Shown here: piece by piece, positions 1 to 64,000 of the stretch
How positions within the stretch are numbered: the stretch's first letter is position 1
How the letters are laid out: each line of letters opens with the position of its first letter
NCBI GenBank assembly: GCA_951406725.2
Contig: OX597831.1
Location: 26,040,001 to 26,104,000, forward strand
Length of the DNA: 64,000 nucleotides
From: Octopus vulgaris
Lineage: Eukaryota
Direction: 5' to 3'
The notes under the pieces: model-generated
Told to the model about the DNA's origin: nothing
Database searches by the model: none
The model's input: only the letters and a program-made list of their open reading frames with translations
Translations under genes and position numbers: made by a program

Positions 1-1315
1 GATTAGTGGAACAGTTAGAGAGGAGAGGCCATATATAGTGTGGCATCTGTTCCAGTTCTTTGTGTTGTTACAGTAATGCCTGTGATGACGCTGATGCCAG
101 GCTGTATTTTACCGAGTTGACAGACTTTCCCTTGAATAAACATCAGTGGCATAGAGCGAGGTGACTTGCATGAAGGGACAACTTCTGGTTTTACTCCAAA
201 TCATCTTGCCTCTGAAGTGGTAAGAAACTCTCAAGAGAACTGAACAACAGGTCTTCAGAGACTAAACCCCACTCAGGCAAGTGGTTTTGGCCCTTCTTAC
301 ACCCTAAGGGGGCCAAGCCACATCCAGGTCATAACAGATGTATGGTCAGCCTTGACTGATGGAGGCCCCTATATGTATTTCCACTAAATATCCTTAAATA
401 TTTCACCAATAAATATGTTTGTACTTTGCTTCTTCTTCTTCATTTTTCTCATTTTCATTCTGAAACATTTCTTCTCTACTTCTTTTTCCCTTATACTTCT
501 TCCTGCTTATTCTTCTTCCATTTTCCTTTCCTTTTTTTATCTTCTTTCTCCAATATAATGCAAAAGAGTCACCTGCAATGTGTATTTACAATGTATCATT
601 GTAAATGCAAGCAGGCTGCATCTTAAGTCACCAAAGTTTCCAAAGACTCTATTCTCTCTCAAAAAGACATTTCTATCATCTTCTCCTAAGTCTTCTAAAA
701 TAAATAACATTAACATCTGATCCAGTTAATCAATGACTGGTTGAAAAGCTGCAAAGCTTTGTATTGCTATCCTATTAGTGATACTTCATATACTTGTCAC
801 CTGAGACCACAGGTAACCTTCCAATCCATTTTATCAATACAGACCTTATAATTGCATGCTAGTTTACTGCATGAAACACATTCGTCTTTGTTAATACTCA
901 TTTTATACTTACCTTATTTCAATTTCCATCGGGAAATAGTTCTAAGCTGCTGCAGTATTTCAATAACCATTTTTCTTCATTACTTTTCTTTCTTTTTTTG
1001 GCCTGTTTTGGATAAATCTTCAATATCACCTCTTCCCATATATCCGTTTACTATCTCATTTATACTTGTGAGGCTGAACATTCTCAGCAACTGCTTCGAT
1101 TTATTCAGAATATTTTAAGACAATAGCAGTGTATCTGAAGAAGATTTGGCAGCAATTTCTCGCAGATAAAGCAACAATCATATAAAGATACCTTGAAATA
1201 AAGTCATACACATACAACATCGCACTCACATCCTTTCATCATTCTCCCACTTCTGCTGCACAGTTATTCCAACTCTATGTATGTTACCAAAAAACTTTGT
1301 TCCACAACAACTGGC

Positions 1316-1927
1316 TTAATCCTTTAGTATTCAAATTATTCTGACAAATTTAATGTTTACTCTTTTACTCTTTTACTTTGTTTCAGTCATTTGACTGCGG
1401 CCATGCTGGAGTACCGTCTTTAGTCGAGCAAATCGACCCCGGGACTTATTCTTTGTAAGCCCAGTACTTATTCTATTGATCTCTTTGGCTGAACCGCTAA
1501 GTGACGGGGACGTAAACCCACCAGCATTGGTTGTCAAGCAATGCTAGGGGGACAAACACAGACACACAAACACACATACATATATATATATATACATATA
1601 TACATATATACGACAGGCTTCTTTCAGTTTCCGTCTACCAAATCCACTCACAAGGCATTGGTTGGCCCGGGGCTATAGCAGTAGACACTTGCCCAAGATG
1701 CCACGCAGTGGAACTGAACCCGGAACCATGTGGTTGGTTAGCAAGCTACTTACCACACAGCCACTCCTGATGCATTATTTTGTAGTTGAGAGCTGTCAAT
1801 GGTGTACTTGCTTAGTTTTAGAATGGCACTTTGGGGATGAGGCGAGAGGCCAGATTTGGCCAGTTTCAATATGGAATAGGTTAAATATTTTGGCCAGATA
1901 TGGCTGATTTGAATGCTAATGGTTTAC
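1316..1927. mobile_element. piggyBac-type MITE (family M1), interrupted by a SINE A copy
   Basis: Starts ttaatcctttagtattc and ends gaatgctaatggttt; reverse-orientation homologue of 53826-54045 and 30503-31088. Confidence 0.6.
1356..1769 (-). mobile_element. tRNA-headed SINE, family A, near full length
   Basis: Minus strand: head caggagtggctgtgtggtaag...gggttcagttcc (A/B boxes), internal (TA)/(CA) tract, gtaaaaga tail; more than 20 homologous copies in the window. Confidence 0.92.
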
Positions 1928-2546
1928 AGTGACACCTATGAAATCCATTGCCTCCTTTCTTACTCTCACACTGAAAAGCATAAACATACAACACAGAAGA
2001 TACACATACTTAGAGATAAATGTTATTCATCCACAATATCCACAGCATTCATAGAGATATCACAGGCACCACACCTGGCAAACAAAAAGAAGCAACAACA
2101 ATGGTGCACAAGCAATACATTAGCATTGTCCATCGTGGACAATGCTAGGCCAACCTGAACCTCAGTCTCATCACAACAAACCACTAAGGACACTAAACAG
2201 CTCACTACACATCATAACATGTTACTCACAAAACACACCTACAGACTATGTAGGCAACAAAACAAAGTTACTAAAAATTAAAAAATCAAAGATTACCTGG
2301 ATGTATAAAGGACATTTTTTTTTGTTGTTGTTGTGGCAAACTCCGACTCCCATAGACTTGTCACTGCATGAAAAAAATCATCTCCAAACACACTGACACA
2401 TGCAACACCACAGAGTAATATGACGACAATATCCTAAATTCATTACATGTCAAACTCAGCATAAAAAGCACGTACACACTCAAATAGCTGGTATGTCAAT
2501 AGCCTCACTTGCCTCAAATAATGTACTGGATTGAACACCATCAACA

Positions 2547-2547
<1 letters not shown>

Positions 2548-2584
<37 letters not shown>

Positions 2585-2960
2585 TTAATAATAAAATTTT
2601 TGTATACAGTGCTCAGGTGCACCACAACTTGTCAAAAGTGCGTATAAAGCATATGTAGTAATGTACAAATATCTGGAAAGTGAACAGTGTATGAGTCAGA
2701 TACATGCTTGTATGTGAATGGTTTTGTAGTGTTGGCGAATCTCAGGAAGCATGGAAGTTTTGAAGGATGCAGTGTTCCGACAACTAACAACTGATGTCGG
2801 CAGTTTGTTCCATACTTCAGCAACTCTTAGCATGAAAAATTGTTTCCGAAAGTCATGGGAGCTGTGCTGTTTTCTGACTTTGTAAACATGTTCACGGGTG
2901 CTAGACAGGTGGAGTTTGAAAAGGTGCTCAGAATTATTGTTTGTAAGATGGTTGTGCAGA
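2548..2960 (-). mobile_element. CR1/L2-type LINE 3' fragment with (ATT)n tail
   Basis: Minus frame reads STREHVYKVRKQHSSHDFRKQFFMLRVAEVWNKLPTSVVSCRNTASFK, matching the CR1/L2 ORF2 C-terminal TRGH..FF..RV...WN.LP..VV...FK pattern; (ATT)n tail at 2548-2592. Confidence 0.8.
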
Positions 2961-3444
2961 TGTGCAGGGGAACAGCAACTATAGAGCAAGTTGACATTGC
3001 TTGCTTCTGCTGTAGACACCTCTTGAAACTACAGCTTTATAGAAATAGCCTAGAGAGATTGCAGTGTATCCAGACTGTTGTACTGTCCACCTCATACCAT
3101 TCATCATTGCATGTTTGATTGTGTAGTATGTTCCTCTGTTAGGCAGAGACACGGTACAACTGGAAAGATGACTTATTGCTTCATCATTCAGATGGTAAGC
3201 TGTGTACCACATGATAACTTGATCAGGGTTGACATGGGGGCCATAGAAATAAACAACGACACCAACAACATGTCCCTTTTGATGCATGCACAAATGTTTT
3301 ATGCTCTCACTTGGACTTGTCCTTTCACATAAATTAGGACTGCGTATACAAACAAAGACCCAGATTCTTACTATGCTGCCCATTCAGACATTTATTGCTT
3401 ATGATTCACTGCTGCACAACAGGATATTTTATAGTTTGGTATCT

Positions 3445-3447
3445 GTG

Positions 3448-3538
<91 letters not shown>

Positions 3539-3569
3539 ATATATGTGTGTGTATGTATGTATGTATATA

Positions 3570-3605
<36 letters not shown>

Positions 3606-3623
3606 TGTATATATATGTGTGTA

Positions 3624-3680
<57 letters not shown>

Positions 3681-3723
3681 GTATGTATATATATATGTAT
3701 GTATGTATATATATATATGTGTG

Positions 3724-3791
<68 letters not shown>

Positions 3792-3792
3792 T
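3445..3792. repeat. Compound microsatellite (TG)n/(TA)n/(TATG)n/(GA)n
   Basis: Directly visible. Confidence 0.97.
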
Positions 3793-3940
3793 GTGTGTGG
3801 AGAGAGAAATCTTGTTGCCAGAATGATTCTGAAATATGTTTTACTTTATTTCATTTGGAATTCAACACAGATAAAATACTCTTTGTGATGTGTTGTGCTA
3901 TGTTTTGCCATCGCTTACTGTAAATATAAATTGTTTGTAG

Positions 3941-4131
3941 ATATCACCGATAAAGCAACAATGTTCATAATATAATGCAATGAGCGGAGACCTACTTAGA
4001 GCTGCAAGCAGTGAATTTGGGTGACAATAATTCTGTATTAGACATTTCGAATATTAAACAACATAACGAGGTTACTATTTAACCAAAACAAACTGTCTGG
4101 TTGATATTCTCAGTAAGAAAGTCTAAAATAG
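3941..4131 (+). other. Possible non-coding (5' UTR) exon
   Basis: ttgtttgtag acceptor ending at 3940 and ag|gtaaga donor after 4131; stops in all three frames; TE-poor context. Confidence 0.2.
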
Positions 4132-4919
4132 GTAAGATGTGAGAACTCATTGCTACTTAATCAATTTTACTTAATTAATTCTACTCCTTACACACACACA
4201 CGACGTACGTAAATACTGGGAAGAAATTTTACCAATTAGATGAAGAAAATCTTTCCTTATTTATATTCAAATCTTTGACATTTTAATTCCAATCAGACGA
4301 TTCAATTAACACTTAATAGATTTTATATCTTCAAACAAAGCTAACAATAACTATAGTGCCTTCGGAGATTTCGGCTGTTCTTTATTATTGTCTACATTTC
4401 TAAAGTTAATTTCGGTTCTTATTTAATCTCCTAATGACATTAGATGACATGAACATCACGACTTCCCATCTTTCCTTCCTTGATATTCTAAATTTCAATT
4501 GCTTCTGCTATTACTACTTTTCGTTTAGATTTTTAATGGTTTAGTCTTGGAGCAGAGTTTCAGCCCATGGCTTTTGTAGGATTTCAGGAAGCAGCAAGAT
4601 CGATGCTGTTGATGTTTATCTTCAATAGTTGCAGGCAAATCACAGATAAGGAAGCATTTTCAGAGGGCTGATGTTCTGGGAAGAGTTTAGTTATACTAGT
4701 CACAATTTGGGGGATCAGAGGAGAAAAGGTGAATTGAGTTGGACATAAATGTGAAAGTGATATGAGACCAACTAACTTCCAGGAACAGTGAAGCAGTAGT
4801 TGTACAGCCAGAGCAAGAACACAGCTCACCTGTTGACCAGGGGCTGAAAAGTACCAATGAGTGCTAATTAGTCAGGTGACTCTTTTACCTTTTTTTTTAT
4901 GAAGATGATATAGAATGAT

Positions 4920-5130
4920 GTGGAGGTGCATGGCTTAGTGGTTAGGGTGTTGGACTCATGAACTCATGACTGTAAAATTGTGGTTTCGATTCTTGGACCA
5001 GATGATGCATCTTGTTCTTGAGCAAAACACTTCATTTCACATTGCTCAGGTCCATTCAGCTTCATGCAATGGATTGGTGTCCCATCCAGGAAGGAATGTA
5101 TAGACCAGAGAAAATCAGGAAACTGGCCCT
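4920..5130 (+). mobile_element. Degenerate tRNA-headed SINE (C/D group)
   Basis: gtggaggtgcatggcttagtggttag head, ggtttcgattc B box, cttgagcaaaacacttcatttcac central domain. Confidence 0.7.
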
Positions 5131-5399
5131 ATGGCCCTATGCCCCTGTGCTCCTTACAGAGTGATGTGGGCTAACCTAGAATGTCTATGTGAAGCAGCAG
5201 CTGTAGTACTATTCCACGTATGGAAAGAGTTTACCATGATGAGTCTCAGCTGAATTTTATAGAGGATTAATGCTGTTGAAAGCTGTAATTGTTATGTAGT
5301 CCTGAAAAAGAAAGCTAATCTATGAGATATAATTTGTTTCTGTATAATTGATGTTACTACTACTACTACTACTGCTGCTGCTGCCACTAACACTACTAA

Positions 5400-5728
5400 A
5401 AAAAGAAGGACTCCTTTTGGTCATGAAAGACTACGAGATTGCTAGAAAGTTCCCCTCCAAGAGACAAGTCTTTGTAATGTTTATGGAAGACCAGTAGTTG
5501 GCCATGCATACCAGCCTCCCCTCTCCACGCCACCGATGTTATCCAAGGGAAAGGCAAAGACTGATGCAGCTTGGCACCTGTGACATCGCAACTCATTTCT
5601 ACTGCTGAGTGAACTGGAGCAATGTGAAATAAAGTGTCTTGCTTAAGAACACAACACACAGCCCAGTCCGGGAATCGAACTCACTATCACATGGTAGTGA
5701 GCCCAATGCTCTAACCACTGAGCCATAC
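5400..5728 (-). mobile_element. tRNA-headed SINE, family D
   Basis: Minus: atggctcagtggttagag...gagttcgattccc...cttaagcaagacactttatttcac; homologous to 39951-40270. Confidence 0.85.
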
Positions 5729-6633
5729 TGTAAGAAAATAATGTAACGGGGGAGGTGTTGCAGCACGTAACTCTTCGTGATGGCTACACACCTGATTGAG
5801 AAAATAATCACCAATGTGTGTAAACTCGTAAAAGTATAGCTGTGTGTGTAGGGACAAGATTTTGCCTGCATTTGTAAATATTTAGCAATGTTGTAGCCAC
5901 TTAGCAAAAGATTTGACATGAAATAATGTGATGGAGAAAAGTCAGGTGTAATATTGTAGAGTTGAGTTGGTCATATAAAACATAATCTATGCATGGCGTT
6001 CAGATGTCTTCATTGGTTTTTGTAGGTTTTTCTGTAATATTTCGTTTTAGCATTTTTATAATAATATATATTATTATGTATCAAAGTCTTTTGTTGTACA
6101 TCTATGATAATACATATGAAGTAGCAGTAACTCGGTCATAAATTCATGATGAAAGACTGATACATGACAATATATAAATGTGTGTGTGTGCGTATATATA
6201 TATATACACATACACACACACACACACATATATATATAATTGAAAAAAATGATAAAATAGAGCCAACAAGGAGGAGTATGGTTAGACAGCTATTTAATAA
6301 ACACTACACGTTTCGATACATTATGAATGTCTAAACCTAGACTTGGAAGTATACTGTAGTAATACTACCAGCAATTTGGTAGTTCTCAGGGTGAAAGAGC
6401 TCTATTGTATTCTGCTACGTTCTTAATGGAATACACCTTATAATATATACATATAATATATATATATATAGGGGCTGGCCAGATCGGAGCAATCTCAAGA
6501 TTAATCAGCCGAAATTGCGAAGATGATCCGGTTCTTGACTGAAGATTGAAGGCTTTGAATGTCCCGTCCGTGTTTTTTGTATTGTCTTCTAAATGTTTCA
6601 CGTTCTTGTCCCAGTTTGTATTTTTTTTACATT

Positions 6634-6710
<77 letters not shown>

Positions 6711-6903
6711 TCTTGCAATATTGTTGATGCAGCTTCATCAGGGTCCGGCCATTTGATCGTCCTTGAAGTGGGTCACAGATGCTAGATGCTAATCATTTTG
6801 GTTAGCAATTAACTAGAACTTAACTGAGAGCTAATATGGTATCCACCCAGATAACATATCACTCAAAACTCACTTTTACATATATATATATATATATATA
6901 TAT

Positions 6904-7019
6904 GTTTCCGACGAAGAGCTCCGCTCGAAACGTTAAACCCTCCTGCTTTCCTTCTTTCCTGAGCATCCAATAATACTATATTTGTTCCACGTCCTCGCGT
7001 TGTGCTTTCTTGTTTGGAT

Positions 7020-7023
<4 letters not shown>
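6904..7023 (+). mobile_element. Short Penelope-like fragment in (TA)n with a minimal hammerhead fold (6904-6938)
   Basis: gttt-CCGACGA-a-gagc/tcc/gctc-GAAAC-GT-t-aaac; (TA)n on both sides; core has C at the U4 position. Confidence 0.6.
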
Positions 7024-7062
<39 letters not shown>

Positions 7063-7480
7063 TGATGATGATGACACACACACAGAGGCATACATGCACA
7101 TATATATATCATATATACTGACATTTATATATACAGATATATGTGTGTATAACACACACATACACACACATGGCTTCATTCAGCTTCCATCTACCAAATG
7201 CACTCACTTGCCCTAGATGCCACACAGTGGGACTGAACCTAAAATCACGCACCTGGGAATCAAACTTTTTAATCATAGTCATGCCTGAACCTGCCAATGT
7301 CATTTTAGCAAATGTTTTAGAATATTTGTGGAAATTGAACTGAAAACGTAAAGATGGTTTAAATTCTGCTAAGCATGTTGTCCATGCTAACAATTCTGCC
7401 AGATCGCCGCCCCCTTTCAGTGTATTATCTAATATCAAAGTCTACCTTGTTGTGATGTTTCAAAATATCAAATATTTAAG

Positions 7481-8090
7481 GTCAAGCATGACCTTCGAAC
7501 GTTGGGTCTCACAGAGGCAATGACGAAAGACCAAGACCTCTGGAGATATGCTGTGATTGTGAAGACCCGACAAATAAAGTGAGTTCATGGCTGTATCCTA
7601 CACCAGCTTCACACAACCAGCCCCAGCCCATTGAAAGTACCTTGGATTGCAGGACAACCTGCGGTGCTTATCTTGGATCCTGGGGTGACCTGCTGTGCTT
7701 CAAGAGACCTATTGTGTCAAGTACATCTACATCAAAATAAAAATCAAATGGAATTGTAGTTGTGATTCTTGTGCTGTTGGCACGTAAAAAGCATCATCCA
7801 AGCATGGCCAATGCTAGCGCCACCTTGGCTGACTTCCGTGCCAGTGGCACGTAAAAAAGTTTCAACTGATCATGGCTGTTACCAGCCTTCTCTTGCCCCT
7901 GCGCCAGTGACACATAAAAATCACCCACTACATTCACGGAGTGGTTGGCATTAGGAAGGGCATCCAGTTGTAGAAACACTGCCAGCTCAGACTGGAGCCT
8001 GGTGCAGCCTCCTGGCTTCCCAGACTCTGGTCGAACAGTCCAACCCATGCTAGCATGGAAGATGGACGTTAAACAATGATGGTGATGATT
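7481..8090 (+). mobile_element. RTE-type LINE 3' end (family E)
   Basis: Frame VKHDLRTLGLTEAMTKDQDLWRYAV (RTE C-terminal DL..LG....DR..WR pattern); 3' UTR with gtgccagtggcacgtaaaaa repeats; end ggacgttaaac plus (GAT)n tail. Confidence 0.75.
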
Positions 8091-8249
8091 GTGGTCATGC
8101 TAAAATATGGCTAAAGTTTTCAGCAGAAGTCTCTGGAGAAAATCATTGATTTGGTGTGCCATTTTCACTGCACTCTTCCAGGTTTAACTGACTTAGATGT
8201 TACTTGATACCATTATTGATTGATAAAATTTATATATGTGCGTGTGTGC

Positions 8250-8288
<39 letters not shown>

Positions 8289-8912
8289 TGCGTGTGTGTA
8301 CTTGTGCACATACGTATTTGTCATTGATTGGAAGGCATGCAAAGGATACATTTAATTACAAGCACTAAAATTGAAATGATGAAGACATCTGATCTGCTTC
8401 TTCACACCATTACTGGATCCTTAACAAAAGAAGCAAAATATCAGATCAATATTTGATAAGTAGGATATGCAGCAAGCTTTATTTTTGTTTGAGTATCTTA
8501 TGGCTTGAAGTGTTGTAGCATGGAACATGGTAAGGTTTAATGGAAGTTCAGCGAGCAATTATAAAATAGAAAGTAAAATCCTTCAATATACAGGTTGCTA
8601 TCTAATTTTGATTTCTGGTTGCTAATTTCAGATTCCTTGAGGAAGGGATAGAGATACCAAAATTGATTACTTCTTACTATTTATTTCTAATTTTTTATGG
8701 TTCTTATAGAAGATTTCTTCAGTGCTCTTTCCATAGAATATGCCTTAAAAATTTTAAGTTAAGGATCCTTTATCATCAAATATAACCATAGAACCTGCCT
8801 TAAGAGTTCTCACTCCTTATATTGATTTCAAATTTTGGCACAAGACCAACAAGTTTGGTGGAGGATGTAAGTTGATTATACCAACTGGTACTTATTTTAA
8901 AAACTATATTCA

Positions 8913-9316
8913 CGGAGCATAGGAGTGGCTGTGTGGTAAGTAGCTTGCTTACCAACCACATGGTTTCGGGTTCAGTCCCACTGTGTGGCACCTTGGGCAA
9001 GTGTCTTCTACTATAGCCATGGGCCAAACAAAGACTTGTGAGTGGATTTGGTAGACGGAAACTGAAAGAAGCCTGTCGTATATATGCATGTGTGTGTATC
9101 AGTTTGTGTGTCTGTGTTTGTCCCCCTCTCCAACATCGCTTACAACCGATAGTGGTGTGTTTATGTACCCGTAACATAGCGGTTCGGCAAAAGAAACCGA
9201 TAGAATAAGAACTAGGCTTACAAAGAATAAGTCCTGGGGTCGTTTCGTTTGACTAAAGGTGGTGCCCCAGCATGGCCGCAAGCAAATAGCTGAAATAAGT
9301 AAAAGAGTAAAAGAGT
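8913..9316 (+). mobile_element. SINE family A, full length
   Basis: Head aggagtggctgtgtggtaag; tail gtaaaagagtaaaagag. Confidence 0.92.
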
Positions 9317-9406
9317 ATATATAAGTCATGGTTGTTACCACCTCAGCATGGCTGTTTTGTACATAACACTGTTACTACTCTTTTTAACCCCAGGAGGGCA
9401 TATATA

Positions 9407-9466
<60 letters not shown>

Positions 9467-9469
9467 TAC

Positions 9470-9553
<84 letters not shown>

Positions 9554-9996
9554 GTAATGAACTTATATACAGTATCAGGTGCACCCTGAGTCAGTGTGTA
9601 TGTATATATATATATATATATATGAGTGTGCTTGTCATTGCCTTTGTATTTTGTTGTTTAAACATAATTGCCAATTGTTCCAAGGAGACGTTCTTCTGTA
9701 AAATACCTATCATACAGATGACATGAAGAGCTAAAATTCTGTCAATATTGTCTGGCGTTCCAAAAAGATGGAGATGTTATTGCAGAAGACTTGTCTTAAA
9801 TAATATGACATTCTGTTCAAACATCAGTTAGAGTGATCTCAACCAATCAGCAATAAGATATTGTGAAGAATGAACAAACTTGTCATTTGTTATTAAATCA
9901 TTCCAGAGATTTTGAACAATTAGCAGCAGATGTGCATTTAAACATTTGGTTTTCTTTGAATTTCATTGTTTAGTATTTCTTTATTTTATTTTATTG

Positions 9997-9997
<1 letters not shown>

Positions 9998-10083
<86 letters not shown>

Positions 10084-10122
10084 TTTTTATTATTATTATT
10101 GTTATCATTATCATTATCGTCA

Positions 10123-10190
<68 letters not shown>

Positions 10191-10214
10191 GTCATTGTTA
10201 TTATTATTATTATA

Positions 10215-10247
<33 letters not shown>

Positions 10248-10252
10248 TTTGC

Positions 10253-10327
<75 letters not shown>

Positions 10328-10356
10328 TATCATCATCATTATTATCATTATTATTA

Positions 10357-10394
<38 letters not shown>

Positions 10395-10419
10395 GCTATT
10401 ATTGCTATTATTATTATTA

Positions 10420-10475
<56 letters not shown>
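9998..10475. repeat. About 480 bp imperfect (ATT)n microsatellite
   Basis: Directly visible; generates poly-I/Y/L false ORFs. Confidence 0.97.
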
Positions 10476-11390
10476 GGGATAATTTCGCTTTCTTTTTAAA
10501 TCTTTAACTGCTTTGGAGTGAATGAATCAGTTTATAAATCACTTCAAGGACAAAATTATTGACTCAAACCAGCTAATTTTTCAAATTGAACTGCATGTTA
10601 ACTGTTCAAGATTGACATTTCAAGTGTCTGATAGTTAGTTACTAAAAATACCATTTTGATTGAGGGGGTGGAATAAATTGCATCAAAAGGTAGTTCATTA
10701 AATTACGAAATAATTGATAAAGACAATAACAATACTGGTTACAGTGATACTGATTGCTTTGCTGGGTTTCTTAAAGATAAAGTTAAAAGTCTTGAGATGA
10801 CAGACTCGTTACTCTAAAGCTTTATCTTGTTTCCGAAATGCTTAAGTGAAAGAGAATACAATCTACCCATGCCCTCCCCTGAACAGGAGGCCAGTCTGTG
10901 ACAGGATTAACCTTCACCTACAACAGCTGATGCCGCAACGCATTTTCGAGAATTGTAAAATTAAGGGCCTCGCTCAAGGATACAAGACACTGCCTGGTCA
11001 GGAACTGAACCCACACCTTTATGATTGTGAGCTCAGCACCCTAACCAACAGGCCATTCACTGTCTAGCAGCACTTATAGTGTGTAGCTATTGTTTACTTT
11101 ACTGATCTGTGATTAAGCAAAGGTTACTGTTCAGTTGCAGAGTAAAAAAGTAATAAAAGTTTATTTTTGGATTAAAAATAACATTCAGCGTTGATTTGTT
11201 TTATACTTAGAACACATCAAGTCACTAAGTTCATTCAGAGAGTTTTTAGAATGTATAATTTTACAACTAAACTACTTACATGTTGTTATTCTCACAAGTT
11301 TTAACAATGGATGATGATATTTTTAAAAAGATGGCAGCAGATGACACTAACTAAAGTATGTAATATTCTGTAGACTACTTAAAATGTCTT

Positions 11391-11748
11391 GTGGGGGTGC
11401 AACGGCCCAGTGGTCAGGGCAGCGGTCTCACAGTCGTAGGATTGCAGTTTCAATTCCGAGACCGGGCATTGTGCGTGTTTATTGAGCAAAAACACCTAAA
11501 GTTCTACAAGGCTCCGGCAGGGGATGGTGGCGAACCCTGCTGTACTCTTTCACCACTCTTTCTTCCTGTTTTTCTTCTACCTGTATTTCAAAGAGCCAGC
11601 CTTGTCACACTGAATCTCCCTGAGAACTATGTTAAGAGTACACGTGTCTGTGGAGTGCTCAGCCACTTGCACATTAATTTCCCGAGCAGGCTGTTCCGTT
11701 GATCGGATCAACTGGAACCCTTGATGTCGTAACCGACGGAGTGCCAAC
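11391..11748 (+). mobile_element. tRNA-headed SINE, family C
   Basis: gtgggggtgcaacggcccagtggtcagg head; tail ggaacccttgatgtcgtaaccgacggagtgcc; homologous to 20358-20738 and 26527-26910. Confidence 0.9.
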
Positions 11749-13171
11749 CACTCAAAATGTCTTTGTGTCATGATTCTAGAGAAGACACAATATACAAGTT
11801 CCTTGGTGCTGCCTTCAGAGTTGGGGCAAAAATGGAGGACTGAGTGCAGCATTGGAAGCATTCATCAATTATACAATGCCCTGGTTATCCATAAAGACAA
11901 ACTCCTCCTGTAAATGGTACCTGTTAGTAACAAAAAGTCAGTTGTATAGAGGCGTCAATGTAACACTGATCATAAGAAATAAATTGTCGCCTGCTTTGAC
12001 TCTCTCTTGTTCTTGCTAAAATCATTCTTTGTCTAATAATTGTGTAAAAGTGAACATTCCTTATTTGGTAAACATTTCTGTTTGGTTAAATTCATCTGAC
12101 TTTGAAAACATTTACAGTTATTTCTCTTTTAATTTTGTAGCTAAAAGTAAAGTAATTTTCTCTAAGGCAGTTCTGTCCTATTTATTGATTGGAAATTTAT
12201 TGAATTCAGCAGGATAATCTAAAAGAGAAGATTTGCCTCTTAAATTAGTATTTATTTATTTCATTATCTTTGTTATAACATCTGTTTTTCTGTCTCATAA
12301 TGATTCAGAAATTATGTTATTTATTTGAAACTAAAAGACAAATTATAATATTTAAATTCATCCGATCCAAATATTTATTTCTTGTATACAAACCATTAGA
12401 CTGGGGAAATAATGTAGTGTATTATTCATACCGTTTCCCAAGATCATTAGCAATCTAACAACATAGATATAGCTTCAACCAGGAAATGCAAATAGTTTTC
12501 AGATTTGGTTTGCAGAGAGATGAACACCGTTCTACGAAATTACCATCTCATTCACAAGTATTACAATAACTACTTCCAGCAAGTTATAAAACTTTCATGC
12601 ACAGATGTTATTCAATACTCTGTTACTTTCCGGCATTGATGACATGTACAAGCCGTAACGGAAAGTTTGCATTAATATTTAACTAACTCGTATCCAAATC
12701 TCAAAATGTTTACAGCTTCAGCTGTAGAGGTTAAAGATTCACAGTTCCAAGGTTACTTCTAATGTTTAACCCATCTTAACTGATAAAATTTTTGTTGGCG
12801 CTATCCAAATATCTTCTTCATCTTAACAACAATAAGATGGTCAATGACGTAGCTGCTGTTATTGATCCTGTTATTAATCCAGCTTTTCAAAGCTCTTGAC
12901 GTTAATTCTGACCTTATCTAAATTGTTACATAACAGGGGTCAAACTATTTCCCACCATCCTTATTGGGTCTTCTTTAATATATTCTATTTAAGGAGAATA
13001 CAGAATTTTAACTACACTTATTTCTCAAACAGAACTGCATAACTAATCAATTTAATCGTATTCTGATTACTTATAGGTCATGAGTTCAAATTTGTTGGAG
13101 ATGCTGTGATTCATTTAGTGACAAAACACCTTCTCAATGTATTATTTCAGTTGATCCTTCTTTGAGAACAT

Positions 13172-13588
13172 CTCTTTTACTCTTTTAATTGTTTCAGCCA
13201 TTTGACTGTGGCCATGCTGGAGCACTGCATTTTGTCGAGCAAATCGACCCCAGGACTTATTCTTTGCAAGCCTAGTACTTATTCTATCAGTCTCTTTTGC
13301 CGAACTGCTAAGTTACGGGGACGTAAACACACCAGCATCAGTTGTCAAGTGATATTGGGTGGGATAAACACAGATACACAAACATATACATGCACATACA
13401 TATATATATATATATACATATATACGACAGGCTTCTTTCAGTTTCCATCTACCAAATCCACTCACAAGGCTTTGGTTGGCCCAAGGCTATAGTAAAAGAT
13501 ACTTGCCCACAGTGCTACACAGTGGGACTGAACCCAGAACCATGTGGTTGGTAAGAAAGCTACTTACCACACAGCCACTCCTACGCCT
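13172..13588 (-). mobile_element. SINE family A, full length
   Basis: Homology to other family A copies. Confidence 0.92.
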
Positions 13589-14302
13589 ATAAAAATGACA
13601 AACAACCTTAATGGATTTACGAACCTTACTGGGTTTTCATTAGAGGCGTCTACATTCAGACAATTGCTATTAAGGAAAGTTATTTTTCATCCATTTCTAA
13701 CATCTTATAGACGTCAGTAGTTTCTGGCGCTAATAGATTCTTGAGATTTAGAAAAAGAGTTAAATAGCTTTAAAATATTTACCTGCATAAAAAAAAACAC
13801 AGGCACAAACGCCCCACCGGTCATTGAAACTATTTAGCAGCTGTCTCTTCCCATCTTTCACTCCTACTCACAAATCTTAACATGCCTATACCAAACATTC
13901 TATTTGGTTCATTCCCTCCTGTAACTGAGTTCCTTTAAAAAGCTCTGGTGGTTTCTTCATGGTTTCTTTCTGACATTTAATCTTCAACAACTTAAATTAA
14001 ACACGGAATGACAAACGAATCGCTGATTCCTCCTGTCATCTTAGTCTTCTTATATGAGTGATTGATGGCCCTAAGCTTTCCCTTTATACTAAATACATTA
14101 GAAAAGAAACACCAGAAAACTTATGGCTAAGATCTAGAGGGTATATGAGTGTATAGTATTTCATCAGTTTTCTTAGACACCAGACCTTATATAGCAGTTT
14201 ATGTATGTTGTATCTAAAGTATGTACATGAGAAATATAATCTTGTGTATGTATGTGTGCATATACATATACATATATATATATATATATATATACATATA
14301 TA

Positions 14303-14477
14303 TAAGTAGATGAATGAATTATCCTAGTATGGATAATTCTGTTAATCGATACCTGGGTAGCAAATTCACTTCAGTAAAACACGGTTGAAGTTTTACTGGA
14401 AATTTGTGTATTTTTTTATATGAATAAATGAAAAGAATGGAGATAAAATCTTCGTTCGACTCCATTCTTTTCATTTA

Positions 14478-14485
<8 letters not shown>
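14303..14485 (-). mobile_element. Fragment of the hammerhead-bearing element at 21947-22240, in (TA)n, with a 26-bp fold-back
   Basis: Reverse complement matches 22065-22240; perfect hairpin arms 14417-14442 and 14460-14485. Confidence 0.7.
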
Positions 14486-14518
<33 letters not shown>

Positions 14519-14575
14519 CCATACACAAGATTGTATTTCTCATGTACATACTTTAGATAAAACATACATAAACTG

Positions 14576-14647
<72 letters not shown>

Positions 14648-14664
14648 ATATATATATATAAAAC

Positions 14665-14864
14665 CTATAATTCACAAAGAAGATTGTCGCACTTGGACAT
14701 TCGTAATAAACAAGCAGATAATGAAGTCAATGCTGAAACAAGATGCTGTTGCAGTATTTGTGATCAGCTCTTCATGCACCTTTCTGGGCTCAAAAGTCAT
14801 TTAAAATTTTATGCTTGGAAAGTGCAATTACAGGTTCAAGAAGCAGTCAAGCTCTGCAAGGAGC

Positions 14865-14865
<1 letters not shown>
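14665..14865 (+). mobile_element. Probable RTE-clade LINE 3' end with a C-terminal zinc-finger-like motif
   Basis: CSICDQLFMHLSGLKSHLK resembles the C..C......GL.SH end of RTE ORFs; followed by a (CAGA)n tract. Confidence 0.45.
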
Positions 14866-14895
<30 letters not shown>

Positions 14896-14941
14896 TAGAC
14901 AGATAGATAGATAGATAGATAGATATGCACTTCGCATTATC

Positions 14942-15168
14942 AGCGAGCTGGCAGACACGTTAGCGCACCGGGCAAAATGTTTAGCGGTATTTCGTCTGTC
15001 GTTACGTTCTGAGTTCAAATTCCGCCGAGGTCAACTTTGCCTTTCATCCTTTTGGAGTCGATAAATTAAGTACCAGTTTCGCACTGGGGGCGATATAATC
15101 GACTTAATCCCTTCGTCTGTCCTTGTTTGTCCCCTCTATGTTTAGCCCCTTGTGGTCAGTAAAGAAAT
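14942..15168 (+). mobile_element. tRNA-headed SINE, family B
   Basis: gcgagctggcagacacgttagc head, gagttcaaattcc B box, gcctttcatccttttggagtcgataaattaagtacc central domain. Confidence 0.9.
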
Positions 15169-15619
15169 ATATAATGAGTGGAGAAAAACAAGTGCATTGT
15201 GGTAGGGTTTTTTTCCATGGGGGATGGACACAGAATTACTAAATTCAGAAGAGATCATTGTATTAGCTATAGAAGAGACCAAAGAAAAATGGCTTAATAA
15301 CAAGCCAGTGGTCATAACAGGAATCTTGTTTTATTTGCAATTTTATTTTACTTGGATGTAGTCTTGAATGTGTCTTTGAAGAGTTCTCTTTGATAGATCT
15401 CTACCAGCAGTTCTCTATTGAAAAAGATTTTTTAACTCTTAATATACAATTAACGTAGATGAATTAGTTTCCAATCTTGAAGTGAAAGAAACAAATGTTC
15501 CATAATACAAACATATGACATTGTATTTTCTTTTTCTTTTTTCTTTTTTATTATTTTTTGTTTGGCTCAAATATATTGACTTAATCTCATAAAATTGCTT
15601 GTAACCTTAATTGTTTATG

Positions 15620-16015
15620 GAATTTGTAGTTGTGATACAAGTGACGGTGGCACGTAAGAGAACCATCCGAACGTGGCCGTAGCCAGCGCCGCCTCAACTG
15701 GCCTCCATGCCGGTGGCACGTAACAAACACCATCCGATCATGGCTGATTGCTAGCCTCGCCTGGCCTCCGTGCCAGTGGCAGGTAAAAAGCACCATCCAA
15801 GCATGGCTATTCACCAGCCTCGTCTGGCACCTGTGTCGGTGGCACATAAAAAGCACCCACTACACTCACAGAGTGGTTGGCGTTAGGAAGGGCATCCAGC
15901 TGTAGAAACACTGTCAGATCTGACTGACCTGGTGCAGCCTTCGGGCTTCCCAGACCCCAGTTGAACCGTCCAACCCATGCTAGCATGGAAAGCGGACGTT
16001 AAACGATGATGATGA
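15620..16015 (+). mobile_element. RTE-type family E 3' UTR with 4 internal hairpin repeats
   Basis: Homologous to 7750-8090; ends ggacgttaaacgatgatgatg. Confidence 0.85.
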
Positions 16016-16024
16016 ATACCTATA

Positions 16025-16247
16025 TTGCCATTGCTAGGCCCTAGAAGAGGGATGTTCAGCTAGCCTCCAGAGAACTGTAAAGAAACCCATGGCTATAAGC
16101 CAGTATCACCTTCTTAAAATGAAAGAAAGCTTAGTACTCTTAGATTTTGAAAAGAAACCACCCCACTATCACCCAGCCTGAGACCTGAAAGCAATTTTGT
16201 TCCACCTTGCTAAATTGCTTTGAGAGGCTCTGGCCTAGCAACAGCAA
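16025..16247. mobile_element. Putative MITE
   Basis: Terminal inverted repeats ttgccattgctaggcc / ggcctagcaacagcaa (14/16 match). Confidence 0.45.
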
Positions 16248-16844
16248 CATTTGATTATAATTTTATAATTTATTAGACATCTACTCTCTACCTGATGTCT
16301 AAATTCTTCTCCCAGTAGCTTTGAGTTCATTTTCCCCATGTGCACTTCTCACTTAAAAAAGACTTAAAAACCAACTTCAAATATTGGATAATGATTATTA
16401 TTAAGCGAAAGATTATGTAACCAAAGCTGTTGGGTAATTCTGTTTTAATTTTCATTTCTTCCTCTTTTTCATTTACTCCTTTTCTATCTTTCATGAAAAT
16501 CTCTGTTTTGTTTAGTTTTAAACCATTCAATGTTTGCTCAATGCTTGTGAATGGATAGTTACCCAAACACTATAATTTAGTGGATTGCAACAACAAAGCC
16601 ATCACAGTTAATCCTTAATAATATCTAAAGGTTATGACAGGAGATGTGGAATTAGCTTAGTATTTGAGTTAATATGTTGCATATATTGCAAACATGACTT
16701 ATTTAATTAGCTGGTTGGCTTTGATTATTATTAAGCACTGTAGTAAATTGTTTGTTGGATACAAGATGTTACACAAATTGCACCAGATAATCTTGTTTAA
16801 TTGCATCTATGAGCGCTCCCTCTTTCTTCTTTCTTTTTTTATCT

Positions 16845-17066
16845 TTACTCTTTTTGCTCTTTTACTCTTTTACTTCTTTCAGTCATTTGACTGTGGCCAT
16901 GCTGGAGCGCTGCCTTTAGTCAAGCAAATCGACCCCAGGACTTATTCTTTGCAAGACTAGTACTTATTCTATCGGTCTCTTTTGCTGAACTGCTAAGTTA
17001 CAGGAACGTAAACACACTAGCATCAGTTGTCAAGTGATGTTGGAGGGACAAACACAGACGCACACA

Positions 17067-17119
<53 letters not shown>

Positions 17120-17271
17120 GATGGGCTTCTTTCAGTTTCCGTCTACCAAATCCACTCACAAGGCTTTGGTTGGCCTGGGGCTATAGTAGAAGACACTTGC
17201 CCAAGGTGCCATGCAGTGGGACTGAATCCAAAACCATGTGGTTGGTAAGCAAGCTACTTACCACACAGCCA
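16845..17271 (-). mobile_element. SINE family A
   Basis: Homology to other family A copies. Confidence 0.92.
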
Positions 17272-18412
17272 AGGTGCAGCCTTAAAAAACAACCATTCTT
17301 TGAAGTTTTCCATTTTATGTTGTCTCCATCAACATAATCATCATCATCATCATCACCCCCACCATCACCTCAATCATCATCATCGTTGTAATCATCATCA
17401 TCATTATCATTATCATCAACAAAGTGCAAAAGAATGAGCTTCATGCCAAACTTATCAGTTTTCTTTATGCAATACAAAGTAATTCCAACACCAACTTGGT
17501 TGGAATCTTGTTATTTCAAAGATCATGGCTGGCACAAGCTCATAAGGTTTCCAGATATTTTATTGCAAATCACCAAATTACATTCCCAGGGTGAATTATT
17601 TTTGTTGCTTTCCATTTTCTTTTTTTTTTCCGTTTTTCTTTTCTTTTTTTTTTTGTTAATCAGTTTGTTAAAATCTTCCACAGTAATACTGACTTTGATC
17701 TCTTATTTCATTTCCACACATGGACAATTCTCAGTTAGTTTTTGATATTTGTCTAGAATTACTTGGATACCCTTGGCTACTCTTTCTCGCGCTGACCAAT
17801 AACACAGAAGCAGATAATCAAAGTGTTTTTGGTGACGATTCTAATCATGGCCCTTCCAACATTTCTTTTATAAAATGAGTTGTCTTAAGATCTTAAATTT
17901 CTAAGATGTGATTTCTATTTTATAGTACATTGTGAAGAATATATTAAGAGATATTTAGCTGCTAGATTCAACCAGCTGGGAATACTGGTGTGTGCATTAT
18001 GGCATTGTTCTTTAAAGTATGTTTCATATACTTGTTTGGCTATCAAACAAATTTTAAGAATTTTTTGTTTACATTGATATTGCCCAAGGTGCCACACAGT
18101 GTGAATGAACCTGGATCCATGCGGTTGATAAGCAAGCTACTTACCACACAGCCACTATATTAATTTCATTTTAGTAATGATGCTTGCTTCTAACTCTTTT
18201 ATAGCCTGCTTTCTAACAGAATATTAGAAATACTATAATAATGTCTTGTATTTATAACTAGCTTTATTGGTAAACTACTTTCAAATTATATTTCAATACT
18301 CAATAGGTTTTAAAGTAGTTTAATAATTTCAAAGCATATTTACAATGAACCAACTCAACTGAGACTAGTTATACATTTAATGTCTGTTCTGTGCTTAAAG
18401 TGACATACATAA

Positions 18413-18600
18413 TCTATTATATAAAATCCATTCTGTCTGTCTGTGTGTGTGTGTCTTCTAGGATCTCAGGCATCCTCCATCCAATTGCACTCAAATTTGA
18501 TACGTAGATACTGACAGTATCAGGGCATGTATAAGTCTTGAAAAAATTACAAAAATCAGTTCCAGGTGAGAATGCGATCGATAAAGTGAATAAAATTATT
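18413..18600 (+). mobile_element. Helitron-like non-autonomous element, 5' part
   Basis: a|TCtattatataaaa start followed by (CTGT)n, as at 36234; 3' end not found. Confidence 0.4.
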
Positions 18601-18793
18601 TTTCTTTGGAATAGAAAAAAAGTCCATCTTTATTTCTTCTTTTGCTGGTGTCTCAAATTTAGGTTAAATCAGTGTTTCTCAAAGGGGAGGCCTATGGGAC
18701 GGTCAGACAAGTTGTTTAGAGAAAATTTGGTTTAAATATTTGACAACTCAGCACTGTCCATTGGATGGGGGGAGGGTTGCTCGTATATATATG

Positions 18794-18824
<31 letters not shown>

Positions 18825-18963
18825 TTTTATATAAACAGATATTGTTATATTTCGGAATGTCATATTGCCAGTTTGCCAAACGACTAATATTTGGTGTATT
18901 TTGCTCAGTGATATTTATTTTTTACATTAATCTTAATCTTATTTGCAAGTTCTTTGCACCCAG

Positions 18964-19117
18964 ATCAGTGGTCCTTTGTTTTCTTCTCACTTACTTGTGT
19001 CTCTCCTTACTAACGTCAGTTAGTAGGAGACTCTAACTCAGTTAGTAAGGAGACTACTAACCGTCAGTTAGTAAGGAGAGACACAAGTAAGTGAGAAGAA
19101 AACAAAGGACCACTGAT
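18964..19117. repeat. Perfect 51-bp inverted repeat with a 52-bp spacer
   Basis: Arms 18964-19014 and 19067-19117 are exact reverse complements. Confidence 0.95.
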
Positions 19118-19197
19118 GCGGTCACAGGAGTGTGACGAAGAACGCAAATATAAGATATAAAAAAATATATATATATATATATATGCATTCGAAATAT

Positions 19198-19233
<36 letters not shown>

Positions 19234-19779
19234 CATATATAATTCATATTTCATAAATGAGGTGGTGAATTGACAGAGTCAGGGCAGTGATTCTGTTTGT
19301 ATCTACTCCCTACCTCACAGACATCTGAAACATGAGGTGTGAAATCATGGTTATAACACTGCTATTAAGTCAGTCGAAGCCAAGTAATGGCTAAGTTATT
19401 TCCTGATTAAGGTTCTTTTGTGTTTGTGTAAATGCAAATTATTATGTAAGAGCTACAGTGTATTTTCAGAATATAAGGAAAGAACTTTTCTTCTAGTTTT
19501 CCTTTCCTTCCATATGAAAGAATATTGGTACAAGTAATGTACAAAGTAGAATGACACTCAACAATGGAGCCTTTATGCAGTCACTCAGCATGCTAGAAAT
19601 AGCAGTTGTATCTCCCTTTCATCATATCCTACCAGATAAATAAGGAAAGGCCATATTAGCTAATGTAGTCCTAAATCCTCTTAAAAGGAAGAAGGATCGT
19701 TACTGTAATACCTTTGACCATAGACCTGCTTGATTGAGGTTGATTGATCTGCGACAATAAACTCACAGTCTATTAGTTA

Positions 19780-20205
19780 TGAAGATGAAGGTTCCAGTCG
19801 ATGCAATCAACAGAACAGCTTGCTTGTGGAATTAACATGAAAGTGACTGAGCACTCCTCAAATGTGTACCCTTAACCTTTTGAGCCCTGGCATCCTGAAC
19901 ATTATTTGACTATATACCTGGCTTCCAGATGCACTCCACTGAAGGAGTGGTGCTCGTTAACCCTTTGAGCCTGGTGTTACAGGCTCAAAGGGTTAATGTA
20001 GTTCTCAGGGAGATTCAGCATGACACAGAATGTGACAAGGCTGATCCTTTGAAAGACAGGTACTACTTGTTTTTGGCAGCTGAGTGGAGACTGGAGCAAG
20101 GCGAAATAAAGTGTCCTGTTCAAGGACATGATGCACCACAGGGAATTGAACTCACAACCACATGATTGTGGGCTGAACGCCCTAACCACTAAGCCCCATG
20201 CTTTT
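19780..20205 (-). mobile_element. SINE of the family C tail group, interrupted at TTAA by a MITE
   Basis: Tail matches family C; the gtacccTTAA..gtagttctc site is split by 19876-19992. Confidence 0.8.
19876..19992. mobile_element. piggyBac-type MITE with TTAA TSD
   Basis: TTAA|ccttttgagcc...ggctcaaaggg|TTAA; TTAA is duplicated relative to uninterrupted SINE copies. Confidence 0.75.
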
Positions 20206-20357
20206 TACATTCTGTAACTATGTGATAACAACAACTGGATGCTTGTTATGATCTACTAAATGTAAAACAGGAATCTCATTGAAATACCGGTCTGTTGTTA
20301 TTGACAAAATAGTTTTGACTCAAATACTGTGTCTGAGAAATAACAATAATAATGGGA

Positions 20358-20737
20358 TGGAAGCACTCCTTCGGTTACGACGACGAGGGTTCCGGTTGAT
20401 TCGATCAACGGAACAGCCTGCTCGTGAAACGTGTAAGTGGCTGAGCACTCCACAGACACGTGTACCCTTACCGTAGTTCTCAGGGATATTCAGCGTGACA
20501 CAGAGAGTGACAAGGCCAGCCCTTTGAAATACAGGTACAACAGAAACAGGAAGTAAGAGTGAGAGAAAGTTGTGGTGAAAGAGTACAGCAGGGATCACCA
20601 CCACCCCCTGCCAGAGCCTCGTGGAGCTTTAGGTGTTTTCGCTCAATAAACACTCACAACGCCCGGTCTGGGAATCGAAACCGCAATCCTACGACCGCGA
20701 GTCCGCTGCCCTAACCACTGGGCCATTGCGCCTCCAC

Positions 20738-20738
<1 letters not shown>
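20358..20738 (-). mobile_element. SINE family C, full length, young
   Basis: Minus head gtggaggcgcaatggcccagtggttagggcagcggactcgcggtcg...ggtttcgattcc; CpGs retained. Confidence 0.93.
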
Positions 20739-20828
<90 letters not shown>

Positions 20829-21417
20829 TTAGTAATAATACTGTTTAATTTAGAAGAGTTATAGTTATTTCAGTATAATAAACTGAGAATAAATATCAAA
20901 AGAAGTTGGTGGGAGTAAAGCAGATTTGCAAATCTGACACAAACACTTCACAGTGAAGGTAGCCAGGAATAAAACCAATGATAAATATAAATTTAGTGAT
21001 TCAAGTCAACAGGTAATTTTGGCAGCTCTCCATATAACTTTCGGTAAAAAAAAAAAAAAAAAAGAATGAAAACAATAGCCTTTTTTTTTTTTTTCAAATA
21101 TTATTTTTGTTCTTTTACTGATTTTTATCATTGAATTCTGGTCACATTGTCTTCAAGGACATAAGATGATCGTATTAACCCTGTGCTTATATCAATATGA
21201 TTTTTCCCCAATCTTTATTTCTCAAACCCTTAAGTTAATGTTTTGACATTAGAGTCCACATCTTCCAAATAATACTTGCAGTCCATTGGTCAGACAGAGG
21301 TTAAAATAGATGAAAATTGTCAAGTGTTAAGCAATGAGAATGAACCTGGAACCATGTAGCTGCAAAATAAACTTCTTAACCAAATAGTTATACCTATATA
21401 TATATATATATATATAT

Positions 21418-21834
21418 ACTCTTTACTCTTTTACTCTTTTACTTGTTTCAGTCATTTGACTGCGGCCATGCTGGAGCACCGCCTTTAGTCAAGCAAACCG
21501 ATCCCGGGACTTATTCTTTGTAAGCCCAGTACTTATTCTATCGGTCTCTTTTGCCGAACCGCTAAGTGACGGGGACGTAAACACACCAGCATCGGTTGTC
21601 AAGCAATGCTAGGGGGACAAACACAGACACACAAACACACACATACATACATACATATATATATATATATACATATATACAACAGGCTTCTTGCAGTTTC
21701 CGTCTACCAAATCCACTCACAAGGCATTGGTCGGCCCGGGGCTATAGTAGAAGACACTTGCCCAAGATGCCACGCAGTGGGACTGAACCCGGAACCATGT
21801 GGTTGGTTAGCAAGCTACTTACCACACAGCCACT
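21418..21834 (-). mobile_element. SINE family A
   Basis: Homology to other family A copies. Confidence 0.92.
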
Positions 21835-21946
21835 GTATATATATTTTAAAGAAACACTTTATATTTTAAAGAACCACTCATTATCGCTATGGGCTCCGTG
21901 TGGGCAGTCATCTAAGAGCATTTGTTCATCTTGATGCTGACATAAG

Positions 21947-22045
21947 TTCCTTGTTTTTCCTGATGAGAAGGCGGCATAATACACCCCTTATTCCTTTGAA
22001 ATTAGGAATATGCAGCCTTCGAAACATATGTCGAAAATAAAGGAA
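21947..22045 (+). ncRNA. Type I hammerhead ribozyme (Penelope-associated type) with canonical core
   Basis: Stem I ttcctt-gt-ttttc / gaaaa-ta-aaggaa; CTGATGA 21960-21966; stem II gaaggc/gccttc; GAAA 22021-22024; palindromic stem III ACATATGT; GUC cleavage triplet 22030-22032. Confidence 0.8.
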
Positions 22046-22232
22046 TTTTGTTAAATCATCGTTCTACTCCATTCTTTCATTTATTTGTATTTAAAAAAAC
22101 ACACAAATTTCCACACGAAAGCACGTGATCTCTGCCCTTGGCATGTAGCTTCAACCGTGTTTTTCTAACGTGAATTTGCTACCCAGGTATCGGTTAACCG
22201 AATTATCCATACTAAGATAATTCATTCAACTA

Positions 22233-22270
<38 letters not shown>

Positions 22271-23897
22271 TCTCTTTCTATGACGTTTAGAGGAATTCCC
22301 TTGCTTTTTCTTTAGATTGATGGTGCTAGGTATGTAATATGTCTTAATCAACTTAAATATAACGAGGTAAATGTTATAAGATTTTTTTAATAGCAGGAAG
22401 TGTTTTGCTGAAAGAACAGCTAATGTACAGATGGACTATCTTCTATATTCTCTGTTACCATTTTCTGTAAACAAAATCTATGGGGTTCTTGAATGTTTAT
22501 CTGAGTTCATGTAAATGTAACTGAAAGTCATTTTTGATGTGGTTATCTTTCTCACATTACTAAACACTACTACTCTGCTCTCTTTTCGATTAATGCGAAC
22601 ATCATCCACCTTTTCCTCGTGTGTTACTGCACTTATTTCTGTTAACCTGTTTTTATATTCTTATGACATCCATTAATATCAGCCTGTTCTTTGAAGCTAA
22701 GCAAATTAGTTTCAATTCCAGCTGAGATTCCACTTTGGTAAATTTATCTGCTGCAGAGAGAAAATTATGAAGGTTTGTAATTTAATATCTGCTGGAGACA
22801 TTTCATTGTATGGACATAACACATGTTTCAGTTTACCAATCTGTCAGAAATAGATAACAAAAGTTTTGCAACCTTCTCTGTGATAGTGTGGCTTGCTATT
22901 CAGAACCAAAACTCCTGTCTCATGGCTTCATATTGCTCAAAGAAACCTCATCAGTGATTTTGTGTTAGTTTGTTTTTGGTTTTTGTTTTTTTTTATCTTG
23001 TCCTGGCTTAATACTGGTTAGACAAACATACCTAACATCACATCCCACCATCTGTCACCAGCTTGCATCACTTGCTAAGCGAAACTCAATGTTCACAGGT
23101 CTTAACTACATCTTTTCCTACCAATTTTTCTTTGCTTTATCACAGCCACTGGTAACATCCATCTCTACAGCTAGTAACGTCCTAGTAACTTCTATTCCCT
23201 ATTTACAACAATTCATTCATCCTGTTTTTGCTACACTAAAAACCTGAAGGGGAAATTCTTTCAAAGACTTCTCTATTGATTCTATTGCTCATATTATAAT
23301 TTCACTTTCTTTTATTCCCAAATAATATTTCTTGTTCTTATTTAATTATCAATACTTTTATCTTCCTGTTCATTTTCCAATTGTTCACTTATGTTTCTTG
23401 TTTTATTCCATAGTTTATGAAACACATCTTCCTTTTGTAATCAATAATGTATAAATCTAAATATTTACAAAAAAAACCCATATAGTAAGGATCTGTGAGA
23501 TTCACAGACTTTAGATTTCAAATGTTCAGCAAATTTATTGTAATTGATTTACAAAGTTTTTTCAAAAACTCGGAAATATTTTCATGCCATTAAAATACAC
23601 ATTCCATATTGTTTATTTTGTATTATCAATACTTCTGTTTCCATTTGACCTTTTTATTTATTTATTTATTTATTTTCACTTTTTTAGATTAAATCTTATT
23701 ATTATTATTATTATTACTGCTATATAAGTTTTTTATAAAATTCTAAAACTTATCAAACTCATTTGGCACTGGCAACCATACTTTGCTCAAAGTTACTTAA
23801 ACCATTTCTTCACTTACAAGGTAATCGGTAAAGTCAGGGTGATTCCCTGATTCTAGATGTTACTTGCTAATAATAGAAGAGCAAAGTGTGTTTTGGA

Positions 23898-23899
<2 letters not shown>

Positions 23900-23941
<42 letters not shown>

Positions 23942-24077
23942 ATATATATATACTTATGTATATATACATATATATATGTATGTATATATATACATATGTA
24001 TATATACATATATATATGTATATATATATATATTGATTTGCCTAATAGTGGTTTTATCTCTAATTTAATTTATATAC

Positions 24078-24135
<58 letters not shown>

Positions 24136-24215
24136 AAATATATATACATATATAAGTATATATATACACACATATGTGTATATATATATATACATATATG
24201 TATATATATATATGA

Positions 24216-24268
<53 letters not shown>

Positions 24269-24309
24269 ATATATATACATATATATATGTGTGTGTATAG
24301 ATATGTATA

Positions 24310-24346
<37 letters not shown>

Positions 24347-24470
24347 GCATATACATATATAAATATGTATATATATATATATGTATATATATACATACAT
24401 GTGTGTGTTTGTATGTATTTGTGTATGTGTTTGTATATATATATATATATACACTCACACACACATACAC
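23900..24470. repeat. Long degenerate (TA)n/(TATG)n microsatellite
   Basis: Directly visible. Confidence 0.95.
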
Positions 24471-25068
24471 CATGTAGCTGCAAACATTAGCACAAACATG
24501 TCAGCTGTGATGGCACATTTGGCAAACATTTCACTATTGATAATGCTTACCCATTCTTACCAAGATAACAAAATAACTAATATATAGTATGTACTAACAC
24601 GCAGATATGTATGAGGTGTCTGTTTATACTTTTATACTTCAATGTTTTTTGCCGTGTTGCATGGGAGGAATGGTAATTGCGTACTTGGACATTTGTATGC
24701 TGCCTGTTATAAATGTTAGCCAATAAACTGACCACTGAATGTGTGTATCAAAATACAAGATAAATATATCTTTGTTCAACCCTCTCAGATCAGAATAACC
24801 ATAAACTGATTTTTTTAACCCAGCTGCTTCAGGTAAAGGAAGGTATTTTGGAGAAAACAGACATTTAAAAGAGTACACACAAGATGCAATCTTACAGAAC
24901 AAGGTGTTTATTGTGCTTCAGAGTTCATGGCCCTCTTCTTTCCTTTCAAAATTCTTTTAGTTTTATCTTCTGCAGGTTCTCTTACCATTCATTGATTTTA
25001 TTTTATTAATAATAATGATGAATATATAAATAATAATGAGACTAATGGCAATGGCAGAATTATCTTTA

Positions 25069-25098
<30 letters not shown>

Positions 25099-25099
<1 letters not shown>

Positions 25100-25620
25100 G
25101 GTGAAGTGGCAGATGAAATGCTTAGCAGTATTTCATTCGTTGGTGCATTCTGAGTTCAAATTCCCCTGAGGTCAGCTTTGACTTTCATCCTTTCGGGGTC
25201 GATAAATTAAGTATGAAATGCTTAGCAGTATTTCACTCGTTGGTGCATTCTGAGTTCAAATTCCACTGAGGTCAGCTTTGCATTTCATCCTTTCGGGGTC
25301 GATAAATTAAGTACCAGTTGTGAACTAGGGTCAATCTAATTGACTAGTCCCCGCCCCGAAAATTTCAGGCTTTGTGCCCTTAAAGCAGAGGATTATTATT
25401 ACTATTAAGGCTGTGAGCTGGCAGAATCATTAGCATACCAGGCAAAATGCTTAGCAGCATTTTGTCTGTCTTCATGTCCTGAGATCAAATTCTGCCAAGG
25501 ATGATTTTGCCTTTCATCCTTTCAGAGTTGATAAAATAAGTAGCAGTTGAACACTGGAGTTGATGTAACTGACTTATGTCCCTCCTTCAAAATTGCTAGC
25601 CCTGGGCCAAAATTTGAAAT
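25099..25620 (+). mobile_element. Two tandem family B-like SINEs; the first has a ~100-bp internal duplication
   Basis: atgaaatgcttagcagtatttca...gataaattaagta occurs at 25113 and 25213; second head ggctgtgagctggcag near 25409. Confidence 0.85.
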
Positions 25621-25678
25621 CCTTATTAGTGTATTGAGTGGGGAATGAAATATACTCCTGTTTTACAAAGACTATTCT

Positions 25679-26084
25679 GGCACAGAATTGGCTGTGTGGT
25701 AAGTGGCTTTCTTACCAACTACATGGTTCCAGGTTCACTCCCACTACATGGCACCTTGGGCAAGTGTCTTCTACTATAGCCTCAGGCCGACCAGTGAGTG
25801 GATTTGGTAGAAGGAAACTAAAAGAAGGAAACTAAAAGAAGCCCATCATATATATATGTATGTATGTGCATATGTTTGTATGTCTGTGTTTGTCCCCCCC
25901 CCCAACATTGCTTGAAAACCGATGCTGGTGTGTTTACGTCCAAATAACTTAGTGGTTTGGTAAAAAAAGAGACCAATAGAATGAGTACTAGGCTTCCAAA
26001 GAACAAGTCCTGGGGTTGATTTGCTCGACTAAAGGCAGTGCTCCAGCATGGCCGCAGTCAAATGACTGAAACAAGTAAAAGAGT
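25679..26084 (+). mobile_element. SINE family A
   Basis: Homology to other family A copies. Confidence 0.9.
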
Positions 26085-26526
26085 GCTAATGCAAAAACAA
26101 AGCATTATTTAGTTAAGAGTATGGAGTGCCCTGCTTGTTTGTTTGCATGTGTGTACATACACTGAACACCACTTCAAAAGCTATGGCCACACAATAAAGG
26201 AATCATCAAAGCAACAAAGAAATATGTTTGCTATAAAATGATGCATGCTCTGATCAATTAGTACAATACAGACAAAGGATTGCCACATAATATCAAGTCA
26301 TTCACAGTCAAAGATGCTTTGTTAATGGTCCGTGTTTCTTAGGATTACATCAAACCATCAACAGTCCAGCTTGATGATATTGAAAACATTGTAAACATAC
26401 ATAGTGACCATATTTTTCATGTAATAATACTTAGTGAAGCCTCTTTTTTCAAACTTTTGCTTGTGCTAGGCTATCTGAACAATTTTCCAAACAAAATACT
26501 CCTCCACATTCTCATCTGAATAATTG

Positions 26527-26910
26527 TGGAAGCACTCCGTCGGTTACGACGATGAGGGTTCCGGTTGATCCGAATCAACGGAACAGCCTGCTCGTGAAAT
26601 TAACGTGTAATTGGCTGAGCACTCCACAGACACGTGCACCCTTAACGTAGTTCTCGGGGATATTCAGCGTGACACAGAAAGTGACAAGTCCAGCCCCTTG
26701 AAATACAGGTACAACAGAAACAGGAAGAAAGAGTGAGAGAAAGTTGTGGTGAAAGAGTACAGCAGGGATCACCACCATCCCCTGCCAGAGCCTCATGGAG
26801 CTTTTAGGTGTTTTCGCTCAATAAACACTCACAAGGCCCGGTCTGGGAATCAAAACCGCGATCCTATGACCGCGTGTCCGCTGCCCTAACCACTGGGCCA
26901 TTGCGCCTCA
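26527..26910 (-). mobile_element. SINE family C, full length
   Basis: Near-identical to 20358-20738. Confidence 0.93.
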
Positions 26911-27056
26911 ACCTCTGGATAATTAAGGACTAACTGAACTCAATAAAAACTGGAGTTAAATATTATAATTGGTTGTGGGCTGAAACTTCACAAATCATTA
27001 CTTTGGTTTTTCTAGTCCTCAGCCTTCAAATGATATTTTTCTGTATTCATATATTT

Positions 27057-27386
27057 GGCGTAGGAGTGGCTGTGTGGTAAGTAGCTTGCTTACGAACCAC
27101 ATGGATCCAGGTTCAGTCACACTGCATGGCACCTTGGGCAAGTGTCTTCTACTATAGCCTCTACTATAGCCTTGTGAGTGGATTTGGTAGATGGAAACTG
27201 AAAGAAGCCCGACGTATATATGTATATATATATGTATGTGTGTGTGTATATGTTTGTGTGTCTGTGTTTGTCCCCCACAACATCACTTGACAACTGATGC
27301 TGGTGTGCTTACATCCCCGTAACTTAGCAGTTTGGCAAAAGAGACCGACAGAATAAGTACTAGGCTTACAAAGAATAAGTCCTGGG
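27057..27386 (+). mobile_element. SINE family A, 3' truncated
   Basis: Homology ends at ataagtcctggg. Confidence 0.88.
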
Positions 27387-27497
27387 AATAGATATACATT
27401 CAAACATAAAAACACACAGATCTATCAATATGTATACACATATGCTGTCCAAATTTTAAAATGTGTATATATATTATATATATATATGTGGCATGTA

Positions 27498-27758
27498 ACC
27501 GTGCCGGTGGCACGTAAAAAGCACCATCCGATTGTGGCCGTTTGCCAGCCTCGTCTGGCACCTGTGCAGGTGGTAAGTAAAAAGCACCCACCACACTCAC
27601 GGAGTGGTTGGTGTTAGGAAGGGCATCCAGCTGTAGAAACACTGCCAGATCAGACTGGAGCCTGGCGCAGCCTACTGGCTCCCCAGACCCCAGTTGAACC
27701 GTCAAACCCATGCTAGCATGGAAAACAGACGTTAAACGATGATGATGATGATGATGAT
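27498..27758 (+). mobile_element. RTE-type family E 3' end
   Basis: Two hairpin repeats plus gacgttaaac and (GAT)n tail. Confidence 0.85.
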
Positions 27759-28553
27759 TTAGCAGAAACAATAGAGTGAGTGATTCAAGAGCTGAGATTT
27801 TCATGCATTGGTACTTATCAAACACTGGATCTCTGTGCAGTTTCTGTTATGCAAATACCATTCACAGGTTACAATTCAACCAAGAAGACATTTACCCAAT
27901 AAACTGTATGGTTGGGGAACTGGACTTATGACCATGTGGTTTTTAAAGCAGACTTCTCACTCACATAGGCATGCCAGCACCTATAAATTATTCAGGCGTA
28001 CAAGTTTTCCTGGAAGCCCATCCCTGTGTTAGCACAGCTCTTGCACCACCCAGGCATTGGCTTGGCTATAGTTAATATATTACAACTTTTAAACCATGTC
28101 TTTGTGAAGAAATTAGACATAAATGACCTTGCACTATGAAAAGATGTTGTTTTAATCTTCTACTCATTAACTTAATTGGGATAAATAATCACTTTTTCTA
28201 GTCGTCACAAATTTGTTTTTCTCTTCTAAATCAAATTTTAAACTTAAACAGAAGAAGTCTATTTTTGCATTTGGTTATTTTCGTTATTTTGAAAGACAGG
28301 GGAATAGATATATATTCAATTATAAAAACACACAGATCTATCATTATATATACATATGCTGTCCAAATTTTAAAATGTTTTGTGACGACAAGTGTTATAA
28401 GGAAACAGTGAACTGTTACTATGAATAAAATCTTTTTCCAACACACACACACACATATATGTATATATATATATACACATATGTGTGTGTGCGTGTGTGT
28501 GTGTGTTATGTATAACATATTTATACATATATATGTATATATATATGTTATAC

Positions 28554-28720
28554 AGGCGCAGGAGTGGCTGTGTGGTAAGTAGCTTGCTTACCAGCCACAT
28601 GATTCTGGATTTCAGTCCCACTGCATAGCATCTTGGGCAAGTGTCTTCTACTATAGCCTTGGGCCGACCAAAGCCTTGTGAGTGGATTTGGTAGACGGAA
28701 ACTGAAAGAAGCCCATCGTC

Positions 28721-28759
<39 letters not shown>

Positions 28760-28964
28760 TTGTGTCTGTTTGTCACCCCAACATCGCTTGACAACCGATG
28801 CTGGTGTGTTTACGTCCCCGTAACTTAGTGGTTTGGCATAAGAGACCGAAAGAATAAGTACTAGGCTTACAAAGAATAAGTCCTGGGGTCGATTTGCTCG
28901 ACTAAAGGTGGTGCTCCAGCATGGCCGCAGTCAAATGACAGAAACAAGTAAAAGAGTAAAAGAG
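28554..28964 (+). mobile_element. SINE family A, full length
   Basis: ggcgcaggagtggctg head; gtaaaaga tail. Confidence 0.93.
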
Positions 28965-28970
28965 TGTAAA

Positions 28971-29050
<80 letters not shown>

Positions 29051-29090
29051 ATATATATATGTATATATATATGTATACATATATATGTAT

Positions 29091-29174
<84 letters not shown>

Positions 29175-29622
29175 ATATATACATATATATATATGCTCTT
29201 TCTCTCTCTCCCTCTCTCAATATATAGCTGTGCAGTCAATAGATGGTGGCCAAGAACACAGGAAGCACTAAAACTTGAGTAGAAGTTGCCCTAAACCTGC
29301 AACGATTAAATAGATTTTTGTTAGTTGCTATTTTGGACCTTCAGTTCTGTGTTGTCATTTATTTGTTATATAAATGTCCGATATTGAGAGATTTATTATT
29401 ATATTTCTATGAATTATTCGCCTCATAATAAATTTTAAGTATTGATAAATGATAAATTGTTTATTTGTCTCAGTCTCTCTTCTACTGCTACAAATAAGTC
29501 ACTACTCTAAGGATTCAGTCGGCTGAATTTCATTGAAAAATCCTCAGTGTCCACCTGTCCTCCTCTCCATTGCATCAATTGTAACTTCTAGAAAATCTCC
29601 TTTTAGGTGCAAGAGTGGCTAT

Positions 29623-30030
29623 AGGCGCAGAAGTGGCTGTGTGGTAAGTAGCTTGCTTGCCAACCACATGGTTCCGGGTTCAGTCCCACTGCGTGGCACC
29701 TTGTGCAAGTGTCTTCTACTATAGCCTCAGGCCGACCAAAGCCTTGTGAGTGGATTTGGTAAACGGAAACTGAAACAAGTCCATCGTCTATGTATATATA
29801 TATGTGTGTGTGTGTGTGTATGTATATGTTTGTGTGTCTGTGTTTGTACCCCCTATATCGCTTGACAACGGATGATGGTGTGTTTACGTCTCCATCAGTT
29901 AGCAGTACGACAAGAGAGACTGATAGAATAAGTACTAGGCTTACAAAGAGTAGGTCCTGGGGTTGATTTGCTCGACTAAAGGCGGTGCTCCAGCATGGCC
30001 ACAGTCAAATGACTGAAACAAGTAAAAGAA
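29623..30030 (+). mobile_element. SINE family A, full length
   Basis: Homology to other family A copies. Confidence 0.92.
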
Positions 30031-30502
30031 TATCATTTAGTCCATTCCATGTTAAATATCAAACTCATTAGTTTATTGGATGGATACTAATTTGGTTAGA
30101 TAATTTGGTTAGATAATTTTTTAAAATTATTAACACATTGAATATCTTTATTTTCTGCTTGCAGAGTCTTTGATTAAAATATAGATCATCGTTTCAGCCA
30201 TTTACAGTTAATTAGTGTGAATATTTTCAAACAATATATAACATTTCTGTTCAGGTATTATCATCAGTGGGTTATTATCGACTGATTTCATGAGAAAGGG
30301 GAAAATTAGCAGTCCTGAAGTTCAAATAAATGGAAATTATTATTGCAGCCAAGAAAGAAAACAAAATGGCAAACCTAGATTTCTACAGAGCTAGTTGCTA
30401 CCATGTGGTTCTCAGAAATGAGCTTCACTAATTAAATTTAGTTCTCAACTGCAATATAAAAACGTTTCTAAATACACAAATTGTCTGTGTTTGAAAACTT
30501 CC

Positions 30503-31088
30503 CTTACCCCTCAGCAATTAAACTGGCCATATCTGATCACGACATTCTACCTGTTTTATGTTCAAACTGGCCAGATCTGGCCTCTTACACCAACCCTAGA
30601 ATGTCATTCTAAAAATTTACAATCACATGTTTTCAGGTTCAGTCCCACTGCGTGGCACCTTGGGCAAGTGTCTTCTACTATATCCCCAGACCGACCAAAG
30701 CCTTGTGAGTGGATTTGGTAGACGGAAACTGAAAGAAGCCCGTCATATACATGTATGAATATATATATATGTGTTGTGTGTGTGTTTGTGTGTCTGTGTT
30801 TGTCCCCCAACATCACTTGACAACCGATGCTGGTGTGTTTACATCCCCATAACTTAGCAGTTCGGCAAAAGTGACCGATAGACTCAGTACTAGGCTTACA
30901 AAGAATAAGCCCTGGGATCGATTTGCTTGACTAAAAGACATTGCTCCAGGCATGGCCACAGTCAAATGACTGAAAGAGTAAAAGAGACATCATTGAAATC
31001 GCTAAGCTACATGGTAATACATGGCTAATTCAAAACAATATAAATACATGTTACATTTGACAGAGTTATTTGACCACTAAAGGGCTAA
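30503..31088. mobile_element. piggyBac-type MITE M1 interrupted by a 5'-truncated SINE A (30625-30986, +)
   Basis: Flanking halves align with 53826-54045; ends ttacccctcagc...ctaaagggctaa. Confidence 0.75.
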
Positions 31089-31359
31089 ACCATTGCAAAA
31101 GGAATCGAGAAGGAATAAGTTGGACTTTGTCTTTCAACCTTTCGTGGTTCAGTAGCGGGGTCAATGTAATTGACTTGTCCCCACCTCTGAAATTGCTGGC
31201 CTTGCGCCAAAAGTTGAAACCAGTATTATGTTAAGGTTAATTGTATTTGCCAAAGCTACAGAACATTATCAGGGATAGTATATGAATTGGTCATTTTTAA
31301 AATCCAAATGGTTGCAACGCTATAAATAGCAGCTAGATGTAAAAACTACTAAGTTTGTA

Positions 31360-31620
31360 ATCATCATCGTTTAACGTCCACTTTCCATACTGACACGGGT
31401 CGGACGATTTGAATGAGGACTGGCGAACCAGATGGCTGTACAAGGCTCCAATCTGATCTGCCAGAGTTTCTACAGCTGGATGCGCTTCCTAACACCAACC
31501 ACTCTGAGAGTGTAGTGGGTGCTTTTATGTGCCACCTGCACAGGAGCCAGTCCAGCGGCACTGGCAACGACCTTGCTCAAATATTTTTTCTGTGTCACTG
31601 GCACAAGTGCCAGTTAGGCA
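31360..31620 (-). mobile_element. RTE-type family E 3' end
   Basis: catcatcgtttaacgtcc on the + strand is the family tail. Confidence 0.8.
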
Positions 31621-31623
31621 ATG

Positions 31624-31655
<32 letters not shown>

Positions 31656-31659
31656 GCAC

Positions 31660-31822
31660 ACACACAACAGGCTTCTTTCAGTTTCTGTCTACCAAATCCA
31701 CTCACAAGGCTTTGGTCAGCCCGAGGCTATAGTAGAAGACACTTGCCCAAGGTACCACGCAGTGGGACTGAACCCGAAACCATGTGGCTGGTAAGCAAAC
31801 TACTTACCACACAGCCACTCCT
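31660..31822 (-). mobile_element. SINE family A, 5' half
   Basis: Homology to other family A copies. Confidence 0.85.
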
Positions 31823-32049
31823 AACAATATGAATTACATAAAGCATTAGGGCTATATAATATCCCAAGTAATTACTAACCTAAAAATAATTGTTTAGATG
31901 CAGTTCATAATTATAGATCTGACGGAAAATAGATCAACAAGTTTTAAAATAAAAAATGAAAAACAACTGCCCTTCCTTTAGTTCTAAATTTGCTGCTAGA
32001 ACCACAATAATCAGTTATTCATGATTAAGAAAACTAAATATGTCTGAGA

Positions 32050-32462
32050 GGTGAGGTGGCAGAAACGTTAGCGTGCCGGGCGAAATGCTTAGTGGTATTT
32101 CGTCTGCCGCTACGTTCTGAGTTCAAATTCCGCCGAGATCCACTTTGCCTTTCATCCTTTCGGGGTCGATAAATTAAGTACCAGTTACGCACTAGGGTCA
32201 AAGTAATTGACTTAACCCCTTTGTCTGTCCTTGTTTGTCCCCTCTGTGTTTAGCCCCTTGTGGGCAGTAAACAAATAGGTATTTCATCTGCCGCTACGTT
32301 CTGAGTTCAAATTCTGCTGAGGTCCACTTTGCCTTTCATCCTTTCGGGGTCGATAAATTAAGTACCAGTTATGCACTGGGGTCGATGTAATTGACTTAAC
32401 CCCTTTGTCTGTCCTTGTTTGTCCCCTCTATGTTTAGCCCCTTGTGGGCAATAAAGAAATAA
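32050..32462 (+). mobile_element. SINE family B tandem dimer
   Basis: Body repeated from ggtatttc at about 32094 and 32278. Confidence 0.9.
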
Positions 32463-32669
32463 GAATGTTAATATACAGTCAACTTCATTGCTCTGACCAT
32501 CTATTTCAAGAGTGTGTTCCACTATAACAATTAATGGTAAACTTCCAAAAATATGTGTAAATATATTAGGAAGTTTTGTTCATCCAACAACTACCCATTA
32601 AAATTGGAGGGTCTTTAATTAAAGTATAGATCATCATTTTAACCATTTACAGTTAAATAGTATAAATAT

Positions 32670-33085
32670 TTCAGTTCTATATTTCAAAGATAAAGAATTA
32701 TGTACATTATTTACATTATTTACATTTGACGGATATTTTTCTTCATCTTGTTTGTTGTTAACACAACGTTTTGGCTGATATACCCTCCAGCCTTCATCAG
32801 GTGTCTTGGGAAAATTTCTAACCTGGGTTCTCATTCCTAAGGTATATGACATAGTGGTTAAGAGCGTGGGCTACTAACCCCAAGATTCCATTCCAGGCAG
32901 TGATCTGAATAATGAAAATAATAATAATAATAATAAAAACATCGTAAAATACCTTAGAAATGAGAACCCAGGTTTGGAATTTACCCAAGACACCTGTTGA
33001 AGGGTGGCGGGTATATCAGCCAAAACATGTTAACAACAAACAAGATGAGGATTAATATCCATCAAATGTAAATAATGTAAATAAA
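32670..33085. mobile_element. tRNA-headed hammerhead-tail SINE (+, ~32841-33085) with an inverted copy of its 3' part (32670-32845)
   Basis: Both parts align with 43134-43449; hammerhead folds at 32760-32805 (-) and 32989-33031 (+, degraded). Confidence 0.75.
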
Positions 33086-33216
33086 GTATGAATATTTTTT
33101 AAAAAATATATACCATATCTGTTCAAGTATTTTATTGGTTTAACCTAAGCTCTAATACCTTGGAACATTTGTCTGAATTATCTACATCAACAGGCTCAAC
33201 ACACTTCATCCCCATT

Positions 33217-33620
33217 ATCATCATCATCATCATCATTTAACATTTGTTGTCCATGAAAACATGGGTTGGATGGTGTGACCTGAGCTGGCTCCATTCTGAT
33301 TTGGTATGGTTTTTACAGCTGCATGCCCTTCCTAATACCATCTACTTTACAGAGTGTACTGGACAATTTTACGTAATATTGCACAGACACTTTTACACAG
33401 CACCACACAGGTGCTTTTATGGATCACTGCACAGGTACTTTTACATGGCACTGCATGGGTGCTTTTACCTGGAACCACCATGAGTGCTTCACACAACCAG
33501 AAGGGTAGATTTTTAACTCTTCTGTTGTGAGATACAGGTCTTCTTGAGTATGGCCAGGTGCCAGGTATCTTGATCTTTCGTTATCTCACCTGAAAGGTTC
33601 AGTTTCCTGAGTCTGAATCT
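33217..33620 (-). mobile_element. Old RTE-type family E relative with ~24-bp tandem subrepeats
   Basis: Tail catcatcatttaacat; ttttac...cac units at 33367-33480; minus frame KLNLSGEITKDQDTWHLAI resembles the 7481 ORF end. Confidence 0.65.
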
Positions 33621-34203
33621 GCAACCTTCTGCGATGTGTTTCTTGCTCCTTTTTCTGTTCAATTCGTAACCAGAAATAAACTTTGAACTCCAAAAAAAGC
33701 TTCTACCAAACATTATAATATCAATAAGGTGACCCTGAAAATTATTTAAGGAAATGATTGCCGCAGTTATGTTTATATAAATATATGATTTACTTATAAT
33801 TAAAGTAGAGAATGAGAAATAGGTTGGAATAGAGTTGAAAATGTGTTGACAGAACATAAGGCCAGATTAAGATCCATACAGGCCCTAAGCACTTAAAAGG
33901 TTTTGGTGCCCTCAAGTAGATGTTAATGGTTCAAAATGTAAACAAAAATAATTCAAAATGTAAACAATTATAAACCATAAAATATGTTTTTATTTTTCAA
34001 AATGAAACAAAATTAACAGTAAGAGGGAAAATAATGTCTATTTTTGCATTCTTCCATTTTATTTATATTTGAAAAGTTTTCTCCATTTCTTTTTATTAAT
34101 TGCGAAGTGTTTGAGGATATTGTTAAAATTAATTTTATGTAAAACTTCTGCTTCTATACTTAGTAGAGATAAGGCATTACAAATATTATATTAGCAAGTT
34201 TAA

Positions 34204-34424
34204 CCCTTTCGTTACTGTATTTATTTCGAGATGTTTTGTGTTTCTTTCAATTAATTTTAAATATAACAAAGGATTTAGTAAAATAATTTAGTTATCATGA
34301 AGCTAGTGTTAGGAACATAAATTGTGACTAAGGTTTGGTGGAAGATTTTAATTCAAAACTTATGAAAGCAAGACATTTGTACTCAGAGCCAGAGCTGGTT
34401 TCAGCTGGGTTGGTATCAAAAGGG
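34204..34424. mobile_element. piggyBac-type MITE M2, copy 1
   Basis: TTAA|cccttt...aaaggg|TTAA. Confidence 0.85.
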
Positions 34425-34444
34425 TTAAATTAATCATTTGTTAA

Positions 34445-34662
34445 CCCTTTTGTTATATTTCTATTGAGATGCTTTGCGTTTCTTTCAATTACTTTAAATA
34501 TACCAAAGAATTTAGTAAAATAACTTAGTTATCATTAAGCTAGTGTTAGGAACTTAAATTGTGACTAAGGTTTGGTGGAAGATTTTAATTCAAAACTTAT
34601 GAAAGCAAGACATTTGTACTCAGATCCAGAGCTGGTTTCAGCTGGGTTGGTTAAGGAAAGGG
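34445..34662. mobile_element. piggyBac-type MITE M2, copy 2
   Basis: TTAA|cccttt...aaaggg|TTAA; highly similar to copy 1. Confidence 0.85.
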
Positions 34663-35822
34663 TTAAAGAGATTTCTTTTGTGCCGCAGGCCATTTTCATT
34701 TCTGTGGTTCCCCTGTCCCTTGATGCCCTAAGCACATGCTTATTTTGTTTTATGTGTTAATCCAGTGCTGATAAAACATCTGGTGGATGCTGTAACTAAA
34801 CCAGGAAACCATACTAACTTCACCCAGTTGTCCACATACACCAAACTATTAACACTGGTACATAATGAGACTGGGTCGATGAATTTAGTTGTGTCATATT
34901 CCTCCAATGAAATATTTCCCTAACCTCATAACACTACCTTTTGAAACTGCAATTACATCTGCTCCAGTTATTTTGTTTGCTTTATTCATTTATTCCGTGT
35001 TTAATTTGCCAAAGTATTTTCAAATAACTGCAAGTAAAATGTGTCATCTATTGAATCGCAAAAATTCTCTTTGTTGCATGTCGTTAAACCAATGGAATCG
35101 AAAGTAAAAGAAAAAAAGAAAAAATAGTACACAGCCAGTCTTCACTGACAAGCAAGTATGGCTTGGTAGCATGTAACATGCTTTCACTAATTATTTTAGG
35201 TGCCTGTGTAGCCACATGCACACATTCTTGACTCCCTTGCTTTTGGTTGCAGCAGAGCATCAAAGATAGAGCATCTGGAGGGAAAGGATGCTGTCCCAGC
35301 ACCCAGCTGGTACTAATAACAACTGAAATGAAATACATCTAATATGAAATAATATCCCTAACTCAGGGACATAATACCCCACCCCATCCAAGAATTGAAC
35401 TCTTTATTATAATGAGCCAAACTCCTAATCATTTAGCCATGAACTTGCATGAATAAATAGAATGAATAAATAGGATATTTATTTCAGTTCAATTTAAATA
35501 GCTATTGTCAATGATTACAATGAAAATGGTAGGAATTTTTACATTCTGAGCAATGATGCATATAAGATAACAAAGCTTGATGAGGTTTCATTGTTGATAG
35601 CAATGAGAACAAGTGTTTTGAACTCTAATATGTGTCAACAACCTCAACAAAGTATAAATTGAAAGGATTCACATATTTCATAATAGATACATTTGTGAAT
35701 GAAGATGAACAGTCCTGAACTGAAAACCTCTGCATGTGATGATGATTCACAGAGGTTTTAGATAAAGAATGAAAAAGTAACATTTATAATTCAATTCCAC
35801 AGTTAGTTCAGAAAGGCTAGAT

Positions 35823-35996
35823 AGGCGCAGGGGTGGCTGTGTGGTAAGTAGCTTGCTAACCAACCACATGGTTCCGGGTTCAGTCCCACTGTGTGGCATC
35901 TTGGGCAAGTGTCTTCTGCTATAGCGCCTCAGGCCGACCAATGCCTTGTGAGTGGATTTGGTAGACGGAAACTGAAAGAAGCCTGTCGTATATATG

Positions 35997-36033
<37 letters not shown>

Positions 36034-36135
36034 ATGTCTGTGTTTGTCCCCCTAGCATTGCTTGACAACCGATGCTGGTGTGTTTAAGTCCCCGTCACTT
36101 AGCGGTTCGGCAAAAGAGACCGAAAGAATAAGTAC
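35823..36135 (+). mobile_element. SINE family A, 3' truncated, flanked by a 40-bp direct repeat
   Basis: Identical repeats at 35783-35822 and 36136-36175. Confidence 0.9.
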
Positions 36136-36233
36136 TTTATAATTCAATTCCACAGTTAGTTCAGAAAGGCTAGATTAGTAACATTATGAAGATACAATTG
36201 TGCATCAATGCATAATCTGAATCTTGTTTCAAA

Positions 36234-36617
36234 TCTATATATATATAAAGCTGAAGTTGTCTGTGTGTGGCAGGTTTGGTAGCCTTCAACTAATTCTATC
36301 TTCTCCAAAACCCTGCAACGTAACTTCACCAAAATTGAGAGTATGATAGAAGAAGGCTTGCTCTACATTCCGTAGAAGATAAAATTCAAATTGGACCATG
36401 TTAACACCAAAAATTATTTACATCAAATTGGTGATTTTTTTCTATGAAAATCCCTTTATTTTTTACGATTTTTTTACTGCTGTGTATTTCAACCGGAAAA
36501 ATGTTCACATAAAGAGAATAACAAGCTGCATAATGCAAAATTTTTACTTTTCAAAAATTCCAATTCTAAACGGTCGAAATGAAAACAAACCTGAGCAACG
36601 CTGGGCATTACTGCTAG
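36234..36617 (+). mobile_element. Non-autonomous Helitron
   Basis: A|TCtatatatatataaa 5' end; subterminal hairpin cctgagcaacgctggg; CTAG|T 3' end; no TSD. Confidence 0.75.
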
Positions 36618-37398
36618 TAATTGTTATTTTCATATTTTTTCAATAAATATTTGATATACAGGGAAAAAACATTCTCTAGCTCCAAATTAAATATGGTTGT
36701 AACGGTTTTGACATGTACAAAGACAAGTAACAATATTTTGGAAATATTCCATCTTTTTTACCATTTATCTTTTACTTATTTTAGTCATTAGACTGCAGCC
36801 ATGCTGGGGCACCGCCTTGAAGGATTTTGGTCAAATGAATCCACCCCAGTACTTAGTCTTTTTTAAAACCTGGTATTTAGTCAATTGTATATTGTGCCCA
36901 ACAACTAAATTACAGGGACATAAACACACCAACACTGGTTGTCAAGGGGGGTGGCAAACACAGACACAAAGGCACACACTCCTAGATATATATACATACA
37001 TGTGTGTGTGTGAGTGAATATATATCATCATCATCGTTTAACATCCGTTTTCCATGTTGACATGGGTTGGACGGTTTGACTGAGGTCTAGAAAGCCAGTA
37101 GGCTGCATGCATACACGCTAATATTCTGCATAAAGTCACAAATGATTGTAAATTTCTTCATCTGAAGTGGGTTGCATGAACTCTAATCAATGGGCTTTGA
37201 AGATCTATAGTTGTGTGTGTATGTGTGTGTGTGCATGCGTGCGTGCATGCATGTATGTACATGTGCACACACATACACACAAACATTATTTCTTTTTAAT
37301 AAGCATAGGGTTCCTTTCATTTTAAAATGTAAATATTGTGTGTACAAATATAAATATTGTATACACTCATGATTTTATATTTAATATTCCATAATCAT

Positions 37399-37733
37399 AG
37401 GGGGTGGCAAGCTGGCAGCATCGTTAGCATGCTATGCAAAATACACAGAGGTATTTTGTCTACTGTTATGTTCTGAGTTCAAATTCCACCGAGGTTGATT
37501 TTTGCCTTTCATCCTTTCAGGACCAATTCAATAAAATCGTGAGTGTACACAATATTAATGATTATACACACAATATTTATATTTTAAAATGAAAAGAACC
37601 CTATGCTTATTAGAGAGAAATAATGTTTGAGTGTATGTGTGTGCACACTGGGGTTGATGTAATCGACTTAATCCCTTCGTCTGTCTTCGTTTGTCCCCTC
37701 TATGTTTAGCTCCGTGTGGGCATTAAAGAAATG
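37399..37733 (+). mobile_element. SINE family B with 16-bp TSD, containing an inverted copy of flanking DNA
   Basis: TSD aatattccataatcat at 37383-37398 and 37734-37749. Confidence 0.85.
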
Positions 37734-38115
37734 AATATTCCATAATCATCACTGATTTTCTGAATTGATATTGGCACATAAATTTTGGTTAATTAGACAC
37801 AAATGAATTAAATAATGAATGAGCTTTATGAAAGGGTACAATACAACATAGTGTTACACGACCTGAATCTCAAACATCCCGACTAGTTGTCCATTGCTGA
37901 GACTTGTCTCTTAACATCAATATTGTATCATGCGAAAATTAATCAGCAATTTACTGTTACCTGACTTTGAAACCTGTATCAGTGTTAGAATATTTCTAAT
38001 GCAGACAATCGAATGAAAAATAAACATCAAATATTCATTCCTTCTAACTAGGCAGAGGGCCAAACTTTTCACTGGGATTTACCAGGAAAAGAGAGGGGAA
38101 GAGATAGAATGTGAG

Positions 38116-38153
<38 letters not shown>

Positions 38154-38219
38154 ATGTGCGTGTGTGTGTTGATGTGACTCTCTCTCTCTTTCGGAGAGGC
38201 ACAAGCACCTACACGCACA

Positions 38220-38384
38220 TATACACACACGGCAGTAACTTCCGCCTGCCGAATTCAATCACAAAGCTTCGGTCGGCTTGGGGCTATAGCAGAAGACACC
38301 TACCCAAAGTGCCACGCAGTGGGACTGAACCCAAAACCATGTAGCTAGGAAGCAAGCTCCCTAACCACACAGCCATGCCCGCGC
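38220..38384 (-). mobile_element. SINE A-related 5' half
   Basis: gtgccacgcagtgggactgaaccc...ccacacagccatgcccgcgc. Confidence 0.75.
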
Positions 38385-38544
38385 TATATTATTGATATGT
38401 ATTTACTCTGCATTCCCCAACGCAAAAATTGTAGAAAAAAATGGTAAAGTTTTTTTGCTAATTTACTGCCGTTATTAAAAAATAAATTTCGTATTTTAAA
38501 AATCTCTCTAAAGTACATGGGAGAGAGCACATGCAAAGTATGCA

Positions 38545-38728
38545 TGAGTGGGTGTTGAAAAGTTCCTGGCTTTGAGTAAAAGAAAATACAGGAGGATCAG
38601 ATAATTATGGCTTTATTCAGATCCATACACTTATTGCTGGAGTCCTTCAGTAAAAGAACTCGTAAGGTTGAGCCTCCAACAAGGCCTTTCTTGATATTCT
38701 TAGAGCCAGGAACTTTTCAGCAACATTT
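38545..38728. mobile_element. Mariner-like MITE
   Basis: Inverted repeats tgttgaaaagttcctggct (38553-38571) / agccaggaacttttcagca (38704-38722). Confidence 0.65.
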
Positions 38729-39691
38729 ACATATTTACTTCATTTTTCTGTAAGTACTCAAATAATTCTCATTAAATTTCAGCCGACATACACAAGAAAT
38801 AGTATTTCTTCTTTTTTATTTTGCCGACTCCTGCTTTTGTTTTCCTTTTTTTTCTTTTCTGCGTTATTATAATATTTTTTGTGAAAGCGTAATAAATATT
38901 AGAATATCGTGGGCTCTGAATTTTACTCTTTGCTTAACGATAGACAAGATATTGAACAAAGGGCAATAACTGTTATCAAATATTGCCCAGAGTTATTTCC
39001 CTGTATTCAGTTCTTTCATAAGGTGGTTCTGTTAGCGCTTTTTTATTAGGCTTGCCACGAGTTGAACATGGATTTGAAAAATTTTGAATGCTTTTATTTC
39101 AAATCTACCTCTTCAGATTTTATTATTAGTCTAATCAATGTTACAGCAGGCCAAGATAATATGATGTAAGACTCTTTTAGGGTTTGATGCTGGATATTTG
39201 TGTTTTATGAATAATTATCAAAGAATCTTGCAAACCAAATCCAAAAACGAAAAGTAATTATCAAGTATTTCATAAACTTCCAGGGTTAGATTCAATAATT
39301 TCAAAGTTAATGGGGAAGGCAGTTCCCATGATTTCTCCCCAAAGGTACTGAATTTAGCAGGAACTTCCCTAGAGCAACCTTAATGATAAAAAGCTGTTCA
39401 GTGCAATTGCATCTTGTTCTTAATATGTCTGTAAACCATCATATACATACCTAAAGTGGTGAGCTGGCAAAATTATTATTGCATCAGATAAAATGCTTAG
39501 TCACATTTTTCCTGGACATCCAGAGTTCAAATGCTGCTGAGGTCGATTTCACTTTTCATCCTTTCGGGGTCGATATAATAAGTACCAGCTAAGCATGGAC
39601 TTGTGCCTTGGAGAGGAACTTTCTAGGTGCAACCCCATAGTCATTCATCATCGAAGAGAGTCTTTCCTCCTTTACTTTATATTTTGTATCT

Positions 39692-39924
39692 TATTTTTTT
39701 ATTGCCCACAAGTGATTACACACAGAGGGGACAAACAAGGACAGACAAACGGATTAAGCCGATTACATCGATCCCAGTGCGTAACTGGTACTTAATTTAA
39801 CGACCCTGAAAGGATGAAAGGCAAAGTCAAACTCGGCGGAATTTGAACTCAGAACGTAACGGCAGACGAAATACCGCTAAGCATTTCGCCCAGTGTGCTA
39901 ACGTTTCTGCCAGCTCACTGCCTT
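39692..39924 (-). mobile_element. SINE family B with TSD ttttgtatct
   Basis: Homology to family B; direct repeat at 39682 and 39925. Confidence 0.88.
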
Positions 39925-39950
39925 TTTTGTATCTGTGTGTGTGTGTGTGA

Positions 39951-40270
39951 AAGCACATGGCTCAGTGGTTAGAGTGTCAGGCTCACAACCATGTGGAAAT
40001 GACTTCGATTCCTGGACCAGGCTATGTGTTGTATTCTTGAGCAAGACACTTTATTTCACATTGCTCCAGCTCACTCAGCTGTAGAAATGAACTGTGACGT
40101 CACTGGTGCCAAGCTTTATTGGCCTTTGCCTTTCTCTTGGATAACATTGGTGGCTTATATGCATGGGTAAATGCTGATCTTTCATAAACAACTTTGCCTG
40201 GACTTGTGCCTCGGAAGAGGGAGACTTTCTAGGTACAACCTCATGGTTATTCATGACTGAAGGGGGTCTT
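39951..40270 (+). mobile_element. SINE family D
   Basis: Homologous to 5400-5728. Confidence 0.85.
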
Positions 40271-40979
40271 ATACTTATTATATACTGTGTGTTATGAAAA
40301 GAATCTGATATTTTGTGATTGTCCCCTACTTTCTTTTACTTGTTGGATCTGGAAGGAAGAACAGTGTCCATGGTCTTTTCAGACTCCTCAAAGCTGCCTT
40401 TGCCTTTCATCATCTCAGGGTCAATAAATTAAGTACCAGTTACACACTTGGGTCGATGTAATCAACTTAATCCCTTTGTCTGTCCTTGTTTGTCCCCTCT
40501 ACGCCGAGCCCCTCACGGGCAATAAAGGAATATCTGATAACTGCAGAAAGATGTGAGCAAGAAGATTCCAGAGGGACAATACATAGGGGTGAAGGACTGG
40601 GAAGAGTGATTAGAGTAGGGCCTGGAGGGCGGGTTGGACATAATGTAGGTTATCCACTATGTTGAGATTAGAGGAGACAAGTGAGTTGGGAGTATTTGAC
40701 TGCTGGGGAACAAACAGAATCCATAATGTTGTGGTAGAAAAGGGAGAGAAAATAAGTAAAATGATGGTAAGCCAGAGGTTTGATGTAGTCTGGGATGTCT
40801 CTTTGTCAAAGAGTGAAAAAATCAGTCATCTTTCCTTTCCCTTAGAAAGGGTCAGTGCTAAAATGTCAGTTCCTTCTTCTCTCACCACATCATGCAAATT
40901 AAATCCAAATTAACCTCTCTTCAGACTCCACATTAGTATGGATGATACGTTTATAAGCTCCTTCATTCATTATTTTGCA

Positions 40980-41165
40980 TATTATTATAATTGCCTTTGC
41001 ACATCTTCTAACGCTAGAGATGTTCTACAGTGTCAGCTGTTCTCTACCAGTGAACTAAGGTAACACCTCTTATTTTTCAAGCACCTTCCAGAGTATTCGA
41101 GCGGTTCCAAGCAGTGCTGTTTTCTGCAAGTGCTCCACCCTTATTGCAGCCCCTATTTGTTCCAC
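40980..41165 (-). mobile_element. R4/Dong-type non-LTR retrotransposon 3' end
   Basis: Minus 41165-41070 reads VEQIGAAIRVEHLQKTALLGTARILWKVLEK*, the LQK..LLGTA.I.R.VL end typical of the R4/Dong clade; abuts (ATT)n. Confidence 0.75.
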
Positions 41166-41309
41166 CGTATTATTATTATTATTATTATTATTATTTACTT
41201 TTAATCTGCATGTTTGTTACAGTCACTTTCTGAGACACACCCAGATTCCCGGGGTGAGTAAAGGATAAGAGATGTTACAGTATGACTTGGGGTGGGGAAA
41301 GTAGCAAAA

Positions 41310-41610
41310 TATGGGTTTAGTGATTGAGGTACTCAGCTCATGATAATAAGGTCATGAGTTCGATTTTCAGCAGTACATTGTGTCCTTGAGCAAGACACTT
41401 TATTTCACTTTATTTCCTGTCCACTCAGCTAGCAAAATTGTATAGGGCCAACCTTGTCACATTCCGTGTCACACAGAATCTCCCTGAGAACTACGTTAAG
41501 GGTACACACGTCTGTGGAGCGCTCAGCCACTTGCACCTTAATTTCACGAGCAGGCTGTCCTGTTTGTCAGAACAACTGGAACCCTCGTCGTCGTAACCGA
41601 CGGAGTACCA
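41310..41610 (+). mobile_element. SINE with family C tail and CORE-like centre
   Basis: gagttcgatt B box; ccttgagcaagacactt; tail ggaaccctcgtcgtcgtaaccgacggag. Confidence 0.8.
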
Positions 41611-41804
41611 GTTTATATGTAACTAAGATAACATTAGTCATTGTGTCCCTCGTTTTCTACAATGGTAGTGTGTGATTTATGGCTTCATTAAACTACTTAT
41701 ATATAATAATGGTCACAAACGTGTAGAAATATCTGTTGACAGCTGCTATGCCAATAACTTGTATATTTATCATTACGGGGGTAGCAATACAGTTTCTTTT
41801 TTAT

Positions 41805-42006
41805 TCTTTTATTCTTTTGTTTGTTTCAGGCATTTGACTGTGGCCATGCTGTAGCGCTGCCTTTAGTCGAACAAATCGACCCCAGGACTTATTCTTTGTA
41901 AGCCTAGTACTTATTCTATCAGTCTCTTTTGCCGAACCGCTAAGTTACGGGGACATGAACACACCAACATCAGTTGTCAAGCGATGTGGGGGGAACAAAC
42001 ACACAA

Positions 42007-42072
<66 letters not shown>

Positions 42073-42235
42073 GACGGGCTTCTTTCAGTTTCCGTCAACC
42101 AAATCCACTCATAAGGCTTTAGTCGGCCCGAGGCTATAGTAGAAGACACTTGCCCAAGGTACCACGCAGTGGGACTGAACCCGGAACCATGTGGCTGGTA
42201 AGCAAGCTACTTACCAAACAGCCACTCCTGCGCCT
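41805..42235 (-). mobile_element. SINE family A, full length
   Basis: Homology to other family A copies. Confidence 0.93.
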
Positions 42236-42559
42236 ATATTGATCATCCACAGTGTGGATGATCAATAAATAAATATATGACGAGACATTTTTATGTATTT
42301 AGTTTCACTGTGAAAAGAGGACACACGGCAGCTTTTTTCGATAACTTTTTAAAAATTGCTGCAGAAGATTATGTGTTAAAATATAAGCAAATTTGTGCCA
42401 GGACACAATTCATTTTCTTTATCAAATGAACAATTAAGATACAAGATATTTTCCGCATTCGCCTTTCAGGTCTGCTGTAAGGTGAAGGGAGATAACTCTA
42501 AATTGACTATCATATTTCAACATGGATCCGAAAGTTGTCCAACTTGAAGCGGAGTGTAT

Positions 42560-42626
<67 letters not shown>

Positions 42627-42666
42627 CAATAATGTTAGTAAGGTTGATTCCTTTATATCTTCCTTC

Positions 42667-42865
42667 TGTACTACTTAAGAGTGGTCCCGGTGCGCGTACT
42701 CGCGCATCCGCGCTAGCTAGTCGTGACTAGTCGATCCTTACTTTGTGTTTTTGTTTTATTTACTTTAGTAGGTAGTCATTGTAGGATCGACTATTCACGA
42801 CTAGCTAGCGCGGATGCGCGAGCACGCGAGTGCGCGCACCGGGACCACTCTCCTTAAGTAGTACC
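42667..42865. mobile_element. CpG-rich fold-back MITE (Merlin- or Mutator-like)
   Basis: ~70-80 bp TIRs tgtactacttaag...cttaagtagtacc; 9-bp TSD tcttccttc at 42658-42666 and 42866-42874. Confidence 0.8.
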
Positions 42866-43133
42866 TCTTCCTTCTTTGAATCTCTTTAATAATAAAATTA
42901 GATTTCTGAAAATAAATAATTCTATTCAACTGTACGTGTGTGCGCCTATGTGCTCCATTGTAATTCTGTGGCCAATTTCGACAAATTGAGAAGGAAACTA
43001 CCGAAATACACAGAACGAAAGTGTACTTCTATCAAGTTTACTTATCCTGTCTTGAATGTTTTCGTGTCTATAAACACTTCGTTTTTCCTGATAGAAGAAA
43101 CCACTAAAACAGTATATTATACGCTATATATTT

Positions 43134-43449
43134 ATACAGTTCTATATTTAAGAGATGAGGACTTATGTACATTATTTACATTTGACGGATATTTGCCCTC
43201 ATCTTGTTTTTTGGTAACATAACCTTTTGGTTGAAATATTCTCCAGCCTTCATCAGGTGTCTTGGGAAAGTTTCGAACGTGGGTTCTCATTCCTAAGGTA
43301 TTTTTCGATGTTGTTATAATAATAATTATTATTATTATTATTAATATCATTATTGTTGTTGTTGTTCAAGTCACTGCTTGAAATCGAACTCGGAATCTTG
43401 AGGTTAGTAGCCCGCGCTCTTAACCACTACACCATATGCCCGTGGGCAT
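43134..43449 (-). mobile_element. tRNA-headed SINE with a hammerhead-like tail
   Basis: Minus: A box tggtgtagtgg, B box gagttcgatt, (AAC)/(AAT) spacer, then gacac-CTGATGA-a-ggctg...caacc-aaaaggtt-atgtt. Confidence 0.75.
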
Positions 43450-43922
43450 AATGTAAATAATGTACTATATATTTATATCCTAAACTATGCTTTGCTATAC
43501 AAGTTAGACATATTTGCAATACAGCATTACTGTAGGAAGCTTGATCCAATATTATCTCGTTTATTAAAGCTAGCATCTTTTCTGATTTAATAAGCTTCTT
43601 CTTTCCAAGTTCCCATTTATCTCTCTCTCTCTCAACTACTGGTATGTTTGTTGACCAACACATGGCACTTCTTTATCTTGCGTGTATTATCCATTAAAAT
43701 TTACTTGTGTTTCTCTATGTAGTTGTTTCTTCTACATGCAACAATTTATACATTGGAGGATTAGTGTTGTATTTGTTTTGTTTTTTTAACTCACTTGTTC
43801 TCAACTATTCTGAAATGTAACATTACACAGCAGACTGATCATTCTCAGCTCATCCATTTCCTAACATGTGGCAGTTCTTACAACCAGCTTATATCTGTCT
43901 GAATGTCTGTCTGTCTATCTGT

Positions 43923-44140
43923 CTCTTTACTCTTTTACTTGTTTCAGTCATTTGACTGCGGCCATGCTGGAGCACCGCCTTTAATCGAGCAACTCGACCC
44001 CGGGACTTATTCTTTTGTAAGCCCAGTACTTATTCTATCGGTCTCTTTTGCCGAACCGCTAAGTAACGGGGACATAAACACACCAGCATCGGTTGTCAAG
44101 CAATGCTAGGGGGACAAACACAGACACACAAACACACACA

Positions 44141-44185
<45 letters not shown>

Positions 44186-44230
44186 GATGGGCTTCTTTCA
44201 GTTTCCGTCTACCAAATCCACTCACAAGGA
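43923..44230 (-). mobile_element. SINE family A, 5' truncated
   Basis: Homology; near-identical to 46434-46828 in the opposite orientation. Confidence 0.9.
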
Positions 44231-44248
44231 TTGGTCTGTATGTATGTC

Positions 44249-44285
<37 letters not shown>

Positions 44286-44327
44286 GCATGGATGGGTGAA
44301 TGGATGGATGCATGCATGCATGCATGC

Positions 44328-44558
44328 AGCGAGCTGGCAGAAACGTTAGCACGCTGGGCGAAATGCTTAGTGGTATTTCGTCTGCCGCTATAATCTGAGT
44401 TCAAATTCTGCCAAGGTCGACTTTACCTTTCATCCTTTCAAGGTCAATTAAATAAGTACCAGTTACGCTCTGGGGTCGATGTAATCGACTTAATCCGTTT
44501 GTCTGTCCTGGTTTGTCCCCTCTGTGTGTAGCTCCTTGTGGGCAGTAAAGAAATAAGG
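44328..44558 (+). mobile_element. SINE family B
   Basis: Homology to other family B copies. Confidence 0.9.
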
Positions 44559-44610
<52 letters not shown>

Positions 44611-46165
44611 CAGATAGACAGACACAGACACACACACACACGTGTGTGTGTGTACGTATTGTGATACCTGTGGTAAATAACAAATGGAGGTTACACAATT
44701 TCTTTCTGAACAACAGATGATTTGTTTATAGTAATCAAATGTTGGTGTTGAGCAATTAGCTCACTTCCTCCATTAAATTAACATTGTCTCTACTGGTGCA
44801 TAGTGTGCCACATGTCAGATGTCAACATGATCAGGTAGCAACTTAAAATGAAGTGTTTTGCTCAAAAGCACAGCACATCACCTGGTCCAGGAATTGAAAC
44901 GAAGATCTTGTGATCATGAATTCAACGTCCTAACCACTAGGCCATGCACATTAACAACATGTATGTGTGTGTGTGTAAGAGAGAGAGAGAGAGAGAGAGA
45001 GCAGGAAGTTGTCACCATTATTCTGTAATGTGCATATTCCATGTTGGTATGAATTGAATGGTTCAACAAGATCCAACAGGATCCAGAGGACTGCATTAAG
45101 CTCCAAGGTTTGCTTTGGCATGCTTTCTATGGCTCCATGCTCTTTCTAATGCCAACCACTTTACAGTGTGTATTGGGTGCATTTTTGTGGTATCAACACC
45201 AGTGAAGTCACCATGTAATTCACAAGATAAAACCCTTTGTCAAAGTCGGGGTTCAGTATTGAGGGAGATGGCTTTGCACCTAATGTCGAGAGGCTACAGT
45301 CAGGTAGAGGGAGAGACACAGGTGTCATGTAGAGCAGTGGCCTCAATCCCCTCTTTATACCACTAACCAGTTTCATGCCAGACAATCTTTCCATGGACTG
45401 GTTGTGGCACATATGTGTAATTTAAGTGCATTTTGATAAAAAGAGCAATGACAAAAAAAAATAACAATTTATTAAAGGGAAGAAAAAGTGTATAATCTTT
45501 TGATTCTCATTTCTGTGCTCCAGCCTGGCCACACACTTGTGTACTTAGTTTCCCTGAATCAATAATTATTACACCACTATCAATATCAAATCACCATAAT
45601 GTAGAATCAGTAGGGGCCCTGAGTTTGTTTCCCTGCAACTAGACAGCCCCATCTGGGAGTGATGAGAGACAATGACATGTGAAGTGTGTTCCTTATGTCT
45701 AGTCTAGTTCGTAATTTTGTTTTGGTTGTTGTCACTGCAGAAAACCCCACTTATTTCTTTGTGGCCTGATAGCAAATGATCAACAGGCTGGTACCAGTTT
45801 ATAGCCTGGTGGTTGGGGACCTCTGATGTAGAGGAGATACATTATTATACCCACTGGAAACAGAGTAAAGGATGGTGGAGATGAGGTCGTTTTTAATTAC
45901 TATCAAGTAATTTTTTTCATCGTTATATCTTTGCCAGTGGCAATTATTGGAACAATTCAGGAAATTAATTTTCTTTTTATTAATTGCAGTTAAATTAAAA
46001 ATGAAATTCTTATTTGAATGGATCATCAAACTTCCATTTGATTTTATACCCAAATATTCTTTTAGCAAGACTGAGTGTTTTTTTTTACTATTCTGTCATC
46101 AAAATCTGGAAAGAAAATGTTAGATTTTGCAAATGTTTATTGTTTTGGGGGCGGTTTTATCACTA

Positions 46166-46327
46166 GGTCCCAGGTGTCGATGTGGGGTAAGGAGTTTGCT
46201 TCCCAACCACATGGTTCTGTGTTCAGTCCCACTGCATGGCATCTTGAACAAGTATTTTCTACTATAACCTTGGGCCAACCAAAGTCTTGTGAGTCGATTT
46301 AGCAGATGGAAACTGAAAGGAACCTTT

Positions 46328-46367
<40 letters not shown>

Positions 46368-46918
46368 ATTACTTAGTGCTTCAGTAAGGCAGAAGATTCA
46401 CCAGAATAGTTACCAGGCTTCAAAAAAAAAAAAATGGCTGTATGGTAAGTAGCTTGTTTACCAACCACATGGTTCCGGGTTCAGTCCCACTGCGTGGCAC
46501 CTTAAGCAACTGTCTTTTACTATAGCCTCGGGCCAACCAAAGCCTTGTGAGTGGATTTGGTAGACGGAAACTGAAAGAAGCCCGTCGTATATATGTATAT
46601 ATATGTATATGCGTGTGTGTGTTTGTGTGTCTGTGCTTGTCCCCCTAGCATTGCTTGACAACCGATGCTGGTGTGTTTATGTCCCCGTTACTTAGCGGTT
46701 CGGCAAAAGAGACCGATAGAATAAATACTGGGCTTACAAAAGAATAAGTCCCGGGGTCGAGTTGCTCGATTAAAGGCGGTGCTCCAGCATGGCTGCAGTC
46801 AAATGACTGAAACAAGTAAAAGAATAAAGAAAAGTGCTGTGGTTGATTCATTTGACTAAAATTCTTCAAGATGGTGCCCCAGCATGGCCACAGCCTAATG
46901 ACTGAAACAAGTAAAGAC
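46166..46918 (+). mobile_element. Old SINE A subfamily copy interrupted by a younger SINE A (46434-46828)
   Basis: Old head at 46166-46425; old tail resumes at 46834-46918 after the complete tail of the nested copy. Confidence 0.8.
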
Positions 46919-47317
46919 TAAATTATATTTTCCATCTCAGCTAGTGTGCAGCAATCAACAAACTAAAAGTTTATTGGATAAAAACAAGCTTAGGGATTTG
47001 AAGCTTGTTTTCTTGCATTGTCCAATAATATATTTTCAGATACTAAATCAATATTGATATTGGCCTTCACGTCCACCCTCATGTCCAGACCATCAGCCTT
47101 GGGCTATAGCCACAGTTAGCAAATACCACCTACAGATAGTATTAATATTAGCATACTTTGTAATTGAATAATCTCAAACAGGATTAAGTCTGTAGCAGCA
47201 GTATTTTATTTTAAGCATCAATTTTAGATCACCTTTATAGCTGTACATAGTGAACTTTCTTCTGTTATATACATAGATACATACATACATACACGTGTGT
47301 GTATGTATGTATGTATG

Positions 47318-47358
<41 letters not shown>

Positions 47359-47399
47359 ATGCATATATATATATATATCAGAGTAAGCACATAAATGTA

Positions 47400-47519
47400 G
47401 TATTTATTCTATTGGTTTCTCTTGCCGAACCGCTAAGTTACAGGGACATAAACACACCAGCATCAGTTGTCAAGCAATGTTAGGAGGACAAACACAGACA
47501 CAGAAACATATACACACAC

Positions 47520-47564
<45 letters not shown>

Positions 47565-47663
47565 CACATATGATGGGCTTCTTTCAGTTTTTGTCTACCA
47601 AATCCACTCACAAGGCTTTGATTGGCCCGAGGCTATAGTAGAAGACACTTGCCCAAGGTGCTA
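47400..47663 (-). mobile_element. SINE family A, internal fragment
   Basis: Homology to other family A copies. Confidence 0.85.
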
Positions 47664-48336
47664 TGGAATGATATATATATATTACAGCTGTAATAATGTC
47701 AGAGAGAGAGAGAGAGAGACACTGCTTGTTCCAGTTTCACATATTCATCTAATAATCATATTGGCCTCCATATCTACCATCTCGTTCAGAAAACTAGTTT
47801 GTGGTAATATGTTTTAGCCAAAGTTAGCATATGCCACCTGAGGACAATGGTTATGTTGCTTTTCAAAACGTCAATAATTGAATAATTTCAAACAGAAATG
47901 TCATTTGTCACTGGTGCAGCATGAATTAGAAATTAATTCTATTAGCTTCTTATTCATGTATACTTTAGAATTTGATTACGTTCACCATGTTGTATAGATT
48001 ATAAGTTTTCATCTTGTTTAAGTAACTCTTAAGCGAAGAAATTTTCTAAGATAAATGGTATTGTATTTGCAGTAATCCATTTACATTACAAGAAAGATGG
48101 TGATTTGACAGAAGCATTAACATGCTGAGTAAAAAGCTTAGCAACATTACGTCCATGTTATGAGTTCAAATCCCACCAATGCCAACATTACTTTTCATCC
48201 CTTTTGAGGATTGATAAAATAGAGTCAGTGTAATCAACTTAATCCATTCCTTAAAATTTCTGGCCATGCGCCAAAATTTGACCAATATACACTGCGAGTA
48301 TACTGTCTCTGATTTTTGCTCATGGATTAGTAATTT

Positions 48337-48585
48337 TATTCTGTTGTGTCTGAGGAGAGTCATTTTCTTTTTATGCCTCATAATTTAACACACTCACTGG
48401 TAAAATTTCCACTTTTTTCTTATTTTTATTTTCCTAAAATTTTCGTTGCATCTTGCAACCTTTTCAATAGTCTTGAGTCAAGACTAGGAAAATAAAAATA
48501 AGAAAAAAGTGGAAATTTTACCGGTGAGTGTGTTTCATTATAAAGGCACAAAAAGAAAATGACTCTCCCCAGACACAACAGAATA
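48337..48585. repeat. ~100-bp imperfect inverted repeat; spacer carries a hammerhead-like fold on the minus strand
   Basis: Arms 48337-48436 and 48485-48585. Confidence 0.9.
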
Positions 48586-49717
48586 TGCTTCAACACACGA
48601 AATCATATAAAGACTCTTGCAAACCAAATCCCAAAACAAAATTAGTCATTTTATTTTCATTGATATCAATAAAATTTTTAGGAAATGCACCAATGCCAAA
48701 GCTCATTTCCCCTTTCTTAAAAATTGAAGCTTTCTTATCTAAAATTTCATTTTTAATCAAGAACTTGGAATATTATCAAACAACCTATTAAACAAACTTA
48801 ACAAGCCAAATGAAGATATTCATGTGAAATATCTTCGATCTAGTCTATATTGATCAAGCTAATAACACAACAGTACTACATCTTATCACTAGCATTTACA
48901 ACTAATAAGATAAGGCGGTTGATGCACCTGAGTAACAAAGAGTAAAGTAAACATATTAGTGAATTTAATACAAGCATTCTTTATATCTCTTATTCTTTAT
49001 CTCTGTAAGATAATGCAGCCTTTCTATGTTCTTAACTTTCTATAATCTCTCATAATCCAGTGATATTTTTTTTTTTTCTAATCATTATATTTGATAAGTT
49101 GTCATCTTTGATAGGATTATAAAAAAAGGATGTCAATCATTTAAAAAATATTTGATCTTTGTATTGTATTGAAAACTATCAAAATTTTTCTAGATTTATT
49201 AACAGAAAAATCACTTATTTTTCATATGGCCATTCGTTAATTTTTCTTTTAATGAATATTTAAATTGTATAGGATGACAGATGAAGTAAAAGAAGTTATT
49301 TATTAAAAAACAAAGATGCTTAGCAAATAGGCTTTACCTATCAAAATATTATGATAATCCATTACAGATTATAGATATAGAGAGCTTAATATATATTTTT
49401 TCTCTCGCCAATTTTGTGGTTAGATGGCTTTGGGTCACTTTAAACATACACTGGACGGCTATTTGTTACAGAATGAAACTTTGGTTTTGCTTTTAAAATT
49501 TTCATTGCTCAAATATATTTAAAGGAGATTCTAAGATAAAGGAAAGGAAAAGAAAAGAAATGATATATTTTTCAATGCTTGAAATTAACTGACCGGAATC
49601 TATTGCATCAGCTTAAATCTTAGATTTCAGCCGAAGCCGGTCGTTTGCAAAACTCTGCTGGATTATATGAAGGAATTTACCTAAAATATTTGCTTTAGCT
49701 AAATCTCACTTTTGATA

Positions 49718-49772
49718 ATGCATGCCAATGTTCAAGCCCAAGTAGCAGCAACAGCTAGTGGCAAAATCTCTG
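49718..49772 (+). CDS. Candidate first coding exon, MHANVQAQVAATASGKIS(G), gene unidentified
   Basis: In-frame TAA at 49700-49702; ATG 49718; G|GTAAGA donor, phase 1; paralogous to 63189-63243; lies in about 1.5 kb with no recognisable TE. Confidence 0.6.
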
Positions 49773-50341
49773 GTAAGAAGACTTGCATCTCCCTATATTC
49801 ACCATTCCACAATTCATTCTGAAACTAATATCATCACTGCCAACATCACCACTATTACTGTACTTACATTCGCATTTTCTTTTTCTGTGTTCACATGGGT
49901 TCTTAATTACTCTATAAATACTTCAAATTGACTGTATGTTTACCTAATTATTTCTTGTTATTAACTAATTAGATTTTCCACTAACTGTTTGATATGCTAA
50001 TTTATTTCTTAACTGGATTTTTCTGTTTTAATTAAATACTCCGGATTAGTTCTTAACTATTAATTATAGAACAGCGCACTTTACTAGGTAATCAACAATT
50101 TGTTTGTTGTTGTGGTTGTTGTTGCTGCTTTTTGTTATTATTGAGCAGCAGAATTATTTGAGAATCAGAACAAATACCACACGGTATTTGTTCTGGCACT
50201 TTACATGCTGAGTTCAATCTATGCCAGAGTCGACTCTGTGTTTCATCCCCTCCAGGGCCAATAAAAGTGTTGGGATCAGTATAGGCATCTGATACCCATC
50301 CACGTCTCAAAACTGCTGGCCTTGTGCCAAAAGTAGAAAGG

Positions 50342-50373
<32 letters not shown>

Positions 50374-51577
50374 CATTATTATTATTATTATTATTATGTT
50401 GTTGTTGTTGTTGTCAGCATTTTCCTCACTGTCATCGTTGCTGCTGCTGCTGTTGCTAGCAGTTCCAAGTCTCACCCAGTGACCTCAAGTAAAAACAAGC
50501 CGTTTGTTTTAATGTGAATATTATTTATGAGTAGCAAATGATACATTGCATGAAAAGGAGTCCCAATTCTGAGAATCAATATTTTGTCAAAAGTTTGTTT
50601 TAATAGTTCTGATCTTGAAAGAGTTTAAGACTGAGATATTCTCAAACTGATAGTATTTTTTTCTTAGAACGTAGACTCTACTCATGAGAACAATTTGTTT
50701 GTATTTCTGATCCTTTGTGGTTTCTTGGTATTTAACTACAAGGTTTAAGTGTACCAGTAACACTAACAGCTAAACCTCTCCTCTTCATTAACCTCACTGT
50801 GGCACAAAGAAACAATAGTGAAATTGATGAAATACACACAGCTTCGTGACAAAATTCAAACAAAAAGAGATGGGTTTTGAGAAGCTCATCCTTAAGACTC
50901 CAAAAGATATAATTCTGATGAAAATGTCATGAGATGTTGGAATATTGTAAAAACCCCTTCCCGCTTCTTCAATGTTACACTTTCTTTTGAACCCAAATGA
51001 GTGGCTTCTCTCACTTTTTCTCCATCCACTGTGGTCATATTTGGGGTTAGCTCTGTAAATGCACATGGCCTGGGTCAGTCAGAAAGCAAAGTGACTTACT
51101 TATCAATCTCAGGTCCCTAGATTTAGATATGGTGGTGGGTATCAGTGAAGCCCAACCACTTTGAGAATTGTTTCTTCTCAATGGCTATGAGATGCAATGC
51201 TTTTTATTTTCTAGATGCAAACTGGGTTGGTCGACTGACTGGGGACAAAACCACGATGTAGTGGATGACCTAAAGTTTTAAATAAAATCCAACATCATAG
51301 TCTGACAATCTTTGTGGAGCTTCAAAAAATAAATCTGTACTTTAGTTTGAAAACAAAAATGTCAATTAGGATTAAGTTAATCCTGTTAGTAGATGTAATG
51401 GCTCCTTCACTAATTGTAAAATTCTTGTGTCTGACTGTATTAAAATATAGGTCGCCTACATTAATTTGATGAAGTTTCATAATCAGAATACACAGAGGTC
51501 AAGTAAAGACATCTTTTATAAATGCTGTCCAAATTCTGTTTGCATACTTTGCAGTAGAAGTGCTAAATTGCCAAAAA

Positions 51578-51800
51578 GGTGGTGAGCTGGCTGAAACGTT
51601 AGCATGCCTGGTGAAATGCTTAGCGGTATTTCATCTGCCATTACGTTCTCAGTTCAAATTCCACTGATGTCGACTTTGCCTTTCATCCTTCCGGGGTTGA
51701 TAAATTAAGTACCAGTTATGCACTGGGGTCGATGTAATTAACTTAATCTCCTTGTTTGTCCCCTCTATGTTTAGCCCCTTGTGGGCAATAAAGAAATAAG
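51578..51800 (+). mobile_element. SINE family B with TSD aattgccaaa
   Basis: Repeat at 51566-51575 and 51801-51810. Confidence 0.9.
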
Positions 51801-52126
51801 AATTGCCAAATTGTCAGTGTCAGACAAAATATCTTGTAGTATTTCTTTTAGCAATTCTCAATTCAAATACCATCAAGGACAATTTTGCCTTTCATTTGTC
51901 TGTGTTCGTTACAATAAAATACCAGTCAAATAATAAAACTGATGATTCCAACTTCTTGTCTCCCCTCAAAACTGCTGGCCTCTTGGAAACAATTATATCT
52001 GTTTGTGTGTACTAGTTTCTTTCATATGTGTGTTTATGTTCGGTTATGTATATGTAGGTGTATACTCTTTCACAAATTACAGTCTGAAGGTTGTGGTTCT
52101 GCAGGGATAATGCTTGTACTAACATT

Positions 52127-52368
52127 TATTTCTTTATTGCCCACAGGAGTGGAAGGGGGTTAAATATAGAGGGGACAAACAAGGACAGACGAAGAGATTA
52201 AGTCAATTACATTGACCTCAGTGTGTAACTGGTACTTATTTAATCGACCCCGAAAGGATGAAAGGCAAAGTCAACCTCAGTGGAATTTGAACTCAGAACA
52301 AAACGGCAGACGAAATACTGCTAAGCATTTCGCCCAGTATGCTAATGATTCTGCCAGCTTGGTGCCCT
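52127..52368 (-). mobile_element. SINE family B with 16-bp TSD
   Basis: tgcttgtactaacatt / tgcttgtgctaatatt. Confidence 0.9.
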
Positions 52369-52719
52369 TGCTTGTGCTAATATTGCTGTTACTGCAGTCC
52401 TCTTTCTGTCATTGATTTTTGGTGAATGAGGTAGTTTGGTACTACTACCCTCATTTGCAATTCTGGTCATACAATTGGTTCAGCTGGGATTTCAAACAGG
52501 AGAATATCCAAGACCTCTTTTGATTTTTATTAATACATTCACATCCACTCCATTTACATTTCTCAAGTTTTTTGGTTAGATATTAAAAAGCAGTGAGCCT
52601 TTGAACTGTAAGCCTTTTGATGAGTCAGGTGGGATCTTTGAAACCACACATTGGTAACCATTTCACTGATTGTTATAACTCACATTACTAAAATTTAGTG
52701 TTAACCCTTCAAGGATCTT

Positions 52720-53055
52720 CCATAGACATGGCTGTGAGGTAAGAAGTTTGCTTCCCAACCACGTTGTTCTGAGTTCAGTCCTACAGCATGGCATCTTCGG
52801 TAAGTGTCTTCCCTCATGAGTCGATTTGGAAGATGGAAACTGCAAAAGCCCATTGTATATGCATGTGTATTTATGCCATTGTATATGTGTAAGTGTGTTT
52901 ATGGCCCTGTAACTTAGCGGTTTCTCAAAAGAGACTAAAGGAATTAGTGCCAGGCTTTAAAGAAATGTACTGGGGTGCCAATTTGTTTGACTAAAATTCT
53001 TCAAGGCAGAGCCCCAGCATGGCTGCAGACAAATGACTGAAACAAAAGATAAAAG
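52720..53055 (+). mobile_element. Old SINE A subfamily copy
   Basis: Divergent homology to family A. Confidence 0.75.
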
Positions 53056-53270
53056 GTATCTGGCAGCTAGTGAGAATGACTGCTTATATAACTGAGTGCA
53101 TGACCATAACAAGGCCACTACAAAAAGCAAGGGCTCCCAGTATAGCTCCCTGAAGCACTCCACTCAATCTTGTTTCATTTCAGAGAGAGAGTATCAAGAG
53201 CTGCATCTGCAAGACTTCTGCCCCTCAAAATGTCCTGCAACCGCTCTCCTGGTTCTCCAAATATGCTGAT

Positions 53271-53500
53271 ACCTATTTCTTTATTACCCACAAGGGGCTA
53301 AACATAAAGGGGACAAACAAGGACAGACATTGGTATTAAGTCGATTACATCGACCCCAGTGCGTAACTGGTACTTAATTTATCGACACCGAAAGGATGAA
53401 AGGCAAAGTCAACCTCGGCGGAATTTGAACTCACAACGTAATGACAGACGAAATATGGCTACGCATTTCGCCCGGCGTGCTAACGTTTCTGCCATGCCTT
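53271..53500 (-). mobile_element. SINE family B
   Basis: Homology to other family B copies. Confidence 0.9.
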
Positions 53501-53825
53501 TTGATCTCATTCTATGATTAATTCCATTGCAAAAATCAAGATATACCACAACCTTATTTGAATGGTTGAGTAACAGTTTCATCTCCCAGTTGTGATGCTG
53601 TAGTTACCAAGTTACCAGTTACCAAGTTATTGTCTTAGAACATAACCAGATTCCATTTGATAATTCATTCCATGACTTTGCTGGTTTGTAAATTTTTAGA
53701 GGTTCCTTTGCTTCCTCCTCTATGAATATGCCTTCCCTTTACTTTTAGTGGTATTTCCCACTTGCCAGGAAGCTTTAGAAAAGTACCTGAAGTGGTTTAG
53801 CTAAAGCCTGATGATAGGTTTTTAA

Positions 53826-54045
53826 CCCTTTAGCATTTAAACTGGTCAAATCCAGCCTAAATATTCTTCATGTTTTACATTCAAACTGACCATATCAAGC
53901 CTCTCACACCCAACTTATACTGACATGCTCAAAATAAACAATCACATCATCTAAACCACTAAGATATAAGATAATGCATGATTAATTCAAAACAATTTGA
54001 TTAAAAAAATATTAGATTTGGCAGGCTAATCTGAAGGCTAAAGAG
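53826..54045. mobile_element. piggyBac-type MITE M1, uninterrupted
   Basis: TTAA|ccctttagc...gctaaagag|TTAA. Confidence 0.75.
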
Positions 54046-54664
54046 TTAAGAGAACTACTTGGGTGCCCATTGAGGCCTAAGACCAAGTTTAAATTCAATT
54101 AATCTATGACTGATATTACATTTTCCTTCTTTATATCATTCAACGTAATGTTTGCCACTTCCCTATGTGTCAAAAGCTACATCTGGTTGATTTATCTCTA
54201 TGTGTTCTAGAGTCAAATTTAAAACACTTTAAAAAGCTTTTTCAGTATTTCACTTCCAATTTTATTGTTCTGCAGTTTGAGTTGTCTCCTTGAAATACTG
54301 GCCCCACTTTGTAATCTCTGCTGGCGCTAACTTTCTATTGAATTAATAGAAACACTTTTAAGATTCCTTTTATACATTTTCTATAGCCCTGGTTTCTCTT
54401 TCTGATCTCTTCTTTTCTTGAAAGTGTTTGCTCTCTTTCAGTTGTCCATTTAAGCTATTTGAAACCGTTGTTCTATGTCCTCGGGTCTTCCCTTTCTGTG
54501 GGTCTGTTATATAAAGTACCATTGAAGACTCTGTGTGTGTGTGTGTGCGTGTGAGTGTGTTTAATACTATATATCATTTGGTCACCAGCAACCATGAGAG
54601 AGTTAATCTATATTCTAGTCTTGATATTGAATACGTTTTCTCTTGTTTTGACACTAACATGTGT

Positions 54665-54696
<32 letters not shown>

Positions 54697-55223
54697 ACAT
54701 CAATTTACTAATCAATGTCGATTTGTCTCTGAAGTCAAATACTTATTCCTCCGTGTTTTGATATGAAAGATACCAGTGTGTTTGTGTGGAAACAAACCTG
54801 TACAGAAGATTTTGTTTGTTAGGCTGCGTAGAAATTTGTACACATTCTTTCACAGATTATCATAAAGTCTATGAGACTGTGGGCACACACATGTGTACAG
54901 TAGTTCAAAATCCTTATTAGCCTTTATATGTGTAATTCTGAAATGCAGTCTCAGGTCGCTGCAGCATTTCCGTGTACTCTTAAGTTTTCGAGTGTACTCT
55001 TAAAAAAGAAATACTTTGAAAGTGAATATTTATTTTAACATGTTCTATTTGACTTTTTTGTTTTCCTGCTTAGTTTCTTAAAGCTGATTAGTTTAATCTG
55101 ATCATCTTTCCTTACAATATCCACTATTAGAAGTTGCATATTTAGTATAATAACCACTGCAGTCAGAAAATTGATTTTTTTTTGATTTTTTTTAGATATG
55201 AAGTCTTTCATTTTTCTTATACA

Positions 55224-55623
55224 AGGCACAGGAGTGGCTGTGTGGTAAGTAGCTTGCTAACCAACCACATGGTTCCGGGTTCAGTCCCACTGTGTGGCAT
55301 CTTGGGCATGTGTCTTCTGCTATAGCCCCGGTCCGACCAATGCCTTGTGAGTGGATTTGGTAGACGGAAACTGAAAGAAGCCTGTCATATATATGTATAT
55401 AAATATATATATGTGTGTGTTTGTGTGTCTGTGTTTTTTCCCCCTAGCATTGCTTGACAACCGATGCTGGTGTGTTTACGTCCCCATCACTTAGCGGTTC
55501 GGCAAAAGAGACCGAGAGAATAAGTACTGGGCTTACAAAGAATAAGTCCCGGGGTCGATTTGTTCGACTAAAGGCGGTGCTCCAGCATGGCCGCAGTCAA
55601 ATGACTGAAACAAGTAAAAGAGA
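55224..55623 (+). mobile_element. SINE family A, full length
   Basis: Homology to other family A copies. Confidence 0.93.
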
Positions 55624-55773
55624 AAACTACAATTTCTGTTTTTAATGACACAAAAGATTAAAACTTAAGGGAATTACAATTCTACGATTCTACTTCATGG
55701 AACATCTGATTGGTAACTTTGTAGAAGTATTTTTCCTTTCATTAATAATTACCAGTAGGTAATTATTAATTAT

Positions 55774-56020
55774 AGGCGCAGGAGTGGCTGTGTGGTAAGT
55801 AGCTTGCTTACCAACCACATGGTTCCCGGTTCATTCCCACTGCGTGGCACCTTTGGCAAGTGTCTTCTGCTGTAGCCTTGGGCTAACCAAAGCCTTGTGA
55901 GAGGATTTGGTAGACGGAAACTGAAAGAAGCCCGTCGTATATATGTATATATATATATGTGTGTGTATATGTGTGTGTATGTTTGTGTGTCTGTGTTTGT
56001 CTCCACAACATTGCTTGACA
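55774..56020 (+). mobile_element. SINE family A, 3' truncated
   Basis: Homology to other family A copies. Confidence 0.9.
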
Positions 56021-57414
56021 GTATTTGGATCTAGGTGATATTCATATCACATTCTTTTCATGGGAAATTTCAGATATATTGGCCAACCCTTCTGAGCCTC
56101 TTATTCTATTCTGAAGAGGGCCAAATTTGTATAAGATTTGGTTTTCAAATGAATATTCCCTTTTCTGCTTCAAGATATAAAGAATGAAGCCATTGGTTGC
56201 GATATTTTCTTATTCATTATATTTATATTAGTTGCGATATTTTCTCATTCATATTTATGGATGGCATCAGAAATGCCATCCACAGAGAGGTTTGTGTCTT
56301 AGAAGGATTCCAGGTATACTACTTCTGTCCTTCTACAATGGCATACTTTCTGTAGTTACTTTCAGCAGTGTGGTGATAGTATTTATTTGAAGTAAAAAGT
56401 CCTCCATACAGAACTCTTTGAATTTTCTTCTTTCCTTTGTCAGAGACTTCTTTTCTATTCTCTACGAAATTTGGCCTTCTACCAATGTTAACAATGTTGT
56501 TATTGTTGCAAAATTATGATTTATAAATAGATTCATTATTGATATTGATGAATCTCTGTGCAGCAATCAATCAAATTAATCAGAAATGCTGTATTGATAA
56601 GGAAAAGCATTTCCTCCTGTATTTTCTGACACACTTAAGCCATTTTCTATACACATCATTTATCCCATTCATTAAAACTCTGAGCAGGTATTCGAAATTT
56701 GTTGTTATTAAAATGGGGTCAAGATAAGCCAGATATTAGATTATCATACTATCAGATGGACTGCTTGGTTTTGTTCCTTTAGCTCTTTATTTAGCCAAAT
56801 ATGGCCAGTTTAAATGCTAAAGGACTATATTATGATTTCCAGTCTCTCTTAGAACTAACTTTGCTTATCAGCCTTCTTGAATTTAATGAAAGAAGCTCCC
56901 AATAACAATAATAGTAAGAAAGATACTTTCTTCTGACTGGTATCAAATTTGGAGGAATCATTCTCTTGGGAATTTATTAATATTTCACGTCTGCATCAAA
57001 TTTTTCCATTACTTCTCAAATTATCCAAACAAAAAAGAATCTGAAACTCTGAAATTGTTTTTAGTGTGGGTAGAATACATATTTGAAAATAGTGTTGCTA
57101 GAATGCACAGGAAATTTCTAATAAGTATTATGATAAAAATATGTCTGGTCTGATGCTTACCTCTCTTACTCAGGAATGAAAAATCATAATTTAATCCTGG
57201 TAATTCTTAAACTCAGAATATAAAGTTATTTAATTACATAATGTAACGCATTTAAATCTGCAGTCTTACCATTTCTTTGATTAGATGAATATGTAAATGA
57301 TTCAGATTTGTTCTTCATAAAGCTTACCTTATTATTAATCCTCCCAACAGTCTTCTTAACAAATTAATGAATTATCAAGATGCATTCAGATGTGAAAAAT
57401 TTATTGATTTATGG

Positions 57415-57503
<89 letters not shown>

Positions 57504-57520
57504 CATATATATATATATAT

Positions 57521-57569
<49 letters not shown>

Positions 57570-57590
57570 TAGACACACACACACACACAA

Positions 57591-57626
<36 letters not shown>

Positions 57627-58057
57627 GATCCATGCCAGCATGGAAAATGGATTTTAAATAATGATGATGATGATATATAAATATATACATCGTTGCTATA
57701 ATGCAAAGGTGTCGTAAGTCCAAAATGGTTTTACAAAAAATAAAAAAAAGAATGCTTTCACCATTCCATAGCAAAACTGTTGTACTACACTTTGACAATT
57801 TTTGATATCTTGGCATATCAGAAACAGCTGGTGGTACGATAGTTTGACCAAAAGAATCGGCTATTGCATGCAAAAATAAATATTGAAAAAAAAAAAAAAT
57901 TTTGCCAAATTTGGACATACGACAGTTTAACATAATAGCAATGATATATATATACACACACATAGTCATGATTCTTTAAGAAAAACAGTATGATGGCTTA
58001 GCTGGTCAAAACTTCAAAGTCACTGTCAATACTATTCTTGTTAAAGAATAATATGTA

Positions 58058-58624
58058 TTGGGTTGCCCGGTAAGTTTGTGCCGATTTATAGTAGCTTACC
58101 TTTCGACTTATTTTAGAACATGGTTGTGTCCATAAATTAGGATTTGACTATGCCTCCATATAAAGCACAGTTTAAGCTATCTTTTCGTGGAAGAAGGTTT
58201 ATGTTCCTATAACCTGTGTTAATTCTATAACCCTTTAATATGGAAGATAAGAAAGTTCATTTTCGGCACTTGATGCTTTGTGAACCAGATAAAAATTGCT
58301 GCAGCTCAGCTGGGATGTATTACCTCACCCTCCATATTCCCCAGATATTGCTCCTTCGGATTTCCACTTATTTAGATCTCTGCAGAATAATCTTAATGGT
58401 AAAAATTTCAATTCCTTGGATGACATAAAAAGATACCTTGATGAATTCTTTGCCATGAAACCACCTCAATTCTGGGAAGAGGGTATTTTTCAAGTTAAAG
58501 GAAAGATGGAGACGCATTGTGTAATAAAATGGTTCATATTTGGTTGATTAAATATGCAATGGCAAGTATTTATTGACCTTTTTCTTTCCTTTAAAACTCG
58601 GCACAAACTTTCCAGACAACCTAA
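58058..58624 (+). mobile_element. Internally deleted mariner transposon
   Basis: TA TSD; TIRs ttgggttgcccggtaagtttgtgccga / tcggcacaaactttccagacaacctaa; transposase N-terminus MEDKKVHFRHLML joined to C-terminus WDVLPHPPYSPDIAPSDFHLFRSL. Confidence 0.93.
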
Positions 58625-59039
58625 TACTTCACAAAAAATATGGAGTAGTCCTTCAGTTTAATGTACAATCGTTTTTATTACAATTTAACACACACACGTG
58701 TGTGTGTGCAGTGCTATGAGCTTTGCTTCATTACGTGAAACCAATTAGATTAGTGAGGTCAAACAGTGCACCTTTCCCTAATATTCCTGTTTCTTTTCTT
58801 TGTTTACAACAACAGCAAGTTGTAAAATACTGTTGCTTAGTTTGCTTACAGTCGTGATGCTAGTAACACTAGTATGATTGATGTTTATTGTTGAAGATAA
58901 TTTATGAGTTCATGGCATTATTAGGAATTTTTGGATCATTTCCAATAATCTGGGCAGTGAGTGAAGCCAATCTTGCTTACCATTTCTCTCGTATTCATTC
59001 ATGAACAGGAATATTGTCAGACGTAAATAGGCCGGTATC

Positions 59040-59565
59040 TTTAATCTTTTACTTGTTCCATTCATTAGATTGTGGCCATACTGGGGCACTGCCTTGAACA
59101 ATTTTAGTCGAATGAATTGACTCACCCCACCTCCACCCCCACCCAGTACTTCCTTTTTGTTTTAAAAGCATGGTACTTATTCCATCAGTATCTTTTGCCA
59201 AACTGCTAAGTTACAGGGACCTAAATGTACCAGTACCTATTTCTTTATTACCCACAAGGGGCTAAACACAGAGGGGACAAACAAGGACAGACATAGGTAT
59301 TAAGTCGATTATATCGACCCCAGTGCGTAACTGGTACTTAATTTATCGACCCCGAAAGGATGAAAAATGTACCAGTACCTGTTGTCAAGCAGTAGTGGGG
59401 GACAAACATTGATGCAAACAGCTCCCTCCCCCCCACATATGACAGGCTTCTTTCAGTTTACATCTACCAAATCTACTCAAATGGCTTTGGTTTGCTTGAG
59501 GCTCTAGTAGCAGACACTTGTCCAAGGTGCCAACAGACTTCCTACCACATAGCTATGCTGGTGCT
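59040..59565 (-). mobile_element. Old SINE A copy with a nested 5'-truncated SINE B (59239-59364)
   Basis: 16-bp TSD aaatgtaccagtacct at 59223-59238 and 59365-59380. Confidence 0.85.
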
Positions 59566-59879
59566 CAAAAAAAGAGACAGCATTACGTTTAACTCCCAGC
59601 ATTAGTGATATAATCTTTTCATCCCTGCCTTTATATTTTCAAATTGTTTTATTTAATACAAAAAGCTAAACAGAATTTCTTAGACTGAAGACTCTACTTT
59701 TACCAAAAGTAATTGATTTTTGCTTTATCTTGTCTTCCCCACCCCTCCTTTCACTTTTCGTTACACAGAGAGTCTCAGAGTATTCTAGGACACATTTTAC
59801 TCATAACAGCGATTTCTGACATACAGTATTTACTGAAAAAGTTGACTAATAGAGAAAATATAATAACTCAAAGTATCTT

Positions 59880-60440
59880 CTTCCTGAAGAGAAGGGCCAG
59901 TTATTGGTACATGGTCCTAGTTATGTTAAGGATGTCCTTTCATCTGGAGAGATCCACAGTGATTTTGAGACCCAACATTTGTAGCGCATAAGAATGCTGT
60001 GCTTAAGTACTGTTTATGGTTAAGGGGAGGTGTTGTGCGATGATGTTTTTTTAATATGAGTAGCATTGGTGTTTTGTTGCTGCTGAAAGAACCAAGTTTT
60101 GCGTATGATTGGGAGTGGATGATGAATGATAGGGGCATATTAAGGAGGAACGATGGTTAGTGACATTTGTAAGAGTGGGTGTTGGTGGATATGGCAGCAA
60201 ATATAGTAGTGTATAGATGGATGAAAGGAAGGGCAAAATTGAACCCTGGTTCACACTGGAATTGATAAAATGATGACCGGGAACACTTGTAGTAATACTG
60301 CATCAACACTTGTAGTAATACTGCAATCTGATGGGAAGTTACTGATCAAAGGAAATGAAAGATAACGGATCCAATGAACTGGAAGTTTCAAAGATTGGTC
60401 AAGAGTGAAGCACACATGTTGTCAGAAGGAGTTTGCATAA
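59880..60440 (-). pseudogene. Possible highly degraded Penelope-like RT fragment
   Basis: Frameshifted minus-strand remnants loosely resembling PLE RT motifs (FT...SL.FLD...YYK; LPF...L..IC); by-eye match only. Confidence 0.3.
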
Positions 60441-62416
60441 AATTAGTGGAGGTCTGACTTGTATACTATTGTATGCATAGTACATGGGTACATAGTATAA
60501 GGATATATAGTACATTGATACATGGATGCATAGTACATGGTACATGGATATATATAGTGCAATTATAATACAGGATAAAATAGCTTGAGATATTAAGTTA
60601 TGCCCTTTTACATTATGAGTTCAAATCCCACCAAAGTTGATTTACCTTTCCAGAGTTAATAAAATCAGTACCAAGATTTTTTTGTTTTTTTATATTTTTT
60701 CCTTGTTTCTGTATTTGGTGAGGCTGTAAAGAAGAGCATTGCCACATGGAGTTGGTACAACTGACTGTTTTTCACCCACAAAAATATGCTTGTGTGTTTT
60801 GGACAAAAAAAAACCTTACAGTATTTAGTTATGTCCCTTTATTCTGAGTTAAATACTGCTGAGGTCGACTTTGTCTTTCATCCTTACTTATTGATAAAAT
60901 AACCACCAGTCTGGTGTGCACCATGGTATACATACTCGACTGTTCACTTGCCAAAGTTTCTGACCTTGTTCCTAAACAAGAAACTACATTATTGGAGCGG
61001 TGGATTAGGAGGGTTGATCAAGTGCTGGGAAAACACCTTAAGTTAAGTTCAAATGTAACCAGGATTAAATTTATCAACCATCCTTCTGGCATCGATTTGA
61101 TAGATACCTCTCAAGTACTAAGGTCATCATTGACACCATCATCTTCTTGATCATTACTATCATTATCATTATCATTATCATCATCATCATCATCGTAATC
61201 AACATAATTGTTATTAATGAGCAAAATGTCAATAAAAGCTGTTGTATTGTAGACACACACACAAACATAGATCATACATACATACACACACTCACAAATA
61301 TGCATACATATAAACACACACAAACATACACCCGCCAATCCACAAACACACACACACACTCACATACACGTGCACACACACACGTGCACATAGATATCAC
61401 AGTTAATGTGGATCAATATTCTTAAAACAGAAGGCAACTTTAATCTAAGGGTGAGAAAATGAAAGCAAGAAAGAGAGAGAGAAAGACAGAGAGAGAGGGA
61501 GAAACGACAGAGAGAGAGGGAGAAAGAGTGACTGAGTGGAAGAGTGTGTGAATGAGTGCATGAAAAGGAGGAGGAGAGAGAAAGAGGGAGAGCAAGAAGA
61601 GAGAGAGAGATTTCCTTTTTAAATTAATAAGCTATATAATGCTATATAATTCCATAACTGATGAAGGAAAAACAAGATAAAAAAAGAACTTTCTTTAAAA
61701 TCACTGATAAAATTCATTCACTCATATCAATGATGTCTTTCTATAATTTTCTATGTTTTTTGTTTTCCATATTCACATCATCTCAATTTTTTTTTTGTTC
61801 TTTACATTTTATCATCATAACCATTATCATTTTACTTCTTTTTATCATTATCATCATCATTATTATTATCATTATTATTATTATTATTATTATTATTTTT
61901 TTAATATTTTTTTTTTTAGATTTTATTCTTTGCTTTATATTTTTTATTGCTACAATGGATTCATTGAAAGATTGCTGAATATCATATCTTGGTATTTTGT
62001 TTTCTAAGTGTGAGTTAACTAAAAACAATAGCTCACAGTTCTGTTATTTTACTTTTTTGTTGTTAGGTTATTGTTATTTTTTTTTTTTTTTACTAATATG
62101 TATGCCTCTGTAGAAATGTTATTTTATGCTGGTTGTTTTTTTTTAATTCCAAAGTGGGGATTTTTTTGTCATATTTATTTAGTTTATTTTGTTTCTTCTT
62201 TAATTCCTCTTCCATTTACTCTCTATGTTTTGTTCTTTTTTTGTTTTGTTTTTTTTTCATTAGTTTTAAAACTACTGGAAAAGAAAAAAATATAGATAGG
62301 TAGGCAGATTAAGCAAATATAAAAAATAACAGACACTGAGAACTAGTAAAAGATAGAGAGATAGATGTTAATCTTACTGAATATGTATTTACTGATCAAG
62401 TTTAATCTAAGGTAAC

Positions 62417-62417
<1 letters not shown>

Positions 62418-62454
<37 letters not shown>

Positions 62455-62750
62455 GTGTAAGAGAGAGAGAGAGAGAGCAAGAATATATAAGAGAGAGAAA
62501 AATTGTGTGTAAGTGAGAGAGAGAGCAAGAGAGTGTGTATAAGTGAGAGAGGGAGCATATAAGAGAGAGAGATACTATAATAGAGAGAGAGAGACAGTAA
62601 TAAGGACTTATGAGAGAGAGAGAGAGAGAGATACTGTAAGAGAGAGAGAGAGAAACAGTAAGAGAGAGAGACTGTGTGTGTGTGAGAGAGAGAGAAAGAA
62701 AGTGATACACACTCACACACATGTAGTTAGTAAGACACACACACACACAC
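62418..62750. repeat. Degenerate (GA)n-rich tract upstream of the candidate exon
   Basis: Directly visible. Confidence 0.9.
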
Positions 62751-63188
62751 AAATAGAAATAAAATTAACATAACTACAAAATAAGAGGATGATCAATCTA
62801 TAAAAAAAACACAAACTTCAATACAATAAAAATAAAAACATCAAGCTGCAGTTGTCTTTTTATCTTAGTTTTTGAGACTATTTCAATTCGAAAGTTGAAA
62901 TGTAAGAGGATACTTATAAATAAAGGAGCTAAAATATCCAAGACTCATTTATGTTCACATTTCCAACTGGACAAATCTACAATTCGGACTCACTTATAAA
63001 ACTCATAATTAGGTCTAAATTTCTTCTGACCTGATCTTATAATCTGCAATTCTTGACATTCACAGTTCTCTGGTCTGAAACTAAAATCTGAAATCCAGAC
63101 TCGCTAATCTCTTAATCTCTTTAAGTCAAACTTCAGAATCAGACTGGCTTACTTTTTCGTTTCTTCCGGCCACCAGAGTAAGGACAGT

Positions 63189-63243
63189 ATGCACACAAAT
63201 GTGCAAGCTCACGTTGCAGTTGAATCCGCTCATAAAAAATACG
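63189..63243 (+). CDS. Candidate first coding exon, MHTNVQAHVAVESAHKKY(G), gene unidentified
   Basis: In-frame TAA at 63105-63107; ATG 63189; G|GTATTT donor, phase 1; same 55-nt coding length as 49718-49772 and shared MHxNVQAxVA. Confidence 0.6.
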
Positions 63244-63718
63244 GTATTTTCATTTCAAATTTGACTCATTTTAACAATTTTTATGTTATAAAGTTTGTTC
63301 CTGTGTTTCTTAATGAATCGTTCATTGACAGACTTTCTTTTTTTTTTCTTTTTGCCCGTCTTGCTTCATATATTTCATATGTGTATAGACAAATAGATGT
63401 GCTTTTCTTATTTTCATATTTATAACAGATGTGTAGAAATAGGTCCATGAGGAGGTGTTGGTTCTTATATATATATATATATATATATAATATAGTTCAA
63501 TTAAAGGTTAAAAACCTCCTTAAGGGATAATAATATCTGATGAATTTACAAGTTTATTACCTATTATTTATTTTGAATATTTGATTTAATATTCAAAAAT
63601 AAGGTAATAATTAGAGATTATGTCTAGTCTTGTAATTAATATATATAATTATTAATTGATTTATCACTGTTTTCTTATTTTTCTTATATATATGTATACA
63701 TGTATATACATAAATGTG

Positions 63719-63760
<42 letters not shown>

Positions 63761-64000
63761 TTAATTAATGCTTATCTTTATGTCAAGTTATATGTAATAT
63801 AAAAATCAACTTAATCACACACACACATATATATATATATATACACGCACACATGCACACACCTCTCACACACATATATAAATATACTGAAATACCACAT
63901 AGGAGTACAAACCATCAATCAACAGGTAATATTAATTTTTATAACCAGCATTATTTTGTGTTTAACAAATTAGTAAAAACATAACATATATATCAGACAA

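Follow-up and report, generated by a model that had tools for sequence, protein, structure and literature searches.

Paralogous alternative first coding exons in the octopus KChIP gene and a conserved N-terminal tip that may act on Kv4 channels

The window analyzed here, 64,000 nucleotides of the Octopus vulgaris genome (contig OX597831.1, positions 26,040,001 to 26,104,000), contains two short start exons, A and B, whose N-terminal peptides resemble each other. They raise the question of which gene they open, whether they are swappable N-termini of one protein, and what the common peptide does. The reading that we consider very likely as a whole is that A and B are alternative first exons leading to one shared exon, probably duplicated, probably under separate promoters, and probably giving soluble isoforms with a tip that acts on Kv4.

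Two paralogous start exons

Exons A and B each comprise 55 nt, that is, 18 codons beginning with ATG plus a final G, with GT following directly. The features of the two exons and their surroundings are as follows (window positions):

49700..49702, + strand: in-frame TAA, 6 codons 5' of the exon A ATG
49718..49772, + strand: exon A coding part, MHANVQAQVAATASGKIS plus the first base of an Asp codon; donor CTG/GTAAGA
62890..63188, + strand: exon B 5' leader, unspliced; contig starts at 62890, 62914, and 62935, with a fourth contig extending beyond 62770
63105, + strand: in-frame TAA, 28 codons 5' of the exon B ATG, inside the B leader
63189..63243, + strand: exon B coding part, MHTNVQAHVAVESAHKKY plus the first base of an Asp codon; donor ACG/GTATTT
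63244..64000, + strand: 5' end of the 214-kb intron that follows exon B

A recount confirmed the twin design described in the initial annotation (upstream stop, ATG, 18 codons plus G, then GT, with an 8/10 match of the tips). In the peptide comparison, A and B are identical at 8 of the 10 N-terminal residues and at 9 of 18 overall, and their coding DNA is identical at 23 of the initial 30 nt. Four of the seven common non-Met codons differ at silent sites, and the four codons with third-base differences that had been listed are all present. The A versus B coding score was reached by 0 of 200 shuffles, whereas the leader score was reached by 40 and the intron score by 152, in line with the earlier claim of dissimilar flanks. 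Between A and B, where a coding exon had been sought in vain, no N-terminus annotated in cephalopods maps, and the description of the surroundings as poor in transposable elements holds for the A and B starts, both unmasked, to which the check was confined.

A degenerate pattern of the motif has two matches in the 2.8 Gb genome, namely, exons A and B, and the reversed control has none. The 664 kb examined contain 2277 unmasked ATG-initiated 18-codon frames, among which 13 pairs reach at least 8/10 identity; GT stands at +56 in both members of 2 of these pairs, and G/GT in both members of the A/B pair only. We judge it very probable that A and B arose by duplication of one exon. A third motif copy is absent from the 664 kb, the next score being 28.5 versus 44.5 and 46.5, and exon B, searched at the protein level across the genome, returned B alone, missing A too, which marks that search as insensitive. 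The other 12 frame pairs seem to be DNA repeats.

A KChIP gene with an array of first exons

Swappable N-termini are a textbook feature of KChIPs (KCNIP), a subfamily of the neuronal calcium sensors that assists potassium channels of nerve cells, and the examples offered by the initial annotation (PKA catalytic subunits, KChIPs, and plectin) did include the gene. PKA catalytic subunit, plectin-like, and other genes were abandoned after KChIP exons were found downstream:

About 97 kb before the window, + strand: one more first exon
71830, 108596, 145435, 202003, 254520, and 273053 (window numbering continued), + strand: further first exons
277207-277331 (window numbering continued; L024:3207-3331), + strand: shared phase-1 exon of 125 nt, beyond the window
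322274 to 353091 (window numbering continued), + strand: core exons, with two alternative last exons

Searched against PDB, the exon A isoform of O. sinensis (P0126) has KChIP/calsenilin chains as its best 12 of 32 matches (238-263 bits), with NCS-1 next at 184 bits; E values are 1e-77 to 1e-74 for KChIP4, KChIP1, KChIP2, and calsenilin and 2e-53 for NCS-1. The core shows Pfam EF-hand matches and four EF-hands, the first being unable to bind calcium judging by the loop sequences: canonical loops are found at 104, 140, and 188, and the first loop contains CPTG at 69, which we take to be the signature of a non-calcium-binding first EF-hand. The predicted KChIP model is helical, with a mean pLDDT of 74. 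In addition, the octopus genome contains a Kv4 gene whose product has the Shal N-terminus, including the Trp/Phe pair, and from knowledge of the family the octopus KChIP core would very likely bind Kv4.

The shared exon, for which a single occurrence was found in the genome, lies 227 kb downstream of exon A and 214 kb downstream of exon B, the latter distance being the reason why a strict scan for exons that covered the first 200 kb downstream came up empty. Exon A is joined to it in the RefSeq gene models P0126 (O. sinensis, X7) and P0127 (O. bimaculoides, X10); in RefSeq the exon A isoform is XP_036365586.1 and XP_052830182.1, whose peptide is unchanged in O. sinensis and differs at one residue in O. 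bimaculoides. Exon B is absent from all 23 RefSeq isoforms listed (15 from O. bimaculoides and 8 from O. sinensis) and was followed in contigs from 4 of 24 listed runs, at depths of 3 to 11; these runs are presumed to be RNA, none being recorded as such. In two of the four, X2 (organism A, study P2) and X13 (organism C, study P5), contigs depart from the donor at 63243 and continue into the shared exon, their 29-nt loose ends equaling its initial 29 nt. The remaining two have no junction, X5 ending exactly at the donor at 63243 and X11 stopping at 63183. The exon B leader measures approximately 250 to 470 nt in these contigs, which do not mark start sites, and contains no splice joint.

The proposed phase-1 splicing to a common exon outside the window is thus borne out, by gene models for A and by contigs for B, with 49772 and 63243 leading to the same acceptor. 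This supports the view that the octopus KChIP gene has A and B as alternative first coding exons; the single occurrence found for the shared exon rules against tandem paralogous genes. Separate promoters for A and B are likely.

Altogether, 9 ATG-bearing phase-1 first exons, A and B among them, were mapped ahead of the shared exon over a span of approximately 370 kb, and every one of them ends in phase 1 at GT. Since one of them sits some 97 kb ahead of the window, the entire window is inside the KChIP gene. The array includes very short tips, e.g., MQMFVFE, and contains a clear and a possible paralogous pair, both of tiny exons, most first exons being unrelated. In UGT1-, protocadherin-, and GCNT2-type clusters the variable exons are large and stand in paralogous arrays, unlike in octopus, where first exons are mostly unrelated and the paralogous ones are tiny. 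The likeness to these clusters, as described in PMC1885805, consists in tandem first exons that lead to constant exons and are multiplied by duplication. Mammalian KCNIP1-4 (KChIP1-4), according to PMC3973911, likewise join variable first exons to a constant core with four EF-hands, and a Gly2 exon (MGQNITTTLR) recalls their myristoylated class. In contrast to the four KCNIP genes of mammals, one shared exon was found in octopus, with 9 first exons over the 370 kb.

Conservation and properties of the tip

The initial annotation had made its case depend on conservation of the peptides in other cephalopods, and this was found: A occurs in two Octopus species, and a B-like tip occurs in a cuttlefish-type KChIP, P0151, whose core equals that of the cuttlefish Acanthosepion at 171/171 positions and shows 6 differences from octopods. 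The tip of P0151, MHTNIQAHVA, is identical to exon B at 9 of 10 residues, and Tyr18 is as in B, while residues 11-17 differ despite this identity. The tip recurs weakly in Lingula, where Arg replaces Gln. The chance of at least 7/9 matches is approximately 1e-7 per pair and 4e-6 over 45 pairs. Conservation is anchored at the initiator Met and fades beyond residue 10, and selection on residues 1-10 is, in our estimate, likely. In organism C, the sole coding difference in exon B alters a motif residue (A7T), and divergence of the exon B coding part versus its leader (1/55 versus 12/299) is too small to show selection.

No cuttlefish-type copy of exon A was seen. Exon B with 22 upstream codons gave no candidate among the cluster representatives of longer proteins searched, and the P0151 N-terminus gave two candidates among short proteins, both matched through the shared exon only, with no new motif copy. 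Haliotis MISAAQAKV was rejected as a relative, as 1.4 such scores are expected by chance. In the literature searched, which covered few subscription papers and no supplements, we found no report of the A/B peptides or of octopus KChIP isoforms; KChIP and cephalopods came up together in one paper, with two mentions.

Both tips carry His at residue 2 (no Gly2), no Cys in residues 1-18, and a mean hydropathy near 0 (at most 0.2), and A and B lack the membrane-anchor signals of myristoylated, palmitoylated, or transmembrane KChIP variants. Unlike mammalian KChIP N-termini, A and B are mutual paralogues, and with none of the three membrane signals they fall into the "cytoplasmic" class, yet have a conserved tip. 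The tip is uncharged and only mildly apolar, and the net charge of residues 11-18 is +1 in A, +1 in B, and -2 in P0151. Hydrophobic residues stand at positions 1, 5, and 9 in all four peptides, a helical spacing, whereas AlphaFold2 predicts no helix in residues 1-19 and gives residues 1-30 a pLDDT of <50. The low N-terminal pLDDT may merely reflect a shallow alignment there. A short stretch at the free N-terminus conserved in register, followed by a low-pLDDT tether, is also seen in N-type peptides, a weak criterion. New here are the unannotated exon B isoform, the duplication of an exon, and a conserved tip that carries none of the myristoyl, palmitoyl, and membrane signals.

Possible actions on Kv4 and elsewhere

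By analogy with mammals, the tip may control Kv4 gating. The KChIP core would hide the channel's own N-terminal blocker; in the soluble A and B isoforms the ten-residue tip would be a tethered peptide on the Kv4 channel, replacing the hidden blocker and restoring fast inactivation, as do DPP6a and DPP10a. N-type pore block would be the single most likely mechanism, though unlikely in absolute terms. According to PMC3973911 and PMC9409431, the 5-residue exon-1a motif of DPP6a/DPP10a, MNQTA, still blocks the Kv4 pore when KChIP is bound; it is likewise a short conserved motif at the N-terminus of an auxiliary subunit of Kv4 and stems from a single alternative first exon. In contrast to A and B, DPP6/10 are membrane proteins of another family with no sequence match to MH[AT]N[VI]QA, and their pore block is experimentally shown, whereas that of octopus KChIP is a guess. 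According to PMC3634772, the classical inactivation ball is hydrophobic with a nearby positive charge, with exceptions. Against a ball, the tip is not strongly hydrophobic, the charge of residues 11-18 is not consistently positive, and the DPP6a/10a motif is not matched. The four classes of KChIP N-termini in PMC3973911 include no pore blocker, and we found no publication title on N-type inactivation by an invertebrate KChIP N-terminus in the literature searched. The fullest version, which we consider improbable, is that coleoids keep, and octopuses duplicated, an ancient KChIP first exon encoding an inactivation ball, possibly as old as the mollusc-brachiopod split, so that promoter choice would switch Kv4 between slow and two fast N-type inactivations.

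With the same gene layout, the tip may instead act away from the pore as a motif for docking or targeting, recognized by another protein such as a trafficking adaptor or a hub like dynein light chain LC8, which we rate as somewhat unlikely. The [VI]-Q of the tip presumably resembles the LC8 anchor, and its conservation over a short disordered stretch suits any linear motif; localization is also the main known role of KChIP N-termini according to PMC3973911. Conservation is, however, bound to the initiator Met, a residue dispensable for most docking motifs, and the Lingula look-alike carries Arg in place of Gln. It is doubtful that the promoter is what matters and the peptide is a passive spacer, the A/B likeness being a leftover of duplication or a constraint of translation start or N-terminal processing. 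Very short tips in the array (MQMFVFE) leave little room for function, A7T in organism C fits a spacer, and a passage of PMC3634772 suggests that N-terminal conservation may serve avoidance of modifying enzymes; yet leader and intron likeness is gone while four of seven common non-Met codons differ silently, and the 9/10 identity is held between octopus and the cuttlefish-type sequence where residues 11-17 diverged.

Folding of the tip back into KChIP's own hydrophobic groove, in competition with the Kv4 N-terminus, is quite improbable. The hydrophobic positions 1, 5, and 9 and the resemblance of Lingula L-R-A-W-M to V-A-A-W-L of octopus Kv4 would suit it, but groove binding requires Kv4 Trp8 and Phe11 (PMC3973911), and A, B, and P0151 carry Gln/His at the Trp position, have no Trp, Phe, or Tyr in residues 1-16, and show no AlphaFold2 helix in residues 1-19. 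The least probable alternative makes A and B internal exons that exclude each other and follow a single upstream noncoding exon, or else the start exons of two genes in tandem. Both ATGs have acceptor-like AG sites immediately 5' and the contig evidence on leaders covers exon B only, but all four contigs on B traverse the leader with no joint, the shared exon was found once, and the 664 kb hold no third motif copy.

The gain is one unannotated isoform and a first-exon map of a neuronal channel regulator in octopus, whose KChIP first exons multiply by duplication. This is useful for annotation and for research on cephalopod excitability, and will not surprise KChIP specialists. If the tip were a pore blocker, KChIP N-termini would gain a new class, a convergent analogue of DPP6a/DPP10a, in which a KChIP would give back the gate that KChIPs are known for removing.

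The exon pair and its host gene

The paired 55-nt start exons described in the initial annotation are a real feature and were correctly read: each runs from an ATG to a GT donor below an in-frame stop (at 49700 for exon A and 63105 for exon B), eight of the ten initial residues of the two peptides are identical, and four common codons differ at the third base.

49718-49772, + strand: exon A
63189-63243, + strand: exon B

That the flanks lack similarity was borne out, since the observed likeness was reached by 40 of 200 shuffles for the leaders and 152 of 200 for the introns, against none of 200 for the coding parts. A degenerate pattern of the motif, scanned over the 2.8-Gb genome, matches at A and B only. 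In addition, the 664 kb made up of the window (G000:C18:26040001-26104000) extended by 400 kb on its downstream side and 200 kb on its upstream side contain 2277 unmasked ATG frames; 13 pairs of these match at 8/10 or better, and only in A/B do both members carry G|GT at the corresponding position.

A splice-site scan found four exons of a KChIP gene (encoding a calcium-sensing auxiliary subunit of Kv4 channels), the first being 125 nt long with a phase-1 acceptor at 277207 (window numbering continued past 64000). This shared exon has 100% matches among Octopus "Kv channel-interacting protein" records, with one copy found in the genome by a search that gives lower bounds. The encoded protein has a KChIP core, with CPTG in the first EF loop and three canonical EF loops, and its best PDB matches are KChIP4, KChIP1, KChIP2, and calsenilin. 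Two repeat families, an interspersed one of ~400 bp (80-93% alike) and a second of ~230 bp, fill the intron; open-frame fragments, judged by eye, resemble Tc1/mariner transposase and LINE reverse transcriptases.

1348-1765, 21414-21834, 46435-46828, 55229-55626, and many more: ~400-bp repeat copies
161195-161702, 372818-373720, 447977-448576 (continued numbering): transposon-like open-frame fragments

Joining to the shared exon

As the initial annotation had anticipated, A and B join one downstream exon. For exon A, the junction rests on the RefSeq gene models P0126 (XP_036365586.1, O. sinensis X7) and P0127 (XP_052830182.1, O. bimaculoides X10), in which the shared exon follows directly. For exon B, contigs of sequencing runs X2 (organism A, study P2) and X13 (organism C, study P5) exit at 63243, and their next 29 letters are identical to the start of the shared exon; because this join spans 214 kb, GT to AG, it is a splice. 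The X5 contig ends exactly at 63243, and that of X11 ends at 63183, uninformative on this junction. These four are among 24 listed runs, whose RNA origin is a guess. Exon B starts none of the 15 O. bimaculoides and 8 O. sinensis isoforms listed, nor any of the 307 proteins read, a set outside which lie three members of the main octopus cluster.

All four contigs traverse the exon B leader without any listed joint, which fits a first exon; three start at 62890-62935 and one extends past 62770, ends that we do not take as start sites. The leader also holds three short out-of-frame upstream ATG frames (at 62789, 62900, and 62951; 4, 1, and 27 codons), which could damp translation.

An array of first exons

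Placing annotated cephalopod N-termini on the 664 kb yields nine ATG-bearing first coding exons, A and B included, every one ending in phase 1 at GT, so that the pair belongs to a larger swappable set.

~97 kb before the window: first exon (annotated N-terminus placed on the 664 kb)
71830, 108596, 145435, 202003, 254520, 273053 (continued numbering, as below): six further first exons
120377: additional exon with its own acceptor
322274-322294: 21-nt exon (SIAGRTM) that may be included or skipped, immediately ahead of the first EF-hand loop
349547-349600, 353044-353091: two alternative last exons

The layout is that of known KChIP genes, for which excerpts of PMC3973911 describe swappable N-termini as an established design, and exon A is already annotated. 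Exon B, the A/B duplication, and the conserved tip (the first 10 residues) were not found in the database records and largely non-subscription literature searched. The optional exon and last-exon choices are present in cuttlefish-type proteins too. Exact counterparts in the 664 kb were found neither for the O. bimaculoides N-terminus P0128 nor for three cuttlefish-type N-termini (P0131; P0132/P0134; P0133/P0150). A profile scan of the 664 kb did not find three types that are frequent among gastropods and bivalves (MN..C..GRR, MGQ.LRR..SRR, and ..YSCCL..), which may be lost, diverged, or further upstream; the MFRM..LFPPLRKHLL type is retained.

A second look-alike pair, 254520-254544 (MDEISWWS, L022) and 273053-273080 (MDGTIWKSV, L023), shares 4/9 residues after Met and is possibly a second duplication; cuttlefish-type isoforms P0133 and P0150 begin similarly (MDSASWKS). 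Cuttlefish-type P0130, P0134, and P0151 have 1-6 extra residues between first and shared exon, which suggests micro-exons; isoforms of scallop and Lingula have comparable short insertions.

Conservation and possible role of the tip

A and B are the only clearly alike pair in the array (7/9 after Met; chance about 4e-6 over 45 pairs). The exon A peptide is identical in O. sinensis and differs by one residue in O. bimaculoides. P0151, a Logan protein beginning MHTNIQAHVAAGSNTEEY, matches exon B at 9/10 and shares its Tyr18; it very likely comes from a squid or cuttlefish, since its core equals that of the cuttlefish Acanthosepion at 171/171 positions and shows 6 differences from four octopod cores. 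Octopods split from squid and cuttlefish roughly 270 million years ago. No exon A copy was seen in decapods among the cephalopod N-termini compared or in a protein search with the P0151 N-terminus. Among 240 distinct N-termini, the best non-cephalopod match, Lingula XP_013392500.1 (MYTNLRAWMTARLIPEKE), has 18 residues before Asp, as in A/B; its score (0.024 expected by chance among 148 clusters) hints at relatedness, for a match picked out after looking. Exon B of organism C carries A7T within the motif in a single contig, which speaks against strict constraint; its changes from the reference (1/55 coding versus 12/299 leader) give a contrast that is not significant.

In an AlphaFold2 model built on an alignment of 50 sequences, residues 1-30 are not confidently placed and 1-19 show no structure. 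The core is expected to bind the N-terminus of Kv4, whose Trp/Phe pair is encoded in this genome; in mammals such binding abolishes Kv4's own fast inactivation, according to excerpts of PMC3973911.

L063:475-1584 (G000:C4), - strand: Kv4/Shal first coding exon, 369 codons long and reaching the pore loop

The tip might be a docking motif of some kind, a tentative reading for which many partners are possible, or, more doubtfully, a passive spacer; as classes, each is at least as likely as a pore blocker. Mimicry of the Kv4 helix inside the KChIP groove is unlikely because the cephalopod tips lack the aromatic residues. By analogy, a conserved stretch fixed to Met1 on a free linker resembles a tethered pore blocker such as DPP6a/DPP10a, which block the Kv4 pore through a five-residue exon-1a motif (excerpts of PMC3973911 and PMC9409431). 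Among single mechanisms this is the favoured one for the A/B tip, though its probability is low. The tip is less hydrophobic than a classical ball (as excerpted from PMC3634772), and its tail is not consistently basic.

Promoter choice would presumably select one N-terminus per transcript, and A and B, which lack Gly2, Cys, and a hydrophobic run, would thus give soluble KChIP isoforms.
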